Shown here: positions 1 to 22,545 of the stretch, piece after piece | Position numbering within the stretch: position 1 is the stretch's first letter | Layout of the letters: every line of letters starts with the position of its first letter | From: a virus | Taxonomy: Duplodnaviria > Heunggongvirae > Uroviricota > Caudoviricetes | Length of the DNA: 22,545 bases | IMG/VR virus record: IMGVR_UViG_2778261065_000029 | Location: 1 to 22,545 of that record | Reading direction: 5' to 3' (one strand) | Program-made: the position numbers and the translations under genes | The notes under the pieces: generated by a model | Databases searched by the model: none | What the model was told of the DNA's origin: nothing | The model's input: only the letters and a program-made list of their open reading frames with translations

Positions 1-1251
1 GTGCTTACCGATACAAAATTAAAAAACCTCAAGCCGCAGGACAAACTGTACAAGGTCTCCGATCGTGACGGGCTGTATGTAGCTGTGCTTACGTCAGGCA
101 CGGTCTCGTTTCGCTATGACTACCGTATCAACGGTCGCCGCGAAACACTGGTAATCGGGCAGTATGGGCGTGACGGTATCAGCCTGGCAGAAGCGCGAGA
201 AGAACTGATTGCTGCAAAGAAGCTGCTTAAAGCAGGCCAGTCGCCGGCTGCGGCTAAACGTGACGGTATCAAAAAGATTCGTGGTGCCGAGACGTTTGCG
301 GTACATACCGACAGTTATATGAAACACGTCATCCTGGCTGACAGTACCCGCGCAATGAAGCAGGCGGTGATCGACCGTGACATACTTCCGGTTCTTGGCA
401 ACAAAATGATGGCTGAAATTACCACATCGATGGTTCGTGATTTGTGTGACCGGATTGTCGAACGCGGTGGTCGGGCAACAGCAGTACAGGCCAGGGAGAT
501 CATCAGCAGCGTATACCGTCACGCCAATGACCGTGGTCATGGTTTGTTTAATCCTGCGGCTGACATTAAACCTTCGTCTATCGCCATATTTAAACCACGA
601 GAGCGAACACTGACACCAGAAGAAATTGGCCTGTTCTTCCGCACGCTGGATGCCATTGGTGCTATGGGCACTATGAAAATGGCTTTAAAGCTGGTGCTTA
701 TCACTATGGTTCGTAAAGGCGAATTCACCAATGCAACGTGGGATGAAATAGATTTTAAAAAATGGACATGGACAATTCCTTCAGACCGCATGAAGGGAAG
801 CCGGGCGCACGTTATTTACCTGCCTAAACAGGCACAGGATATATTGGTTGGGTTGCAGATGTGCGCTGGTGGAAGTGAATATCTGGTTCCTGGTCGTTAC
901 AATTTCCGGAAGCCATTATCTAATGCCGCGCTGAACTCTCTGATCGACAGAACGGTGAAAATAATAAATGAAGATGGTGAGCATATTCAGGGCTTCACCG
1001 TACACGATATGCGCCGTACAGCCAGTACGTTGTTGCATGAGGCTGGTTATCCTTCAGACTGGATTGAAAAGGCTCTGGCACATGAGCAGAAAGGTGTGCG
1101 CGCCGTATATAACAAAGCGGAATACGCCAGACAGCGCGCCTACATGTTGCAGCAGTGGGCCGATATGATTGATTCCTGGATTAACGGGGAGCATACGGAT
1201 CTGATTCCGTTCTCCCCGTCGAAGTTTGAGAAGTGGATGGCGGGGGAATAA
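1..1251 (+). CDS. int: Tyrosine recombinase / phage integrase (P4-like family); 5' end may be cut by the window edge
   Basis: 416-aa ORF starting at window position 1 (GTG). N-terminal KLKNLKPQDKLYKVSDRDGLY arm-type segment and C-terminal catalytic-region residues (HDMRRTAST, LAHE, VRAVYNKAEY with terminal Tyr) typical of tyrosine integrases. Family call from memory. Confidence 0.85.
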   Translation: MLTDTKLKNLKPQDKLYKVSDRDGLYVAVLTSGTVSFRYDYRINGRRETLVIGQYGRDGISLAEAREELIAAKKLLKAGQSPAAAKRDGIKKIRGAETFAVHTDSYMKHVILADSTRAMKQAVIDRDILPVLGNKMMAEITTSMVRDLCDRIVERGGRATAVQAREIISSVYRHANDRGHGLFNPAADIKPSSIAIFKPRERTLTPEEIGLFFRTLDAIGAMGTMKMALKLVLITMVRKGEFTNATWDEIDFKKWTWTIPSDRMKGSRAHVIYLPKQAQDILVGLQMCAGGSEYLVPGRYNFRKPLSNAALNSLIDRTVKIINEDGEHIQGFTVHDMRRTASTLLHEAGYPSDWIEKALAHEQKGVRAVYNKAEYARQRAYMLQQWADMIDSWINGEHTDLIPFSPSKFEKWMAGE

Positions 1252-1254
1252 CGT

Positions 1255-1449
1255 TTAATAGTTCTGCTGATTTTCTTCCATCTCTGCTTCTGCTGCCAGT
1301 GATTCAATTTTGTTTTCGAATATTGCTGACAGTGTTGCAAATTCAGCATCAGTGACGGCGGGAATTGGAACAAACCTGATCCCGCTGTGTGCAAGCATGT
1401 TTGCAGTTTCAAGGCATTTTCTTAAATCTGCTGGTGATGCCCTGTTCAT
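1255..1449 (-). CDS. Hypothetical small protein (64 aa), translationally coupled to the upstream methyltransferase
   Basis: ATG at 1449 overlaps the methyltransferase TGA stop (ATGA on the minus strand). Track ORF 1255..1569 trimmed to the internal Met (MNRASPADL...). No recognisable domain. Confidence 0.35.
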   Translation of the reverse strand: MNRASPADLRKCLETANMLAHSGIRFVPIPAVTDAEFATLSAIFENKIESLAAEAEMEENQQNY

Positions 1450-2096
1450 GCAGCACGCTCCCGCCCCTGGTTGTCTGTTGGTGACAGCGGAGAATTGCTG
1501 AATGCATTTGTTAATCCGCCAATATCCAACGCGTATCCAGGGTGTAGTTGCACTGCCGGGTCTTCGCACTGATTACCCCAAACATCGAAGCCATGAGACG
1601 ACTGGCGGGCGAATAGTTCAATGCGAGAAACATCGCCTAACAATTGCACAAGTTTTTCACGAACGACATCTGGTTTTCTTGAGTGCTCAAGCCGCGGTGC
1701 GGTAAATGACTGAACGATCCCTGCATTAATGCGCGGAGGTAGTTTTCCCTTTACCGCAAACAGGCAATCTTCACTATTGGCGCGAGTCATGTGTCCCATA
1801 CCCATAACAAGTTTATCTGGTTGTCGACTACCACATTTTATCCACGTGAAGCCCTTCATCGTCATCAGACGGAATCCCCAGGCTTCAACAACTTTTAGTG
1901 CTTCGAGTGGTTGTGTTGGCACCCACCACATGGCCAACAGACAGTTTTCATCGGCCAAATCCCACACAGGAAGGCGGCAGATATCCAGCACACTCATAAC
2001 CGGATATTTAAAACCGGCACCGCGATTACCATCTGCGGCTTTGTCCCGGTATACCCAGGGTGGATCTGCATAGATTAGTGTGTATTTCTTAGTCAT
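1446..2096 (-). CDS. DNA N6-adenine methyltransferase, MT-A70 / phage Dam-like family
   Basis: N-terminal LIYADPPWVY (DPPW catalytic motif) with downstream conserved hydrophobic blocks (LAMWWVPTQ, WGF). Start placed at ATG 2096 (MTKKY) with GGGTGG upstream, not the GTG at 2108. Confidence 0.8.
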   Translation of the reverse strand: MTKKYTLIYADPPWVYRDKAADGNRGAGFKYPVMSVLDICRLPVWDLADENCLLAMWWVPTQPLEALKVVEAWGFRLMTMKGFTWIKCGSRQPDKLVMGMGHMTRANSEDCLFAVKGKLPPRINAGIVQSFTAPRLEHSRKPDVVREKLVQLLGDVSRIELFARQSSHGFDVWGNQCEDPAVQLHPGYALDIGGLTNAFSNSPLSPTDNQGRERAA

Positions 2097-2388
2097 AAAC
2101 CACCCCACAACATCCTATGCCGCTATAGTCGCCACGGCGAAGGCCGTTACCTTTTGTGATACATTGGTCCCTGCGAACCGCGATCCTTGCACGTTCAACA
2201 TCACCAGAAGCAACATCCATACACTGAAGCCAAAGGTGGGCGGCAATGCGGAACTGCCCTTTTTTCTCTCTTTCAATCGCGCGTTTTTCGATCTCTATCG
2301 CCGCAGGAGTAACGGCGACAATCTTTGACGGACTGCGCATTGAAACCTTGTTCATGTGATATTTTTCAAGTCGGCTTAACTTTCTCAC
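2089..2388 (-). CDS. Hypothetical protein (start uncertain: GTG 2388, ATG 2355 or ATG 2340)
   Basis: ORF whose TAA stop overlaps the methyltransferase start (ATGACTAA), suggesting translational coupling. No recognisable domain and a weak ribosome-binding site. Confidence 0.3.
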   Translation of the reverse strand: MRKLSRLEKYHMNKVSMRSPSKIVAVTPAAIEIEKRAIEREKKGQFRIAAHLWLQCMDVASGDVERARIAVRRDQCITKGNGLRRGDYSGIGCCGVVYD

Positions 2389-2497
2389 TTAATCCAACCC
2401 TCTCTGAAAATTAATGCCAGCAGATAAAGCCATGCTGAAACAGAGGCCAGGAATAAGTACCATCCTGACCATTTGCTCCAGTGCCTTAGCAGCGCAC

Positions 2498-2746
2498 TCA
2501 TGCAGCGTTGCTCACGGGACGATATACACGTTGCTGAACAGGAGGTTTTTTACCCTGGAACTCTGCCGGGCTTGCTGCCTGACGTTCATCAAGCCAACGC
2601 TCAACTTCGTCACGGTTCCATGCGCAGCGTTTGTCAGTGATATACCAGCGTTTAGGAAATTCCCCTGCGCGCTCCATACGGTCGATAGTGCTCCATGACA
2701 GTGGCACCACCGCCAGGAGTTCCTTCTTACCTAATGCACCTTTCAT
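2498..2746 (-). CDS. AlpA-family / excisionase-like small DNA-binding protein
   Basis: 82-aa ORF with a winged-helix-like segment (LSWSTIDRMERAGEFP...WNRDEVERWL) resembling AlpA/Xis regulators. GAGAGG ribosome-binding site upstream of ATG 2746. Confidence 0.6.
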   Translation of the reverse strand: MKGALGKKELLAVVPLSWSTIDRMERAGEFPKRWYITDKRCAWNRDEVERWLDERQAASPAEFQGKKPPVQQRVYRPVSNAA

Positions 2747-2795
2747 AAATACCTCTCTTGGTTGCAGTGCGGCGCGTGTGGCGCCGCGGTGGTGG

Positions 2796-3677
2796 TTACA
2801 TAGATGTTTCGTTTAATTCTTCCCGACGAACGCTGTAAACGTCGGTGGCTTTTGCCAGCAGTTCGTCATCATCTGAAAGTTTTTGTGCAATGTATTTGTA
2901 AGCCTTATCCAGTTCGGAGACAGTGCTGTAATTCATCGCTGCGCTGGTAAAGGCCATCAGCATTTCTTCTGGATCACGGCTATCCGCTTTACGAGTTTGC
3001 TCATCAGGCTTTTTCACTGGTTTAGCGTTGATCAGACTGTTCATTCCCGCAGCAGTAGTTGTTTGCGGAGTAATGTCTCGCTCAACGCGCGGTGCCGTTT
3101 CCTGTAATTCGTCAGGGGTGTAAACACCGAGAAGCACATCAGGAGCGTGCAGGCGAGCCCATCGTTTCGTGCAAAGATAGGCAAGCTGCTGGCGCGGATC
3201 CTGTTCCCACAATGGAGAGTTACGCACTCCGGCTTGCGCCATACTGATGGTAAGCTCACGGGGTTCTGCTTCTCCTTTAAGAACTGCTGACACAGTTACC
3301 GTCAGATTCGGTGATTTATCTGTTTTGCCGTTAACATTCGACCAGTCACCGCTCCAGCGATAATTCAGGCGTGTCGCTAGCAGGCTGGAAGAGGATACGA
3401 CCGCGTTTACCAACTGTGCTTCGTAGCCTAACGTTCCGTTTACCACATGCGTTTTCTGCGCCACGGCGAAAGGGTTCATTCCCCACTGTGCCGCCTGCAT
3501 GGTCACCGCCAGACAATCGGCAGTTTTGCCTTCAAGATGTTTCGGTACAGTCGCTTTGCTTTGTGACATCAACTCCGCGAAACGCACCAGTTGATTCATG
3601 CCCTCCGGGCTGAAGATTGCCGCAGCAGTACCTACAGTTGCGCCTGGTTGTGATGTGATTGCGATATCATTGCTCAT
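2796..3677 (-). CDS. RecT/Redbeta-family single-strand annealing protein
   Basis: 293-aa ORF with a conserved core (QAAQWGMNPF...GYEAQL) and an ERDITP segment also present in lambda Bet. ATG overlaps the stop of the upstream exonuclease (ATGA). Confidence 0.8.
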   Translation of the reverse strand: MSNDIAITSQPGATVGTAAAIFSPEGMNQLVRFAELMSQSKATVPKHLEGKTADCLAVTMQAAQWGMNPFAVAQKTHVVNGTLGYEAQLVNAVVSSSSLLATRLNYRWSGDWSNVNGKTDKSPNLTVTVSAVLKGEAEPRELTISMAQAGVRNSPLWEQDPRQQLAYLCTKRWARLHAPDVLLGVYTPDELQETAPRVERDITPQTTTAAGMNSLINAKPVKKPDEQTRKADSRDPEEMLMAFTSAAMNYSTVSELDKAYKYIAQKLSDDDELLAKATDVYSVRREELNETSM

Positions 3678-4495
3678 ACGTACATATCCTGTTTACGTGC
3701 CCAGTCAGGGCGTTTAATAATTTCCACGCCGCCCCATTCATCATTGATGCGGCATTCGTGATAGGTATTCAGATCCCGGCGGAACAGAGCGTGCCCGGCA
3801 TCGACATCCGGCGCATCCAGCTCGAACACGCGTACCGGATACCGACCACAATCAATGCTTTCGCTCACGGCAAGAAAGAAAAAACCATGCGACTGACCAG
3901 TAACCCTCATTGCGCCTTCGCGGTACATTGCGTCCTGCACGTGGTAGCGGAATTCCTCGATGTGGCGTGCAAAACGATCCATATCTGCAACCTTTTTCAC
4001 GTCGACGATCACGTTGTGCTCGTTCAGCCATTTGTCTGGACGAATGCGGCACAACTCACCAGTCTCTTCATCATTCCAGTACATTGATGCTTCGCAGTAA
4101 CCAGGTGCTTCCAGCATCCAGCGTGCCGCCGGGTGAGCCATTGCGCTATCACGCATCAGCTCCAGTTTCCGCCACTGCTCGGCATCAAGTACCGTAATCC
4201 CCATATCCGCTACATCACGAAGAAATGCTTCTTCGTCAGCTTTACCTTGTTTCGTCCGACGATCGAACTTCGGTGAAACAATGAAGCGTTTGTCGAATTC
4301 TCCAGGCTCCAGAAGCAGAGAGTGCAATGCGGTTCCCATATCCAGTGCAGACTTTTTCTCTTCGTCTTCTGGTGCTGCCTGAACCCATTTAAGAAGCGCC
4401 GGATTCTTGGCAACCATGTCCAGTTGCGACTTACTCACGCCGTCACCGGCGTGGTAGTCTTCGTTGCTGATGTCGAAATAAATTCCCGGTTTCAT
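3674..4495 (-). CDS. PD-(D/E)XK exonuclease (exonuclease VIII / DUF3799-like), partner of RecT
   Basis: 273-aa ORF with N-terminal GIYFDISNEDYHAG...SKSQL and the catalytic-type motif VIVDVKK. Adjacent and coupled to RecT as in RecET/Red modules. Confidence 0.7.
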   Translation of the reverse strand: MKPGIYFDISNEDYHAGDGVSKSQLDMVAKNPALLKWVQAAPEDEEKKSALDMGTALHSLLLEPGEFDKRFIVSPKFDRRTKQGKADEEAFLRDVADMGITVLDAEQWRKLELMRDSAMAHPAARWMLEAPGYCEASMYWNDEETGELCRIRPDKWLNEHNVIVDVKKVADMDRFARHIEEFRYHVQDAMYREGAMRVTGQSHGFFFLAVSESIDCGRYPVRVFELDAPDVDAGHALFRRDLNTYHECRINDEWGGVEIIKRPDWARKQDMYV

Positions 4496-4792
4496 GCCGC
4501 TTCCCTCTGCCCATCAATCCGATCCGCCAGATCCCAGCGGGCGATAATTGCCATTGCCTCGCGACGGTAGGCATCCATAAGTTCTTCGAACTCAGGGCTG
4601 TCTTTAGCTGCCTCCAGCACTTCCTGGCGAACGCCTTTGCCTGTTACACCGTCAAAAGTTGAGGCCAGTTGATGAAGCCGGATGCTATCAATCAGTTCAA
4701 CTTGTCGGTCATATAGCTGTTCTGACAGGCGGTAGTCCTTGTCGAATGCCAGCATGATTTTTTGAAGATTTTTCTGCTGATTAACGTTCATA
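4492..4792 (-). CDS. Hypothetical protein (99 aa) immediately upstream of the exonuclease in the operon
   Basis: ATG at 4792 preceded by GAGGTGGG; track start GTG 4797 judged less likely. Stop overlaps the exonuclease start (ATGA). No clear similarity to lambda Gam from memory. Confidence 0.5.
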
Positions 4793-4798
4793 CCCACC

Positions 4799-5833
4799 TC
4801 AATATTTGATATACGCGTCCTGCACTTTGCCGCCAGCGATAGCCAACATTGCTTTCTGCGCGAATTCTTCGGGAATGCCTTGGGCTATCAGATCTGCGAT
4901 TACTCTGCTGTTAACGGTACGGCGATGCTCTTTATCTGCAGCTCGGCGCGATTCTTCGTCGGCGATACGCTTCTGTTCGTCAAGGCGGGCTTTTTCTGCC
5001 GCCTCTTGGCGTCGGCGTTCCTCGGCAACGGCTTCTTCTTTTTCGCGTCGTGCACGCTGCTCTGCTTCAATTCGCTGACGTTCTGCTACTTCAGCACGTG
5101 CTTTTTCTTCCGCCGCCAGGCGTTCCGCAGCCTCAATTTCAGCTTTCGCTTTTTGTTCAGCTTCGAGCCTGGCCTGTTCAGCAGCTTCCCGGCGGATATT
5201 CTCTTCTCGCTCAATGCGCGCTTTTTCCTCCGCTTCTTTGCGAAGTCGCTCCAGCTCAGCGGCTTCATGCTCGCGTTTTTGAGCTACTGCGAGTGATTCT
5301 TCCAGTTTCTGGATGGTTGAATCCTTGGCTACTCCAGCTTCTGCTGCGTACTCCTGCCAACTTTCATCAAGTGCTACTGATTTAGCCTCTTGAATTCGTT
5401 CCTGAATATCAGATGATGGCAAGTAGTTTCCGGAGAGATCGATCACGTCAGCTAGTGCTCGCAAATTTGTCAGGCGTTGTTGCAGTGCTTCAGTGCGTAA
5501 TTTCTCCGCATTTTCCCACTCGGTGAGTGGGCGGCGTACTTCATCACGAAGCCGATCGCATTCGGTTACGAAGCGTCGTAACTCTGCTTCAACTACTTTC
5601 GGCTGTTCTTTCAGGCGTTTCAGATAATCACGTCCTGGTTTTTCTACCGCTGTTTTACTTCTTGAAACCTTCGCAGCCAGAGATGCAATGCGCTTTCTGC
5701 CTTTGTCTGTGCTAATGTCAGGCACTTCATTAACACCTTCACGGATCTGCTCGAGAAACTTTTCCAGCCCTTTTTCAACGTAAATTCTTGGTGCCATGTC
5801 TGGTGTGATTTCGATGATTGATAATTCACTCAT
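4799..5833 (-). CDS. Phage coiled-coil protein with a C-terminal E/A/R/K-rich (TolA-like) low-complexity repeat
   Basis: 344-aa ORF. Residues ~190-300 are almost entirely E/A/R/K/Q heptad-like repeats (EAEQKAKAEIEAAERLAAEEKARAEV...), visible in the DNA as GC-skewed repetitive sequence at ~4960-5290. Confidence 0.6.
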   Translation of the reverse strand: MSELSIIEITPDMAPRIYVEKGLEKFLEQIREGVNEVPDISTDKGRKRIASLAAKVSRSKTAVEKPGRDYLKRLKEQPKVVEAELRRFVTECDRLRDEVRRPLTEWENAEKLRTEALQQRLTNLRALADVIDLSGNYLPSSDIQERIQEAKSVALDESWQEYAAEAGVAKDSTIQKLEESLAVAQKREHEAAELERLRKEAEEKARIEREENIRREAAEQARLEAEQKAKAEIEAAERLAAEEKARAEVAERQRIEAEQRARREKEEAVAEERRRQEAAEKARLDEQKRIADEESRRAADKEHRRTVNSRVIADLIAQGIPEEFAQKAMLAIAGGKVQDAYIKY

Positions 5834-5991
5834 TTGCTAACCTCCTCCCATATCTCGTTATCGTTGGCCACATCGCGAGCTTCTTTGCTGACGAAAGCCC
5901 ACTTAATGCCTTCCTGTAAGGTGCGGAACTTCCAGCTCATGAATCCGCATGCAGTAACGCAGTACCAACCGTTGATGATTTTCCACTGCAT
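5830..5991 (-). CDS. Small ORF (53 aa), first gene of the leftward early operon; not in the supplied track (below size cutoff)
   Basis: ATG at 5991 preceded by GAGGTAAC; TGA stop overlaps the ATG of the next gene (ATGA). Trp/Cys-rich hydrophobic N-terminus (MQWKIINGWYCVTACGFMSW). Confidence 0.3.
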   Translation of the reverse strand: MQWKIINGWYCVTACGFMSWKFRTLQEGIKWAFVSKEARDVANDNEIWEEVSK

Positions 5992-6010
5992 AACTTGTTA
6001 CCTCGGTCTG

Positions 6011-6025
6011 TTACCGTTGAGGTAA
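6011..6025. promoter_or_regulatory. Operator-like palindrome TTACC-GTTGA-GGTAA (PL-like region)
   Basis: Perfect 5-bp inverted half-sites with a 5-bp spacer; one of nine copies of the same motif in intergenic regions. Confidence 0.5.
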
Positions 6026-6053
6026 TAATTATGCGTATCTGGTTTGATGTCAA
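6026..6053 (-). promoter_or_regulatory. Candidate PL-like promoter for the leftward early operon
   Basis: Minus-strand perfect -35 TTGACA (plus coords 6048-6053) with an A/T-rich TAATTAT -10-like element ~16-17 bp downstream. Flanked by operator copies at 6011-6025 and 6073-6087. By-eye prediction only. Confidence 0.3.
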
Positions 6054-6072
6054 TAGATATGAGTTAAAAAAA

Positions 6073-6087
6073 TTACCCGTTAGGTAA
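6073..6087. promoter_or_regulatory. Operator-like palindrome TTACC-CGTTA-GGTAA
   Basis: Second motif copy, upstream of the candidate PL -35 element. Confidence 0.5.
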
Positions 6088-6100
6088 TCGAATAGGCAAT

Positions 6101-6123
6101 AAAAAAGCCGCCATAAGGCGGCT
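6101..6123 (-). terminator. Intrinsic terminator downstream of the repressor gene
   Basis: Minus-strand hairpin AGCCGCC-TTAT-GGCGGCT followed by a U6 tract, about 20 nt after the repressor stop codon. Confidence 0.6.
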
Positions 6124-6144
6124 TACTTACTGAAAAATATGATT

Positions 6145-6729
6145 TTATTGTTTGTTTTTTTCGTTCTGGTTGATGACAAATTCAATGTAACTTTCGATCT
6201 TTGCCTTCTCTGTTTCAGGTAACAATGCGTAGCGCGAGCGGTCATAGTTGATAGTTGCAGGGTCATGCGGATGAATCAGTAGTTCATATCCGTGACGCCC
6301 GAATGCAGATGCAACATTCTCCAGGGTGGAAATGGAAACGCTGACCTCATTGTTTAACAGGCGGCTGATTGTCACCTGGGCGACGCCGGATGCGCGGTGA
6401 AGTTTTCCCTGTGTTGAAAGGTCGCGGCTTTCGCTCATCCAGCGTTCCAGGTTGTGAGCCGCCAGCTGACCAATGTCGCTTGGGCCGACAGGCTGAAAAC
6501 CTTCCTGAGAAAGCGAGCGATCGATATCAAGCCAGTTACGGGGTTTATTGGCGGCAGCTTCAATTTTTCGCGCAACCTGGTCGCCGATAACCTTCTTGCC
6601 AAGAGCCCAGCGGTTTACCAGATTTGCCTGAGTTCCAAGTTTTTCTGCCATCCGCGTCTGAACACCATTGAATTCACGGTCGATCAAGTCGTTGAGATTT
6701 TGCCTGCGGACGTCCTGGATACTTTTCAT
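6145..6729 (-). CDS. CI-like immunity repressor candidate with two HTH motifs and no LexA/S24-type peptidase domain
   Basis: 194-aa ORF divergent from a Cro-like gene across an operator-rich region. HTH-like segments QTRMAEKLGTQANLVNRW and RASGVAQVTISRLLNNEVSVSISTLENVA. No Ala-Gly cleavage site or Ser/Lys dyad context recognisable. Confidence 0.6.
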   Translation of the reverse strand: MKSIQDVRRQNLNDLIDREFNGVQTRMAEKLGTQANLVNRWALGKKVIGDQVARKIEAAANKPRNWLDIDRSLSQEGFQPVGPSDIGQLAAHNLERWMSESRDLSTQGKLHRASGVAQVTISRLLNNEVSVSISTLENVASAFGRHGYELLIHPHDPATINYDRSRYALLPETEKAKIESYIEFVINQNEKNKQ

Positions 6730-6784
6730 TTTCTGGAAAATCGCCTCATATATGAATCAGTAGATGATTCAATTTAAAGCAATA

Positions 6785-6799
6785 TTACCCAACAGGTAA
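6785..6799. promoter_or_regulatory. Operator-like palindrome TTACC-CAACA-GGTAA (immunity region, site A)
   Basis: Perfect half-sites in the repressor/cro intergenic region. Confidence 0.5.
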
Positions 6800-6801
6800 A
6801 T

Positions 6802-6816
6802 GCACCTCATAGGTAA
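6802..6816. promoter_or_regulatory. Degenerate operator copy gcACC-TCATA-GGTAA (immunity region, site B)
   Basis: One half-site mismatched; centre 17 bp from site A. Confidence 0.4.
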
Positions 6817-6822
6817 CTATCC

Positions 6823-6858
6823 TTGATTTTTGTTACCTTATGGGTGAATATTTATTAT
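6823..6858 (+). promoter_or_regulatory. Candidate PR-like promoter for the Cro-like gene
   Basis: -35-like TTGTTA (6830-6835) and -10-like TATTAT (6853-6858) with 17-bp spacing; alternative TTGATT/GAATAT pair. By-eye prediction only. Confidence 0.3.
6833..6847. promoter_or_regulatory. Degenerate operator copy TTACC-TTATG-GGTgA (immunity region, site C), overlapping the candidate PR spacer
   Basis: Lies between candidate -35 TTGTTA (6830-6835) and -10 TATTAT (6853-6858) elements. Confidence 0.4.
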
Positions 6859-6883
6859 CTGAAATAAATATCAGGCAATAGCT

Positions 6884-7114
6884 ATGAGCGATAACGGACA
6901 TTTCGATTTCAAAAAGCACTGGCTTGCACTTACTCCGGATGAGCGTGAAGCCTTCGCACAGGAAGCCGGAACGACGAGTCACTATATCCAGACTCACTTA
7001 ACAGGTAAGCGAAAAATGCCAGGTAAAGTATTGATGAATGGGCTTTTTAAAGCCTGTAAAACAAGACAATGGCTGCGCTCAAAAGCAGAACTGGCATACT
7101 TCTTCTACTCATGA
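6884..7114 (+). CDS. Cro-like / YdaS-type small HTH regulator
   Basis: 76-aa ORF divergent from the repressor. HTH-like segment EREAFAQEAGTTSHYIQTHLTGKRKMP resembles Cro/YdaS-type phage regulators (from memory). Confidence 0.5.
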   Translation: MSDNGHFDFKKHWLALTPDEREAFAQEAGTTSHYIQTHLTGKRKMPGKVLMNGLFKACKTRQWLRSKAELAYFFYS

Positions 7115-7136
7115 TATCCAGCTACAACCCTCTGTA

Positions 7137-7160
7137 GACCGCCATCCGGCGGTCTTTTCA
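7137..7160 (+). terminator. Intrinsic terminator after the Cro-like gene
   Basis: Hairpin GACCGCC-ATCC-GGCGGTC followed by TTTTCA. Confidence 0.5.
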
Positions 7161-7169
7161 TATCTATTC

Positions 7170-7184
7170 GTACCTTAAAGGTAA
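7170..7184. promoter_or_regulatory. Operator-like palindrome gTACC-TTAAA-GGTAA upstream of the replication genes
   Basis: Motif copy placed right after the Cro terminator and before the next operon. Confidence 0.45.
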
Positions 7185-7264
7185 TAAAAAACCAAATCTG
7201 GTTGATCTTTTTTTTGTGTCAGCACAAAATAACCGTAATCCCAATACTAATAACAGGGCTTACC

Positions 7265-7465
7265 ATGGAAATCATTACACGTATTGATGCCGCAAAGCGC
7301 GGACTTAAACGCTACTACACCGGAAAACCATGTAAGCACGGACATGACAGTGAACGCTGGGTTTACAACGGACACTGTGTTGAGTGCACCATGGAATCAA
7401 ACCGTCGCATTAGGGCAGAGATTAAGCAGATCATGATTAATTCCTCCCCACAACATTCAAGCTGA
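7265..7465 (+). CDS. Small Cys/His-containing protein (possible zinc-binding regulator), function unknown
   Basis: 66-aa ORF from an internal ATG (MEIITRIDAAKRG...) with the pattern CKHGH...CVEC. The track's longer N-terminal extension lacks support. Confidence 0.45.
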   Translation: MEIITRIDAAKRGLKRYYTGKPCKHGHDSERWVYNGHCVECTMESNRRIRAEIKQIMINSSPQHSS

Positions 7466-7480
7466 TAGCGGAGATTAATC

Positions 7481-8272
7481 ATGAGCAGACATGCAACAGA
7501 TTGGGCCTGGGAGACAGATCCAGGCAGCTCATCATTAAAGCTCATACTGCTCTCGATGGCTGACAGAGCCGATGAATATAACCTCTGCTACCCCAGCATA
7601 GAACGCCTCGTTAAAGACACTTGCCTGAATAAAAAAACCGTGCAGGCCGGGCTTATATCGCTCATGAAAATGGGGCTTATTTCAGATACCGGAGAGAGAA
7701 AGGGAGCGACGAAAAGAGTGCGGGTTTTCTCTCTTAATATAACCAAAAACGGGAACATTAAAGGCAACCGGGAAGGGAGTAATGAACCCGAAAACGGAAA
7801 TGTTACCGAAAACGGGAATATACCCAAAAACGGGATGTTGAATGATCCCAAAAACGGGATCCAGAACCAGTCATATAACCAGTCATTTAACCAAGAGAGG
7901 GGGAGCAGGACAAAAACCGGGGATTCTGTGCCTCATGACCCCGGCGCAAACAACGCCGTGATGAATAACTTTGTTCCTCCTGGTGGGCCAGGGCAATTAG
8001 GCAAATTTGTCATGCATGAACAATGGCAACCATCAGATGACTTTCTTCGGAAAAGCTCATTGCAGGGAATCTACCTGGACAGTCTGCCAACGGCACAGGA
8101 ACTTGCAGAGTTCAGAATTTACTGGATGGCTGAGGGTAAGGCATACCATCAGGCACAGTGGGAGCAGAAGCTGGCAAGGCGGCTGCAGATTAGCAGACAG
8201 AAGCAATCAACATTACCTGATAACAACGTTCCGCACTGGAACAGCCCTGAAGCGTGGGAGGATTTCTTGTGA
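7481..8272 (+). CDS. Replication initiator: N-terminal winged-HTH domain fused to a C-terminal DnaT-like domain
   Basis: GGAG ribosome-binding site 7 nt upstream. C-terminal KFVMHEQWQPSDDFL...EFRIYWMAEGKAYHQAQWEQKLARRLQ closely parallels the E. coli DnaT C-terminus as recalled (KFAMYPDWQPDADFI...[27 protein letters not shown]). Central linker is N/G/K-rich repeats. Confidence 0.75.
   Translation: MSRHATDWAWETDPGSSSLKLILLSMADRADEYNLCYPSIERLVKDTCLNKKTVQAGLISLMKMGLISDTGERKGATKRVRVFSLNITKNGNIKGNREGSNEPENGNVTENGNIPKNGMLNDPKNGIQNQSYNQSFNQERGSRTKTGDSVPHDPGANNAVMNNFVPPGGPGQLGKFVMHEQWQPSDDFLRKSSLQGIYLDSLPTAQELAEFRIYWMAEGKAYHQAQWEQKLARRLQISRQKQSTLPDNNVPHWNSPEAWEDFL
7743..7859. repeat. Five iteron-like direct repeats CC(G/C)AAAACGG(G)A inside the initiator gene (candidate origin)
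   Basis: Copies start at about 7743, 7788, 7806, 7823 and 7847, spaced 17-45 bp; they encode the KNGN peptide repeats. Confidence 0.5.
7865..7895. repeat. Tandem 12-bp repeats AACCAGTCAT(A/T)T (two good copies plus a degenerate third)
   Basis: AACCAGTCATAT AACCAGTCATTT AACCAAG... immediately following the iteron block. Confidence 0.45.
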
Positions 8273-9054
8273 ACAACGTTTTTACCGCGATACAAAACCG
8301 TGACGGAGAAGCCCTTTCTCGCATGTCAGGTTATGAGCATCAATACGTCAACAATGACAATGTGGTGAACATGTCAGCAGAGAGGCTTGTTGATGCCCTT
8401 TTCAAACAGCTGAAACAACTGTTTCCGGCGGCAGTAGTAACCAACCTGAAGACGCCAGAGCAGGAAGTTGCTGCAAAACAGCAGTGGATTGCTGCGTTTG
8501 CCGAAGGTGGGATCCGAACCCGTGAACAGGTTTCTGCTGGTATGCGCCACGCTCGCGCCAGTGAGTCTCCGTTCTGGCCGTCGCCAGGGCAATTCATCAA
8601 GTGGTGTAAAGACAGCAAGATGGTTCTTGGCGTCACCATTGACGATGTGATGGCGGAGTTTCACCGGTACAGCAAGGAAAAAAGTTTATATCCTGGTGGT
8701 CCCGAAAGATTCCCGTGGCGACATCCGGTTATGTACTGGGTCGTATGTGATACCCGCCGTGCAATGTATCAGCGCCAGCTTAGCGAGATTGAGGTTGAGA
8801 AACACGCGCGCAGGCTGCTCGATGATTGGGCGAAAAAGGTGGCTTCCGGACAGCAGATACCCGATCCGGTGATCAGCATACAGGCAAAGCCAGAGCCCAT
8901 GAGTACGCCTCCGGACACAGGGAGAGACGTTTACCATCCACCAGGGCGAAGTTTCGGGTGTATGCCTAACGCCGCCACCCTGGGGGGAATAACACCGGCG
9001 CAGTGGCTAATGGAGGAATACAGGCGGGGAAAGGCGGCAGGATTTATCAAGTAA
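8269..9054 (+). CDS. Lambda P-like replicative helicase loader
   Basis: Segment QQWIAAFAEGGIRTREQVSAGMRHARASESPFWPSPGQFIKWCKD parallels lambda P (RRQWVLAFRENGITTMEQVNAGMRVARRQNRPFLPSPGQFVAWCRE, from memory). GTG start overlaps the initiator stop (GTGA), with GGGAGGA upstream. Confidence 0.75.
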   Translation: MNNVFTAIQNRDGEALSRMSGYEHQYVNNDNVVNMSAERLVDALFKQLKQLFPAAVVTNLKTPEQEVAAKQQWIAAFAEGGIRTREQVSAGMRHARASESPFWPSPGQFIKWCKDSKMVLGVTIDDVMAEFHRYSKEKSLYPGGPERFPWRHPVMYWVVCDTRRAMYQRQLSEIEVEKHARRLLDDWAKKVASGQQIPDPVISIQAKPEPMSTPPDTGRDVYHPPGRSFGCMPNAATLGGITPAQWLMEEYRRGKAAGFIK

Positions 9055-9059
9055 TACCA

Positions 9060-9080
9060 GCGCGATAGCGCATTTTTTTA
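9060..9080 (+). terminator. Weak terminator-like hairpin after the P-like gene
   Basis: GCGC-GATA-GCGC followed by ATTTTTTT; stem of only 4 bp. Confidence 0.3.
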
Positions 9081-9091
9081 CGTCTCAATAA

Positions 9092-9106
9092 TTACCTATA
9101 AGGTAA
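9092..9106. promoter_or_regulatory. Operator-like palindrome TTACC-TATAA-GGTAA
   Basis: Perfect copy upstream of the DUF1064 operon. Confidence 0.5.
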
Positions 9107-9153
9107 CAAAATATTCTAAACTCTATTGATTTAGTGTCTTATGTGGTTTTTAA

Positions 9154-9168
9154 TTACCTCAGAGGTAA
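9154..9168. promoter_or_regulatory. Operator-like palindrome TTACC-TCAGA-GGTAA overlapping the ribosome-binding site of the next gene
   Basis: Perfect copy ending 3 nt before ATG 9172; its GAGGT half doubles as the Shine-Dalgarno sequence. Confidence 0.5.
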
Positions 9169-9171
9169 ATC

Positions 9172-9519
9172 ATGAGAAAACAGATACAGGCTCTTGGTCG
9201 ACTCAAAACAGGCCAGATGAACAAAACAGAATCTGCGTATTGCCAGCACCTTGAGCAGCGTAAACGTGCAGGGGAAATCGCCTGGTATCGATTCGAGGGT
9301 ATCAAGCTGCGGTTAGCTGACAACACGTTCTATACGCCCGATTTCGCTGTGATGCTCGCCACCGGCGAGATGGAGCTGCACGAAGTGAAAGGGGGATTCT
9401 GGACCGATGACGCCAGAGTGAAAACCAAAGTCGCCGCAGATCAGTATCCGTTCCGAATCATCGGGGTAACGGTTAAGCCAAAGAAAGCAGGTGGTGGCTG
9501 GAACATCGAAGAGTTCTGA
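9172..9519 (+). CDS. DUF1064-like phage protein
   Basis: 115-aa ORF with the pattern YTPDF...HEVKG and a basic N-terminus, matching my recollection of DUF1064 family proteins. Confidence 0.55.
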   Translation: MRKQIQALGRLKTGQMNKTESAYCQHLEQRKRAGEIAWYRFEGIKLRLADNTFYTPDFAVMLATGEMELHEVKGGFWTDDARVKTKVAADQYPFRIIGVTVKPKKAGGGWNIEEF

Positions 9520-9580
9520 ATCGACGATCTTTTTAGTTATCAATGTAATCAATAAGTTATGTGGATAAGCGAGGGTAAAG

Positions 9581-10420
9581 ATGGAAAGTAATATCAAAGG
9601 GTTAGTTTCCGCCGGGCATGAGATGGCTTCGGAACTGAAAGCAGAATGTGGTGCCGTTGATATGCGCAGTGTGGCAAAGCTGATCAGCGATTTGGCAACG
9701 CAACTGGAAGTGCAACTGGTGCGTGCTAATGCGCAGGACGAAGACAACCAGAGAGCCATTGAGTCAATTAAACAGGCTGATTCGGCTGTTAAGTTGGCAC
9801 ACGAGAAGTTTTCGGCGCTGGCGGCGAAACGTGCAATTCCAGCAATGGAACGCCTGTTAATGTTGCCAGCTGATGATGATTTGTTAAGTGAACAGGAACT
9901 TAAAGATTACGGTGTGGATATTGATGCGCTCAACGCCTTCAAATTTCTGGCCGGACCAGAAACCGTGCTGGCACTACTGGATGAACGGGAAAGAAACCAG
10001 CAATACATCAAACGCCGTGACCAGGAGAACGAGGATATTGCGCTAACGGTAGGGAAGCTGAGAGTTGAGCTTGAGGAAGCAAAATCAAAACTCAACGAGC
10101 AGCGTGAGTATTACGAAGGTGTTATCTCGGATGGAAGTAAGCGCATAGCAGAACTGGAAGCGCGGGAAATAAAACCAGCCAAAGGTGAAGTTCTGGTCGT
10201 TGTATCTGGTTTTACTGGTTGCGGAAAAAGCGCCATTGCCGGGGAAATAGAAATCGCGATGAAGGCTATTGGTGTACCGGTTAAGTGGACTAATGGCGAT
10301 GCAGAAAAGCGCATGACTGGCGCTGACTGGCTGACTGCGATTGAGATGTACAAACCAACTGTGCGCATCGTGGAAGTTAATGTGCCCCGCGCCGCTGGCA
10401 TTCGCATCAAAGGAAAGTGA
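9581..10420 (+). CDS. Hypothetical coiled-coil protein with a C-terminal P-loop-like motif (GFTGCGKS)
   Basis: 279-aa ORF with GAGGG ribosome-binding site. Central E/K-rich coiled-coil segment and C-terminal VVVSGFTGCGKSAIAGE resembling a Walker A motif. Confidence 0.55.
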   Translation: MESNIKGLVSAGHEMASELKAECGAVDMRSVAKLISDLATQLEVQLVRANAQDEDNQRAIESIKQADSAVKLAHEKFSALAAKRAIPAMERLLMLPADDDLLSEQELKDYGVDIDALNAFKFLAGPETVLALLDERERNQQYIKRRDQENEDIALTVGKLRVELEEAKSKLNEQREYYEGVISDGSKRIAELEAREIKPAKGEVLVVVSGFTGCGKSAIAGEIEIAMKAIGVPVKWTNGDAEKRMTGADWLTAIEMYKPTVRIVEVNVPRAAGIRIKGK

Positions 10421-10421
10421 T

Positions 10422-10643
10422 ATGGCTAACTCATTACTTGAAACCTGCAACAACTGGCAGATTCAGAGGGCGGAGATTTTATCTCGCAATCCAGATATGG
10501 CAATGACAATCGATAATCTGGATACGCTAATTGAACGTACCGTGCGTTCTGCAATTGATATAGCACGTCGAGTTGACTGGGATTTCAGAGAAGCGGAGCG
10601 GCTTGCTAAAGAGCAGGAGAAAGCAGCGGGTAAAGGAGACTGA
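10422..10643 (+). CDS. Hypothetical protein (73 aa)
   Basis: ATG at 10422 with AGGAAA upstream, 1 nt after the previous stop. Track ORF 10341..10643 trimmed to this start. Confidence 0.45.
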   Translation: MANSLLETCNNWQIQRAEILSRNPDMAMTIDNLDTLIERTVRSAIDIARRVDWDFREAERLAKEQEKAAGKGD

Positions 10644-10644
10644 T

Positions 10645-10842
10645 ATGGATAAAAACACCACTGCTTACTGGAATCTGTCACTTGATACCGAATGCCCAAA
10701 ATGCGGTCACAATTTCGATCTGCTTTGTGATGCTGATTTCTGGGAGTTTTCTGGAGCTAAACAGGCATGTGAAGAAATAAAAGGTTACGAAACATGCTGT
10801 CCAGAATGTAACCATGAATTTAAAACAGATTTCGTGTATTGA
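10645..10842 (+). CDS. Small zinc-ribbon protein (two CxxC pairs)
   Basis: 65-aa ORF with AAAGGAGA ribosome-binding site; CPKCGH...CCPECNH motif. Confidence 0.45.
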   Translation: MDKNTTAYWNLSLDTECPKCGHNFDLLCDADFWEFSGAKQACEEIKGYETCCPECNHEFKTDFVY

Positions 10843-10852
10843 GGCATAACAA

Positions 10853-11638
10853 ATGACCACTATTACCAGAGAACAGGCACAGAAAATTATTGAAGCAGCC
10901 GATGAGGTTATTAGTGCGCTGGCCGGAACTAACGAGGATGTTCACCCTGGTAGCGATAACATGCTACGCCTGTGGGATGACCTGAATGACCGTTACGCGC
11001 CGCCGGAAGTTGTGCGTGAGCTGGCGCGTATCGTGCTGGCATCGCTGGAAGCAGAACCAGTTGCTTATATTTTCAAACATCCGGCCGGGAAATTATTCTG
11101 GGCTTTAACGGATGAAAGCAATAAAGAGCAAGCGGACGTTATTCCTGTTTATGCTGCCGCGCCTGCGTCGGTTGTGCCGGATGATGCATCAGGGTCGCTT
11201 GCTTATGCTTACAAAGAGCTTACGCCTGAGATTATGCGCGGTCATATCGCTGTATTCGAGCGATATGGAATAGCCCCAAACGATAGCATTACCACAATTC
11301 AGGCACTGCGAATCGCGCTGGATGGCATAGAGCGGAGCGACGCCATGCTTCATGGTGCCGAACCCGTAAGCCAAACTTACAAGTTGAACGAGCTATTTGG
11401 CAACTATCCGGCAACTCCGGATAGTTGGATAAGCTGTAGTGAGCGAATGCCGGAAAAGAACAAGAACGTGCTTATTTCGGTGAATTTCGACAGCTCTCTG
11501 GTTGAACCGCTAATATGCTCCGCACGCTATACCGGAAGCACATTCCGGCGAGGAGAAGCAACGATTAAGCCGGGTAATGGTATTGAGCAGGCAACTCACT
11601 GGATGCCGCTACCGGAACCGCCGCAGGAGGTGAAGTAA
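10853..11638 (+). CDS. DUF551-domain phage protein
   Basis: 261-aa ORF whose C-terminal region (SERMPEKNKNVLIS...THWMPLPEPP) matches the DUF551 pattern as recalled. Confidence 0.6.
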   Translation: MTTITREQAQKIIEAADEVISALAGTNEDVHPGSDNMLRLWDDLNDRYAPPEVVRELARIVLASLEAEPVAYIFKHPAGKLFWALTDESNKEQADVIPVYAAAPASVVPDDASGSLAYAYKELTPEIMRGHIAVFERYGIAPNDSITTIQALRIALDGIERSDAMLHGAEPVSQTYKLNELFGNYPATPDSWISCSERMPEKNKNVLISVNFDSSLVEPLICSARYTGSTFRRGEATIKPGNGIEQATHWMPLPEPPQEVK

Positions 11639-11760
11639 TGAACAAGTGCAACGCTCTGCTTTATGCCATGGTGATTGGTTTCGGCCTGGCTGCTGGTATC
11701 CGGGTTTATATTGCCTGGGAGTCATTAATCAATCTGGCGTGGAGTGCGATTCGTGGCTAA
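11638..11760 (+). CDS. Small hydrophobic (single-TM-like) protein, 40 aa; not in the supplied track
   Basis: ATG overlaps the upstream TAA (TAATG) with a strong AGGAGG ribosome-binding site. Sequence MNKCNALLYAMVIGFGLAAGIRVYIAWESLINLAWSAIRG. Confidence 0.35.
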   Translation: MNKCNALLYAMVIGFGLAAGIRVYIAWESLINLAWSAIRG

Positions 11761-12091
11761 ATCCCCCGCAGAACGCAAAGCCGCGCAGCGCGCTCGGCAG
11801 TCCGCCGCCGGTGAGCGCAAAATTGAACTGGTGCTGGATAAGCAGGAGCAGGAAATGCTGGAGCGTAACTGTGCCGCCCGTCGCCCTGGTCGTGCGCCGT
11901 ATGAAATGAGCGAATACATCGCGTTACTGATCCGCCAGGATGATGCACGCGTGCGCGGGCGTATAAAATCGATCAGCAGAAAACGTTGCGGTAAGTGCGG
12001 CGAGAGAGTTCCAGTTAATTCATGCCCGTGTAATGGTGACTCGCAATGCTGGGTGACTAAAGGCTGGCATGAAACGAAATTAATAGTGTGA
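11753..12091 (+). CDS. Basic small protein with a C-terminal Cys cluster; candidate late-gene regulator
   Basis: GTG start at 11753 with GGAG 8 nt upstream. Arg/Lys-rich N-terminus (AERKAAQRARQ) and C-terminal CGKCGERVPVNSCPCNGDSQC. It is the last gene before the terminator and terminase module. Confidence 0.45.
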   Translation: MAKSPAERKAAQRARQSAAGERKIELVLDKQEQEMLERNCAARRPGRAPYEMSEYIALLIRQDDARVRGRIKSISRKRCGKCGERVPVNSCPCNGDSQCWVTKGWHETKLIV

Positions 12092-12099
12092 CATGTCAC
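12088..12099. repeat. Perfect 12-bp palindrome GTGACATGTCAC (copy 1), overlapping the stop codon of the preceding gene
   Basis: Exact palindrome; identical copy at 14353-14364 (shared 14-mer TGTGACATGTCACG). Confidence 0.6.
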
Positions 12100-12140
12100 G
12101 AGTAGATTATGCATGATGAATTTGATGGATTTTGAATACT

Positions 12141-12166
12141 GCCGCCAACTATGGCGGCTTTATTTT
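12141..12166 (+). terminator. Intrinsic terminator upstream of the terminase genes
   Basis: Hairpin GCCGCCA-ACTA-TGGCGGC followed by TTTATTTT. Confidence 0.55.
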
Positions 12167-12170
12167 GCAT

Positions 12171-12202
12171 GGTACTATTACCACAACGGTAACTATTACC
12201 AC
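12171..12202. repeat. Direct repeat GGTA(A)CTATTACCAC x2 immediately upstream of the terminase small-subunit start
   Basis: GGTACTATTACCAC (12171-12184) and GGTAACTATTACCAC (12188-12202). The second contains GGTAA-N3-TTACC, the operator half-sites in inverted order. Confidence 0.45.
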
Positions 12203-12209
12203 GGTGGTT

Positions 12210-12806
12210 ATGATGCCTGCTGAACCTAAAACCTATAAACGCAAATCAACGCAATTTAAGCCGCTCACAGCAATGCAGGAGGCTTATTGCCAGTCATACA
12301 TCAAAACGCCTGAAAACCAGACTCAGGCAGCGATTAACGCAGGATTCTCCCCAAACACAGCGGCAGTTAAAGCCAGTGTCATGATGCGCGATGAACGCAT
12401 TCAGAAACGGATTGCCGAGTTGATGGAGGAGCGCAACAAACGAATGCGCGTCAGTGCTGATTACGTTCTCATGCGCCTGGTGGAGATCGACCAGATGGAC
12501 GTGATCGACATCCTCAACGACGATGGGAGCCTTAAACCAATCCGTGAGTGGCCGAAAATCTGGCGCACTACGCTTAGTGGCTTTGATCTGTCGTCGACCA
12601 TCATGAACATGAACGAGGATTCGATAGAGACAATCCTCAAAAAAATTAAATGGCCTGACAAGGTGAAGAACCTTGAGCTGATTGGTAAGCATGTTGATGT
12701 CAACGCGTTCAAAGAACGTCTGGATGTTAATGTGAATGTGACAATTGCTGATCGCATAGCAGCAGCCAGGAAGCGACTCAAAGAACGTCAGGATGGTAAT
12801 CAGTGA
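12210..12806 (+). CDS. Terminase small subunit (Terminase_2-like)
   Basis: Pattern LTAMQEAYCQSYIKTPENQTQAAINAGFSPNTAAVKASVMMRDERIQKRI is typical of small terminase DNA-binding domains. Start placed at ATG 12210 (GGTGG upstream), not the track's 12132 extension. Confidence 0.7.
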   Translation: MMPAEPKTYKRKSTQFKPLTAMQEAYCQSYIKTPENQTQAAINAGFSPNTAAVKASVMMRDERIQKRIAELMEERNKRMRVSADYVLMRLVEIDQMDVIDILNDDGSLKPIREWPKIWRTTLSGFDLSSTIMNMNEDSIETILKKIKWPDKVKNLELIGKHVDVNAFKERLDVNVNVTIADRIAAARKRLKERQDGNQ

Positions 12807-14278
12807 CAGATACAGCGTTATCTCCTGAAGAGCAGTTGATCGAGGATATTGCAGGGTTCACTCACGATCCGCTTGGCTATGCCCTCTATGCGTTCCCGTG
12901 GGGGGAAGAAGGGACTGAACTGGCACATGCTACCGGCCCACGTCAGTGGCAGGCTGATGCGTTCCGAGAGATACGTGATCACCTGCAGAATCCAGCGACG
13001 CGCTATCAGCCGCTTATGCTGGCACGCGCTTCTGGTCACGGTATTGGTAAATCCGCATTCATCTCAATGCTGATCAACTGGGGCATGTCCACTTGCGAGG
13101 ATTGTAAGGTCGTGGTGACCGCCAACACCGACAACCAGCTACGAACGAAGACCTGGCCGGAAATTATCAAGTGGTCGAACCTTGCTATCACGAAAGACTG
13201 GTTTACCTGTACCGCTACCGCGATGTACAGCAATGATCCTGGGCACGACAAGCGGTGGCGAGCTGACGCAATCCCCTGGTCTGAGCACAACACTGAGGCA
13301 TTCGCCGGACTACACAACGAGCGCAAACGCATCATCGTGGTATTCGATGAAGCGTCGAACATTGCGGATCTGGTGTGGGAAGTTGCTGAGGGTGCGCTTA
13401 CGGACGAAGACACTGAGATTATCTGGGTGGCGTTCGGAAACCCTACACGTAACACCGGGCGTTTCCGCGAATGTTTCCGCAAATATAAACACCGCTGGAA
13501 AACTGCGCAGATTGACAGCCGGACGGTGGAAGGCACTAACAAACAGCAGTTGCAGAAATGGGTTGATGACTACGGGGAAGACAGCGACTTCGTTAAAATC
13601 CGTGTGCGCGGCATATTCCCGGATGCATCTGAATTGCAGTTTATCCCTACCGGACTTACTGACGAGGCAATGAAACGGGTGGTAACCGCTGCGCAGGTTG
13701 CACATGCTCCGGTGATAATCGGCGTTGACCCGGCATACTCCGGCGTTGATGACGCTGTGATATACCTGCGGCAGGGGCTGCATAGTAAGGTGCTGTGGAC
13801 CGGCAACAAGACCACTGATGATCTGATTATGGCGAAGCGTATCGCTGACTTTGAAGACCAGTATCAGGCTGACGCGGTGTTCATCGACTTCGGTTACGGT
13901 ACCGGGCTGAAGTCAATCGGTGACGGTTGGGGGCGCACATGGCAACTTGTTCCGTTCGGTGGCGCGTCTACTGACCCGCAGATGCTCAACAAGCGTGGGG
14001 AGATGTTCAACTCATGCAAGACATGGCTGAGGCTGGGCGGCATGCTGGATGACCAGGAAACAGCGGACGACCTGTCGGCGGCAGAGTACAAAGTTCGAGT
14101 GGACGGTAAAATCGTTATCGAACCGAAGGAAGATATCAAGGAGCGGCTTGGGCGTTCGCCGGGTAAAGGCGATGCGCTACTGCTGACGTTTGCGTTCCCT
14201 GTGTCTAAGCGTCTGCGAATTCCCGGGCAGCAGAACCAGCAAGGCAAGGCCATTACAGATTACGATCCCTATGCTTAA
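12803..14278 (+). CDS. Terminase large subunit (ATPase plus nuclease)
   Basis: 491-aa ORF with Walker A-like ARASGHGIGKS, a Walker B-like IIVVFDEAS, and C-terminal acidic nuclease-type motifs (VIIGVDPAYSGVDD, DAVFIDFGYG). GTG start overlaps the small-subunit stop (GTGA). Confidence 0.85.
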   Translation: MTDTALSPEEQLIEDIAGFTHDPLGYALYAFPWGEEGTELAHATGPRQWQADAFREIRDHLQNPATRYQPLMLARASGHGIGKSAFISMLINWGMSTCEDCKVVVTANTDNQLRTKTWPEIIKWSNLAITKDWFTCTATAMYSNDPGHDKRWRADAIPWSEHNTEAFAGLHNERKRIIVVFDEASNIADLVWEVAEGALTDEDTEIIWVAFGNPTRNTGRFRECFRKYKHRWKTAQIDSRTVEGTNKQQLQKWVDDYGEDSDFVKIRVRGIFPDASELQFIPTGLTDEAMKRVVTAAQVAHAPVIIGVDPAYSGVDDAVIYLRQGLHSKVLWTGNKTTDDLIMAKRIADFEDQYQADAVFIDFGYGTGLKSIGDGWGRTWQLVPFGGASTDPQMLNKRGEMFNSCKTWLRLGGMLDDQETADDLSAAEYKVRVDGKIVIEPKEDIKERLGRSPGKGDALLLTFAFPVSKRLRIPGQQNQQGKAITDYDPYA

Positions 14279-14328
14279 TCCGTTAGCGGGGATAATGACG
14301 GAGATATCCTCTGGTGAGGATAAAACAA

Positions 14329-14348
14329 AGCCAGCTCATCGGCTGGCT
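14329..14348. terminator. Bidirectional terminator between the convergent terminase large subunit and the minus-strand ORF
   Basis: Hairpin AGCCAGC-TCATCG-GCTGGCT with T-rich sequence on both flanks (GTTTGT on plus, CTTTGTTTTAT on minus). Confidence 0.5.
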
Positions 14349-14352
14349 GTTT

Positions 14353-14364
14353 GTGACATGTCAC
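14353..14364. repeat. Perfect 12-bp palindrome GTGACATGTCAC (copy 2)
   Basis: Identical to the copy at 12088-12099; lies between the stop of the minus-strand ORF and the terminator hairpin. Confidence 0.6.
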
Positions 14365-14368
14365 GGTG

Positions 14369-14740
14369 TTATTGCTCGCTTAACTTCTGCTTCAGCAAGT
14401 AACCTTCAAGCATCCAGATTTTGTTTACAGCATTCTGCCGGGCAATCTTCCGACCAATTTCCGCATCAAAGTTTTCCGGGCTTGCACAGGCGCTCTCTCC
14501 GGTGACGGTGAAGCCATTGCGCAGCACCAGAACGCAGAACGTCAGCAGAGAAAGTGATTCGTGCGGCTGGTAGTTTACCTCTCCGCCAGTATGTTTCGCT
14601 TTTATGGCTACGCCAAAGATACCATCTTCTGCTGTGAAATATGCCTCCTGAGCAATAATACTCTCGATATGGTCTGGCGTAACGCGCGGCGCGGCTAAAC
14701 CTTTAGCCTGAATTTCAGATTCAATGTCTTTGTCACTCAT
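14369..14740 (-). CDS. Hypothetical protein (123 aa) in a reverse-oriented cargo locus
   Basis: ORF opposite to the flanking terminase and head genes, with AAGGTGAG ribosome-binding site. Weak, unverified recollection of a Gp49/Gp66-like phage family. Confidence 0.55.
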   Translation of the reverse strand: MSDKDIESEIQAKGLAAPRVTPDHIESIIAQEAYFTAEDGIFGVAIKAKHTGGEVNYQPHESLSLLTFCVLVLRNGFTVTGESACASPENFDAEIGRKIARQNAVNKIWMLEGYLLKQKLSEQ

Positions 14741-14756
14741 AGTCTAATCTCACCTT

Positions 14757-14780
14757 AAAAAAATGCCCGGCGAACCGGGC
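14757..14780 (-). terminator. Terminator/attenuator-like hairpin plus U7-8 tract directly upstream of the ribosome-binding site of the 123-aa ORF
   Basis: Minus strand reads GCCCGG-TTCG-CCGGGC then A, a U7 run and AAGGTGAG...ATG. About 16 nt separate the U-tract from the start codon. Confidence 0.4.
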
Positions 14781-14864
14781 GAACTGGAAGCAATGAGTTA
14801 TGCCTTCCGTGGCTGTACTGGTTTACAGCATGAAGCCATCGCAATGGCGTCCTGCTGTAAAAAG

Positions 14865-14900
14865 GGCGGTGATAGTCCTTCAAGGGAAACCATCACCGCC
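14865..14900 (-). terminator. Possible hairpin/terminator downstream of the tRNA
   Basis: 9-bp inverted repeat GGCGGTGAT...ATCACCGCC with a ~18-nt loop, followed on the minus strand by CTTTTTAC. Confidence 0.25.
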
Positions 14901-14943
14901 AAGCCCCTGGAACTTCTGGCATCACGGTCCTTAGGCGTGATTC

Positions 14944-15020
14944 TGGCGTGGCATGCAGGATTCGAACCTGCGACCGACCGCTTAGAAGGCGGTTGCTCTG
15001 TCCAACTGAGCTAATGCCAC
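14944..15020 (-). tRNA. tRNA-Arg (anticodon UCU), argU-like, with encoded CCA
   Basis: Minus-strand 77-nt sequence GTGGCATTAGCTCAGTTGGACAGAGCAACCGCCTTCTAAGCGGTCGGTCGCAGGTTCGAATCCTGCATGCCACGCCA folds as a cloverleaf: 7-bp acceptor stem GTGGCAT/ATGCCAC, D-arm GCTC/GAGC, anticodon stem ACCGC/GCGGT with loop CUUCUAA, T-arm GCAGG-TTCGAAT-CCTGC. Near-identical to E. coli argU apart from stem substitutions (from memory). Confidence 0.85.
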
Positions 15021-15342
15021 AACGCTGAGAGCACTTAGCCTGTTAAGGCGCCACACTTTGTCGCGGCTCCATAAATGCTCTCATCGTTGCACCCTCGTCT
15101 CTTCCGAGGCGTCACACCGAATCGCCGGGATGGTGAATCCCCGTGCGCGGAATAAAACCGCTCGACTTGCACATTCCGGCTACCTGGTTCGTTTGCCCGA
15201 GCAAGGGAGGGTGCCCATTAAACGTATCCAGACCGCTATCGGCGCATGTGCCATACGCCGTACTGCTCAAAATAAAATCTCACTCCACCTGTTCAATTTA
15301 ACGACAAGCCAGTCAGGTTAATAACAGGAATGCACTCTCTGC

Positions 15343-15357
15343 TTACCTGAAAGGTAA
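15343..15357. promoter_or_regulatory. Operator-like palindrome TTACC-TGAAA-GGTAA upstream of the head-gene operon
   Basis: Perfect copy about 90 bp upstream of the first head-module ORF; GGTAATAATT is repeated again at 15415-15424. Confidence 0.45.
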
Positions 15358-15447
15358 TAATTCGTGCGTTAAATGTCAACTGTCTACGATAAATAAATCA
15401 TATGTGGTTAAATTGGTAATAATTTAATTGCGTACGGAGTCATTGAT

Positions 15448-15654
15448 ATGTGCATGGGTAGCTCACCATCAGTGCCTGCAACACCAGAAGTTCAGGCAGC
15501 ACCACAGGAGCAGGATGCCGCCGTTGTTGATGCCCGCGACGAAGAAACACGTCGCCGTCGCGCTGCTGCTGGTCGTAGTTCTACGCTGCTTACCGGTTCT
15601 CAGGGTGACACATCAACCGCTAATACCAGCGGTAAAACGCTGCTTGGTCAGTAA
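15448..15654 (+). CDS. Hypothetical small protein (68 aa), low-complexity, first gene of the head operon
   Basis: ATG preceded by GGAGTCATTGAT. Ala/Gln/Thr/Arg-rich and likely disordered (MCMGSSPSVPATPEVQAAPQEQD...). Confidence 0.45.
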   Translation: MCMGSSPSVPATPEVQAAPQEQDAAVVDARDEETRRRRAAAGRSSTLLTGSQGDTSTANTSGKTLLGQ

Positions 15655-15668
15655 CCGGAGTCATTGAA

Positions 15669-17348
15669 ATGGCGGAAACAACTAAAGAGCGATTGAACAA
15701 ACAGTTCGCACAACTTGAAAGCGAGCGTCAGTCGTTCGAGCCGCACTGGCGCGAGTTGAGTGATTACATCAACCCGCGTGGTTCCCGCTTTCTGACTTCT
15801 GAGGTCAACCGTAACGATCGACGCAATACACGCATTATTGATTCGACCGGGACTATGGCGGCGCGCACTCTCGCCAGCGGCATGATGTCAGGCATCACAA
15901 GCCCCGCGCGTCCGTGGTTTCGCCTGGCTACGCCAGATCCTGAAATGATGGATTATGGCCCTGTTAAGTTGTGGCTTGAGGCGGTGCAGAACCGCATGAA
16001 CGATATGTTCAATAAGTCGAATCTCTATCAGTCGCTGCCGCAGTTATACGGAAGCCTCGGCACATACAGCACTGGTGCAATGGCGGTACTGGAGGATGAC
16101 GATGACATCATTCGCACAATGCCATTCCCGATAGGCAGTTACTACCTGGCTAACTCACCTCGTGGCAGTGTGGACACCTGTTTTCGCAAGTTCTCTATGA
16201 CTGTTCGTCAGCTTGTTCAGGAGTTCGGGCTAAATAACGTCAGCGAATCCGTAAAAAGCATGTGGGAAAGCGGCACCTACGAGAAGTGGATTGAAGTGAT
16301 GCATTCGGTTTACCCGAACATTGACCGCGATACATCGAAGCTGGATAGCAAGAACAAGCCATTCAAATCGGTTTATTACGAGGTTGGCGGTGATAACGAC
16401 AAGTTGTTGCGTGAGTCAGGATTCGATGAGTTTCCAATTATGGCTCCGCGCTGGGAAGTTAACGGCGAAGATGTTTATGGATCATCATGCCCGGGTATGC
16501 TGGCGCTTGGACCTGTTAAGGCATTGCAGCTTCTCCAGAAGCGCAAGTCGCAGTTGATTGATAAAGCCACCAATCCGCCGATGATTGCTCCGACTTCCCT
16601 CAAGAATCAGCGCGCCTCCCTTCTTCCTGGCGACATCACGTATATCGATCAGATTACTGGTCAGGATGGTTTCAGGCCTGCTTATCTGGTTAACCCCAGT
16701 ACAGCAGATCTGGTGGCAGACATTCAGGACACTCGTCAAATCATTAACAGTGCCTACTTTGTCGATCTGTTCATGATGTTGCAGAACATCAATACCCGTT
16801 CGATGCCTGTTGAAGCGGTGATCGAAATGAAAGAAGAAAAACTTCTGATGTTGGGGCCGGTTCTGGAGCGTCTGAACGACGAATGTCTTAATCCTCTCAT
16901 TGACCGCGCTTTCTCGATGATGGTGCGTAAAAACATGCTGCCGCCCCCGCCTGACGCGATGGAAGGTATGCCCCTGAAGGTCGAATACATTTCCGTCATG
17001 GCTCAGGCGCAGAAGTCTATCGGCCTGTCCAGTCTGGCGTCTACGGTCAACTTCATTGGTCAACTTGCGCAAGCGAAACCAGAAGCTCTCGACAAACTCA
17101 ACGTTGATCAGGCAATCGATGCATTCGCTGATATGTCCGGAGTGTCTCCAACCGTCATTGTTCCGCAGGAACAGGTTGAGCAGGCTCGCCAGCAACGGGC
17201 ACAGCAACAACAGCAGCAACAAATGATGGAGATGGGGATGGCGGCGGCACAGGGTGCCAAGACGCTAAGCGAAGCTAAAACTTCGGATCCGAGTGTTTTG
17301 TCAGCTATGGCGAATGCAGTTAGTGGTCAGGGTGGGCAATCACAATGA
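15669..17348 (+). CDS. Portal (head-to-tail connector) protein, podovirus/T7 gp8-like
   Basis: 559-aa ORF downstream of the terminase module. Q-rich C-terminal tail (QARQQRAQQQQQQQMMEMGMAAAQGA) resembles the T7 gp8 C-terminus as recalled. Ribosome-binding site GGAGTCATTGAA. Confidence 0.75.
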   Translation: MAETTKERLNKQFAQLESERQSFEPHWRELSDYINPRGSRFLTSEVNRNDRRNTRIIDSTGTMAARTLASGMMSGITSPARPWFRLATPDPEMMDYGPVKLWLEAVQNRMNDMFNKSNLYQSLPQLYGSLGTYSTGAMAVLEDDDDIIRTMPFPIGSYYLANSPRGSVDTCFRKFSMTVRQLVQEFGLNNVSESVKSMWESGTYEKWIEVMHSVYPNIDRDTSKLDSKNKPFKSVYYEVGGDNDKLLRESGFDEFPIMAPRWEVNGEDVYGSSCPGMLALGPVKALQLLQKRKSQLIDKATNPPMIAPTSLKNQRASLLPGDITYIDQITGQDGFRPAYLVNPSTADLVADIQDTRQIINSAYFVDLFMMLQNINTRSMPVEAVIEMKEEKLLMLGPVLERLNDECLNPLIDRAFSMMVRKNMLPPPPDAMEGMPLKVEYISVMAQAQKSIGLSSLASTVNFIGQLAQAKPEALDKLNVDQAIDAFADMSGVSPTVIVPQEQVEQARQQRAQQQQQQQMMEMGMAAAQGAKTLSEAKTSDPSVLSAMANAVSGQGGQSQ

Positions 17349-17641
17349 CAGATTACGAAGACGATCAACTGAAAGAAGAAAACGCCCGTAAGCAACGTGA
17401 CATGGCACAACGTGAAATTGATGACATTCGCTTTGTCATGAGCAGTGAACAGGGGCGTCGCGTTGTCTGGTCTGTGCTGGAGAAAGGCCGGGTGTTTTCC
17501 GCTATCTCTCCGATGGATGCTATGGCAATGGCATTTAATGAGGGGCAACGCAATCTGGCGCTGGAACTGTTTCAGCGCGTTATGGCGCATTGCCCTGAAC
17601 AGTATTTGAAGATGGCCAAAGAGGCCAGTGAACAGGAGTGA
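17345..17641 (+). CDS. Hypothetical protein (98 aa) between portal and scaffold
   Basis: ATG overlaps the portal stop (ATGA); acidic, helical-looking sequence. Confidence 0.5.
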   Translation: MTDYEDDQLKEENARKQRDMAQREIDDIRFVMSSEQGRRVVWSVLEKGRVFSAISPMDAMAMAFNEGQRNLALELFQRVMAHCPEQYLKMAKEASEQE

Positions 17642-17643
17642 TC

Positions 17644-18339
17644 ATGAATTTATTTGAGCGTTTGCTGTATCGCCGTCTTTGCAATGAGCAACCAGTCGAT
17701 GGTGGAGCAGCTCCGGCTGCGTCAGAACCGTCAGCGCCTGCAGGTGATAACCCTGCTCCAGTTGGTGATCCATCACAATCGGAAGGTGATAAGCCACAAC
17801 CTGTTGCTGATGGCGATAAACCTGCTGATGACAAAAAGCCTGAAAACGATAAGCAGGATGAAAAAAAGGACGGCGATAAACCAGAGGGTGCGCCTGAGAA
17901 GTACGAGTTTCAGGCTGCCGAAGGCGTAGAGCTGGATACAGAAGCGTTGAAGGAATTCGAGCCGGTGGCGCGAGAACTTAACCTGACCAACGAGCAAGCG
18001 CAAAAGCTGGTTGATGCTTATCCGAAGATTCTGGCAGGTGTGCAGCAGCGCCAGGCAGAAGCCTGGCAGAAAACAACCGAGCAGTGGGCTGCTGATGTAA
18101 AAGCTGACAAAGAAATCGGTGGCGACAAGTTGATTTCTAACCTTAGCGCCGCACAGCGTGCGCTTGACCAGTTCGGGACACCTGAACTCAAAGAATATCT
18201 GAACACCACCGGGCTGGGTAATCACCCTGATCTGGTCAAAACGTTCGTGAAAATCGGAAAGGCGATGTCTGAAGATGGCATGGTCACCGGTGGTAATGAA
18301 GGCCAGCGTAGTGCGGCCGAAGTGCTCTATGGCAAATAA
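17644..18339 (+). CDS. Scaffolding protein candidate
   Basis: Acidic, Pro/Asp/Lys-rich low-complexity N-terminal half followed by a helical C-terminal half, positioned between portal and major capsid. ATG 17644 with AGGAG 5 nt upstream. Confidence 0.55.
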   Translation: MNLFERLLYRRLCNEQPVDGGAAPAASEPSAPAGDNPAPVGDPSQSEGDKPQPVADGDKPADDKKPENDKQDEKKDGDKPEGAPEKYEFQAAEGVELDTEALKEFEPVARELNLTNEQAQKLVDAYPKILAGVQQRQAEAWQKTTEQWAADVKADKEIGGDKLISNLSAAQRALDQFGTPELKEYLNTTGLGNHPDLVKTFVKIGKAMSEDGMVTGGNEGQRSAAEVLYGK

Positions 18340-18353
18340 GAGAGGAAATGACA

Positions 18354-19340
18354 ATGGCTGTTAAAGGCTTAACTGCGCTAACGCTGGCTGACTGGGGTAA
18401 GCGCGTCGATCCAAACGGGAAAGTCGATAAGATTATCGAGCTTCTCGGTCAAACTAACCCGATCCTTCAGGATATGCCTTTTGTCGAAGGGAACCTTCCT
18501 ACCGGACACCGAACCACCATTCGTTCTGGTTTACCTTCAGCTACCTGGCGTTTGCTGAACTATGGCGTACAGCCAAGCAAATCAACCACAGTGCAGGTAA
18601 CCGATTCCGTTGGCATGCTGGAAACCTATGCTGAAGTCGATAAGTCACTGGCTGATCTGAACGGCAATACCGCCGAATTCCGCCTGTCTGAAGACCGCGC
18701 ATTTATTGAAGCGATGAATCAGCAGATGGCGCAGACGCTGTTTTATGGTGATTCCAGCGTTAACCCTCAGCAGTTTATGGGACTGTCCTCCCGCTATTCC
18801 AGCCTGTCTGCGGGTAATGCTCAGAACATCATTGATGCTGGTGGCACGGGTACAGATAACACCTCAATCTGGTTAGTGGTGTGGGGCGAAAACACCGTGC
18901 ATGGCATCTTCCCGAAAGGGCAGAAGGCTGGCATCCAGATGGAAGATAAAGGCCAGGTGACACTGGAAGATGCTAATGGCGGCAAGTACGAAGGCTATCG
19001 CACCCATTATAAATGGGATAACGGACTTGCTCTGCGTGACTGGCGTTATGTTGTTCGCATTGCAAACATCGATGTCAGCAATCTTTCAGAACCTTCCTCT
19101 GCCGCAAATATTGCGAAGTTGATGGTTAAAGCACTGCATCGCATTCCAAACCGTGGCATGGGCCGCCCGGTGTTCTACATGAACCGCACTGTAGGCCAGG
19201 CTCTTGATCTGCAATCTCTGGAGAAAACATCTCTGGCGATCAGCGTAAAAGAGACAGAAGGCGAGTGGTGGACTTCATTCCGTGGTGTACCAATCCGTGA
19301 AACTGATGCGCTTCTGGAAACAGAAGCCCGCGTGGTGTAA
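18354..19340 (+). CDS. Major capsid protein candidate
   Basis: ~329-aa ORF immediately after the scaffold gene. Start chosen at ATG 18354 (GAGG 8 nt upstream) rather than 18348. Call is by position, size and composition, not a recognised motif. Confidence 0.65.
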   Translation: MAVKGLTALTLADWGKRVDPNGKVDKIIELLGQTNPILQDMPFVEGNLPTGHRTTIRSGLPSATWRLLNYGVQPSKSTTVQVTDSVGMLETYAEVDKSLADLNGNTAEFRLSEDRAFIEAMNQQMAQTLFYGDSSVNPQQFMGLSSRYSSLSAGNAQNIIDAGGTGTDNTSIWLVVWGENTVHGIFPKGQKAGIQMEDKGQVTLEDANGGKYEGYRTHYKWDNGLALRDWRYVVRIANIDVSNLSEPSSAANIAKLMVKALHRIPNRGMGRPVFYMNRTVGQALDLQSLEKTSLAISVKETEGEWWTSFRGVPIRETDALLETEARVV

Positions 19341-19356
19341 CGCCTGTTATTAACCT

Positions 19357-19376
19357 GTGGGTCGTAACAGACCCAC
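19357..19376 (+). other. Stable hairpin just downstream of the capsid gene
   Basis: GTGGGTC-GTAACA-GACCCAC, with no U-tract; possibly an mRNA-stabilising or processing structure. Confidence 0.35.
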
Positions 19377-19391
19377 TAATGGAGAAAGAAG

Positions 19392-19829
19392 ATGATCACC
19401 GACAAACTGTTGATGTTCTCCGAAGCTCAGGCGGTTACGAATACCGCGGCTTCTACTGACGTAATCGATCTCGGTCCAATTGACGGAAAACGTCGTGATA
19501 TCGGCGTGGGTTACCCGCTTGAGTTTTGGGCGCTGGTTAACACAGCCGCCGCGGCAAGCGGTGATGCAACTGTAAACATCCAGTTGCAGACGAGTGAGAA
19601 TAACAGCTCATGGACCACTATTTATGATAGTGGCGCACTGGCAAAGACCGCCCTGACAGCAGGTAAACGAGTTGTTTCTGCAAAGGTGCCTGCCGGTGTT
19701 CAGCGATATCTGCGTGTTAACTACTCCGTCGCAACTGGCCCACTAACGGCTGGCGAATTCACTGCTGGTATCAGTCTTGATGTTGATGCCAATACGCCGT
19801 ATCCGATCCGCTCAAAAGTAACTGGTTAA
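19392..19829 (+). CDS. Hypothetical virion protein (145 aa), possible capsid decoration or accessory protein
   Basis: GGAGAAAG ribosome-binding site; Thr/Ser/Ala/Val-rich composition; located between the capsid and tail-tube genes. Confidence 0.5.
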   Translation: MITDKLLMFSEAQAVTNTAASTDVIDLGPIDGKRRDIGVGYPLEFWALVNTAAAASGDATVNIQLQTSENNSSWTTIYDSGALAKTALTAGKRVVSAKVPAGVQRYLRVNYSVATGPLTAGEFTAGISLDVDANTPYPIRSKVTG

Positions 19830-19839
19830 GGTGATATCG

Positions 19840-20175
19840 ATGTCAGGTGAGAAACCAAGATACCGCGTTATGCGCCTCTCTCATATCCATAACACTCTGT
19901 GGCCGGAGGGGGCAGAAATCGAATACGAAGGTGAGCCTGGTAGCGCACTGGAACCTGTTAACGATGCAGCCAGACAGGCAAAAGCAAAGGTAGCAGGAAA
20001 GGTGACTATGGCAGCAACCAGCACCAAAATCATCAACGATGTGTCAGATGATGGTGAACTGGATAAGCTCCGTGAAGAGTACGAATTGCTCTTTAACGAG
20101 GAGCCACACCATAACGCCAAAGCCGAAACGCTCCGCGAGAAGATCGCAGATAAGCGTAAAGAACTGGGCGTGTAA
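19840..20175 (+). CDS. Hypothetical protein (111 aa)
   Basis: ATG 19840 with AGGTGA upstream; charged, helical C-terminus. Confidence 0.5.
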   Translation: MSGEKPRYRVMRLSHIHNTLWPEGAEIEYEGEPGSALEPVNDAARQAKAKVAGKVTMAATSTKIINDVSDDGELDKLREEYELLFNEEPHHNAKAETLREKIADKRKELGV

Positions 20176-20191
20176 GCCTCGCGAATCAGAC

Positions 20192-20213
20192 AAGGGGCTT
20201 CGGCCCCTTTATT
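20192..20213 (+). terminator. Intrinsic terminator within the structural operon
   Basis: Hairpin AAGGGGC-TTCG-GCCCCTT followed by TATT. Confidence 0.5.
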
Positions 20214-20225
20214 GCAGGAGTGTAT

Positions 20226-20549
20226 ATGGAACTCGTAAACCTCAAAACCGGCACTGACAGCTACCAGGATGAGAGCGGAGAAACCAGAACTCGCGATGAA
20301 TACCCGTGGGGGCTGTGCATCACTCTTAATAACGACACATTGAATAAGCTGAAGGCACAACCTCAGGGCGTCGGAACAGAAGTGATGATAACTGCAAAGG
20401 CTGTTATTCGAGGCCTGTCTGCCAGAGAAACTGACGATGGTGTTAATCGCAGCGCCGATCTGCAGATCACTGATATGGCGATCGCTCCTGTTTCCAGGGA
20501 TGTAGAAAAATCAGCGGCTGAAACCCTGTACGGCAATGGGGGTGAGTAA
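20226..20549 (+). CDS. Hypothetical protein (107 aa)
   Basis: ATG 20226 with AGGAG 5 nt upstream; stop overlaps the next start (TAATG). Confidence 0.5.
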   Translation: MELVNLKTGTDSYQDESGETRTRDEYPWGLCITLNNDTLNKLKAQPQGVGTEVMITAKAVIRGLSARETDDGVNRSADLQITDMAIAPVSRDVEKSAAETLYGNGGE

Positions 20550-21153
20550 TGGCCTCTGTAGTAGAGATCTGCAATCGTGCGCTGTCCAATATTGGCAATA
20601 GCCGCAGCATTAACAGCCTGACGGAAGCCAGTAAGGAAGCGGGGGAATGTTCGCTGCACTTTGAGGCCTGCCGTGATGCTGTGCTTTCTGATTTTGACTG
20701 GAACTTTGCTACCAAACGCGTGGCGCTTGCAGATACGAGCAATCCACCGCCTGACTGGGAATATGCGTATCAGTACCCGTCAGATTGTCTGCGCATTACT
20801 GAAATTATGCTTCCTGGTGTACGCAATCCAACAGCAGCAATGCGCGTTCAGTACGAAGTTGGTGCAGACACCGACGGAACAGGAAAGTTGATCTACACAG
20901 ACCAGCCGCAGGCATGGCTCAAGTATGTCTCTCGCGTTTCAGATGTGAACATGTTTGATGCCATTTTTATGGAGGCGTTGGCCTGGCGTCTTGCGGCAGC
21001 CATTAACATGGCGCTGACTGGGAATGCGGATCTCGGTACATTTGCTCTCAATATGTACAATCGCGTGATTCTTAGTGCTGGCTCGCATAGCCAGAATGAA
21101 TCACAGGAACCACAGCCACCGGTTGACGAGTTTACCATTGCGAGGTTGTCCTG

Positions 21154-21154
<1 letters not shown>
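20549..21154 (+). CDS. Tail tubular protein A-like (T7 gp11-like); tentative
   Basis: 201-aa ORF. The N-terminal pattern (ICNRALSNIGNSRSINSLTE...DFDWNFA) is similar in size and pattern to the T7 gp11 N-terminus as recalled (remote, unverified). Followed directly by a large gp12-like ORF. Confidence 0.45.

Positions 21155-22545
<1,391 letters not shown>

Follow-up and report, generated by a model that had tools for sequence, protein, structure and literature searches.

Gene map and transcription of the locus

We analyzed a 22,545-nt stretch of a Caudoviricetes genome (IMG/VR record IMGVR_UViG_2778261065_000029, positions 1 to 22,545; hereafter, the window), focusing on an adenine methyltransferase gene and its neighbors. 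The relevant features are as follows.

1–1251, plus strand: tyrosine integrase with P4-type arm-binding and catalytic domains (Pfam Arm-DNA-bind_3, Phage_int_M, Phage_integrase)
1255–1449, minus strand: 64-aa lambda Orf63 homologue (DUF1382), with which the early-left operon ends (PF07131, phrog_292, PDB 8DSB)
1446–2096, minus strand: 216-aa MT-A70-family (class beta) N6-adenine methyltransferase, ATG start (PF05063, phrog_359)
2055–2066, minus strand: catalytic motif IV DPPW, methyltransferase residues 11–14, read as GAT CCA CCC TGG
2089–2388, minus strand: 99-aa PerC-family small protein, GTG start (PF06069, phrog_868)
2385–2501, minus strand: 38-aa single-pass membrane protein of the epsilon15 gp32 / phiV10p35 type (phrog_17484, E 2.6e-27)
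2498–2746, minus strand: 82-aa AlpA-family excisionase/regulator (Pfam Phage_AlpA, 24.2 bits; cut-off 21)
2769–2787, no strand assigned: GC-rich hairpin GCGGCGC-gtgtg-GCGCCGC without a T-run, lying between recT and the alpA-like gene
2796–3677, minus strand: RecT, upstream in the same operon (Pfam RecT; RefSeq annotation)
3674–4495, minus strand: PD-(D/E)XK exonuclease, upstream in the same operon (Pfam DUF3799; RefSeq annotation)
6025–6053, minus strand: candidate early-left (pL-type) sigma-70-like promoter TTGACA-17-AATTAT (promoter/terminator scan)
6105–6124: terminator of the repressor gene, with the candidate promoter just downstream
6145–6729: repressor gene

The window covers the left half of a prophage of the phiV10 type (Uetakevirus) whose insertion adjoins guaA. 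Over its full length it is 99.9% identical to a guaA-yfgI prophage, and the RefSeq gene order is guaA, then int. The segment from 1200 to 2800 is 98.7% identical to phiV10 and present in 561 of 5426 complete E. coli genomes, with MT-A70, PerC and DUF1382 annotations; the locus is thus already known and annotated (phage phiV10), in a common E. coli prophage. The integrase marks the left end of the prophage beside guaA and converges on the operon, ending 3 nt short of the stop codon of the 64-aa open reading frame (ORF). The initial annotation had described a coupled three-gene cassette next to the integrase, made of the methyltransferase and flanking ORFs of 99 and 64 aa; all three ORFs are real, on the minus strand, and their position beside the integrase is as described.

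The ATGA-type junctions ascribed to this trio hold exactly for the methyltransferase and the 64-aa ORF, which share ATGA (1446–1449), and only loosely for the 99-aa ORF and the methyltransferase, which overlap by 8 nt, ATGACTAA (2089–2096). The chain does not stop at three genes. The 38-aa ORF overlaps the 99-aa ORF by GTGA, the AlpA/Xis-like gene overlaps the 38-aa ORF by ATGA, and the end proposed for the cassette, position 2497, falls inside the 38-aa ORF. Five genes are coupled in this way: AlpA/Xis-like, 38-aa membrane, PerC-like, methyltransferase and Orf63-like. The AlpA-like protein matches phrog_66 (“excisionase and transcriptional regulator”), and the 38-aa membrane protein, annotated in both phiV10 and epsilon15, has 44–82% identity across epsilon15-like loci (tblastn).

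Joined by overlaps of 4–8 nt, the five genes should therefore be read off one transcript, which probably begins at the candidate promoter near 6040. The promoter and terminator scan, in itself weak evidence, called no minus-strand terminator-like site between this promoter and position 1255. The hairpin at 2769–2787 was likewise not called by the terminator scan; epsilon15 has a stem-loop annotated for transcriptional pausing at the corresponding site. A start near 6040 would therefore place expression of the five genes on infection or induction, and not in stable lysogeny. Expression of the chain in lysogens may also occur; the homologue in the Stx2a lambdoid phage phiPA8 reportedly depends on a promoter that is switched on as cells approach stationary phase (PMC10810198).

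The two small flanking proteins

The two small ORFs had been taken to lack recognizable domains, which proved wrong for both. The 64-aa ORF, preceded by a Shine-Dalgarno-like GGGAG 8 nt upstream of its ATG, matches PF07131 over positions 1–60 of 60 (E 1.8e-30; 105.2 bits against a cut-off of 27), as well as phrog_292 and, over residues 2–62, PDB 8DSB (E 8.5e-13). The latter is the NMR structure of lambda Orf63, a protein with an intertwined dimer fold that is equated with DUF1382 and has a cleft binding an amphipathic helix (PMC10869804). DUF1382 occurs in 362 phage records, lambda and 434 included, and in many of them, lambda too, the match is not annotated beside a methyltransferase.

The segment is the counterpart of the lambda exo-xis region, that is, of non-essential early accessory genes in the interval from the recombination genes to the integrase. 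In the exo-xis regions of lambda and Phi24B, Orf63 is also one of the early-left accessory genes of this interval, although the integrase is convergent in the window and co-directional in lambda. To our knowledge, lambda encodes no methyltransferase, and its exo-xis region has no PerC-like gene. By analogy with Orf63 of lambda and Phi24B, the only ones for which a pro-lytic phenotype has been shown, the homologue would be an independent accessory gene encoding a dimeric pro-lytic developmental protein, and not an enzyme subunit.

The 99-aa ORF matches PF06069 (PerC) over residues 35–80 with 30.1 bits (cut-off 22.6) and phrog_868 with E 5.7e-62; its score against NCBIfam ANR (23.6 bits) is below the cut-off of 32, and a PDB sequence search returned chance-level matches only. 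Its small size and prophage location are shared with EPEC PerC and the EHEC prophage Pch proteins, all of PF06069, although its Pfam match is weak (30 bits), if above the gathering score. The phrog_868 subfamily is found only in 36 records of epsilon15-like and related Klebsiella and Enterobacter phages. We propose that this protein is probably a small regulator encoded by an independent accessory gene, and not a subunit of the enzyme; the PerC family is associated with transcriptional activation, for example of ler/LEE. Its gene starts later in RefSeq (83 aa) and in phiV10 (88 aa). The 99-aa reading is correct: divergent relatives have kept the motif K-L-T/S-R-L-E-K-Y-H at the N terminus, as well as a position-1 start codon, and have not kept the internal ATGs; both annotated starts should be moved upstream.

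An orphan MT-A70 methyltransferase close to M.EcoGV

That the central gene encodes an MT-A70 adenine methyltransferase was borne out: residues 5–176 cover positions 1–172 of the 172 of PF05063 (78.6 bits; cut-off 23.9), phrog_359 is matched with E 6e-120, and PADLOC assigns the class MTase_II. PDB sequence matches are Tetrahymena MTA1 and METTL3, with RIELFAR of the window enzyme aligned to YLEIFAR of MTA1. DPPW lies near the N terminus with the SAM-binding region C-terminal to it, which is the order of class beta. This motif is nearly invariant (at least 90%) over 17 aligned homologues, and the phiPA8 homologue no longer functions once it is changed to APPA (PMC10810198).

The core is 83% identical (155 of 187 residues) to phiPA8 gp5, that is, M.EcoPA8orf6770P, and 82% identical to the equivalent protein of the Stx2a phage P8983, itself 99.5% identical to phiPA8 gp5. 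The window enzyme also shares the variable-loop allele of the phiPA8/M.EcoGV type (KCG..R.(P/T)DKLV, RINAGI(V/I)QSF). From sequence comparison, it appears to belong, as a stand-alone class-beta N6-adenine enzyme, to the M.EcoGV / M.EcoPA8orf6770P subfamily. The alignment to phiPA8 gp5 goes no further than residue 187, and the remaining ~29 residues differ wholly: the C-terminal ~27 residues of the STEC type, proposed to bind the partner protein PNB-2, are not found in the window enzyme, whose own tail matches part of a separate 63-aa ORF at other loci.

Other candidate relatives were set aside. Hia5, Hin1523 and Nma1821 are Dam-related DPPY enzymes and not MT-A70 (PMC3299994); M.EcoGIX, encoded on a plasmid, is a DPPY enzyme that acts specifically on single-stranded DNA; M.EcoGI and M.EcoGII form a separate non-specific type, distinct from the GATC-specific M.EcoGV; and a survey of ParB-CTPases mentions only archaeal ParB-MT-A70 fusions.

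Pfam and PADLOC recognize neither a restriction endonuclease nor a defense system in the window, where all neighbors belong to other families, and the ~40-kb prophage of a genome that is 99.9% identical over the window has no annotated endonuclease anywhere along its length. PADLOC places the enzyme among Type II methyltransferases; in contrast to a Type II restriction-modification system, it has no endonuclease. Without a restriction partner, the methyltransferase is therefore an orphan, as initially proposed.

Turnover of the neighboring genes

We compared the surroundings of the gene among its relatives. In the 80 best IMG/VR loci, the gene that follows the methyltransferase encodes DUF1382, a NinI phosphatase or one of at least six other unrelated ORFs, and these swaps nearly always occur at the same ATGA junction. 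DUF1382 is thus exchanged for the phosphatase or other ORFs with the methyltransferase and PerC unchanged. The preceding gene varies too: close relatives carry PerC, a DUF1317-like gene, DUF1382, or ORFs of 95, 160 or 203 aa; in epsilon15, a 35-aa ORF intervenes between PerC and the methyltransferase, and some homologues have no adjacent small ORF within ~680 nt upstream. Homologues with 70–84% identity are found in regions devoid of PerC and DUF1382: behind lysis genes, next to an RloB/AAA module, or flanked by NinB and NinD.

Flanking genes swapped at the overlap junctions, together with homologues in unrelated contexts, argue against a dedicated three-gene unit. Such a unit, co-inherited and with the small ORFs acting as specificity modulators or as a toxin/antitoxin-like pair, would account for the overlapping junctions of the trio and for its conservation in phiV10-like prophages. 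However, the overlaps run on into two further genes, both small-protein families are known outside methyltransferase contexts, and the trio is conserved among near-identical phages only, which is therefore a matter of vertical inheritance. The toxin/antitoxin idea fares no better: the small ORFs have no matches to toxin/antitoxin or defense families in Pfam, NCBIfam or PADLOC, they are not adjacent, with the methyltransferase in between, and one of them is replaced independently of the other. The comparative data largely refute the dedicated cassette, and we regard it as very improbable.

The methyltransferase and DUF1382 nevertheless adjoin each other in three arrangements: DUF1382 follows the enzyme gene here, does so again in Stx2a phages, and precedes it in three further loci (L082–L084). 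This recurrent adjacency could be more than shared location.

Substrate of the methyltransferase

Relatives, of which three are of known specificity, point to GATC as the target. M.EcoGV is the type found in O104:H4-type Stx2a phages and is nearly identical to M.EcoPA8orf6770P; according to PMC10810198, its overproduction alone led to GATC methylation in vivo, and PMC6602927 also gives its target as GATC. PMC10810198 warns that GATC methylation upon overexpression could be off-target. The enzyme p32 of Serratia phage BZS1 was GATC-specific in MboI/DpnI assays and is 41% identical to the likewise GATC-specific M.EfaBMDam of Tn1549 (PMC7556043). Both are of the same Pfam family as the window enzyme and of similar size, although identity, which we estimated through homologues named in the literature or inferred from context, is only moderate. 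Links to the two assayed enzymes are indirect. The window enzyme has 43% identity to a Klebsiella-phage enzyme of the BZS1 type, named as a homologue in PMC7556043, and 46% to an Enterococcus enzyme assigned by its Tn1549-like gene context; the latter two share only 38% identity. The BZS1-type gene, like ours, closes the early-left operon next to the integrase and has 4-nt overlaps, whereas BZS1-type enzymes carry a ~20-residue insertion in the variable loop that the window enzyme lacks. The number of GATC sites in the window (88, against 91 ± 9 expected) is uninformative on specificity.

An alternative is that the enzyme methylates adenines in a relaxed or non-GATC manner and shields phage DNA, on entry or during replication, from many restriction systems of the host, like M.EcoGII, Hia5 and PhiOS31_p25. 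The enzyme is phage-borne, has no restriction partner and lies in an early operon, and at 216 aa it has the size of a catalytic domain with no obvious recognition domain; relaxed-specificity phage adenine methyltransferases are moreover documented (PMC3299994, PMC7556043). We find this distinctly unlikely, since the documented relaxed enzymes are of other families (DPPY for Hia5 and M.EcoGIX, a separate type for M.EcoGI and M.EcoGII) and the assayed MT-A70 relatives of the window enzyme all methylate GATC, none of them being relaxed. HinfI and Hin1II sites, in particular, stayed sensitive in the presence of BZS1 p32 (PMC7556043).

Partner dependence and the published construct

A second alternative stems from M.EcoPA8orf6770P, which forms a 1:1 complex with PNB-2, the product of the upstream gene that overlaps it by 4 nt. 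Purified alone, M.EcoPA8orf6770P had almost no activity on DNA in vitro, dam- DNA included, and it was active, on 16S rRNA, only with PNB-2; the complex prefers 16S rRNA and 30S subunits, and it raised spontaneous induction (PMC10810198). The window enzyme could similarly be a core that is nearly inactive alone, sent to 16S rRNA or another RNA by the overlapping upstream PerC-like protein or by the downstream Orf63 homologue, and tuning prophage induction. The two systems share several features: an MT-A70 DPPW enzyme with 83% core identity and the same variable-loop allele, at the integrase-proximal end of the early-left region, with a small gene overlapping the enzyme start and a DUF1382/Orf63 gene after it. 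The PerC-like gene occupies the position equivalent to that of PNB-2, and all epsilon15-like loci examined that have this PerC subfamily also have the methyltransferase nearby.

Orf63 has its own claim to a partner role, with its helix-binding cleft (PMC10869804) and with DUF1382 also downstream of the methyltransferase in phiPA8, PA28 and P8983. We mapped the primers of the published “PNB-2 + methyltransferase” plasmid to phiPA8 positions 2056–3282, which include the whole of the DUF1382 gene, gp4; DUF1382 may therefore have had a role in the phiPA8 result. Primer mapping also ruled out PA28 gp06 as PNB-2: the real PNB-2 is the 143-aa phiPA8 gp6, of which PA28 keeps only a C-terminal remnant.

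On balance, we consider partner-directed RNA methylation unlikely in the window phage, an epsilon15-like podovirus. Unlike phiPA8, it lacks PNB-2 (143 aa, a predicted winged HTH protein) and PNB-1, and its upstream gene is PerC-like. PNB-2 has no BLASTP similarity to the PerC-like or DUF1382 proteins of the window, and tblastn with PA28 gp06, only the C-terminal stretch of PNB-2, found no match in the window or in any epsilon15-like locus; the putative PNB-2-binding tail is replaced by an unrelated one. The variable flanking genes of close relatives, the intervening ORF of epsilon15 and the homologues with no small ORF next to them upstream also speak against an obligate neighbor, as does the presence of Orf63 in lambda, which by established knowledge encodes no methyltransferase. 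The earlier suggestion that a small neighbor modulates specificity thus has a precedent in PNB-2, which is unrelated to either small ORF here, where the neighbors are exchanged.

Interpretation

We favor, with a probability of roughly 0.6, the following explanation as a whole: the segment closes the early-left operon, at its promoter-distal end, in a temperate podovirus of the phiV10/epsilon15 type (Uetakevirus), as an accessory tail in which a stand-alone orphan GATC methyltransferase is accompanied by independent PerC-like and Orf63-like genes. To judge from its relatives, the methyltransferase is most likely a Dam-like GATC enzyme made during lytic growth, and it most likely acts on GATC in DNA without the neighboring proteins, with which it shares an operon and overlap junctions. 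Class-beta enzymes are thought to act as homodimers, and by analogy this one is probably a homodimer too. It would top up limiting host Dam on rapidly replicating phage DNA.

A more speculative possibility, a long shot in our estimation, is that the MT-A70 core is modular and that interchangeable small proteins encoded at its junctions set the substrate, be it GATC DNA, 16S rRNA or another RNA; here the PerC-like protein, the Orf63 homologue, or both would take the role of PNB-2. If true, this would give lambda-type Orf63 or phage PerC-like proteins their first molecular function. The recurrent enzyme-Orf63 neighborhood and the unnoticed orf63 gene in the published construct are reason enough for a cheap experiment.

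For now, the value of the analysis lies in a clean re-annotation, by which a mystery cassette becomes an accessory region of the exo-xis type in a prophage that is very common in E. coli. The enzyme, a natural variant of the recently described Stx-phage enzyme with a different C-terminal tail and no PNB-2, would also be a handy control for asking if GATC DNA is what the family intrinsically methylates and could serve to gauge how much the partner contributes. Separately, we observed one natural fusion of PerC to the methyltransferase (P0001).

An overlapping chain of five genes

The locus is an ordinary one, already described in phiV10, epsilon15 and RefSeq. Over bases 1200-2800, the window shares 98.7% identity with phage phiV10 and 100% with the chromosome of a cattle E. 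coli. Of 5426 complete E. coli genomes, 561 contain this segment, and its annotation is everywhere MT-A70 / PerC / DUF1382. The left half of a ~40-kb prophage inserted between guaA and yfgI matches the whole window at 99.9% identity.

Genes and predicted sites around the methyltransferase gene
1-1251, plus strand, tyrosine integrase
1255-1449, minus strand, 64-aa ORF
1446-2096, minus strand, 216-aa ORF (methyltransferase)
2089-2388, minus strand, 99-aa ORF, GTG start
2385-2501, minus strand, 38-aa ORF
2498-2746, minus strand, 82-aa ORF
2796-3677, minus strand, RecT
3674-4495, minus strand, PD-(D/E)XK exonuclease
6053-6025, minus strand, sigma-70-like promoter (promoter scan)
6145-6729, repressor gene, its terminator just before the 6053-6025 promoter

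The initial annotation held in part, both as observation and as interpretation: the orphan MT-A70 gene and the overlaps stand, while the domain-less small ORFs and the three-gene cassette do not. The overlaps next to the integrase are real, but the coupled unit comprises five genes, and the cassette end proposed at 2497 falls within the 38-aa ORF. In transcription order, from the 82-aa to the 64-aa gene, the junctions read ATGA, GTGA, ATGACTAA and ATGA. One of the three proposed members, the 99-aa ORF, is a better gene call than those of RefSeq (83 aa) and phiV10 (88 aa), which start at internal ATGs (window 2340-2388, minus strand). In relatives 56-78% identical, the start codon at position 1 and an N-terminal motif, K-L-T/S-R-L-E-K-Y-H, are conserved, and there the positions of the internal ATGs hold Leu, Gln, Ala, His or Glu. 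Starting at the GTG at 2388, the gene therefore overlaps the 38-aa ORF.

Three genes without family matches lie in the same orientation between the exonuclease and the 6053-6025 promoter, and a terminator scan found no minus-strand terminator-like site from this promoter down to 1255. The integrase gene and this early-left operon converge, with stop codons 3 nt apart (window 1249-1257), and the scan called no terminator-like site between the integrase and the 64-aa ORF. As read from this layout, early-left transcription would continue antisense into int; RNase III sites are annotated around int in epsilon15.

Several other features of the region were recorded. Between recT and the alpA-like gene, which are 49 nt apart, lies a hairpin with a perfect 7-bp GC stem and no T-run (2769-2787); its epsilon15 counterpart is annotated as a transcriptional pausing stem-loop. 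RecT and the exonuclease (2796-4495) are separate overlapping genes, where the phiV10 record has a single 1761-bp RecE-RecT fusion. The early-left operon also encodes a highly charged, Ala/Glu/Lys/Arg-rich, coiled-coil-like protein of 344 aa (4799-5833, minus strand) with no match in Pfam or PADLOC; the stretch from ~4791 to 5844 has no phiV10 counterpart. Between the terminase and portal genes, the prophage carries a tRNA-Arg with anticodon UCU (14944-15020, minus strand).

The small ORFs belong to known families

The small partner ORFs had been described as lacking recognisable domains, which is wrong, since both match known families. The 64-aa protein is a DUF1382 protein (Pfam, E 1.8e-30) whose residues 2-62 align to PDB 8DSB (E 8.5e-13), in which lambda Orf63 was solved by NMR; Orf63 is an obligate dimer encoded in the exo-xis region and described as pro-lytic (PMC10869804). 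The 99-aa protein scores above the Pfam PerC threshold (30.1 versus 22.6) and aligns over its entire length with phrog_868, 'transcriptional activator' (E 5.7e-62); against the NCBIfam ANR model its score was under the cut-off. The 38-aa ORF encodes a conserved membrane protein (phrog_17484) and the 82-aa ORF an AlpA-type excisionase/regulator. That the small ORFs form a toxin/antitoxin-like pair is scarcely credible.

An orphan relative of a Stx-phage methyltransferase

By Pfam, the 216-aa protein belongs to the MT-A70 methyltransferases (78.6 bits versus a cut-off of 23.9); it has DPPW at residues 11-14, and its PDB sequence neighbours are Tetrahymena MTA1 and METTL3. It is a true orphan: as initially proposed for the window, no restriction endonuclease is recognisable there, nor in the remainder of the near-identical guaA-yfgI prophage, and across both PADLOC found no defence protein besides the methyltransferase itself.

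Close relatives of the enzyme, as of the 64-aa protein, have already been studied. Gong, Chakraborty and Koudelka characterized gp5 of the Stx2a phage phiPA8, M.EcoPA8orf6770P, which increases spontaneous induction and virulence in a DPPW-dependent manner (PMC10810198). Purified alone, it has almost no activity on DNA; gp6, the overlapping gene upstream, encodes PNB-2, with which the enzyme associates 1:1, and this complex prefers 16S rRNA and 30S subunits (PMC10810198). M.EcoGV, from an O104 Stx phage, is highly similar and, according to PMC10810198, methylates GATC in vivo upon overproduction alone. GATC specificity was also shown for the MT-A70 enzyme of Serratia phage BZS1, which shares 41% identity with another GATC-specific enzyme, M.EfaBMDam of Tn1549 (Bujak et al., PMC7556043).

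Our enzyme shares 155 of 187 core residues (83%) with phiPA8 gp5, whereas the last ~29 residues are unrelated; in Stx2a phage P8983 the counterpart gene shares 99.5% identity with phiPA8 gp5. With a BZS1-type Klebsiella-phage enzyme, a homologue of the assayed one, our enzyme shares 43% identity, and with an Enterococcus enzyme likened to that of Tn1549 by its gene context, 46%; between these two, identity is only 38%. Neither a tblastn search of the window with PA28 gp06, a remnant of PNB-2, nor BLASTP of full phiPA8 PNB-2 against the PerC-like and DUF1382 proteins gave a match, and by these comparisons PNB-2 is absent from the window.

Because studied relatives have GATC activity and PNB-2 is missing, we favor, with a probability of about 0.6, an enzyme with intrinsic Dam-like activity that would methylate GATC in DNA without a partner protein and would be expressed, on infection or induction, from the early-left transcript. 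If so, comparing the methylomes of a lysogen and a cured strain would probably show nothing, since lysogens may not express the gene and host Dam already methylates GATC. The window holds 88 GATC sites, in line with the 91 ± 9 expected by chance, a frequency that speaks neither for nor against GATC specificity. A promiscuous anti-restriction methyltransferase is improbable, because all examples of relaxed specificity come from other families. What remains of interest is a natural variant of the Stx-phage MT-A70 enzyme without PNB-2 and with a different tail.

Close homologues carry two discrete variable-loop alleles (methyltransferase residues ~86-100 and ~121-131 in our alignment), IKCGSRQPDKLV with RINAGIVQSF and HKTNKHKGNSAI with RMDASICQHV. 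Our enzyme has the phiPA8/M.EcoGV type and epsilon15 another allele. Loop alleles and tail types occur in mosaic combinations, and BZS1-type enzymes have a ~20-residue insertion at the loop position; the loops are possibly the target-recognition element. In the tail of the 216-aa isoform (1446-1530), the motif L-T-x-x-x-x-N-x-P-L-x-P-x-D-N-Q-G has its match inside a 63-aa ORF that is encoded separately, after a shorter isoform (196-199 aa), in five compared loci (L091-L095, ~4587-4779). The local alignment scores 60, versus 20 ± 4 in 2000 shuffles, and a gene fusion may have given rise to the long tail.

Mosaic neighbours of the methyltransferase gene

The methyltransferase has at least 595 relatives in IMG/VR, and we compared neighbours in the 80 best loci. 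There, the gene directly downstream is mostly DUF1382; the other loci have a NinI-type phosphatase of 219 aa or a small unrelated ORF, of which there are at least six kinds, and whatever its kind the downstream gene nearly always begins at the same ATGA overlap. Upstream lies PerC in 62 of the 80, all phiV10-like; in more divergent epsilon15-like loci its place is taken by a DUF1317-like gene of 52 aa, by DUF1382 itself or by an ORF of 95, 160 or 203 aa, and the overlaps are again 4 nt long, while epsilon15 has a 35-aa ORF between PerC and the methyltransferase. Homologues 70-84% identical were located in three further contexts, none with PerC or DUF1382 nearby: one group of E. coli phages carries them after the lysis genes, Klebsiella phages next to an RloB/AAA module, and P22-like phages between NinB and NinD. 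DUF1382 itself occurs in 362 phage records, lambda and 434 included.

These comparisons speak against a dedicated three-gene unit: with neighbours exchanged at the same overlaps, the overlaps are ordinary joints of a mosaic operon rather than a sign that the three genes function as a unit. In the phiV10/epsilon15-like family, this region is best seen as the equivalent of the lambda exo-xis region.

The same free exchange of both neighbours among phages weighs against the main rival to an enzyme acting alone, that the methyltransferase also needs a small partner, with the PerC-like or Orf63-like protein in that role. We consider this unlikely, even though the PerC-like gene sits where the PNB-2 gene does in phiPA8, and a methyltransferase is nearby in every examined epsilon15-like locus with this PerC subfamily. 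DUF1382, too, adjoins the enzyme gene in three arrangements, following it both here and in Stx2a phages and preceding it in three compared loci (L082-L084). Moreover, the primers behind the published 'PNB-2 + methyltransferase' expression plasmid (PMC10810198) map to 2056-3282 of phiPA8 (KP682374), from the gp6 start to the gp4 stop, an amplicon that holds the complete DUF1382/Orf63 homologue gp4, which PMC10810198 does not discuss for the 'holoenzyme'.

Two homologous proteins, P0001 (297 aa) and P0002 (263 aa), are rare in-frame PerC-methyltransferase fusions, found on one contig each, where small deletions in the 8-nt overlap have joined the two reading frames. Mutation or assembly error is the probable origin, but the proteins could act as natural tethered constructs.

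Follow-up and report, generated by a model that had tools for sequence, protein, structure and literature searches.

The window, by which we mean the whole stretch of 22,545 nucleotides analysed here, carries eleven copies of the palindrome TTACC-N5-GGTAA, degenerate copies included, in six regulatory regions. Most probably they are bound by Rep, the immunity repressor that the phage itself encodes, and serve as its operators, one or more of them heading each transcription unit. Sites were located at the 5' ends of the PL, PRM/PR, post-cro/replication, nin-like and terminase units and at the head/moron junction, and in its extended form the operator reads ATTACC-N5-GGTAAT. The DNA belongs to a phiV10/epsilon15-like temperate podovirus of the genus Uetakevirus. 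Published phages are 97-98% identical to it, the closest complete genome being that of phiv142-3, and epsilon15, a serotype-converting phage, and phiV10, an O157 reporter phage, are among its relatives. The immunity region was detected at ≥95% identity in 541 of 5,426 complete E. coli genomes, and at least 80 IMG/VR contigs carry an identical repressor.

Enrichment of the palindrome over shuffled sequence, as expected from an earlier sequence-only reading, was found: seven exact copies (6011, 6073, 6785, 9092, 9154, 12178 and 15343) are present, compared with 0.00 in 100 dinucleotide shuffles of the window. Three further copies have one mismatch (6833, 7170 and 12196) and one has two (6802). 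The sequence-only reading had listed nine copies, all of which are real and correctly placed; its list was incomplete in that 12178 and 12196, both upstream of terS, had been missed. A weight matrix trained only on relatives was used to scan the window and gave more than 15 bits for nine of the sites, 9.8 for 12196 and 8.4 for 6802, while the next match in the window reached 5.5 and the mean maximum over shuffles was 7.9. All eleven sites lie in the non-genic 7.9% of the window, in agreement with the claim that every copy is intergenic (P ~1e-11 for the ten sites with at most one mismatch). The remaining ten two-mismatch matches are all in coding sequence, where ~6 ± 2.4 are expected by chance, so that coding regions hold the motif at chance level, and no exact palindrome was found in the 48.5 kb of phage lambda.

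At the leftward promoter the operators are paired. We infer PL to be TTGACA-17-AATTAT (6025..6053, minus strand), a promoter scan match of 10/12 whose -35 and -10 are kept in five genera-spanning genomes. The proximal operator, TTACCGTTGAGGTAA, is an exact copy at 6011..6025; read on the minus strand, it starts with the T that ends the PL -10, its centre lies at ~+1, and 68 of 70 metagenomic contigs keep its arms. The distal operator, also exact (6073..6087), lies 62 bp from the proximal one, centre to centre, and, in the direction of PL, 18 bp downstream of the intrinsic terminator of rep (6105..6124, minus strand), which is annotated in phiV10. The arms of this copy are invariant in 71/71 contigs and its central 5 nt occur in 14 variants. 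The same arrangement was found at the putative nin-like promoter, TTGATT-17-TTTAAT (9126..9154, plus strand), which is conserved in a five-genome alignment. Here the exact proximal operator (9154..9168) abuts the -10 TTTAAT (9149-9154), and the exact distal operator (9092..9106) lies 14 bp past the T-run of a weak terminator, GCGC-GATA-GCGC followed by T7 (9060..9078, plus strand), which stands after the replication genes, is annotated in phiV10 and is conserved in five genomes. Thus, at both promoters one operator abuts the -10 and a second is found exactly 62 bp upstream, just past a terminator. The arms of the 9092 copy are invariant, with at least 20 central variants among contigs, and the 9154 copy includes GAGGT, which is the Shine-Dalgarno sequence for the gene that begins at 9172, an overlap with the ribosome-binding site that had already been pointed out.

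Three operators, spaced 17 and 31 bp apart, occupy the interval between rep and the divergent cro-like gene. The exact copy at 6785..6799, invariant in 76/76 contigs, overlaps the -35 (TTTACC, minus strand, 6800-6795) of a candidate PRM, TTTACC-17-TTAAAT (6772..6800, minus strand), which we place by inference and which coincides with a conserved ATTTAA block. The degenerate middle operator, GCACCTCATAGGTAA (6802..6816), has two mismatches and lies 17 bp from the 6785 copy; in epsilon15 and SPC32H the palindrome at this position is exact. The third copy (6833..6847, one mismatch) is situated within the putative PR core promoter, TTGATT-17-GAATAT (6823..6851, plus strand), in the spacer between TTGATT (6823-6828) and GAATAT (6846-6851). 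The PR -35 is conserved in five genomes, and the promoter scan also gives an alternative register for PR. Downstream of the cro-like gene and 15 bp past its intrinsic terminator (7136..7155, plus strand) lies a half-degenerate operator with one mismatch, GTACCTTAAAGGTAA (7170..7184), upstream of a predicted replication-unit promoter, TTGATC-17-CAAAAT (7202..7230, plus strand), both hexamers of which are conserved in five genomes. In 76 contigs its right arm is invariant and its left arm variable.

Two operators precede terS. The exact copy at 12178..12192, whose ortholog is annotated as a repressor site in epsilon15 (12-27), lies 20 bp past the intrinsic terminator that ends the early-right operon (12141..12158, plus strand). 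The second, degenerate copy, TTACCACGGTGGTTA (12196..12210, one mismatch), is found 18 bp from the first and shares bases with both the ribosome-binding site and the start codon of terS (ATG at 12210/12213). A single exact operator (15343..15357) marks the junction between the tRNA/moron slot on its left and the head genes on its right, and its ortholog is likewise annotated in epsilon15 (2931-2947). Neither the promoter scan nor the alignments revealed a good sigma-70 -35 element at the head and terminase regions, which makes a positive late regulator likely; since the sites there do not lie beside convincing sigma-70 promoters, occlusion is not evident in these regions. Alternatively, what the 15343 site controls may be a promoter that reads leftward, TTGACA-17-TACCTT (minus strand). 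The earlier observation that terminators stand before the operator-bearing regions was substantiated for four operator clusters, each of which lies 14-20 bp past an intrinsic terminator, one of the four being weak with a 4-bp stem.

The same palindrome was detected at orthologous positions in epsilon15, PAT1, SPC32H, Tyrion, BUCT711 and phiv142-3, so that relatives from Salmonella, Enterobacter and Klebsiella share its placement, with ~15 sites per complete relative genome versus ~0.6 expected. A single operator specificity is common to all relatives found. In alignments, the terminator, distal operator, -35, -10 and proximal operator stand out as conserved islands in otherwise diverged spacers, and the 62-bp spacing at PL and the nin-like promoter is conserved, the BUCT711 PL pair being 63 bp apart. 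Where Rep is identical, in 70-76 IMG/VR contigs, the arms are invariant overall and the central 5 nt occur in 14 to at least 20 forms, depending on the site. Two further conserved palindromes were noticed: AACCA-N4-TGGTT adjoins operators at the head, tail-fibre, lysis and post-cro promoters, and GTGACATGTCAC is present at operon 3' ends beside terminators.

The rep gene (6145..6729, minus strand) encodes a 194-aa immunity repressor identified by its PDB 5d50 and Pfam matches. The protein aligns over its full length with SPC32H Rep (5d50_A, E 4e-42, residues 1-190) and is composed of three parts, an HTH domain for DNA binding at the N terminus, an HTH-like dimerisation domain in the middle, and a C-terminal helix for tetramerisation and Ant binding. 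It is 100% identical to the ZX5 ORF21 and phiV10 repressors and 42-100% identical to annotated Uetakevirus repressors; the N-terminal domain is 54-56% identical compared with 36-37% for the remainder, and the recognition region NLVNRW..G.K.IG..AR.IE is invariant across genera. Pfam returned HTH families only for Rep and no Peptidase_S24 domain. The matches of Rep are to SPC32H Rep and HTH_3, and no sequence relationship to P1 C1 was detected. Rep also retains the aromatic residues that PMC9986798 describes at the tetramer interface. SPC32H Rep is a tetramer that binds palindromic DNA and is released by Ant (PMC9638917, PMC9986798), and the structural mechanism of repression by this type of Rep has not been extensively characterised (PMC9986798). 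Overexpression of the ZX5 repressor abolished free phage and lowered holin and endolysin mRNA by 99.97-99.99% (PMC9782041). The proposal that the palindromes act as operators of one phage repressor at the 5' ends of units is supported both by the epsilon15 annotation and by the shutdown of lytic transcription on overexpression of this identical repressor.

An Ant homologue was not found in the window; in phiv142-3 one is encoded (87% identity) together with a perfect LexA box, CTGTATAAATATACAG, and an adjacent operator, at a locus that lies outside the window. The 76-aa Cro-like gene (6884..7114, plus strand), divergent from rep, matches PHROG 35, 'transcriptional repressor' (E 5.6e-13), and is a homologue of epsilon15 gp39; its product may share the Rep sites. 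In total, at least four other transcription regulators are predicted in the window, namely the Cro-like, a PerC-like, an AlpA-like and a PHROG 536 protein (11744-12091), and hence Rep is unlikely to be the sole controller. That no N-like gene had been seen in the sequence counts as absence of evidence only.

In a lysogen, Rep would bind ATTACC-N5-GGTAAT at each unit start and repress the units directly, one by one. At PL and the nin-like promoter the proximal operator begins at the last -10 base; it is thus centred on the start site, where bound repressor would exclude RNA polymerase. The second operator, 62 bp upstream, lies just past the terminator that would insulate the unit, and this geometry would fit one tetramer, or paired dimers, bound to both sites with the promoter held in a small loop. 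The three operators between rep and cro overlap PR and the PRM -35 and would serve PR repression and rep autoregulation. For the terminase, head, tail-fibre and lysis units, repression would act through one or two operators beside weak promoters, which are probably activator-dependent. On induction, LexA-controlled Ant, encoded outside the window, would free Rep from all sites at once. An extension that we put forward tentatively, and hold to be rather doubtful, is that the pattern reflects an 'insulated unit' design in the order terminator, distal operator at ~-62, promoter, and proximal operator or half-site at ~+1, with one Rep tetramer clamping a ~62-bp micro-loop around the promoter; the two extra palindromes would possibly be sites for undescribed regulators. 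Neither this geometry nor the extra palindromes are annotated in the phage records examined.

Rep would also be the binding protein if the distal and late sites mainly acted as roadblocks, stopping polymerase that reads through leaky terminators. The position of the four clusters shortly past terminators, one of them with a weak stem, and the late sites without adjacent consensus promoters agree with this, and cluster A mycobacteriophage repressors, which stop elongation at dispersed sites, provide a precedent (PMC9283540). However, at PL, PR and the nin-like promoter the sites overlap core promoter elements that are well conserved, and their register is fixed, an arrangement suggestive of initiation control, and a roadblock has no need of the conserved 62-bp pairing. 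Moreover, stoperators are asymmetric and orientation-dependent, whereas the present sites are palindromic, and we consider the roadblock unlikely. Even less probable is that the palindrome serves primarily the Cro-like or the PHROG 536 regulator and that Rep acts on only part of the motif-bearing sites. This would fit the 'transcriptional repressor' family match of the Cro-like protein, the several further regulators encoded in the window, and lambda-type switches, in which Cro shares the repressor's operators. Yet the epsilon15 record gives the sites to the repressor, the N-terminal recognition region of Rep is invariant wherever the motif is conserved, and late genes are silenced by Rep overexpression; half-sites 10 bp apart, centre to centre, also suit the paired HTH domains of a Rep tetramer.

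The sequence-only reading had further raised cross-regulation by the host, in which the E. coli antitoxin MqsA would bind ACCT-N3-AGGT cores and modulate the prophage; we regard this as highly improbable. Five of the eleven sites do contain this inner core, which is common to published MqsA sites, AACCT-N3-AGGTT (PMC4894380). The full MqsA motif, however, has no match in the window, as TACC stands in every site in place of the AACC of MqsA sites, and six of the eleven lack even the inner core. Where ACCT/AGGT is formed, it involves central bases that vary freely in the population, conservation of the palindrome is just as strong in phages of Salmonella, Klebsiella and Enterobacter, where it tracks the phage Rep, and MqsA is absent from the PDB matches of Rep. 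Comparably remote is the idea that the repeats have no protein-binding role and represent recombination junctions of mosaic modules or RNA hairpins that mask ribosome-binding sites. The homology of Salmonella phages PAT1 and 65FD to the window starts exactly at 15343, and the 9154 and 12196 copies, which overlap Shine-Dalgarno sequences, would form RNA hairpins of 5-6 bp. But the end of the variable moron slot suffices to account for the module boundary at 15343, the majority of the sites have no start codon nearby, and conserved arms with a free centre, fixed -10/-35 register and 62-bp pairing are features of DNA-protein recognition.

Under the preferred reading, with Rep at all unit starts, one antirepressor-sensitive tetramer before every unit would explain the joint release of early, late and cargo genes. 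The map of eleven operators could be used for engineering or silencing these prophages; it is useful as annotation and opens no new question.

The operator set is sound and already known. Seven sites are annotated as protein_bind 'repressor / lysogeny' in the epsilon15 record AY150271.2, and hence the arrangement is not new. Epsilon15 shares with the window the palindrome TTACC-N5-GGTAA, a homologous repressor, the 62-bp pairs and the positions upstream of terS, upstream of gp3/portal, at PL and at the nin-like unit; its tailspike site falls outside the present window. In contrast, its record covers only 7 of ~15 sites, leaving out all three at PRM/PR, the proximal one of the nin pair, the second of the two before terS and the one at lysis, its post-cro site is more degenerate than that of the window, and its Rep is only 42% identical overall to the window Rep. 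The record of phiV10, which represents this E. coli lineage, is without operator annotation. SPC32H, known from the Rep-Ant structures (PDB 5d50, 5d4z), has a full-length Rep homologue with the same domain order and tetramer-interface aromatics and carries the same operator set; it differs in that the ant locus has no counterpart inside the present window.

Lambda resembles the window in its divergent repressor and cro genes, in three operators over PR and PRM and in an operator-controlled PL. The window differs in having operators also at the post-cro, nin-like, terminase and head regions, PL sites paired 62 bp apart instead of adjacent triplets, and a tetrameric Rep under antirepressor control without the RecA-stimulated S24 autocleavage domain of lambda-type repressors. 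Lambda-type phages keep their operators to PL and PR and reach the later genes by antitermination. Gating of each unit by one repressor is of a known kind, dispersed operators being found also in P1 and in L5-type mycobacteriophages. P1 C1 binds its operators as a monomer. The 22 C1 operators dispersed over the P1 genome are asymmetric 17-mers; as in the window, one repressor acts on many scattered operons and is inactivated by a protein antirepressor, not by RecA cleavage (PMC8546580), whereas the window sites are palindromic and the repressor tetrameric. Cluster A mycobacteriophages likewise have many repressor sites genome-wide beyond the early promoter, and the stoperators of the L5 and Bxb1 type are asymmetric, bound by monomers and act on elongation (PMC9283540), while the window sites are symmetric and in register with promoter elements.

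By megablast, the whole window was assigned to the phiV10/epsilon15 group of temperate podoviruses (genus Uetakevirus), with 97-98% identity to phiv142-3, PAS61, ZX5 and phiV10. The integrase gene starts at window position 1, and position 12092 corresponds to coordinate 1 of phiV10. The integrase gene is followed by a leftward recombination and regulator operon and then, at 6145-6729 on the minus strand, by rep, the gene for the 194-aa immunity repressor Rep. A cro-like gene at 6884-7114 and replication genes come next, and after these a nin-like block, terminase genes, a leftward tRNA-Arg with a cargo gene, and head and tail genes. The immunity region (5990-7270) is present at ≥95% identity in 541 of 5,426 complete E. 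coli genomes, and at least 80 IMG/VR contigs encode Rep with 100% identity. Because the region is this common, an accurate map of its operators is of practical use.

From the sequence alone, nine copies of the palindrome TTACC-N5-GGTAA had been described (first bases 6011, 6073, 6785, 6802, 6833, 7170, 9092, 9154 and 15343; hereafter operators, as probable Rep-binding sites), all said to be intergenic and to form a regulon of one regulator. A scan allowing up to two mismatches recovered all nine, together with two further intergenic copies that had been overlooked, at 12178 and 12196, just upstream of the small-terminase start. The exact palindrome was found seven times in the window (0.00 expected) and not once in lambda; its wider consensus is the 17-mer ATTACC-N5-GGTAAT. 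All 11 sites lie in the non-genic 7.9% of the window (P ~1e-11, computed for the ten that have no more than one mismatch), and the leftover two-mismatch matches are coding and about as numerous as expected by chance. With a weight matrix trained solely on sites from epsilon15, Tyrion and BUCT711, nine window sites scored 15.8-25.8 bits and the two degenerate partners 9.8 and 8.4 bits, the next match reaching 5.5 bits and the best score in shuffled windows averaging 7.9. The observation is thus confirmed and slightly extended. An Rfam search matched the tRNA alone, and no known RNA element was found at the operator sites.

A consensus promoter and terminator scan gave totals at chance level (11 vs 10.9 and 12 vs 10.4), and promoter calls were therefore based on conservation across genomes. 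The putative leftward promoter PL (6053-6025, minus strand) reads TTGACA-17-AATTAT, and the first base of operator 6011-6025 would be the last T of its -10 hexamer, placing the operator at about +1. The second PL operator (6073) is centred 62 bp upstream of the first, 18 bp past the rep terminator. Exactly the same layout is repeated at the predicted nin-like promoter, with a terminator, operator 9092, TTGATT-17-TTTAAT and operator 9154. Between rep and cro, operator 6833 falls within the spacer of the predicted PR, while operator 6785 overlaps the putative PRM -35 and operator 6802 lies just upstream of it. The half-degenerate operator 7170 is located past the cro terminator and ahead of a conserved candidate promoter (TTGATC-17-CAAAAT), the +1 position of which carries a half-site only. 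The terS pair is found downstream of a terminator (12141-12158), with the second of the two sites overlapping the ribosome-binding site. Operator 15343 is single and marks the border where the variable leftward slot meets the head genes. A possible leftward promoter (TTGACA-17-TACCTT), conserved in spacer length and not in sequence, overlaps this operator, and a 65-bp block that hardly varies across four host genera follows it. The sequence-only reading had every unit preceded by a terminator and its own operator region, an arrangement that holds for four units. The promoter-proximal operators 9154-9168 and 12196-12210 include the Shine-Dalgarno sequences of the first nin-like and terminase genes, respectively. 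It is pure speculation that the palindrome, when part of a read-through RNA, would fold on itself and hide the ribosome-binding site, while a transcript begun inside the operator would not.

The same palindrome occupies the same places in every relative checked, namely epsilon15, PAT1 and SPC32H (Salmonella), Tyrion (Enterobacter), BUCT711 (Klebsiella) and phiv142-3 (E. coli). PL carries two sites at a distance of exactly 62 bp (63 bp in BUCT711), to which the Salmonella and Klebsiella phages add a third; the rep-cro interval carries three (spacings 17 and 30-31 bp), the region past the cro terminator a degenerate one, the region upstream of the nin-like genes two exactly 62 bp apart, that upstream of terS two 18 bp apart, that upstream of gp3/portal one, and the ant-tailspike interval one or two. 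One-mismatch sites are shared upstream of the lysis genes and of int. The latter (TTACCYTAAAGGTAT in most genomes) precedes int by ~45-70 bp, slightly beyond the edge of the window (epsilon15 26882, PAT1 10746, Tyrion 28568, SPC32H 26960, phiv142-3 39129), and adjoins integrase arm sites annotated in epsilon15; int may also be under Rep control. When diverged intergenic regions were aligned, operator arms, -35/-10 hexamers and terminator stems stood out as islands of identity, with free sequence between them.

Variation within populations was followed in 70-76 IMG/VR contigs with a 100%-identical repressor. Both the PL-distal and the nin-distal operator had invariant arms, with 14 forms of the central five bases in the former and at least 20 central variants in the latter, and the 62-bp spacing was kept despite nearby indels. 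Invariant arms around a free centre are the signature of a protein reading two 5-bp arms. A special diversification of the operator centres was considered and rejected, as variation in the central 5 nt is about the same as at other intergenic positions free of constraint. No relative with another immunity specificity was found, all phage-database homologues of Rep down to 42% identity sharing the palindrome, and an IMG/VR scan for co-variation returned solely 100%-identical repressors.

Rep aligns end to end with the crystallised SPC32H repressor (5d50, E 4e-42). Secondary sources describe the latter as a tetramer that binds palindromic DNA, with DNA-binding, dimerisation and tetramerisation domains in this order from N- to C-terminus, and state that the antirepressor Ant releases it without cleavage (PMC9638917, PMC9986798). 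Across genera, the N-terminal domain of Rep is 54-56% identical vs 36-37% elsewhere, and the stretch NLVNRW..G.K.IG..AR.IE is invariant, which agrees with the unchanged operator. ORF21 of phage ZX5 has the same protein sequence as Rep, and its overexpression abolished free phage and lowered holin and endolysin mRNA by 99.97-99.99% (PMC9782041). Outside the window, the Ant homologue (Orf7) of phiv142-3, the closest complete genome, is 87% identical to SPC32H Ant; upstream of its gene, the divergent tail-fibre/ant region (phiv142-3 4758-4830) contains both a perfect LexA box, CTGTATAAATATACAG, and, ~40 bp off, a Rep operator. A second, larger 'anti-repressor' gene comes after it in phiv142-3, with operators on both sides.

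Whether one protein controls every unit has to be weighed against the other regulators encoded in the window, a Cro-like protein (PHROG 35), a PerC-like activator, an AlpA-like regulator and a PHROG 536 'transcriptional regulator'. The conserved PHROG 536 gene (11744-12091, E 4.6e-54) is the last of the early-right operon and, being located just ahead of the late genes, a candidate for a late regulator. Its product combines a ribbon-helix-helix-like N-terminus with a Cys-rich C-terminus (CGKCG...CPCNGDSQC), and searches of Pfam, NCBIfam and PDB yielded no match. The late regions are devoid of good -35 elements. Probably, Rep shuts every unit in the lysogen, and the order of expression after induction is set by other factors. 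Control by the host antitoxin MqsA had also been suggested, from a partial likeness of the palindrome cores to its site. The published MqsA site, AACCT-N3-AGGTT, is absent from the window and the partial resemblance falls on freely varying positions, and the link was rejected. The sequence-only interpretation is otherwise largely right.

Two further conserved palindromes were detected. AACCA-N4-TGGTT (core ATAT[G/A]TGGTT) is located at 7190-7203 and 15396-15409, within the nin promoter spacer (9139), and in phiv142-3 at 1985, 4718, 5097, 23604 and 31890. In the post-cro, head, tail-fibre and lysis regions, a few to ~40 nt separate it from Rep operators. With up to one mismatch it occurs seven times in phiv142-3 (1.45 expected; seven reached in 0 of 100 shuffles), and may serve as an element of late promoters or as a binding site for a second regulator. 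The other, GTGACATGTCAC (core TGACATGTCA), is a perfect palindrome that marks the 3' ends of operons, next to intrinsic terminators (12089-12098 and 14354-14363; ~0.02-0.04 expected in the window), with 2-4 copies at equivalent places in every Uetakevirus genome checked and none in lambda. The ~65-bp block upstream of gp3/portal (15374-15440; GTCAA..CTACG..AAATAA..ATATGTGGTTAAATTGGTAATAATTTAAT..CGTACGGAG) is almost invariant among E. coli, Enterobacter, Salmonella and Klebsiella phages, far more conserved than adjacent coding DNA. A GGTAA half-site lies within the block, its centre 62 bp from operator 15343. Of the block, nothing but the ATATGTGGTT core recurred at other late operons.

The leftward slot between terminase and head genes holds a gene at 14369-14740 (minus strand) and tRNA-Arg(TCT) at 14944-15020 (minus strand). 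The gene belongs to the Phage_gp49_66 family (Pfam E 2.4e-35), and its product weakly resembles the anti-CBASS protein Acb4 (9e4w, E 0.007). A LexA-box-like sequence, CTGTACTGGTTTACAG (14813-14828), lies 73 nt upstream of this gene, which is weak evidence since CTGT-N8-ACAG occurs twice in the window, close to chance. The content of the slot varies among relatives, and homology with the Salmonella phages PAT1 and 65FD restarts exactly at operator 15343.

The epsilon15 record (AY150271.2) carries seven protein_bind features labeled 'repressor / lysogeny', each coinciding with the palindrome at an orthologous position, and the central idea is therefore already public. Literature searches on phiV10, Uetakevirus and SPC32H yielded no paper defining the operator sites, and the epsilon34 paper is silent on epsilon15 operators. 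Such an interpretation is already known for this phage group and has precedents elsewhere; what may be new are the two additional conserved palindromes and the pairing of operators around promoters at a strictly conserved 62 bp. The lambda model does not apply, as operators extend beyond PL and PR and Rep is devoid of an S24 domain. Dispersed operators are established for P1, with 22 C1 operators (PMC8546580), and for cluster A mycobacteriophages (PMC9283540), but there the sites are asymmetric and bound by unrelated proteins, whereas the operator described here is a palindrome.

Follow-up and report, generated by a model that had tools for sequence, protein, structure and literature searches.

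The stretch of DNA analysed here (22,545 nucleotides, hereafter the window) carries, at positions 6145-6883, the immunity (lysis-lysogeny) switch of a phiV10-like Uetakevirus prophage, an epsilon15-like podovirus lying beside guaA. Between 5900 and 7300 the sequence was 98.8% identical to phiV10, and no base in this interval differed from the guaA-adjacent prophage of E. coli MFDS1019527 (L004), to which the window was 99.9% identical. The DNA around the repressor gene was 97-99% identical to phiV10, vB_EcoP_ZX5 (ZX5) and other E. coli Uetakevirus relatives, and at least 80% of the window was present in 356 of 5426 complete E. coli genomes. An IS621 element, inserted at 22489/22490, interrupts a virion gene in the window's prophage, a difference from the phiV10/ZX5 type. 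Two genes diverge from a 154-bp spacer: rep (6145..6729, minus strand) encodes a 194-residue repressor of the type known from Salmonella phage SPC32H, and a cro-like gene (6884..7114, plus strand), with an open reading frame of 76 residues, heads the rightward transcript. The original prediction of a divergent repressor/cro-like pair with three operators between the genes, which begin at 6785, 6802 and 6833, was borne out, and the switch is one already known, the published SPC32H Rep-Ant type.

Rep was 100% identical to phiV10 gp40, ZX5 ORF21 and the product of further records. The phiV10 record annotates gp40 as 'putative transcriptional repressor, two helix-turn-helix motifs'. ORF21 represses lytic genes in ZX5, where its overexpression left no free phage and lowered endolysin and holin transcripts by more than 99.9% (PMC9782041). 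A phmmer search aligned residues 1-190 of Rep with SPC32H Rep (5D50_A, E = 4e-42), residues 89-190 matched the C-terminal fragment of that protein (5D4Z), and tblastn against the SPC32H rep gene gave 41.8% identity over the full length. The alignment was collinear across all three parts of the protein, with pairwise identities of 53% in the N-terminal domain, 34% in the middle domain and 43% in the C-terminal module. Our own mapping from the pairwise alignment placed an N-terminal helix-turn-helix (HTH) DNA-binding domain at about residues 1-72, a linker at about 73-88, an HTH_3-like middle dimerisation domain at about 89-152 and a C-terminal tetramerisation/Ant-binding module at about 153-194. 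In SPC32H Rep, DNA is contacted by the N-terminal HTH, dimers form through the second HTH-like domain, and the C-terminal module serves both for tetramerisation and for binding Ant (PMC9986798).

Pfam recognised HTH_3 in two stretches of Rep, the best at residues 106-147 (E = 1.2e-09), and YdaS_toxin was a further match to the HTH near the N-terminus (about 21-61); no Peptidase_S24 was found by Pfam even at E<=1. The AF2 model predicted helices throughout, arranged as two helical HTH domains and a C-terminal helix, and no beta-rich domain. When the model was searched with Foldseek, the best 12 matches were all chains of 5D50 or 5D4Z (TM <=0.80, normalised to the 5D4Z chain), no S24 structure was among the matches, and the neighbours were all HTH proteins. 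Superposition of the whole predicted chain on 5D50 was poor (TM 0.33-0.39, rmsd 17 Å), a result of flexible links between the domains and of the low confidence of the linker and C-terminus in the monomer model, and the structural likeness was taken at the level of domains only. The absence of a LexA/S24 autocleavage domain, as originally proposed, was thus upheld by the domain search, the model and the structural comparison alike. The description of Rep as a two-HTH repressor fared less well: HTH_3 was indeed detected in two stretches, but by homology the second would be a dimerisation domain and no second reader of DNA, and the label is misleading because this HTH_3-like segment is the middle dimerisation domain. 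By the same homology, extrapolated at 42% identity, Rep would form a tetramer with two DNA-binding pairs.

The operator motif was defined as the 15-bp palindrome TTACC-N5-GGTAA. With at most one mismatch it occurred 10 times in the window, compared with 0.34 expected from dinucleotide shuffles, and none of 100 shuffles reached 10. Three sites make up OR in the spacer between the genes. The site nearest rep (6785..6799, TTACCCAACAGGTAA) has perfect half-sites and was found at about -70 from the rep start in 10 of 10 lineages, perfect in all. The middle site (6802..6816, GCACCTCATAGGTAA) reads GCACC...GGTAA, with 2 mismatches, both in the left half; it was kept at about -87, the phiV10-type lineages sharing the degeneracy in this half, while SPC32H, epsilon15 and the Samsonia lineage (L012) carry a perfect site. 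The site nearest cro (6833..6847, TTACCTTATGGGTGA) reads TTACC...GGTGA, with 1 mismatch, and falls within the predicted rightward promoter; nine of the ten lineages have it, at about -118, and in seven of these the deviating half-site was TCACC. From rep outward, therefore, sequence quality runs from perfect through 2 mismatches to 1 mismatch, and the centre-to-centre distances are 17 and 31 bp. The triple (about -70, -87 and -118) was conserved in position in nine lineages, SPC32H included, across Rep identities of 42-100%, and epsilon15 also carries it; in the tenth lineage, that of Samsonia, the adjacent pair alone was found, at -76 and -93. This conservation is far beyond chance.

Two perfect sites, 62 bp apart, constitute OL. 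OL site 1 (6011..6025), whose position was kept at +704 from the rep start, overlaps both the start site and the final bases of the -10 hexamer of a predicted leftward promoter, PL (6053-6025, minus strand; TTGACA, 17-nt spacer, AATTAT; 10 of 12 consensus matches), while OL site 2 (6073..6087) lies upstream of its -35 hexamer. Both the position and the 62-bp spacing were kept in 8 of 10 lineages, and 62 bp accounted for 14 of the 33 neighbour distances among operator sites. The same motif occupied matching OR and OL places in the window, SPC32H, epsilon15 and eight further loci. The position, symmetry and conservation of the TTACC-N5-GGTAA sites suggest that they are read by Rep.

The 76-residue protein matched phrog_35, 'transcriptional repressor' (E = 5.6e-13), and no Pfam family, so that its assignment to a Cro-like family rests on PHROGs and the predicted fold. 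Its AF2 model (pLDDT 86.9) shows five helices in a predicted lambda-repressor-like HTH fold; the nearest structures were YdaS-N and the DNA-binding domains of the 434 repressor and P22 c2 (TM 0.53-0.66, with non-significant E-values), and a weak match was seen to 8BNY, 'Immunity repressor protein' (E = 0.0069). Residues G29-T30-T31, Y34-I35 and T37-H38, within EAGTTSHYIQTHLTG, are invariant in the family; those of the recognition helix (Y34, I35, T37 and H38) are among them, and the operator half-site is invariant too. We infer that the protein plays the role of Cro, and it might bind the Rep operators and lower repressor synthesis. A shared origin of the Cro-like protein and the N-terminal domain of Rep was considered and set aside, as hhalign aligned the two HTHs in register but without significance (E = 0.25, probability 0.25%).

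A PR-like promoter was predicted by consensus scan at 6830..6858 on the plus strand (TTGTTA, 17-nt spacer, TATTAT), an assignment that rests on its position because promoter-like sites were no more numerous in the DNA than in shuffles. The same kind of scan gave no convincing leftward sigma-70 promoter for rep in the 154-bp spacer; by eye, TAATAT at 6785-6780 might serve as a -10 element, but the accompanying -35 is poor and the suggestion is unsupported. Intrinsic terminators, both annotated in phiV10, end the rep transcript (6105..6124, minus strand; a stem of 8 pairs, 6 of them G-C, and a T run) and follow directly after the cro-like gene (7136..7155, plus strand).

Operator-like sites were also found well outside OR and OL. 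Behind the cro terminator, GTACCTTAAAGGTAA (7170..7184) lies upstream of a promoter-like pair, TTGATC/CAAAAT, which would drive the replication genes; counterparts of this site were seen in L005, L007 and L008 and, with 2 mismatches, in SPC32H. After replication gene P there is a pair, of which the upstream member (9092..9106) is perfect and the downstream member (9154..9168) abuts a -10-like hexamer and ends 3 nt before an ATG at 9172, and a promoter-like TTGATT, 17-nt spacer, TTTAAT lies between the two. This pair was kept with its 62-bp spacing in 6 of 10 lineages, and the epsilon15 counterpart is annotated 'repressor'. Downstream of a terminator and before terS stands an adjacent pair (12178..12210), perfect at 12178-12192 and with 1 mismatch at 12196-12210; the ATG at 12213 that directly follows is likely to be the true terS start. 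SPC32H shows the same arrangement, with sites at 12 and 30 and terS at 47, and the epsilon15 site upstream of terS (12-27) is again annotated 'repressor'. A perfect site (15343..15357) precedes the head/portal operon and has counterparts at 3175 in SPC32H and at 2931-2947 in epsilon15, the latter annotated 'repressor'. Seven motif sites are labelled repressor binding sites in the epsilon15 GenBank record, and beyond the window the motif was also found at ant/tail fibre, lysis and int.

The motif therefore stands on most transcription units (early left, cro, replication, post-replication, terS and head), and pairs are often exactly 62 bp apart, or about six helical turns, bracketing -35 and -10 elements. 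One Rep tetramer could hold both sites of a 62-bp pair through its two DNA-binding pairs and enclose the promoter. We tentatively entertain the idea, as a serious but not a favoured possibility, that Rep acts as a genome-wide clamp, beyond a lambda-style repressor of two promoters. Since the half-site is invariant down to 42% Rep identity, one would expect either broad homoimmunity among these phages or an immunity specificity that resides in the 5-bp spacer. The dispersed sites are already annotated in epsilon15; we did not find the geometry of the 62-bp brackets or the question of specificity described in the literature, and the mechanism of repression has been called not extensively characterised (PMC9986798).

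We looked for the antirepressor that would act on Rep in the window and in its relatives. In the window, tblastn with SPC32H Ant, L004 Ant and the Bro-N protein gp23 of phiV10 gave a best E of about 1, and Pfam assigned AlpA, PerC and DUF1064 alone, and no antirepressor, to the unassigned early open reading frames. A scan for LexA boxes (CTGT-N8-ACAG) returned two in the window, at 14813 and 19355, and 6 of 100 shuffles also reached 2. The candidate of a LexA-controlled gene inside the window was rejected, the number of boxes being close to chance and the intergenic box at 14813 being absent at its SPC32H counterpart. The 99.9%-identical prophage L004, by contrast with the window, contains an 85-residue Ant open reading frame that is 89% identical to SPC32H Ant and matches 5D50_E, 'Anti-repressor protein', at E = 5e-48, with a perfect, canonical LexA box, CTGTATGTTTATACAG, directly upstream. 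The original expectation that Rep would need an antirepressor encoded elsewhere was borne out by this prophage. A LexA box immediately precedes ant in six relatives (L004, phiV10, SPC32H, epsilon15, Tyrion and ZX5), and in Klebsiella phage BUCT711 the box has one mismatch. Ant was present in 35 of 36 phage records encoding full-length Rep, at identities of 62-99%. The small Ant has no Pfam family and matched weakly (5e-07) the C-terminal part of the PHROG antirepressor family phrog_1760. Judging from the 99.9%-identical relative, the source genome of the window probably carries ant as well, and the position expected for it is about 10 kb past the window end, between the virion genes and the tail-fibre gene.

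The SPC32H Rep-Ant lytic switch was reportedly described by Kim & Ryu in 2013 (J Virol) and by Kim et al. in 2016 (PNAS), with structures PDB 5D50 and 5D4Z. Our account of that mechanism draws on secondary descriptions and PDB titles. According to the secondary literature, SPC32H Rep is inactivated by a tetrameric Ant that is produced after LexA self-cleavage and disassembles the Rep tetramer, and reviews describe this type of switch as antirepression. The homology, domain architecture, operator motif with its conservation, and ant with its LexA box in near-identical prophages, all computed here, make it very probable that a LexA-Ant-Rep tetramer switch of the SPC32H type governs the phiV10-like prophage. 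The N-terminal HTH of Rep would recognise the 15-bp TTACC-N5-GGTAA palindromes, and the C-terminal strand-helix module would join two Rep dimers into the tetramer that is the DNA-binding form. On the three OR operators Rep would cover the rightward promoter, on the 62-bp OL pair it would bracket the leftward promoter, and it probably also sits before the replication, terS and head transcription units. As Rep has no S24 peptidase it would not cleave itself, and the host SOS response would act indirectly. LexA would keep the small ant gene (85 residues) repressed until DNA damage brings about LexA self-cleavage and synthesis of Ant, which would then act on the C-terminal parts of Rep and split the tetramer into dimers of low DNA affinity. 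On release of Rep, the lytic promoters would fire and the Cro-like protein would be produced. The Ant sensitivity of Rep is extrapolated from SPC32H at 42% identity, and at 34% in the dimerisation domain.

Other readings of Rep were weighed against this one. Inactivation through a cryptic peptidase and RecA-stimulated self-cleavage gained no supporting point: no S24 domain was found at E<=1, the model is all-helical with HTH proteins as its only structural neighbours, neither an Ala-Gly nor a Cys-Gly dipeptide was found in linker residues 63-90 (PRNWLDIDRSLSQEGFQPVGPSDIGQLA), and the reviews speak of antirepression. We regard this reading as effectively refuted. Rep could instead be a single-chain, two-headed binder with both HTH domains on DNA, as its second domain scores as a genuine HTH_3 and adjacent operator pairs at 17-18 bp do occur. 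The operator sites are symmetric, however, and their identical half-sites fit two copies of one domain rather than two different domains; the invariant residues N36, R40 and W41 all lie in the N-terminal recognition helix, and fragment 92-198 of SPC32H Rep provides oligomerisation and Ant binding, the DNA-binding domain being N-terminal. A two-headed Rep is on these grounds very hard to credit.

A further alternative replaces the small Ant, as the physiological inducer of phiV10-type phages, by an antirepressor of the Bro-N/ANT type (phiV10 gp23, ZX5 ORF4) or by a different signal; it too is improbable, if rather less so. A Bro-N-type gene lies downstream of ant in the same orientation in phiV10, ZX5 and Tyrion, and overexpression of ZX5 ORF4 brought the prophage titre down from 10^9 to 10^6, with 75% fewer repressor transcripts (PMC9782041). 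This gene is nevertheless variable (39% identity between ZX5 and phiV10), is missing from the prophage closest to the window and from SPC32H, and has no homologue in the window, whereas the small Ant is kept in nearly every phage record that encodes Rep, with a LexA box upstream in the six relatives read. As for the sites outside OR and OL, they might be elements of promoters or of packaging, or be bound by the Cro-like protein alone, rather than being Rep operators. GGTAAT frequently continues into A/T-rich, -10-like sequence, and the terS pair is close to the point taken as the genome end in phage records. Yet the dispersed sites have exactly the half-sites of OR and OL, fall in intergenic DNA and keep their positions between phages whose Rep proteins are 42% identical, and they are annotated as repressor sites in the epsilon15 record, which makes this alternative unlikely, though it deserves more credit than the other three.

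As a discovery the switch carries little weight, the identical repressor having been annotated and overexpressed already and the family having structures and an induction mechanism. The route from LexA through Ant to Rep would explain the response of phiV10-type prophages to DNA damage even though their repressor is not of the cleavable kind. The study of ZX5 tested the Bro-N 'anti-repressor', and the conserved SPC32H-type Ant of ZX5 is still listed as a hypothetical protein. How the Rep tetramer engages DNA could be tested through the geometry of the conserved 62-bp brackets.

Among known systems, the proteins phiV10 gp40 and ZX5 ORF21 are identical to Rep, and nothing of substance differs. 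The likeness to SPC32H extends to a full-length Rep homologue with the same three-part architecture, to the operator half-sites, the three-site OR and the OL layout, and to the genome positions of rep, the cro-like gene and ant, the last read in relatives of the window; Ant in these relatives is 88-89% identical and has the LexA box upstream, the SPC32H-type Ant being of about 86 residues. The operator spacers are A/T-rich in SPC32H and contain G/C here, the middle OR site is perfect there and degenerate here, and there are three OL sites there and two here.

The original prediction had likened the locus to the OR1-3 logic of lambda, an analogy that held in part. As with CI and Cro, repressor and cro-type genes diverge from a spacer with three palindromic operators, the leftward promoter has an operator cluster of its own, and a terminator follows the repressor gene. 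Unlike CI, Rep has no S24 domain, would not undergo RecA-driven cleavage and would by homology be a tetramer whose DNA-binding pairs are drawn from different dimers. The sites are spaced at 17 and 31 bp compared with about 23-24 bp in lambda, the site closest to consensus is proximal to rep and not to cro, a terminator stands directly after the cro-like gene, and the same operator recurs genome-wide, not only at PL but also at other promoters, with extra copies before the replication, terS and head genes.

With the Gifsy prophages, Fels-2 and coliphage 186 (Tum) the switch shares a non-cleavable repressor and the relay of the SOS signal by a LexA-repressed antirepressor; it differs from them in that Ant would target the oligomerisation part of Rep, with no competition for the DNA-binding surface. 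The Rco/Rap system of the Bacillus plasmid pLS20 also offers a parallel, as Rco combines an N-terminal HTH with a C-terminal, p53-like strand-helix tetramerisation module, and its tetramerisation enables DNA looping that is relieved by a protein antagonist (PMC9986798). Rep differs from Rco in its additional middle dimerisation domain, and outside the DNA-binding domain the two sequences are unrelated.

The window is a phiV10-like prophage (Uetakevirus, an epsilon15-like podovirus). Over 5900-7300 it is 98.8% identical to phiV10 and matches at every base a guaA-adjoining prophage of E. coli MFDS1019527 (L004), to which the whole window is 99.9% identical. The integrase start codon comes first, followed by leftward early genes, the immunity region, replication genes, terS/terL, portal and head genes. 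Compared with the closest prophage, the DnaT-like gene (7481-8272) differs in length by 24 nt from about 7861 onward, inside an Asn/Gly-rich repeat region (NGN motifs) of this replication protein. A phage-borne tRNA-Arg (anticodon TCT; 14944-15020, minus strand) is shared with Salmonella phage SPC32H and the E. coli prophage closest to the window. The final 56 bases (22490-22545) belong to IS621 (IS110 family) and form its left end, where its bridge RNA is encoded; a 58-nt query from this end was found in 1678 E. coli genomes (median 8 copies) and located 137 nt upstream of an annotated IS621 transposase. The element splits a phiV10p15-like virion gene (unsplit relative at the same point: ...GATCTGGCCT / ACTCATT, with the slash at the insertion point), and the prophage is therefore probably defective. 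The immunity region is intact.

The original prediction was of a divergent repressor/cro pair, with a repressor that has two helix-turn-helix (HTH) segments and lacks an S24 autocleavage domain. Both ORFs exist as described: rep (194 aa; 6145-6729, minus strand), followed by an intrinsic terminator (6105-6124), and a divergent 76-aa cro-like ORF (6884-7114) with a terminator at 7136-7155. Pfam placed HTH_3 in two stretches of Rep, residues 106-147 scoring best; the HTH near the N-terminus (~21-61) also matched YdaS_toxin, and no Peptidase_S24 match was obtained even at E<=1. Rep is 100% identical to phiV10 gp40, ORF21 of ZX5 (vB_EcoP_ZX5) and a dozen further E. coli phage records, and 'two helix-turn-helix motifs' are already noted for the repressor in the phiV10 record. 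In a search against solved structures, Rep matched the 'Repressor' chain of 5D50 over its full length (E=4e-42), and residues 89-190 also matched 5D4Z. These entries are titled as the Rep-Ant complex and a Rep C-terminal fragment 'from Salmonella-temperate phage'; both derive from rep of SPC32H, whose product is 41.8% identical to the window Rep.

An AF2 model of Rep (32 homologues) was all-helical: both HTH domains were modelled with confidence (pLDDT about 80-87), residues 63-82 form a disordered linker, and a further helix lies at the C-terminus. All 12 of the 12 best Foldseek matches in the PDB were 5D50 or 5D4Z chains, and no S24 fold was present among the PDB matches. A structural study that re-examined SPC32H Rep (PMC9986798) assigns DNA binding to the N-terminal domain (NTD) and dimerisation to the middle domain (MDD), and describes the C-terminal module (CAD) as a p53-like strand-helix element for tetramerisation to which the antirepressor also binds. 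By our own mapping of domain boundaries, identity between the two proteins is 53% in the NTD, 34% in the MDD and 43% in the CAD. Given these domain roles, the second HTH of Rep is genuine in fold and sequence, yet by homology would be an oligomerisation domain.

Three operators had been predicted in the rep-cro spacer, and three TTACC-N5-GGTAA palindromes are found there (OR), at 6785-6799 (perfect), 6802-6816 (two mismatches) and 6833-6847 (one mismatch), the last within a predicted rightward promoter (6830-6858; TTGTTA, 17-nt spacer, TATTAT). Downstream of rep, a pair at 6011 and 6073 (OL), 62 bp apart, brackets a predicted leftward promoter with a good match (TTGACA, 17-nt spacer, AATTAT). 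At one mismatch or fewer, the window holds 10 such sites against 0.34 expected. We compared ten lineages, comprising the window, SPC32H and eight loci from other genera (Superficieibacter, Erwinia, Pseudocitrobacter, Pseudescherichia, Kluyvera, Buttiauxella, Samsonia and one Pseudomonas assembly; Rep identity 46-75%). Nine of them keep the OR triple, at approximately -70, -87 and -118 relative to the rep start, with the same degeneracy pattern among phiV10-type lineages; the Samsonia locus has an adjacent pair only, at -76 and -93. Position and spacing of the OL pair are kept in 8/10.

Further operator-like sites lie after the cro terminator in front of the replication transcription unit (7170-7184), on either side of a promoter-like element that follows gene P and precedes the post-replication unit (9092 and 9154, 62 bp apart; 9092-9168), as two neighbouring sites immediately before the probable terS start (12178 and 12196; 12178-12210) and upstream of the head operon (15343-15357). 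SPC32H and epsilon15 carry sites at equivalent places; in regions beyond the window they have others in the interval from ant to the tail-spike gene, ahead of the lysis genes and ahead of int. Paired sites frequently stand exactly 62 bp from each other, with -35/-10-like elements enclosed between them, and over all loci this is the commonest neighbour distance (14/33). Seven such sites are annotated 'protein_bind: repressor' in the epsilon15 GenBank record, the OR triple not among them. From symmetry, promoter overlap, conservation and a published description of SPC32H Rep as binding palindromic sites in tetrameric form, we infer that Rep binds these sites. Secondary sources on SPC32H give the tetramer as the DNA-binding form, with paired DNA-binding domains contributed by different dimers, and the dimer as binding weakly.

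The phiV10-annotated terS start corresponds to TTG at 12132, which would leave the intrinsic terminator at 12141-12158, as well as two operator-like sites, within terS. A start at ATG 12213 is more likely, because terS of SPC32H and epsilon15 begins directly after their sites. A palindrome, GTGACATGTCAC, kept between E. coli and Salmonella phages, occurs in two settings, before terS and at the virion-operon end beside ant, in each case directly ahead of an intrinsic terminator (window 12088-12099; L004 34702-34713; L003 19634-19645). In several putative middle/late promoters, a stretch TATGTGGTT(T/A) recurs just upstream of a GGTAA-containing -10 region (window 9138-9150 and 15400-15410; L004 35112-35125) and could be a phage-specific promoter element.

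The 76-aa protein had no Pfam family and matched phrog_35 'transcriptional repressor' (E=5.6e-13). Its AF2 model was confident (pLDDT 86.9; five helices), and the nearest structures were YdaS-N and the DNA-binding domains of 434 repressor and P22 c2 (TM 0.53-0.66, at non-significant E-values). Within its HTH, EAGTTSHYIQTHLTG, residues G29-T30-T31, Y34-I35 and T37-H38 are invariant in 28 homologues (61-86% overall identity), paralleling the invariant operator half-site. The modelled fold and the gene's position suggest the role of Cro.

SPC32H Rep is said, in a 2013 J Virol abstract, to remain uncleaved on SOS induction, and what sets SPC32N apart from SPC32H is reportedly a point mutation within the LexA box that precedes ant. 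As anticipated, no antirepressor was found in the window, and a LexA-controlled one lies elsewhere in the L004 prophage: an 85-aa ORF (34733-34990), flanked by the virion genes and the tail-fibre gene, is 89% identical to the small antirepressor Ant of SPC32H, matches 5D50_E 'Anti-repressor protein' (E=5e-48) and is preceded by a canonical LexA box, CTGTATGTTTATACAG. The same arrangement is found in phiV10 (gp24, 'hypothetical'), SPC32H, epsilon15, Tyrion and ZX5. Ant is present in 35 of 36 phage records with full-length Rep, and is much better conserved than Rep (62-99% vs 42-100% identity). The homologues annotated 'hypothetical protein' in ZX5 (1501-1758) and phiV10 (20543-20800) are 88-99% identical to characterised Ant and stand behind a perfect LexA box. 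In ZX5, a repressor identical to Rep blocks lytic development, and a Bro-N protein was tested as 'anti-repressor' (PMC9782041); the SPC32H-type Ant is encoded two genes upstream of the Bro-N gene. A LexA-box-like sequence in the window, CTGTACTGGTTTACAG (14813-14828, between a Gp49-family gene and tRNA-Arg), is probably not functional, because SPC32H does not keep its CTGT half and such boxes are no more numerous than chance would give. Downstream of ant, phiV10 (20481-20521) carries a perfect 18-bp-stem hairpin, GGAGTGCTTATATTTACC TTTGC GGTAAATATAAGCACTCC, whose tip holds the operator palindrome TTACCTTTGCGGTAA; the closest relative of the window, L004, lacks this hairpin.

The observation is thus confirmed and its interpretation supported, and the system is one already described; only two aspects may extend past the published work, namely the putative operator brackets that enclose promoters at a regular 62-bp spacing and the half-site invariance across diverged Reps. 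By homology, architecture and operator layout the region belongs to the SPC32H Rep family, the cognate Ant being demonstrated in near-identical relatives only, and it falls outside the LexA/CI S24 class. The proposed likeness to lambda OR1-3 holds for the three operators between divergent genes, together with an OL cluster; unlike lambda, however, this region has a different repressor architecture, sites spaced 17 and 31 bp apart, a terminator right after cro and operators before later transcription units. With Gifsy/186-type systems it shares the logic in which LexA represses an antirepressor and the repressor itself is not cleavable, although Ant is unrelated to their antirepressors.

Follow-up and report, generated by a model that had tools for sequence, protein, structure and literature searches.

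The replication initiator gene of a phiV10-like E. coli prophage contains an array of short repeats in the middle of its coding sequence. This raises the question of whether the array is a replication origin embedded in the gene, as in lambda, or merely the code for a stretch of protein. The DNA analyzed here, a 22,545-nt stretch referred to as the window, is that prophage.

An initiator gene with a disordered, repeat-encoded linker

The gene (positions 7481 to 8272, + strand) encodes a 263-aa protein composed of a winged-helix N-domain, a disordered repeat linker, and a DnaT-like C-domain. The whole protein matched PHROG 1032, "replication initiation protein" (E = 2e-102), which bears out the reading of the gene as a replication initiator in the initial annotation. 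Pfam identified HTH_36 at aa 18 to 67 (E = 1.7e-10) and the DnaT DNA-binding domain PF17948 at aa 176 to 244 (E = 1.1e-15), and the repeats, at 7740 to 7895, fall between the parts of the gene that encode these two domains. The N-terminal HTH_36 winged helix, which places the protein in the HTH_36 family, occupies residues 1 to ~88 (7481 to 7744, + strand) and is the predicted iteron-binding module. AlphaFold2 modeled residues 1 to 89 confidently as a winged helix (pLDDT, 83 to 92), with a recognition helix at 51 to 63 and wing strands at 67 to 74 and 79 to 85. A Foldseek search of the model against the PDB returned weak matches to generic dimeric winged-helix regulators, with none at E < 1e-3. 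From residue 90 to ~185 the pLDDT was ~30 and no secondary structure was predicted, which indicates that the repeats encode a disordered tether. The earlier description of a low-complexity KNGN/NQS linker between the HTH and DnaT-like domains was thus correct. The C-terminal 86 residues (aa 172 to 257; 7994 to 8251, + strand) matched the C-terminal ssDNA-binding domain of E. coli DnaT in a phmmer search of the PDB (9zbt/6aep/4ou6; E = 6e-21).

A helicase loader gene adjoins the initiator. This gene (8269 to 9054, + strand) lies immediately downstream and belongs to the lambda P family (PF06992, E = 1.5e-56; PHROG 109, P-like helicase loader, E = 5e-92). Its GTG start overlaps the initiator stop, as in the phiV10 annotation, and the longest open reading frame starts at 8254. 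Upstream, a repressor-like double-HTH protein (6145 to 6729, − strand; Pfam HTH_3; phiV10p40 in the phiV10 annotation) is encoded divergently from the rightward early operon that contains the initiator. The first gene of this operon (6884 to 7114, + strand) belongs to a transcription regulator family (PHROG 35), and transcription from it onward would run through the repeats. A promoter-like site at 6830 to 6858 and a terminator-like hairpin at 7136 to 7155 were also seen, both of kinds that occur at chance-level counts.

Five iterons and three phased 12-mers

Reading of the sequence from 7300 to 8700 revealed five + strand copies of CC(A/G)AAAACGG(G/A)A at 7743 to 7859. The CC[AG]AAAACGG cores are located at 7743 to 7752, 7788 to 7797, 7806 to 7815, 7824 to 7833, and 7848 to 7857, with start-to-start spacings of 45, 18, 18, and 24 bp, and the repeated word is 12 to 16 nt long. 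Extended to 16 bp, the iterons (all + strand) are iteron 1 at 7740 to 7755 (TAACCAAAAACGGGAA), iteron 2 at 7785 to 7800 (AACCCGAAAACGGAAA), iteron 3 at 7803 to 7818 (TTACCGAAAACGGGAA), iteron 4 at 7821 to 7836 (TACCCAAAAACGGGAT), and iteron 5 at 7845 to 7860 (ATCCCAAAAACGGGAT). Their consensus is (A/G)T(C/A)CC-(A/G)AAAAC-GG(G/T)A(C/T), and iteron 5 is the best dyad, with arms GATCCC/GGGATC. When CCSAAAACGGRA was searched with at most one mismatch, six matches were found in the 22.5-kb window, five of them in the array, against an expectation of 0.46; none of 100 shuffles reached six. Tandem Repeats Finder reported the array at 7786 to 7835 (period 18, 2.8 copies).

The iterons are followed by three (G/T)AACC 12-mers at 7864 to 7895 on the + strand (GAACCAGTCATA TAACCAGTCATT TAACCAAG), whose units start with GAACC at 7864, TAACC at 7876, and TAACC at 7888. 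Tandem Repeats Finder placed this second array at 7865 to 7893 (period 12, 2.4 copies, 94% matches), and we consider it a candidate unwinding or helicase-entry element. Both the five repeat copies inside the initiator gene and the tandem repeats after them had been noted in the initial annotation, and these statistics confirm them. All five iterons of the window share one reading frame, so the window alone could not settle whether the repeats are selected as DNA or as protein. The argument from reading frame therefore rests on relatives.

A repeat architecture shared across the HTH_36 initiator family

A blastn search with the initiator gene against 50,697 phage records (65 to 70% sensitivity) matched, beyond close E. 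coli relatives, only positions 301 to 415 of the query, that is, 7781 to 7895 of the window, at 73 to 78% identity. The matching records were Vibrio anguillarum phages and Edwardsiella phages, in which the same repeats are present. The N-domains of these phages are 56 to 57% identical to that of the window in protein sequence, and their C-termini are unrelated to it. We rejected low complexity as the source of the Vibrio phage match, since the words in common are specific, among them the nonrepetitive junction CAGAACCAGTCAT.

Protein homologue searches returned short fragments only with the N-domain alone and near-identical E. coli relatives only with the full protein. Diverse relatives were assembled from 13 phage loci found by tblastn and 80 loci taken from one genome per species, and a third set comprised 150 representatives from a library of 1.84 billion proteins. 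In that library, the N-domain matched 3732 clusters (50% identity) at E ≤ 1e-3, and in almost all of the best 150 of these 3732 clusters the domain starts at the N-terminus or close to it. The comparison of DNA architecture covered 91 loci from Enterobacterales, Vibrio, Acinetobacter, Pseudoalteromonas, Marinomonas, Desulfovibrio, Sphingobium, and others. A further 80 near-identical loci from viral contigs were used for copy-number variation only.

Across the 91 loci, the linker has a density of 11.2 CC-N6-GG sites per kb, versus 0.25 per kb in the flanks. Most loci have three to seven such sites, with four or five the commonest, and the spacings cluster at 17 to 18 and 24 to 25 bp. The sites are followed by copies of a GAAYC pentamer. 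The first copy lies exactly 6 nt past the last site in 65 of 75 distinct tails, and further copies are spaced by 12 bp (89 times) or 13 bp (46 times). At least two copies are present in 73 of 77 tails, and the block usually consists of three. The window fits this layout: its last core ends at 7857, and its pentamers start at 7864, 7876, and 7888. The genes downstream of the relatives' initiators encode P-type loaders, DnaB-type helicases, or others, and the GAAYC repeats are kept whatever gene follows, from E. coli to Acinetobacter, Desulfovibrio, and Sphingobium. This family-wide 12/13-mer element appears to be undescribed. We suggest tentatively that the phased block, which lies on the coding strand, may be a new sequence-specific signal for origin opening or helicase entry used by HTH_36-type initiators across the Proteobacteria.

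Comparison with the lambda, P22, and GF-2 loci

The closest parallel is the lambda ori/O/P region, a proven origin with the same layout (PMC7466680). In both, the putative or proven origin lies inside the initiator gene, between a DNA-binding N-domain and a loader-binding C-domain, and consists of four to six dyad-symmetric iterons centered on an A-tract (ATCCCTCAAAACGAGGGA in lambda, ATCCCAAAAACGGGAT in the window). A tract with an A-rich coding strand and reduced stability, less marked in the window than in lambda, follows on the C-terminal side of the iterons, and a P-family loader gene comes immediately next. Iteron number also varies between relatives in both groups; lambda has four, and Stx phages have six (PMC7466680). 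The iterons are translated irrespective of frame, and three frames are used in lambda's own array: its four annotated iterons (ATCCCTCAAAACGAGGGA and variants) start at O codon positions 1, 3, 3, and 2.

The two systems differ in their components. The N-domain of the window initiator is Pfam HTH_36, whereas that of lambda O is Phage_rep_O (PF04492), and a DnaT-like C-domain stands in place of the lambda-O C-domain. The window iterons are ~16 bp with a CC-N6-GG core and those of lambda are 18 to 19 bp, and three phased (G/T)AACC 12-mers of ~60% A+T take the place of the AT-rich tract. The origin of the window is predicted by sequence comparison. Pfam detected HTH_36 and DnaT in the window initiator and no PF04492, which both lambda O and P22 gp18 match. 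When the HTH_36 family was compared with residues 1 to 118 of lambda O by hhalign, the match did not reach significance (E = 0.012; probability, 3.7%). The case for homology of the N-domain to lambda O is therefore the HHpred link published for the N-termini of lambda O and an HTH_36/DnaT-C protein (PMC5509034).

P22 gene 18, which carries an annotated rep_origin "similar to phage lambda," provides a second parallel. Here too an intragenic origin directly follows a winged-helix N-domain, with dyad iterons TCGGTAAAA...TTTACCGA and then two ACAAAAGACAATA direct repeats with a period of ~13 bp. Unlike the window initiator, gp18 belongs to Phage_rep_O, and the gene after it encodes a DnaB-type helicase instead of a P-type loader. 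The iteron and repeat sequences of P22 are unrelated to those of the window. The lambda-style placement of an origin inside the initiator gene, as the initial annotation had suggested, thus matches the layout of the annotated lambda and P22 origins.

The initiator of Edwardsiella phage GF-2 is a natural chimera in which an HTH_36 N-domain, ATCCCAAAATTGGGAT iterons, and GAAYC repeats are joined to a lambda-O C-domain that is 62% identical to residues 156 to 299 of lambda O over 144 aa (E = 2e-67). When the DNA of the two phages was aligned, the GAAYC block of GF-2 coincided with the AT-rich tract of lambda, flanked on one side by the last iteron and on the other by a palindrome common to both, TC(A/C)GAGAATTCTG(G/A)CGAATCCTC(T/A)GA. 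We take this alignment as the strongest argument that the GAAYC repeat would be the counterpart of the unwinding region. As judged from these comparisons, the repeats go with the N-domain throughout a large family and occupy positions equivalent to those of the lambda iterons plus AT-rich tract.

Duplex stability and a possible control function

Iteron plasmids such as pPS10, R6K, RK2, F, and P1 use a winged-helix Rep protein that binds repeats beside an unwinding element, often with phased 13-mers. Their iterons are usually 17- to 22-bp direct repeats outside the rep gene, commonly accompanied by DnaA boxes, and double as copy-control sites. In contrast, the window has dyad sites within the gene itself, and its DnaA boxes do not exceed chance, with one found in 22.5 kb versus 1.9 expected, at a distance of 1.7 kb from the iterons.

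The segment from 7859 to 7898, which contains the 12-mers, is 57 to 62% A+T and ranks among the least stable 2.4 to 4% of the window. By nearest-neighbor calculation, the 12-mer block is ~2 standard deviations below the window mean in stability, compared with ~3 for the AT-rich tract of lambda. The least stable stretch of the initiator gene is at ~7723 to 7765, just left of iteron 1, and for the window as a whole the least stable 60-mer is at 9073, in the intergenic region 9055 to 9171 after the loader gene. This region also contains two TTACCT-N4-AGGTAA palindromes.

These observations, together with the merely modest A+T richness of the block beside the iterons and the copy-control role of plasmid iterons, would fit a different arrangement. 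The iterons could be true initiator sites that act mainly in control, through roadblock, titration, or handcuffing in autoregulation of the early operon, with opening and loading taking place elsewhere, for example at 9055 to 9171. We consider this unlikely. Neither a repeat array of three or more units nor significant DnaA boxes were found in the region from 9055 to 9171, which resembles a terminator followed by a promoter/operator. In addition, the GAAYC repeats, strictly placed next to the last iteron, are kept family-wide irrespective of the following gene, and in GF-2 they replace the known unwinding tract of lambda position for position.

Dyad symmetry and exchange of C-terminal domains

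Among unique sites, the iteron arms were complementary at the three positions flanking the core in 45%, 68%, and 60% of cases, versus 34%, 50%, and 35% after shuffling (z = 4.6, 9.6, and 10.1 against shuffled pairings, uncorrected for shared ancestry). The matched arms differ by lineage and include GTACC/GGTAC, GTCCC/GGGAC, ATCCC/GGGAT, GTTCC/GGAAC, and GTGCC/GGCAC. The residues with the highest mutual information with arm class, likewise uncorrected for shared ancestry, correspond to Q55, A76, K51, and I59 of the window initiator. K51, Q55, and I59 are spaced i, i+4, i+8 on one face of the predicted recognition helix, and A76 is at the wing tip. As neither the arm-complementarity nor the residue-covariation test includes a phylogenetic correction, we treat both as supportive only.

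Among 119 representatives scanned, HTH_36 was found in all 119, the DnaT C-domain in 17, and Phg_2220_C in 2; the rest had no known C-domain. Counting the GF-2 chimera, the module of N-domain plus repeats is joined to at least four kinds of C-terminus (DnaT-like, lambda-O C-domain, Phg_2220_C, and unknown), and the point at which the C-termini switch is exactly the end of the GAAYC block. Such a precise boundary could mean that the linker DNA is mainly a junction at which N- and C-modules are swapped by homologous recombination, rather than a replication site. This seems to us very improbable, since it leaves unexplained the dyad symmetry, the covariation with the recognition helix, the fixed 6-nt offset, and the 12/13-bp periodicity, and since in lambda the same layout has been proven to serve as an origin (PMC7466680). 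A simpler view is that modules are exchanged as a by-product of conserved origin DNA.

Constraint at the level of DNA

We also considered the use of reading frames and synonymous codons in the relatives. The core begins, with its first C, at codon position 2 in 277 sites, at position 1 in 63, and at position 3 in 56, giving PKNG-, PKTE-, and (T/S)QKR-type peptides. At least two reading frames are used in 61 of 84 loci, and 144 of 312 iteron spacings (46%) are not multiples of 3. Similarly, GAAYC starts at codon position 3 (130 times), encoding QN(L/Q)(S/P), or at position 1 (100 times), encoding EP(I/V)x; phage Her reads its block as CAG AAC CAG TCA TTA GAA CCA GTC ATA GAA CCA.

For the synonymous test, [PTSA][KE]NG motifs were defined by peptide only, and each distinct context was counted once. 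Lys or Glu in these motifs was encoded by AAA or GAA in 101 of 101 cases, versus 63% elsewhere in the same genes (P = 5e-20), and Asn by AAC in 89% versus 49% (P = 2e-15). Gly was encoded by GGC in 1 of 101 cases, versus 27% elsewhere, and all 77 Pro codons were CCC. We regard the reading-frame and synonymous-site tests as robust. By these measures the repeats behave as DNA signals rather than as protein code and are under DNA-level constraint. The earlier suggestion of selection at the DNA level is thereby borne out in 91 relatives by frame independence, fixed synonymous codons, and dyad symmetry with complementary arms, and also by the finding that only the repeat stretch is conserved as DNA in the Vibrio and Edwardsiella phages.

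Near-identical E. coli prophages contain from five to nine iterons, the window having the minimum of five, and their 18-bp and 24-bp iteron units vary independently. The variable part is the gap between iterons 1 and 2, as seen in a per-site diversity profile that is shallow and partly misaligned.

The idea that the repeats are only a flexible, low-complexity linker rich in Asn, Gly, Lys, and Pro, driven by slippage and with no function as DNA, draws on the encoded disorder, the variable copy number among close relatives, and the shared frame of the window copies, but it is contradicted by the frame, synonymous-site, and dyad tests and can hardly be correct, as the same DNA words yield PKNG, (T/S)QKR, or PKTE, and QNLP versus EPIS, in three frames, nearly half of the spacings break the frame, synonymous positions are fixed, and the dyad symmetry has no coding rationale.

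A probable intragenic origin and its proposed mechanism

Because the repeats are real and behave as DNA signals, the prophage most likely keeps its origin inside its initiator gene, like lambda. We therefore propose, with considerable confidence, that vegetative replication of this phiV10-like prophage starts from an origin at 7740 to 7895 that follows the lambda plan and sits within the prophage's own initiator gene. The candidate origin put forward in the initial annotation is thus supported, on the strength of architecture and homology of position. In function and layout it would be a lambda-type intragenic origin served by a distinct initiator family, one that falls outside the lambda O family by Pfam.

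From this arrangement we infer initiator binding, unwinding, loader recruitment, and origin activity. Dimers of the N-terminal winged-helix domain would bind the five dyad iterons and form a nucleoprotein complex resembling the O-some. This complex would destabilize the adjacent, moderately A+T-rich (G/T)AACC 12-mers at 7864 to 7895, which begin 6 nt past the last iteron. The DnaT-like C-domain, held on a disordered, repeat-encoded linker of ~90 residues, could then engage the exposed single strand, recruit the complex of the P-like loader with host DnaB, or do both. Early rightward transcription would traverse the site.

If the GAAYC block does act as an opening or entry signal, its role would be comparable to that of the 13-mers or DnaA-trios of oriC, and a conserved surface of the initiator could recognize it, so that it would be more than A+T-rich DNA.

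Relation to DopC/DopE and wider implications

DopC and DopE are encoded by chromosomal genes of Cellvibrionales and Oceanospirillales that derive from lambdoid O and P (Brezellec et al. 2017, PMC5509034). Like the window initiator, the first of the pair combines an HTH_36 N-domain with a DnaT C-terminal domain and is adjoined by a P-family gene. For dopC, no iteron-like sequences and no origin activity by GC skew were reported (PMC5509034). By that published description the window gene differs in being located in a prophage and in having the full set of iterons and GAAYC repeats. The window gene looks like the phage-borne, origin-bearing form of the DopC/DopE pair, and, if the proposal for the GAAYC repeats is true, the domesticated pair would descend from exactly this HTH_36 phage module.

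Our literature searches found no description of a phiV10 or epsilon15 origin and no iterons in DnaT-type phage initiators, nor did they find experimental data or a described origin for any member of the HTH_36 initiator family. One lead, PMC2647930, was set aside because it concerns an unrelated plasmid-like island. The family of HTH_36 initiator N-domains comprises thousands of sequence clusters and is little studied. For phage replication, the main interest lies in the family-wide GAAYC element and in the clear DNA-level constraint within a coding region. The order of HTH_36 N-domain, CC-N6-GG dyads, and GAAYC repeats offers an annotation rule that could locate origins in many temperate phages of Proteobacteria. 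The repeats also show that coding sequence can be constrained mainly as DNA, which bears on analyses of selection at the gene level and on codon-recoding projects. Natural pairs of iterons and recognition helices would be material for studies of winged-helix specificity, and compact, orthogonal origin-initiator cassettes could be useful in plasmid design.

The origin and its specificity determinants may likewise be a target for studying or blocking the replication of phiV10-like serotype-converting prophages in E. coli O157. The initiator gene is 94 to 99% identical in phage phiV10 (E. coli O157, Uetakevirus), and 424 of 5426 complete E. coli genomes (~8%) carry a gene with this level of identity.

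Sequence features of the candidate origin

The iterons, CC-N6-GG dyad sites in the repeat linker of the initiator gene, are unevenly spaced, with a gap of 45 bp between the first and the second. Within this gap lies a degenerate CC-N6-GG sequence, CCGGGAAGGG (positions 7768 to 7777), which may be a decayed iteron. A comparison among close relatives revealed that the same gap is the most variable stretch of the gene. The last iteron is flanked on both sides by GATC (Dam) sites (GATCCCAAAAACGGGATC; positions 7844 to 7861), giving two sites around this iteron versus an expectation of approximately 1 per 250 nt. In the relatives, one more GATC is gained with every additional 24-bp unit. Input from methylation or SeqA at the sites around the last iteron is possible.

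Directly to the right of the 12-mers, the three (G/T)AACC units that follow the iterons, is an inverted repeat, CCGGGG-N16-CCCCGG (positions 7917 to 7944). Its position and geometry resemble those of the TCAGAG-N14-CTCTGA palindrome of lambda, which lies to the right of the AT-rich tract. The repeat is conserved just partly in phiV10 and Superficieibacter.

Genes and sites flanking the replication genes

Directly upstream of the initiator gene is a conserved 66-amino-acid ORF (positions 7265 to 7465) encoding a Cys/His-rich motif (CKHGH...CVEC). Its counterpart in phiV10 is phiV10p42, and it falls in PHROG 1081, a family without an assigned function (E value, 8e-43). The replication genes are followed by a gene at positions 9172 to 9519, the product of which is labeled DUF1064, a domain of unknown function, in Pfam, whereas its PHROG match carries the label Holliday junction resolvase (E value, 1e-43).

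Between the P-like helicase loader gene and the DUF1064 gene is an A+T-rich intergenic region (positions 9055 to 9171) that contains a terminator-like sequence, GCGCGATAGCGC, with a T-run after it. The 60-mer with the lowest predicted duplex stability anywhere in the window is at position 9073. Two copies of the palindrome TTACCT-N4-AGGTAA are also present, one at positions 9091 to 9107 and the other at positions 9153 to 9169, directly upstream of the resolvase-like gene; the two look like an operator pair for some regulator. A single perfect DnaA box, TTATCCACA, is found on the minus strand between the DUF1064 gene and ORF 9581 (positions 9560 to 9568). In a scan of the window, DnaA boxes were no more common than expected by chance (1 match versus 1.9 expected).

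Initiator loci in relatives

At L121, a locus from a Granulosicoccaceae metagenome-assembled genome (MAG) (positions 1501 to 1950), the GAAYC repeats contain stop codons (GGAACCTATCAGTAGGAACCTATCAGTAG) that end the initiator ORF at 149 amino acids. Either the gene is truncated, or the origin has been retained here without the C-terminal domain. L097, from Marinobacterium stanieri (Oceanospirillales; positions 1501 to 2415), has an HTH_36 domain and clear iterons. Inspection of its sequence by eye suggested a DnaT-like C terminus, and the translation of the next ORF, also read by eye, showed no resemblance to a P-type loader. The related dopC genes, which are chromosomal, have been described as lacking iterons (PMC5509034). 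The iterons of L097, a related locus rather than a true dopC, bear on that claim.

Follow-up and report, generated by a model that had tools for sequence, protein, structure and literature searches.

At the ends of transcription units in a phiV10/epsilon15-type E. coli prophage, directly ahead of predicted intrinsic terminators, the 12-bp palindrome GTGACATGTCAC recurs with half-sites that stay fixed across unrelated phages and track the gene of a 112-aa protein, here called REG. A docking site for REG on the DNA is almost certainly what the palindrome represents; the fuller proposition, that it is the REG operator and that it gates termination versus read-through at these ends, we judge evenly balanced. 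The window, that is, the whole 22,545-nucleotide stretch of DNA analysed (positions 1 to 22,545 of IMG/VR record IMGVR_UViG_2778261065_000029), contains two copies together with the following features.

11753-12091, plus strand: REG, 112-aa regulator gene with a GTG start, candidate binder, adjoining site 1
12088-12099, no strand assigned: site 1, GTGACATGTCAC, exact match, overlapping the TGA stop of REG
12100-12140, plus strand: variable cargo slot from site 1 to T1, here with an 8-codon remnant ORF only
12141-12166, plus strand: T1, predicted intrinsic terminator ending the early-right operon, hairpin GCCGCCAACTATGGCGGC followed by TTTATTTT (terminator scan)
12170-12209, plus strand: putative terS promoter and operators, as read from the sequence
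12213-12806, plus strand: terminase small subunit gene (terS), between sites 1 and 2 (Pfam Terminase_2; PHROG 51 and PHROG 2 for the terminase pair)
12803-14278, plus strand: terminase large subunit gene (terL), between sites 1 and 2 (same Pfam and PHROG assignments for the pair)
14319-14348, minus strand: T2, predicted intrinsic terminator acting on minus-strand transcripts, AGCCAGCCGATGAGCTGGCT followed by TTGTTTTATC (terminator scan)
14353-14364, no strand assigned: site 2, GTGACATGTCAC, exact match, between T2 and the stop of a minus-strand cargo gene
14369-14740, minus strand: cargo gene of the Gp49/Sf6-gene-66 family (Pfam PF13876, E 2.4e-35)

Palindrome copies and their surroundings

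Both copies in the window are exact, as the initial annotation had reported, and the wider 14-mer TGTGACATGTCACG is also the same at both. The window holds one further copy with a single mismatch (17397) and only three perfect 12-bp palindromes in total. Any 12-bp palindrome appeared twice in 17 of 2000 first-order Markov simulations (0.85%); the comparative data make the question of chance origin irrelevant. Copy 1 includes the TGA stop of REG (12089-12091) and lies 41 nt upstream of the plus-strand T1 hairpin, while copy 2 lies 74 nt past the TerL stop (14276-14278); 4 nt separate it from the hairpin at 14329-14348, and another 4 nt from the stop codon (14369-14371) that ends the minus-strand gene of the Gp49 family. 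The earlier observation that each copy sits beside a stop codon and a terminator was thus correct, and along the direction of transcription the order is both times gene end, palindrome, terminator. A third exact copy lies outside the window in the same prophage (locus L084, position 6198), where it follows the last head/tail gene, precedes the tailspike gene and abuts the predicted terminator T3, AGGCCGCTTTCGCGGCCT-TTTCTTT. All three copies have a GC-rich hairpin and T run beside them, identified by a consensus scan that by itself does not establish function, and sites 2 and 3 fall at convergent gene junctions.

T1 consists of a hairpin at 12141-12158 and a T run, and is kept in relatives, including Klebsiella-type variants. 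The preceding cargo slot is reduced here to the remnant ORF at 12110-12136 (MHDEFDGF and a stop codon); relatives carry in its place an ORF of ~70 aa ending in DEFDGL and a stop codon, a LexA box followed by a umuD-like gene, or further ORFs. The T2 hairpin spans 14348-14329, with the T run falling on the minus strand, and T2 folds as RNA together with the palindrome stem at -15.5 kcal/mol. The transcript of the Gp49-family gene, which is swapped for other genes in relatives, enters site 2 and then T2. Just past T1, terS appears to possess its own promoter with CI-type operators: a putative extended -10 element, TGGTACTAT (12170-12178), is overlapped by TTACC-N5-GGTAA (12178-12192), with a degenerate second copy at 12196. 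The TG-N-TAYTAT of this putative promoter is kept in relatives, and the equivalent position is annotated as a repressor site in the epsilon15 record.

Conservation of the site and its link to REG

The three junctions that hold a copy are shared by phiV10, epsilon15 and the prophage studied here, with diverged flanks. The 12-mer does not vary in a set of 80 IMG/VR relatives, in which different cargo takes the place of the sequence to either side of it. The initial annotation had suggested looking for the palindrome at the same junctions in such relatives, and for site 1 positional conservation is nearly complete: it is kept in 77 of the 80 with variation on both flanks, and the three exceptions include one REG truncation and one contig end. 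Site 2 persists next to either of two different T2 hairpins and with at least six different genes as cargo, but is absent in 22 of 77 close relatives (29%). This loss, the use of other positions by other phage types and the third copy outside the window mean that bracketing of the terminase genes, as first proposed, is not the organizing principle.

Beyond close relatives, we compared REG loci from 69 species-level prophages of Enterobacterales, ranging from Citrobacter to Xenorhabdus, Providencia, Pectobacterium and Pantoea. The site stands at or near the REG stop, within ~40 nt, in 44 of these loci (35 exact, 9 with one mismatch). Its register relative to the stop varies (-1, +5, +7, +9, +26), so coding constraint does not explain it, and 0.8 Mb of REG loci contain 60 exact copies versus 0.05 expected. 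REG homologues at 33-45% identity occur in N15, in the P2-like Yersinia phage vB_YenM_56.17 and in Vibrio phage K308, and each has GTGAC-N2-GTCAC at or near its stop, a genome holding 1-3 copies; in many phages the site occurs just once. Lambda, which has no REG, also has no GTGAC-N2-GTCAC.

Some sites lie elsewhere. In YdaT-type lambdoid phages, which also carry a Q-like gene, they are found inside ydaT and in the early-left operon, away from terminators, and N15 has one within repA. REG coexists with a Q-like gene in a lambdoid locus (L259) and with an annotated Q in N15. Furthermore, some near-identical YdaT phages keep the sites while REG is missing at its usual slot, a comparison that this near-identity makes uninformative. 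Since the half-sites never change, a covariation test between REG and site likewise yields co-occurrence only.

Spacing and half-site specificity

The family-wide form of the motif is GTGAC-N2-GTCAC, of which GTGACATGTCAC is the form in this lineage. In three sets of REG- or site-bearing loci (~2.5 Mb), the N2 spacing occurs 128, 73 and 144 times versus ~1 expected, the N1 and N3 spacings occur in none of the three sets, and any other spacing gives at most 3 copies, so that only N2 is enriched; shuffled half-site controls give 0-3 copies. Mismatches fall almost entirely in the central two bases while the half-sites are fixed which, on sequence grounds, is the pattern of a dimer operator.

Known host sites fit poorly. 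The CRP consensus is TGTGA-N6-TCACA, whereas the palindrome in CRP terms reads TGTGA-CATG-TCAC, that is, with half-sites 4 bp apart instead of 6; with only one spacing enriched, host CRP, earlier listed among the possible binders, can be set aside. The 13-bp matS sequence, GTGACRNYGTCAC, requires a 3-bp spacer, and no N3 site was found, while the SlmA site differs from the palindrome at the inner four bases. Several other readings were also rejected. The phiV10 record starts inside the palindrome, which might suggest a genome end (pac or cos), but this is a cut at the stop of its last gene, and other records start elsewhere. GTGACA resembles the -35 element TTGACA and a scan returned GTGACA-18-CATGAT, as for a Q-type promoter, but the -10 region is replaced in relatives. 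A putative antisense promoter in the ydaT gene of Providencia is not shared by Xenorhabdus.

The REG protein

REG begins with a basic helix at the N-terminus, continues with a ribbon-helix-helix (RHH) core and a long helix, and has a cluster of Cys residues at the C-terminus. Its AlphaFold model is confident and matches RHH DNA binders in Foldseek when built on the deeper alignment; a shallow alignment gave a pLDDT of only 62 and a meaningless Foldseek result. The beta-strand/helix/helix arrangement of the RHH fold is present in the model, and the N-terminus (AERKAAQRARQ) is basic and the most conserved part of the protein. Searches of REG against Pfam and PDB sequences (phmmer/hmmsearch) gave no match, profile comparison with MatP (hhalign) was not significant, and a literature search returned no paper with the motif in a relevant context and none on REG; we thus found no Pfam model, solved structure or publication for this family. 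The Cys-cluster protein had been named as a candidate binder from the sequence, and it is now the best one: the site tracks the end of its gene in Enterobacterales, N15, P2-like and Vibrio phages, and the modelled fold is RHH. We therefore infer that REG is the candidate protein binding GTGAC-N2-GTCAC.

Terminators and a proposed mechanism

An intrinsic terminator starts within 45 nt downstream of 21 of 73 sites, compared with 2.0% of random positions, a 15-fold enrichment that makes the association first noted at two copies statistically real. These terminators are unrelated in sequence between lineages, and the distance from site to terminator at copy 1 ranges from 22 to >300 nt. The initial annotation had left a choice between a regulator-binding site and a recombination site. 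The comparisons suggest that the palindrome behaves as the former; the recombination-boundary reading is insufficient because the motif stays unchanged from one phage family to another and also within coding sequence, and a boundary would be at most a side effect.

In the mechanism that we propose, REG would be made late in the early-right operon and would bind as a dimer to the two GTGAC half-sites. The REG gene itself would contain one operator at its 3' end. The others would lie at the distal ends of other transcription units, one past the cargo gene that neighbors TerL and one, outside the window, past the last head/tail gene; each operator would stand upstream of an intrinsic terminator, as read in the direction of that terminator. 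REG at the operator would decide whether RNA polymerase stops or reads through. We infer both this effect on termination and its direction, for which we favor read-through; REG would then act as the delayed-early switch, carrying transcription over the boundaries between units: out of the early genes into the packaging genes, and out of the head/tail genes into the tailspike and lysis genes.

Several observations argue against parts of this scheme. Only the minus-strand cargo transcript meets a terminator beyond copy 2, so that read-through there would yield RNA antisense to terL, and the late genes may not need read-through, given the apparent promoter and CI-type operators of terS. Further points against the scheme are the dispensability of copy 2 in 29% of relatives, the wide range of site-to-terminator distances at copy 1, and the YdaT-type phages, where sites lie away from terminators and a Q-like gene is present. 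The near-identical phages that keep sites without REG at the usual slot also count against it. RHH proteins are known as repressors, partition or architectural proteins, and we know of no RHH antiterminator. It is nevertheless conceivable, if rather unlikely, that REG and GTGAC-N2-GTCAC constitute a new RHH-based, DNA-site-dependent class of antitermination that supplies the early-to-late switch of epsilon15/phiV10-type podoviruses and has spread as a gene-plus-site cassette to lambdoid, N15-like, P2-like and Vibrio phages. In functional terms such a class would be one more 'Q-like' solution, with loading just upstream of intrinsic terminators, not at a promoter.

Alternative explanations

The repressive activity typical of RHH proteins could be exerted at the same operator if REG bound at unit ends were a roadblock, repressor or insulator that halts polymerase or shuts out transcripts from the convergent or antisense direction instead of promoting read-through, a turn-off function of the delayed-early kind. 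Sites 2 and 3 do lie at convergent junctions, sites in ydaT and N15 repA are near operon starts and could shut down early operons, and downstream units seem to have operator-controlled promoters of their own. A roadblock directly upstream of an efficient intrinsic terminator would be redundant, however, and one at site 3 would leave the tailspike and lysis genes cut off if promoters of their own were not enough; moreover, no promoter consistently accompanies the site. We regard this alternative as unlikely. Less probable still is action at the RNA level, in which the transcribed palindrome forms a nut-like hairpin that tethers REG, through the arginine-rich helix at its N-terminus, to RNA polymerase; antitermination would then be processive, in the manner of lambda N and boxB. 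The sites are transcribed, follow stop codons and precede terminators, YdaT-type phages have one per early operon flanking the immunity region in the manner of nutL and nutR, and it is the basic N-terminus of REG that is most conserved. The hairpin, in contrast, is energetically marginal (4-5 bp, -2.9 kcal/mol) and no better than shuffled sequence (z -0.18), its stem is invariant across very distant phages, with variation in the two central bases and no covariation, and no boxA was found near the sites. Rfam returned only the tRNA and nothing at the site, and the modelled fold of REG is that of a DNA-binding RHH protein.

A bridging function, with REG pairing the few genome sites in the manner of MatP and matS so that the phage DNA is looped or organized for packaging, replication or segregation, and with incidental terminators, would suit half-sites identical to those of matS, the 1-3 sites per genome, and a long helix and C-terminal domain that could oligomerize. 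It leaves the terminator enrichment and the position after stop codons unexplained, many phages have just one site, and the MatP profile comparison gave no significant match; we consider it very improbable. The poorest candidate, in our view hardly credible, is a passive linker at module boundaries through which recombination swaps cargo or modules, or its variant, a site for a host factor (CRP, MatP or SlmA). Flanks are indeed mosaic at all three sites, with different cargo abutting the palindrome, and a deletion in one relative (L075) ends in the middle of it. Yet a linker needs neither perfect dyad symmetry nor a fixed 2-bp spacer, and the site is conserved inside the ydaT and repA coding sequences and in unrelated phage architectures, always alongside REG; for the host factors, the CRP spacing, the N3 spacer of matS and the inner bases of the SlmA site all mismatch.

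Significance

In E. coli and Salmonella, phages of the epsilon15/phiV10 type are widespread as prophages and act as serotype converters. To our knowledge no late-gene regulator has been described for them, and our searches turned up none. The work defines a candidate regulator-operator pair, consisting of a 12-bp site, a 112-aa protein with a confident fold model and three terminators, and the recurrence of the pair in N15, P2-like, lambdoid and Vibrio phages means that results would carry over from one phage family to another. Should the pair gate terminators, the few phage antitermination systems would be joined by a new mechanism, and termination could be controlled synthetically with a compact part. 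Cargo slots, too, have their exact limits marked by the conserved sites, an aid in annotating morons and defence genes in these prophages.

Comparison with known systems

The arrangement resembles lambda Q, qut and tR' in that a regulator gene ends the early-right operon and is followed by its own site and then by an intrinsic terminator ahead of the late genes, with regulator and site inherited as one module. The palindrome differs from qut in having no conserved promoter, hence no promoter-embedded site or sigma-dependent pause, and the sequence downstream of it is replaced by different cargo in relatives; REG, an RHH protein by its model, has no sequence match to Q, and its sites are several per genome and sometimes intragenic. 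With lambda N and nut the system shares short dyad sites between stop codon and terminator, the placement of YdaT-type sites around the immunity region, one per early operon, and a basic regulator N-terminus. It departs from them in the lack of boxA, the marginal hairpin, and invariant half-sites without stem covariation, as well as in the predicted DNA-binding fold of REG and the position of its gene, far downstream instead of first in the operon.

The identical, inverted GTGAC half-sites, the RHH fold modelled for the candidate binder and the low number of sites on a replicon recall MatP and matS of the E. coli Ter macrodomain, but the spacer is 2 bp here versus 3 bp, and REG has a Cys cluster in place of the four-helix bundle. 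The RHH repressors Arc, Mnt, CopG and AmrZ, and the antitoxins, share with REG the fold, a dyad-symmetric operator and the linkage of operator to regulator gene. In those systems the operator overlaps a promoter on the 5' side of the unit under control, whereas the REG-linked palindrome lies at gene 3' ends, upstream of terminators.

The palindrome and its genomic setting

The 22.5-kb window covers the left two-thirds of a phiV10/epsilon15-type E. coli prophage (genus Uetakevirus) integrated beside guaA, with the following gene order:

1-1251, integrase
between integrase and repressor, minus strand, early-left genes
6145-6729, minus strand, CI-like repressor
early-right operon, DnaT-like and P-like replication genes, nin-like genes
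11753-12091, REG, Cys-rich protein of 112 aa, GTG start
12213-12806, terminase small subunit (terS)
12803-14278, terminase large subunit (terL)
14369-14740, minus-strand insert, Gp49/Sf6-gene-66 family gene
14944-15020, minus-strand insert, tRNA-Arg(TCT)
last in the window, portal and head/tail genes

The tRNA and Gp49-family genes, which make up the minus-strand insert separating terL from the portal module, are accompanied by terminator-like hairpins (14900-14865, 14780-14765), with a promoter-like match (15386-15357) and an operator-like site upstream. Within the DnaT-like gene (7481-8272), about five direct repeats of 18-24 nt (AATNNNCCNAAAACGGG, 7735-7860) look like origin iterons embedded in an initiator gene, as in lambda O.

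The 12-bp palindrome GTGACATGTCAC occurs exactly at 12088-12099 (site 1) and 14353-14364 (site 2), with a flanking T and G common to both copies. Site 1 includes the REG stop codon TGA (12089-12091), and the plus-strand intrinsic terminator T1 (12141-12158 plus T run) follows 41 nt downstream. Site 2 lies 4 nt from the hairpin T2 (14329-14348), whose T run is on the minus strand, and the stop codon of the Gp49 gene, on the minus strand, is equally 4 nt away. Along transcription, both therefore read gene end, palindrome, terminator, and the initial annotation of an identical palindrome twice beside a stop codon and an intrinsic terminator is confirmed. Perfect 12-bp palindromes number only three in the window, and 17 of 2000 Markov simulations yielded a repeated one. 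A one-mismatch copy, GTGACATGGCAC, within coding sequence just after the portal gene (17397-17408; phiV10 has one too, at 5306), and GTGACGGGTCAC in the holin region beyond the window (position 11463 of L084, the same prophage) are probably due to chance, because epsilon15 has no GTGAC-N2-GTCAC at either equivalent position.

Conservation among close relatives

A third exact copy (site 3) lies outside the window at L084 position 6198, where the last head/tail gene is followed by the palindrome, directly against a terminator (AGGCCGCTTTCGCGGCCT-TTTCTTT), and then by the tailspike gene. The Salmonella phage epsilon15, ~80% identical in shared genes, carries exactly three perfect copies (39612, 2142 and 19517) at the same three junctions, and phiV10 has two that are perfect and a third with one mismatch; none is annotated in either record.

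Among 80 IMG/VR relatives the 12-mer is invariant and the neighbouring sequence on either side has been replaced. The 3' neighbour of site 1 is a ~70-aa ORF, a umuD-like gene behind a LexA box or another ORF (here an 8-codon remnant), beside site 2 the minus-strand gene varies (at least six kinds) and T2 exists as two different hairpins, and at least three different genes precede site 3. Unbiased sampling of close relatives shows site 1 kept in 77/80 IMG/VR loci (of the three exceptions, one is a REG truncation and another a contig end), site 3 in 71/78 and site 2 in 55/77, including five one-mismatch copies; site 2 is therefore dispensable.

The remnant at 12110-12136 (MHDEFDGF*) derives by deletion from the ~70-aa ORF (...YDEFDGL*) that relatives have between site 1 and T1, and some relatives (L013, L056) have a comparable minus-strand remnant, MKYEFDGF*, adjoining site 2. 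In relatives L072, L074, L075, L082, L208 and L209, the variable genes (cargo) just after site 1, umuD-like and others, carry a LexA box (TACTGT-N8-ACAGTA) and a -35 element of their own, TTGAC(T/G), and are predicted to be SOS-controlled morons.

The site accompanies REG across phages

A scan with the REG alignment, one genome per species, gave 69 loci of 42-86% identity, spanning Citrobacter, Klebsiella, Pantoea and Erwinia to Xenorhabdus, Providencia, Morganella, Pectobacterium and Serratia. The exact 12-mer lies within ~40 nt of the REG stop in 35 of these loci and a one-mismatch version in 9 more. Its register relative to the stop varies (overlapping, +5, +7, +9, +26, and one locus with a double copy), which argues that coding constraint cannot cause its conservation there. 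Exact copies in the species-level loci number 60 in 0.8 Mb, against 0.05 expected.

REG homologues of only 33-45% identity occur in quite different phages with identical half-sites. N15 has three identical GTGACTGGTCAC sites, overlapping the gene 46 stop, between gene 33 and the terminator ending the repA operon, and inside repA; in a Yersinia P2-like phage, GTGACGCGTCAC overlaps the stop of the REG homologue, the last gene of the early operon; and in Vibrio phage K308 all three sites are intergenic, one of them preceding terS by 19 nt. Across the whole family the motif is GTGAC-N2-GTCAC. Only the N2 spacing is enriched, with 128, 73 and 144 copies in three locus sets (~1 expected), compared with none for spacings of 1 or 3 bp, at most 3 for any other, and 0-3 for scrambled half-sites; lambda, which lacks REG, has no such site. 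In copies with a mismatch, the changes are almost confined to the two central bases, a pattern that reads as the signature of a dimer recognizing two fixed half-sites. The earlier idea that the palindromes bracket the terminase module is thus abandoned, given the copy before the tailspike gene, the loss of site 2 in relatives and the tracking of REG; from its distribution, the site appears to belong with REG, not with terminase.

Sequence searches with REG returned a sole match, PHROG 536 ‘transcriptional regulator’, and clustering at 50% identity gives a small family of 186 clusters. AlphaFold on a 58-sequence alignment gave a confident model (pLDDT 91), in which a basic N-terminal helix, the most conserved part of REG, is followed by a ribbon-helix-helix (RHH) core, a long helix and, at the C terminus, a Cys cluster.

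Terminators, exceptions and a second dyad motif

In the species-level set, an intrinsic terminator, read in its own direction, starts within 45 nt downstream of 21/73 sites, versus 2.0% of random positions, with typical gaps of 1-5, 12-13 and 19-24 nt; different lineages have unrelated hairpins there. A recurrent order is REG as the final gene of the early (replication) operon, or as one of its late genes, then the site and the terminator of that operon; it is seen in Uetakeviruses, Xenorhabdus and Pantoea prophages and the P2-like phage.

Some exceptions limit the model. Lambdoid YdaT-type phages place one site within the cII-like ydaT, where it encodes R-D-M-S with conserved synonymous positions, and a second 5-6 kb leftward, just past a stop codon in the early-left operon; the pair thus flanks the immunity region. 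REG is located in their nin region, a Q-like gene is present too, and some nearly identical phages without REG at that slot still have the sites. In two such prophages (L278, L259) the left-arm site and the ydaT stop share the same downstream ribosome-site/start context, AAGAGGCAAGACCAATGCT(T/A)AGA, so related small genes starting MLR... may lie beyond both sites.

Right after T1 and upstream of terS, an extended -10-like TGGTACTAT (12170-12178), which keeps the form TG-N-TAYTAT in E. coli and Klebsiella-type relatives, overlaps with TTACC-N5-GGTAA operators and suggests that terS has its own promoter, a further limit to the model; the epsilon15 authors annotated a repressor site at the equivalent position. 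This second dyad occurs seven times in the window (6011, 6073, 6785, 9092, 9154, 12178 with a degenerate copy at 12196, and 15343), flanking the repressor gene and just downstream of terminators at the starts of later units (before nin-like genes, terS and gp3). Since positions equivalent to these copies are annotated as repressor-binding sites in the epsilon15 record, units seem to open with TTACC-N5-GGTAA, and those of the late region to close with GTGACATGTCAC and a terminator.

Possible mechanism

The proposal of a regulator-binding site with the Cys-cluster protein as its binder gains from the co-occurrence with REG and from the RHH model, and its present status is that of a predicted operator: we regard the palindrome as a well-supported and quite probable candidate operator of REG. 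Host CRP, also named initially, is excluded by spacing, as is matS, the site of MatP. The positions are best read as pointing to a role at terminators, because the sites are transcribed, after stop codons and upstream of terminators. REG at the site would control read-through of the downstream terminator; we favour this with modest confidence, because a factor site just before a terminator would be useful for antitermination and we know of no other late regulator in Uetakeviruses. REG acting as a roadblock is less favoured, being redundant just ahead of a terminator. In N15 (28550-28561), the site after gene 33 and its terminator precede genes 32-30, including an antirepressor gene; if REG promotes read-through there, the repA operon would be coupled to antirepressor expression.

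An RNA version of the site, similar to the nut elements of lambda, is weakened by a marginal hairpin (-2.9 kcal/mol, z -0.18), by the lack of covariation and of a boxA, and by the DNA-binding fold of REG, while a MatP-like bridging role is possible but leaves the terminator association unexplained. Recombination at module boundaries, as initially suggested, finds some support in relative L075, where a deletion just after the TerL stop, with loss of the Gp49 gene, fuses GTGACAT, the palindrome's first half, directly to the cargo region's upstream terminator, with the breakpoint at the palindrome centre. A pure linker cannot explain the symmetry, fixed spacing and in-gene conservation; what stands of the suggestion is that such conserved islands may favour cargo exchange.

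Relation to known systems

Among the papers searched, none has the motif in a relevant context and none treats REG. Motif and REG together make up a new, probable regulator-operator pair whose general type is familiar, an RHH protein with a dyad site, present in podo-, sipho- and myovirus temperate phages; what is unusual is its placement, at gene 3' ends next to terminators.

Follow-up and report, generated by a model that had tools for sequence, protein, structure and literature searches.

Among phage RNAs, ROOL and GOLLD are large structured RNAs adjoining tRNAs, and the c4 RNA of P1/P7 and the CI RNA of P4 are tRNA-like precursor RNAs cut by RNase P. The element described here resembles them in being prophage-encoded, several hundred nucleotides long, strongly structured and linked to tRNA or tRNA-like units. 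It differs however in hosts and sequence, and in that a promoter under repressor control can be identified for it, along with a conserved terminator. A search of the locus with Rfam 15 families at E ≤ 10 (including ROOL, GOLLD, C4, tmRNA and YrlA) returned none for the core of the element, the tRNA alone passing, and in the window and the mEp460 copy all non-tRNA matches had E ≥ 0.013, far under gathering scores. A second point of comparison is put of HK022, a nascent structured RNA of ~70 nt lying 3′ of repressor-controlled early promoters and 5′ of terminators. This arrangement is shared by our element, whose lambdoid carriers also seem to be N-less. In contrast to put, present as putL and putR, the element has a core of ~170 nt, occurs as one copy per genome and brings its own terminator and tRNA-like modules.

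The window, by which we mean the whole 22,545-nucleotide stretch of DNA analysed, is a phiV10/epsilon15-like (Uetakevirus) prophage, with 98.9% identity over the locus to phiV10 and 100% to one E. coli chromosome. The plus-strand genes around the locus are terL (12803-14278), gp3 (15448-15654) and portal (15669-17348). The original prediction that an accessory unit in reverse orientation, bounded by terminators, lies between the terminase and portal genes was borne out, with tRNA, ORF and terminator as listed in Table 1. The single hairpin that it placed between tRNA and ORF corresponds to T2, but two further minus-strand hairpins lie in the same interval. In the Uetakevirus group the terminase-portal interval thus constitutes a small platform, predicted to be expressed early, made up of an operator, an RNA, two terminators and an exchangeable gene. 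Its anatomy in this phiV10/epsilon15-like prophage is probably that of an accessory operon under repressor control, expressed immediate-early and transcribed leftward in the interval from terL to the portal genes.

Table 1 Features of the minus-strand unit and its control region (window coordinates)
Feature	Position	Strand	Basis or detail
Repressor operator palindrome TTACCTGAAAGGTAA	15343-15357	.	Motif TTACC-N5-GGTAA
Predicted early promoter	15351-15386	-	-35 TTGACA 15379-15374, -10 TACCTT 15356-15351
Lineage-specific 5′ leader, from promoter to conserved RNA core	15264-15342	-	Varies among relatives
Conserved structured RNA core	15091-15263	-	Covariance model R1 and alignment A3
Long closing stem, 15090-15074 paired with 15036-15021, enclosing a 37-nt variable insert	15021-15090	-	Helix 8 of A3
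tRNA-Arg(UCU) with encoded CCA, in the module slot of the RNA	14944-15020	-	ARAGORN and Rfam
Spacer hairpin CACGCCUAAGGACCGUG	14922-14939	-	Kept in relatives with and without tRNA
T1, conserved intrinsic terminator, 3′ end of the RNA; stem 14900-14865, U run 14863-14859	14853-14902	-	Terminator scan
40-nt palindromic hairpin in the T1 to T2 interval	14822-14861	-	Self-match on opposite strand
T2, GCCCGGUUCGCCGGGC then U7, adjoining the cargo ribosome-binding site	14757-14780	-	Terminator scan
Cargo gene, 123-aa Acb4-family (PF13876) ORF, ATG start; Shine-Dalgarno AAGGUGAG 14756-14749	14369-14740	-	
Bidirectional intrinsic terminator common to cargo ORF and terL	14329-14348	.	

The stretch upstream of the tRNA (15021-15342) had been described as ORF-free and unexplained. 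It does hold mechanical ORFs of 87, 52 and 52 amino acids, although these are without Pfam match and are broken by indels; judged by comparison of homologues, the stretch forms the 5′ portion of a conserved, structured RNA within which the tRNA lies. This RNA runs from a conserved core through a long stem and a module slot to a conserved intrinsic terminator, the core containing the hairpin CGGCGUAUGGCACAUGCGCCG, the motif CCGGAAUGUGCAAG and the near-invariant GGUGUGAC(A/G)CCUCGGAAGAGACGAGG. Covariance model R1 gave a single match in the window (111.4 bits, E = 6e-32) and none in the host flanks, and recovered sequences on which it was not trained from mEp460 (108.8 bits) and P7 (93.3 bits). 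In alignment A3, 15 of the 47 consensus pairs showed compensatory changes and 97.0% of cells were paired, compared with 32-46% in slid alignments, and 0 of 500 shuffles matched the observed values. The closing stem contributed 17 of these pairs (97.3% paired, 3 with compensatory changes), and the fold of the single RNA sequence had a z-score of -4.5. The insert enclosed by this stem measures 40-300 nt in relatives and often holds a T-arm-like GGUUCGAnUCC, while the module slot is filled by the tRNA in this prophage and by a covarying tRNA-like fold in other phages. A long-range pairing, GCACAU/AUGUGC, proposed by RNAalifold from alignment A5 was rejected, as variants L092 and L094 break it uncompensated and a local hairpin covaries.

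Could the conserved block act as DNA (a promoter, an IHF or operator region, a packaging signal) or hide a small protein gene? In the epsilon15 record IHF and repressor sites are marked close by, the mechanical ORFs reach 52-87 aa, and RefSeq/GenBank records sometimes annotate hypothetical proteins at the block. We nevertheless consider this very improbable. The helices are kept by compensatory changes, many G-U pairs of the core can form on the minus strand only, and the element recurs at unrelated positions in the P1 ban operon and the lambdoid early-left leader. A hidden ORF in 15021-15342 was itself rejected, since homologues differ by frame-breaking indels of 1, 2, 5 and 8 nt and none of the frames has a Pfam match.

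T1 comprises a 14-bp terminator-like stem followed by CUUUUU. Its 30 distinct variants span Uetakevirus and lambdoid contexts, with compensatory changes at 4 of 7 consensus pairs and three G-U pairs that form on the minus strand only. The 40-nt palindrome that follows is present in both minimum-free-energy and centroid folds and is confined to the Uetakevirus context. T2, a G+C hairpin (14780-14765) followed by T7 (14763-14757), lies directly 5′ of the cargo Shine-Dalgarno sequence, forms the right-hand boundary of the variable cargo and is a rho-independent terminator in the epsilon15 annotation. T2 is strong and leaves just 16 nt to the cargo start codon, which makes it uncertain how much cargo is expressed. 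On the left the variable cargo is bounded by the terminator hairpin that follows both the ORF and terL; phiV10 annotates this terminator on the plus strand.

The window holds 10 copies of the operator motif where 0.34 would be expected, and 0 of 100 shuffles reached 10; the motif is annotated as repressor binding sites in the epsilon15 record, the equivalent position included. The HTH repressor of the prophage is encoded at 6145-6729. The operator copy at the head of the unit is invariant in 6 relatives. It overlaps the single sigma-70-like site detected by promoter scan on the minus strand within 14000-15800, whose ATTGAC is invariant in relatives. TAGACA (15386-15381) with AATTAT (15362-15357) provides alternative elements, and the junction of AATTAT with the TACC-operator is also found at the PL-like promoter of the prophage (6053-6025). 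The -10 of the predicted minus-strand promoter, whether TACCTT or AATTAT, is weak. The operator could instead, or also, serve a divergent gp3-portal promoter, and the epsilon15 record has similar operators before terS and before the tailspike gene. In epsilon15, Tyrion and Klebsiella relatives the 5′ leader forms a long hairpin, at which the epsilon15 record annotates an RNase III site.

Neither the promoter scan nor inspection by eye revealed a promoter for the cargo between T1 and T2, and no promoter-like site was found between T2 and the ORF, an interval that leaves no room for one. We predict that the unit is an immediate-early lytic operon, silent in the lysogen, because its sole promoter overlaps an operator, none fits the gap between T2 and the ORF, and the cargo families are lytic anti-defence proteins. 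The unit had been interpreted as a moron, and its flanking terminators and its variable presence among relatives agree with that, but not its lack of an adjacent promoter of its own. Like morons and other accessory hot-spots it places a variable gene between terminators among conserved late genes; unlike them, it is predicted to need terminator read-through and an early promoter, under operator control, that lies ~600 nt upstream. An autonomous moron, expressed from the prophage with a tRNA for rare AGA/AGG decoding and a small protein of benefit to the lysogen, would account for a reverse-oriented, terminator-bounded unit amid co-directional late genes, for its variable cargo and for the 9.4-fold enrichment of AGA+AGG over flanking host genes. 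We think it quite unlikely, however, given that the sole promoter-like site overlaps an invariant operator, that the Acb4 and Tad2 cargo families serve the phage in lytic growth and that epsilon15 shows the same codon bias without a tRNA.

The RNA was found in Uetakeviruses, in N-less lambdoid/Stx phages and in P1/P7, and 1836 of 5426 complete E. coli genomes carry it, with no annotated feature beneath it among 40 matches listed. In mEp460 and Stx2a_WGPS2 it heads the early-left operon, immediately downstream of the gene for a CI-like repressor. In P7 it falls within the C1-controlled ban operon, between tRNA-Ile and ban, and in a P1-like contig a C1 operator is located ~50 nt upstream. Its contexts are always early and repressor-controlled. 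Epsilon15, a viable phage, keeps the cargo and T2 although core, tRNA and half of T1 are gone, so the RNA is dispensable for laboratory growth. A search of full-text literature on the invariant strings of the core, the phiV10 tRNA, the P1 ban operon and mEp antitermination found nothing relevant.

These contexts bear on a doubtful but possible role of the core as a cis-acting processive antitermination element following the logic of HK022 put, whereby a modified polymerase would pass T1 and T2 to downstream genes, and perhaps also the terminators of lambdoid early-left operons and Rho on a long untranslated leader. Such a role would suit the invariable sense orientation of the RNA, 3′ of repressor-controlled early promoters and 5′ of protein genes, and the one or two terminator-like hairpins that follow it. 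In lambdoid carriers, in which an N gene is unannotated, the RNA fills the ~780-nt gap where N and nutL are expected. That a 26-nt segment is near-invariant points to contact with some conserved host machinery, and the epsilon15 deletion that removed the core also destroyed T1. Yet epsilon15 keeps T2 and cargo without the core, P7 is without a terminator between core and ban, and a conserved terminator right at the end of the element resembles the 3′ terminus of an RNA gene more closely. The element is far larger than put, with tRNA or tRNA-like modules that antitermination does not need, and lacks sequence or model similarity to putL/putR: blastn and nhmmer comparison with HK022 gave only a 14-nt match away from the put regions, and R1 had none in the HK022 immunity region. 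A stable trans-acting early RNA is the role to which we lean, with a confidence just short of evenly balanced; some other function is possible, and cis-acting control of T1/T2 passage slightly less so.

The protein encoded downstream of T2 is named 'Gp49 family protein' in RefSeq. The proposed profile search matched it to Pfam PF13876 'Phage_gp49_66' over profile positions 1-82 of 82 (E = 2.4e-35, 121.3 bits, cut-off 27), and it matched PDB 9e4w_A 'anti-CBASS 4' with E = 0.0068 as a single sequence and 1.6e-6 with a profile. By these matches the 123-aa ORF is a member of the Acb4 family of anti-CBASS cyclic-dinucleotide sponges. Its phiV10 orthologue Q287B5, which differs by 2 aa, and its epsilon15 orthologue are in Table S3 of a study in which 8 of 8 Acb4 homologues tested bound 3′3′-cGAMP, those from Gram-negative phages still binding cGAMP and also cAA, and in which SPO1 Acb4 activity appeared early in infection (Chang et al., bioRxiv 10.1101/2024.12.30.630793). 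As with SPO1 Acb4, the protein is small, phage-encoded, matches the Pfam family over its full length and is here predicted to be early, but it has an N-terminal extension of ~60 residues. Only 3 of the 10 ligand-contact residues of SPO1 Acb4 are kept (F48, F62, I66), so any assignment of its ligand is tentative; K36, E49, V56, Y57, N63 and T70 differ and K81 falls outside the alignment. A single-sequence AlphaFold2 model of the protein was unusable (pLDDT 44.9). PADLOC gave no specific match for the cargo proteins, the matches of a 272-aa protein being confined to coiled-coil regions.

We compared what the slot holds in 80 relatives whose gp3 is essentially identical (100% in 79, 99% in one). 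Across them the promoter, RNA and tRNA blocks were mostly 94-100% identical. The cargo consisted of Acb4 subtypes in 40, a 126-140-aa family of no assigned function in 15, a coiled-coil protein with 2 TM segments in ~17 and a Tad2-like protein in 2; 5 were empty and the remainder held other proteins. A Klebsiella relative combines a Tad2-like protein with the tRNA. The ORF occupies a hypervariable cargo slot, exchangeable between flanking terminators, beside a constant RNA, tRNA and promoter. Since two of the recognisable cargo families among the sampled relatives are known anti-defence sponges, the uncharacterised families are good candidates for new counter-defence proteins.

The only tRNA that ARAGORN detected in the window was tRNA-Arg(tct), which scored 72.2 bits against Rfam RF00005 (gathering score 29). 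The predictors thus support a well-formed, phage-borne tRNA-Arg(UCU), above the curated threshold and with all four stems fully Watson-Crick paired. RefSeq and several phage records already annotate it as tRNA-Arg, and argU-like tRNA-Arg(UCU) is known from phiV10-type, SPN1S-type and Stx phages. The argU reference sequence was confirmed by matches of ≥99% identity in 5353 records, each of those listed being 100% identical. Overall identity to it was 83%, the anticodon loop CUUCUAA, D stem, T arm and discriminator base being identical. The differences had been placed in stems only; this accounts for 10 of the 13 differing positions out of 77, all compensatory, while one lies in the D loop and two in the variable loop. 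ArgRS identity elements are A20, C35 and U/G36, and the D loop AGUUGGACA keeps an A aligned with A20 of argU. In canonical cloverleaf, UCU anticodon and A20 it resembles argU-like tRNA-Arg(UCU) borne by other phages, but instead of being free-standing it is part of a larger conserved RNA, where it takes the place of the tRNA-like module; its acceptor stem starts with GUGG, as does that module in other phages.

The tRNA had also been suggested to mark an argU integration target or a mosaic junction. We rejected both: the integrase is at 1-1251 and adjoins guaA in a near-identical record, and the tRNA is internal, in a position conserved in related and free phage genomes. The true recombination boundaries are the two terminators flanking the cargo ORF. 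Its proposed supply of rare AGA/AGG decoding has support in that these codons make up 10.4 per 1000 in the prophage and 1.1 per 1000 in 29 flanking host genes (Fisher p = 7e-22). However epsilon15, without the tRNA, has nearly the same load (8.4 per 1000 codons), so the link is weaker than it appears; a tRNA with anticodon UCU reads AGA well and AGG less well. Phage tRNAs can reportedly, from work on T5, evade anticodon nucleases, and the tRNA and the tRNA-like modules of relatives might be counter-defence RNAs, replacements or decoys for anticodon-nuclease targets and not codon helpers. This would fit an early operon with anti-defence protein cargo, stems that diverge from argU while all ribosome-contacting loops stay the same, non-decoding tRNA-like folds in the same slot of related phages and a codon bias independent of the tRNA. 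We hold it to be unlikely, as a loop-directed nuclease would cut this tRNA too, its anticodon loop being that of argU, and a defence nuclease specific for tRNA-Arg(UCU) was not identified in this analysis.

Under the preferred reading, an immediate-early accessory operon, RNA polymerase would start at ~15345 on the minus strand whenever the repressor is absent, upon fresh infection or induction. The transcript would be a structured non-coding RNA of ~480 nt, comprising leader, core, long stem, tRNA, spacer hairpin and T1, and would serve as a precursor from which RNase P and other host RNases free the tRNA. The freed tRNA may help to decode phage AGA codons and, less certainly, AGG, and processing would leave a stable core RNA, active early in infection. 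Polymerases reading past T1 and T2 would reach the sole protein gene, the predicted Acb4-family sponge, tetramers of which, by family precedent, would sequester CBASS cyclic dinucleotides and blunt abortive-infection immunity.

Neither the tRNA nor the Acb4-type gene is unusual, and both have been catalogued before. The significance of the locus lies in its platform with an exchangeable gene and in a strongly covarying RNA carried by about a third of complete E. coli genomes and unannotated in the matches listed. This RNA sits immediately 5′ of ban in the classic model phages P1/P7 and takes the position of N in Shiga-toxin phages. Tentatively, the core, its swappable tRNA or tRNA-like module and its dedicated terminator may represent an undescribed class of immediate-early RNA common to P1-like, N-less lambdoid/Stx and epsilon15-like phages, with a job either in RNA-only control of read-through or in host takeover or counter-defence, for example as a decoy or sponge for a host or immune factor. 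If so, the variable inserts and modules would be its evolving 'specificity' parts. The RNA can be tested directly through P1 and lambdoid genetics; should it turn out to govern early transcription or to disarm a host factor, it would supply a missing piece of the early programme of N-less phages.

The stretch 15021-15342, described in the original prediction as ORF-free and unexplained, is accounted for by a conserved structured RNA. The non-coding blocks flanking the tRNA on both sides are conserved in relatives with other cargo or without a tRNA, and a 25-nt pattern taken from this stretch was found at 15 loci from ten enterobacterial genera and, in a scan of IMG/VR, on at least 120 contigs grouping into 50 clusters below ~94 % identity. 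In alignments the RNA core is ~170 nt long and includes a hairpin (CGGCRUAUGGCACAUGYGCCG), a stem that covaries and encloses a variable loop, CCGGAAUGUGCAAG, a 4-bp hairpin, likewise covarying, with the loop UCACCA, and the almost invariant GGUGUGACACCUCGGAAGAGACGAGG; downstream lies a 17-bp stem around an insert of 40-300 nt, often with a T-arm-like GGUUCGAnUCC. RNAalifold gave 47 pairs, with compensatory changes in 15. In a pair count 97.0 % of cells were paired versus 32-46 % with the partners slid, and 74 were doubly changed versus 10-16 in the slid controls, values attained by none of 500 shuffles. The hairpin CCUCG/CGAGG, otherwise invariant, is GCCGG/CCGGC in P7 and CCUGG/CCAGG in mEp460 with the GAAGAG loop retained. 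Since G-U pairs are frequent on the window's minus strand, this is the strand of the RNA, and the transcript predicted from 15345 to 14750 folds at -235 kcal/mol (z-score -4.5).

The covariance model built for the core, R1, matched the window once and scored 109 bits in mEp460, 93 bits in P7 and 107 bits in a P1-like contig, all outside its training, with no match in the host flanks or the HK022 immunity region. The stretch belongs to a widespread RNA family which carries no annotation in the matches examined and lies outside both Rfam 15, no family of which matched the core, and the searchable literature, from which its invariant strings are absent. Two further resemblances were seen. A near-invariant hairpin of the core has the geometry of an anticodon arm (5-bp stem and 7-nt loop), and its loop, kept despite stem covariation in P7 and mEp460, includes AGA, the codon read by the neighbouring tRNA-Arg(UCU). 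On its 3′ side the long stem has UGCUCUCAG in the window and UGCUCUUU(C/U) in many relatives, resembling the rrn/nut boxA core UGCUCUUUA, although this may be coincidental as covariation shows the segment to be paired.

Using blastn with the core we matched 83 phage records, the carriers including Uetakeviruses, lambdoids such as mEp460, cdtI and the Stx2c, Stx2a and Stx2k phages, and P1, P7, D6, SJ46 and RCS47. The RNA is present in 1836 of 5426 complete E. coli genomes (2467 copies, 554 of them plasmid-borne), with no annotated features beneath it among the 40 matches listed. In P7 it lies within the C1-controlled ban operon, flanked by tRNA-Ile and ban, and a P1-like contig carries a C1 operator (ATTGCTCTAATAAATTT) ~50 nt ahead of the core. 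The copies of mEp460 and Stx2a_WGPS2 occupy a ~780-nt gap at the start of the early-left operon; this gap immediately follows the CI-like repressor gene and has no annotated N gene. In P1 and P7 (for P7, the region 3408-3673 of locus L226) the core, which carries no annotation in these records, is placed 21 nt past tRNA-Ile and ~100 nt ahead of ban; the long stem, module and T1 are absent.

Features of the minus-strand unit and of related sites in the window
Feature	Position	Strand	Source or remark
RNA core	15091-15263	-	R1, 111 bits
Hairpin CCUCG-GAAGAGA-CGAGG	15113-15097	-	within core
Long stem, 3′ strand	15036-15021	-	
tRNA-Arg(tct)	14944-15020	-	ARAGORN, sole tRNA in window; Rfam 72.2 bits vs threshold 29
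T1	14900-14865	-	terminator scan; then CUUUUU
40-nt palindrome	14861-14822		between T1 and T2
T1-T2 segment	14757-14858	-	
T2	14780-14765	-	terminator scan; then U7; ends 16 nt before ATG of ORF
123-aa ORF	14369-14740	-	ORF scan
Shared terL terminator	14348-14329	-	terminator scan
83-aa ORF	14763-15014	+	annotated in phiV10 and TL-2011b
Sigma-70-like site	15386-15357	-	perfect TTGACA at 15379-15374
PL-like promoter	6053-6025		TTGACA-17-AATTAT
TTACC-N5-GGTAA	6011-6025, 6073-6087, 6785-6799, 6833-6847, 7170-7184, 9092-9106, 9154-9168, 12178-12192, 12196-12210, 15343-15357		ten copies
terS start, RefSeq-style	12132		TTG
Terminator near terS start	12141-12158	+	

The long stem in the window (...CGUUG|GUGG...) runs straight into the tRNA. 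In many relatives the same slot contains GUGGUGAAU, a hairpin with the loop GGCUGA, a variable 30-150 nt, a hairpin with the loop AGAUCAGCA and CACCAC. The closing stem and both hairpins covary and the loops are complementary (GCUGAU with AUCAGC, 6/6 in 9 of 14 sequences), giving a tRNA-like architecture; as both directly follow the long stem, a real tRNA takes the place of the tRNA-like module, and both open with GUGG, in the tRNA as part of its acceptor stem. The slot is followed by a spacer hairpin and then T1, of which we found 30 distinct variants spanning Uetakevirus and lambdoid contexts, with compensatory changes in four of the seven consensus pairs and a U run always next. A conserved promoter-proximal start together with a conserved terminator is as expected for an RNA gene. 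Epsilon15 appears from comparison with SPN9TCW (L003 2660-2700 versus L005) to be a deletion derivative: two TTCCCTTGATGCT repeats, located in the RNA core region and in the T1 loop, would have recombined, with loss of both the core and the tRNA as well as half of T1, its 5′ arm.

Both the tRNA-Arg(UCU) and the 123-aa ORF are present on the minus strand as originally predicted, and both are of already known kinds. The tRNA differs from argU, whose sequence was verified (at least 99 % identity in 5353 records, 100 % among the matches listed), at 13 of 77 positions. These are not confined to stems as had been claimed: ten, all compensatory, fall in the acceptor and anticodon stems, one lies in the D loop and two in the variable loop. 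The two tRNAs agree throughout the anticodon loop, D stem and T arm and in the discriminator base and CCA. The 47 annotated prophage genes use AGA and AGG at 5.99 and 4.44 per 1000 codons versus 1.02 and 0.09 in 29 flanking host genes (odds ratio 9.4, p=7e-22), thus the tRNA could be useful in supplying AGA/AGG decoding. However, epsilon15 shows similar values without the tRNA (4.38 and 4.06 per 1000), so that the bias characterises the lineage and does not result from tRNA carriage. In another phage context, two Phytobacter loci (L093 2210-2288 and L103 1186-1264) have an ARAGORN tRNA-Ile(aat) ~470 nt downstream of the core, a further case of tRNAs travelling with this RNA. The 83-aa ORF (phiV10p04, F365_gp24), antisense to the tRNA and T1/T2, had no family match and is probably a spurious gene call.

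The 123-aa protein matches the whole of Pfam PF13876 (Phage_gp49_66; E=2.4e-35), and its sole relative of solved structure is anti-CBASS 4 (Acb4; PDB 9e4w, E=0.0068 for the sequence alone and 1.6e-6 when a profile of 11 sequences is used). According to two papers PF13876 corresponds to Acb4, a family of sponges for cyclic dinucleotides: the SPO1 protein forms tetramers binding four 3′3′-cGAMP, and cGAMP binding was seen for each of the eight homologues tested, accompanied by 3′3′-c-di-AMP binding where the phage infects a Gram-negative host. Table S3 of Chang et al. (bioRxiv 10.1101/2024.12.30.630793) includes the epsilon15 protein and phiV10 protein Q287B5, from which ours differs by two residues. 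Family membership is solid and already catalogued. Only three of the ten SPO1 ligand contacts are kept (F48, F62 and I66), and the ligand preference may therefore differ. Among 80 IMG/VR loci with gp3 essentially identical to that of the window (79 at 100 %, one at 99 %), the tRNA, flanking non-coding blocks and promoter region are mostly 94-100 % identical, and the distance from the terL terminator to T2 ranges from 129 nt (empty, 5 loci) to ~1300 nt. The slot holds Acb4 subtypes in 40 loci, a 126-140-aa family in 15, a two-TM coiled-coil protein of 200-300 aa in ~17 and Tad2-like proteins in two (PF11195, E=3e-24), as well as a 115-aa repeat-rich protein (phrog_3163) and a separate 113-aa protein; a Klebsiella relative has a 173-aa Tad2-like protein together with the tRNA. 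Since two of the recognisable families, Acb4 and Tad2-like, are known anti-defence sponges, the families with no assigned function are candidates for new counter-defence or exclusion proteins.

The window is a Uetakevirus (epsilon15-like) prophage. Over 1.5 kb around the locus it shares 98.9 % identity with Escherichia phage phiV10 and matches an E. coli chromosome at 100 %; the best-matching genome, NZ_CP169309.1, is near-identical but not identical, the coordinate offset shifting by 24 nt between window start and locus and the final 200 nt being missing from the fetched stretch. In that record the genes run from the integrase through the early-left genes, repressor and replication genes to terS and terL; a 'Gp49 family protein' and tRNA-Arg follow on the reverse strand, and beyond them come gp3, the portal and the head and tail genes. 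The integrase start codon is the window start and guaA adjoins the prophage in the near-identical chromosome, leaving the suggestion of an argU attachment site or mosaic junction mostly unsupported.

The sole sigma-70-like minus-strand site within 14000-15800, its TTGACA unchanged in six relatives, overlaps one of ten copies of the palindrome TTACC-N5-GGTAA (0.34 expected). Copies lie on both sides of the repressor gene and before replication-region genes, terS and gp3, and in the epsilon15 record this motif is annotated as a repressor binding site, also at the counterpart of the copy at our locus. The -10 element of the PL-like promoter also abuts an operator, and the junction 'AATTAT|TACC...' is common to both loci. 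The unit is thereby predicted to be repressed in the lysogen and to fire at once upon infection or induction, and its proposed role as a moron is mostly unsupported. Immediate firing would suit the unit, as it is then that anti-defence proteins are required; the activity of SPO1 Acb4 likewise appears early. The operator may act also on the divergent gp3 promoter, and, as in P1, a single repressor seems to govern many promoters scattered over the prophage, among them promoters of structural genes. The annotated terS start lies upstream of a plus-strand terminator and two operators; because epsilon15 terS begins just past its operator, translation probably starts beyond 12210.

We read the observed anatomy, conservation, covariation and early-operon context of the RNA as those of a precursor of stable early RNAs, which would yield the core RNA and the tRNA or tRNA-like module while the two terminators meter read-through to the cargo gene. 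The terminator scan found three terminator-like hairpins on the minus strand. The T1-T2 segment is shaped like an Hfq-type small RNA (long hairpin, single-stranded stretch, G+C hairpin and U7); it gave weak Rfam matches (RyhB, E=2.5) and is confined to Uetakevirus relatives. The main rival, favoured by the N-less lambdoid context and by the terminators after the core, is that the core promotes antitermination in cis, much as the HK022 put RNA does; against this, no similarity to put was found, the element has a conserved terminator of its own, and epsilon15 retains T2 and the cargo. The tRNA and tRNA-like modules may instead serve in counter-defence. The precursor reading is preferred, and this widespread RNA family merits experimental follow-up.

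Follow-up and report, generated by a model that had tools for sequence, protein, structure and literature searches.

The described element closest to the hairpin considered here lies in phage epsilon15, whose record (AY150271.2) lists a minus-strand stem_loop at 2559..2582 as "rho-independent terminator; transcriptional termination." That stem-loop stands 12 nt upstream of an Acb4-like CDS, the homologue of the 123-aa ORF discussed below, and is the orthologue of our hairpin (T2), so that a terminator role is already annotated for the element. Partial parallels exist in several other systems. The tandem terminators of bacterial tRNA and rRNA operons consist of two G+C-rich hairpins with U-runs that follow a tRNA on one strand; classical attenuators (trp/his, riboswitches, T-box) set a terminator between a promoter and a promoterless ORF; the lambdoid N/nut and Q/qut systems and HK022 put combine genes behind terminators with structured RNA soon after an early-type promoter; and in morons and anti-defence hotspots, phages that are otherwise collinear differ in the accessory genes held between conserved flanks.

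The locus analyzed here, part of a 22,545-nt stretch of phage DNA (hereafter the window), resembles each of these and departs from each. T2 shares with the epsilon15 terminator its distance of 12–16 nt from an Acb4-like gene and its flanks (CCAGTTC upstream; A, T7, and AAGGTGA downstream), whereas the stems differ by two compensatory pairs. Epsilon15 also differs from the window through a deletion that removed the tRNA-Arg, most of the leader RNA, and the 5′ half of the first terminator (T1); T2 and the gene remain, in the order promoter, leader remnant, T2, gene, with T2 as the sole terminator between. Unlike tRNA and rRNA operons, the window has a Shine–Dalgarno sequence and a start codon right after the second terminator, and this terminator persists in relatives that have lost the tRNA. 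Unlike classical attenuators, T2 comes without an alternative antiterminator pairing, a conserved leader peptide, or a known aptamer; and, in contrast to the lambdoid and HK022 systems, the window yielded no homologous protein or RNA element, so that the likeness is one of analogy. The slot behind T2 resembles morons and hotspots in its content, including the sponge cargos Acb4 and Tad2-like, but most of its cargos have no promoter of their own, and they share a common platform of terminator, U-run, and Shine–Dalgarno sequence with the exchange junction at the start codon.

Source phage and comparison loci

The T2 region is 100% identical to an E. coli chromosome with a prophage adjoining guaA and ~99% identical to phage phiV10 (genus Uetakevirus, epsilon15-like podoviruses); the window is an epsilon15/phiV10-like (Uetakevirus) E. 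coli prophage. T2 lies inside a minus-strand insert flanked on one side by the large terminase gene (12803..14278, plus strand) and on the other by a small gene and the portal gene (15448.., plus strand). Read along the minus strand, the insert presents tRNA-Arg(UCU), T1, an 84-nt interval, T2, the Shine–Dalgarno sequence, the 123-aa ORF, and a third terminator, T3 (Table 1). The relatives compared came from four sources: IMG/VR loci anchored on the tRNA 3′ end (120), BLAST searches for phage records, two Citrobacter genomes, and loci anchored on the protein (80); a scan of species-representative genomes with the interval pattern returned only the two Citrobacter loci.

Table 1. Coordinates of T2, its upstream unit, and the cargo slot in the window
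Feature	Position	Strand	Details
T2 hairpin, GCCCGG-UUCG-CCGGGC	14765..14780	−	Six G-C pairs, 4-nt loop
T2 arms and loop	GCCCGG 14780–14775; TTCG loop 14774–14771; CCGGGC 14770–14765	−	Read from sequence
U7 tract of T2	14757..14763	−	Single A (14764) between stem and U7
5′ UTR, AAGGTGAGATTAGACT	14741..14756	−	16 nt from U7 to ATG; Shine–Dalgarno AAGGTGA
T1–T2 interval	14781..14864	−	Invariant blocks CGCCATTGCGATG and CTGTAAACC; no supported structure
T1, first terminator after the tRNA	14865..14900	−	14-bp stem, then CUUUUU
tRNA-Arg, anticodon UCU	14944..15020	−	
Structured leader RNA	15021..15262	−	Hairpin L1 (15260–15240), TCACCA-loop hairpin, CCUCG-GAAGAGA-CGAGG hairpin
Putative unit promoter	15343..15379	−	−35 TTGACA (15379–15374), 17 nt, −10 TACCTT (15356–15351)
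Operator palindrome TTACCTTTCAGGTAA	15357–15343	−	Contains −10 TACCTT
123-aa cargo ORF	14369..14740	−	PF13876 (Phage_gp49_66)
Palindrome GTGACATGTCAC, right slot border	14353..14364		Second copy at 12088–12099, before terS
T3, terminator after the cargo ORF	14329..14348	−	AGCCAGC-CGATGA-GCTGGCT, then TTGTTTT; right slot flank

Structure and conservation of the terminator

The initial annotation described a UUCG hairpin, a U7 tract, and a 16-nt gap ahead of the 123-aa ORF, and every detail matches the minus-strand sequence, which reads CCAGTTC, hairpin, A, T7, AAGGTGAGATTAGACT, and the ATG at 14740. The hairpin by itself folds at −11.2 kcal/mol. A consensus scan of the window classed T2 as terminator-like; because this loose scan discriminated poorly (three sites vs. 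2.2 expected), a strict scan was run, in which a stem had to be perfect, 6 bp or longer, and to contain five or more G-C pairs, with a loop of 3–8 nt and six or more T in the 8 nt that follow. Four distinct sites were recovered from the 22.5-kb window, at 12141(+), 14780(−), 14347(−), and 6123(−), against a mean of 0.11 sites per shuffle in 100 dinucleotide-preserving shuffles. Read on the plus strand, the hairpin has A7 before it and GAACTGG after it, with no T-run; T2 is therefore a one-way signal of the minus strand only. With its G+C-rich stem, short loop, and U-rich tract directly 3′, T2 is a genuine conserved intrinsic (Rho-independent) terminator, with its activity predicted from sequence. 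The T1 hairpin, at −20 to −23 kcal/mol, is strong, and its stem differs from genus to genus; on these grounds T1 is itself regarded as a selected terminator.

Two types of T2 stem were observed among relatives: GCCCGG/CCGGGC, and GCCCAC/GTGGGC, the latter in epsilon15, SPN1S-type phages, PAT1, and the Citrobacter relatives. Two of the six pairs, adjacent to one another, have changed on both sides (GG/CC to AC/GU). Pairing is retained in 94% of cells over 24 distinct variants, and the covariation score exceeds those of all 500 shuffles and all slid controls. This is the pattern of selection on structure rather than sequence, though with few independent events; a single evolutionary event may account for both stem types, in which case the covariation comes down to essentially one change. 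The loop itself is variable (TTCG, TTCGT, TTCC, TTCA, GTCG, and an inverted CGAA), and the A and T-run after the stem are nearly always kept, the run comprising 5–8 T, mostly 7, across 127 relatives. A free loop, a covarying stem, and a kept U-run fit a signal composed of structure plus U-tract. The length of the U-run showed only a weak trend with cargo type, one that is not phylogenetically independent. The inverted loop (GCCCGG-CGAA-CCGGGC) occurs as a natural variant in two loci, L031 and L107, with stem and U-run intact.

In RNAalifold predictions from 12 diverse sequences, T2 is the only covarying element of the T1–T2 interval; two invariant 3-bp hairpins are also predicted there, neither of which competes with T2. 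Rare variants carry a damaged T2, with a mismatch or a missing 5′ arm (L052, L118, and L077), and in one Klebsiella phage (L135) the hairpin is absent altogether. Because a few natural variants (L077, L118, and L135) have a damaged or missing hairpin, T2 is not indispensable.

The unit upstream of the terminator

About 330 nt upstream of the tRNA we place a putative promoter of early type under repressor control, with both its activity and its control predicted. The −35 TTGACA is kept, with rare one-base variants, across relatives from E. coli, Salmonella, Klebsiella, Enterobacter, and Citrobacter, as are the 17-nt spacing and a −10 within the operator; at the operator copy upstream of the unit, the epsilon15 record marks sites for the repressor and for IHF. 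The palindrome TTACC-N5-GGTAA occurs in the window in 10 copies (at 6011, 6073, 6785, 6833, 7170, 9092, 9154, 12178, 12196, and 15343) against 0.34 expected. These copies cluster around the HTH repressor gene and before the early genes, overlapping or flanking promoter-like sites of the early regions, and also lie before terS; the palindrome, dispersed through the genome, probably serves as operator for the 194-aa repressor (6145..6729).

The leader RNA that follows contains, in addition to the hairpins listed in Table 1, a long closing helix adjoining the tRNA. It is nearly invariant in about 100 loci, with compensatory changes in its helices in diverse genera (7 of 39 predicted pairs); no Rfam family matched it, and it is a candidate for a new prophage non-coding RNA. 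Hairpin L1 is kept even in epsilon15. Because epsilon15 has kept T2 while losing the tRNA and T1, T2 is not merely the terminator of the tRNA, and may serve control of the cargo. Several other relatives without tRNA-Arg (L131, L133, L179, L127, L185, L210, and L134) carry different, non-tRNA sequences in its place, inside a conserved stem GTTGTGG...CCACAAC, so that a second variable RNA slot may exist where the tRNA normally stands.

A separate repeat was observed at 7735–7860 of the window, in the region of a DnaT-like/replication gene, where five tandem-like copies of AAT..(A/C)CC.AAAACGGG look like origin iterons.

Transcription through the terminator

The initial annotation held that the hairpin leaves no room for a promoter before the ATG, and indeed none was detected there in either a standard or a permissive scan. 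The standard scan found no promoter anywhere between the tRNA and the ATG. Over the same stretch, the permissive scan (at least 7 of 12 matches) returned two 7/12 matches, neither of them usable: one is inside T1, and the other has a −10 that abuts the ATG and is missing from the common variant. Between T2 and the ATG, no sigma-70 promoter was found. Since a promoter is absent between the tRNA and the ATG, the cargo ORF must be transcribed through T2, and the presence of T3 after the ORF suggests that the cargo really is transcribed; the T3 orthologue is annotated as a terminator in the phiV10 record. The cargo of tRNA-bearing phages stands behind two terminators, and that of epsilon15 behind T2 alone.

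A terminator between a promoter and a promoterless ORF is the arrangement of an attenuator. The missing promoter supports the earlier proposal that the ORF needs read-through; the accompanying idea of an attenuator-like, conditional control found no counterpart in an alternative fold, a leader peptide, or an Rfam family. Across six diverse homologues, folded with 60, 150, or 330 nt of the RNA upstream, the T2 stem has a pairing probability of 0.90–0.99, and neither partition-function nor alignment (RNAalifold) folding produced a mutually exclusive antiterminator fold. A 31-codon ORF ending 23 nt before the hairpin was considered as a leader peptide and rejected, as it is unconserved in Salmonella relatives. 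Rfam, queried for known RNA families across the whole window at the gathering score and over 14300–15700 at E ≤ 10, identified only the tRNA. Regulated antitermination of T2 is possible but unsupported. Our literature search found no transcriptome of a Uetakevirus lysogen; the vB_EcoP_ZX5 paper contains nothing on the T2 region, and a study of a Kapi1 lysogen was set aside as concerning a different, P22-like phage.

An exchangeable slot behind the hairpin

Megablast homology to TL-2011b and the SPN1S group starts at query positions 551–558, which correspond to the U-run. In 96 of the 127 loci, the U-run is followed by AAGGTGA(G/A)A..ATG, and at least seven unrelated ORF families, including PF13876 and Tad2-like PF11195, begin at the conserved ATG. 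The AAGGTGA Shine–Dalgarno sequence is thus kept with the hairpin and not with the ORF, preceding the start codons of unrelated genes. The cargos comprise several Acb4/Gp49 subtypes, a 140-aa MKT(I/A/V)DMLAKY family, a 98-aa protein, a 138-aa membrane protein (SPN9TCW), a 110-aa protein (MKEKTAAERY..), and a 61-aa protein; slot content ranges from 129 nt, in nearly empty slots holding an 8-codon remnant ORF, to about 1.3 kb. In 31 of the 127 loci, a promoter-like sequence with the phage operator palindrome starts directly after the U-run and precedes a larger protein with transmembrane and coiled-coil regions; where the predicted cargo promoter begins right after the U-run in this way, T2 is evidently used as a unit boundary. 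A near-identical Acb4 gene occurs in Stx2/Stx-type phages with a different upstream region and no hairpin, and T2, judged by this comparison, belongs to the upstream flank of the slot and not to the gene.

Conservation extends to the right border of the slot, which is formed by the palindrome GTGACATGTCAC and T3. Of 125 loci, 99 have one or two exact 12-bp copies of GTGACATGTCAC; in those with both copies captured, the pair brackets terS–terL at a spacing of about 2.2–2.5 kb, making the palindrome a candidate late-regulator site, packaging signal, or module boundary. In Enterobacter phage Tyrion (L133), an int-alpA RNA (RF02996, 44 bits) was observed within the cargo slot at 1766–1830.

In the window, the slot holds a 123-aa ORF that matches Pfam PF13876 (Phage_gp49_66) with E = 2.4e-35. 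Two bioRxiv preprints equate PF13876 with Acb4, a cyclic-oligonucleotide sponge that blocks CBASS, and show activity for other members of the family (10.1101/2024.12.30.630793; 10.1101/2025.07.12.664507). The direct match of the ORF to the SPO1 Acb4 structure (PDB 9e4w) is weak (E 0.007). The ORF belongs to the Acb4 family of anti-CBASS sponges, with its own activity predicted. A Tad2-like protein (PF11195, E = 3.2e-24; annotated as DUF2829 in a Klebsiella phage) occupies the same slot in different relatives, and PADLOC returned only coiled-coil noise on nine cargo proteins. Different genes, known anti-defence families among them, thus alternate between conserved flanks, as in an anti-defence hotspot. 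The initial annotation had framed the ORF as a simple moron. It does share with morons a terminator of its own (T3) and presence/absence polymorphism between related phages; a moron's own promoter was not found upstream of the 123-aa ORF in the window, and some alternative cargos have one. That framing gives way to a PF13876/Acb4 gene in a conserved cassette slot, which is best described as an accessory/counter-defence cassette site and not as a lysogenic-conversion moron.

Elsewhere in the window (12109–12210), an 8-codon mini-ORF, MHDEFDGF*, stops 5 nt before a strong terminator (12141–12158 plus T-run), which itself stands about 45 nt upstream of ATGATG at 12210, the likely start of terS; two operator-like sites lie in that gap. 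Some relatives, L036 among them, have "empty" cargo slots occupied by a similar mini-ORF, MKYEFDGF*. The mini-ORF and terminator before terS could be a translation-coupled control of late genes.

Competing explanations

We consider it probable that T2 is a constitutive intrinsic terminator and insulator that closes a non-coding unit, and that the cargo is expressed by read-through from the repressor-controlled upstream promoter. The unit that T2 would close is conserved and mostly non-coding, lying antisense on the minus strand between the terminase and portal genes, and would comprise in order the repressor-operator promoter, a structured leader of ~240 nt, tRNA-Arg(UCU), T1, the 84-nt interval, and T2. 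Together with U7 and the Shine–Dalgarno sequence, T2 would form the fixed left border of the cassette slot, and these elements would be the only expression signals for a cargo drawn from accessory and counter-defence genes swapped into the slot—in the window, an Acb4-family nucleotide sponge. The majority of transcripts would end at T1 or T2, and the Acb4 gene would be expressed from the fraction that reads through; this RNA would be translated efficiently, given its U-rich leader and strong Shine–Dalgarno sequence, and would terminate at T3. Both the termination efficiency and the level of read-through we infer from sequence features. T2 would accordingly be a constitutive attenuator and insulator, and not a sensor switched by a competing RNA fold. 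Several points stand against this reading: one expects a stoichiometric sponge to require strong early expression, which fits poorly with a place behind two good terminators; the survival of T2 in epsilon15 after loss of the tRNA and T1 may mean a role specific to cargo control; the covariation comes down to essentially one change; some natural variants do without an intact hairpin; and the recurrent junctions of terminator, Shine–Dalgarno sequence, and ATG could point to active antitermination and not to a passive leak.

Such antitermination would be processive and regulated, with polymerase from the operator promoter made terminator-resistant by the leader RNA (HK022 put-like) or by a phage protein (lambda N/Q-like), so that T1 and T2 are bypassed only in lytic growth and expression of the sponge is timed. 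We regard this as rather unlikely, though the locus offers several observations in its favour. A terminator before a gene without a promoter recurs, at T2 and the cargo, at T1 and an ORF in BUCT711, and at the 12141 terminator and terS; the structured leader, with its compensatory changes, lies just downstream of the promoter, and its L1 hairpin survives in tRNA-less epsilon15; and the gene for a Zn-finger "transcriptional regulator" (phrog_536) directly precedes the terS terminator, in a position like that of lambda Q. The phrog_536 annotation is generic, with no Pfam match. Against the hypothesis, searches of PHROGs, Pfam, and Rfam recognized no antiterminator protein and none of the nut, qut, and put elements; no motif or nut-like repeat is common to the leaders of the three operator-controlled promoters; epsilon15 has kept T2 and the gene without most of the leader; and the argument as a whole proceeds by analogy. 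Quite improbable, in our judgment, is that T2 serves mainly as the 3′ end of a small or processed RNA, either the T1–T2 interval or a 3′ external transcribed spacer of the tRNA precursor, with its position before the cargo incidental. The combination of a hairpin and a following U7 is typical of sRNAs that bind Hfq; the interval blocks CGCCATTGCGATG and CTGTAAACC are invariant in E. coli, Salmonella, Klebsiella, Enterobacter, and Citrobacter relatives, and epsilon15 retains the interval and T2 although it is without the tRNA. But the interval holds no promoter and no supported structure besides T2, a natural deletion in one relative (L026) removes 33 nt of it and leaves the hairpin, and the conservation of a Shine–Dalgarno sequence immediately behind the U-run shows use of the downstream side as well. 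A weak RyhB-like match at 14757–14811 (minus strand), which reflects a common CAUUGCUUCCAGU and a terminator, was rejected as non-significant (18 bits against a gathering score of 55; E = 2.4), and the CAUUGCUUCCAGU motif is missing from Klebsiella versions.

T2 could instead be a 5′ stabilizer of a cargo mRNA cut from the tRNA precursor, which we hold to be very unlikely. A processed acb4 mRNA would have its 5′ end at the hairpin or close to it, and 5′ stem-loops do shield E. coli mRNAs (e.g., ompA) from RNase E; U7, however, is conserved although a stabilizer does not need it. In a variant of this explanation, a weak unconventional promoter in the U-run and Shine–Dalgarno region would start transcription at or near the AUG, and the common TAAGGT-GAGATT-ATG does have a TAnnnT hexamer 6 nt before the A of the ATG. 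Against it, a −35 is absent, the −10 matches at only 3 of 6 positions, and a 5-nt insertion in the window shifts the hexamer relative to the ATG. Scarcely credible, finally, is that the hairpin is incidental to a plus-strand protein gene, PhiV10p04 (window ORF 14763..15014), even though the records of phiV10 and TL-2011b both annotate this 83-aa ORF. The ORF runs antisense to both terminators and to a bona fide tRNA gene, RefSeq makes no such call, and the RNA stem is preserved by compensatory changes. PhiV10p04 is probably no gene, because natural indels in relatives (TTCGT loop insertions, changes in U-run length, and the 33-nt deletion) would shift or cut its frame.

Implications

T2 itself is an ordinary intrinsic terminator, and its value lies in its context. 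It marks the fixed left border of an exchange site for small accessory genes in epsilon15/phiV10-like prophages of E. coli, Salmonella, Klebsiella, Enterobacter, and Citrobacter. To the annotated epsilon15 stem-loop, the present analysis adds a platform of terminator, U-run, and Shine–Dalgarno sequence before an exchangeable counter-defence slot, and an undescribed structured leader RNA in the same unit. Two of the slot cargos belong to known nucleotide-sponge families that disarm CBASS and Thoeris, and the other small proteins encoded behind the hairpin and Shine–Dalgarno sequence (the 140-aa MKT.DMLAKY family, the 110-aa MKEKTAAERY protein, and others) are candidate counter-defence proteins.

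The arrangement poses the question of how a phage expresses stoichiometric inhibitors from behind one or two good terminators. It is conceivable, if unlikely, that uetakeviruses maintain a "plug-and-play" platform of repressor-controlled early promoter, structured leader, optional tRNA, two terminators, and fixed U-run and Shine–Dalgarno sequence, in which read-through is licensed by the leader RNA (put-like) or by a phage factor. Were this so, the Acb4 and Tad2 sponges would be silent in the lysogen and would be turned on immediately at infection or induction.
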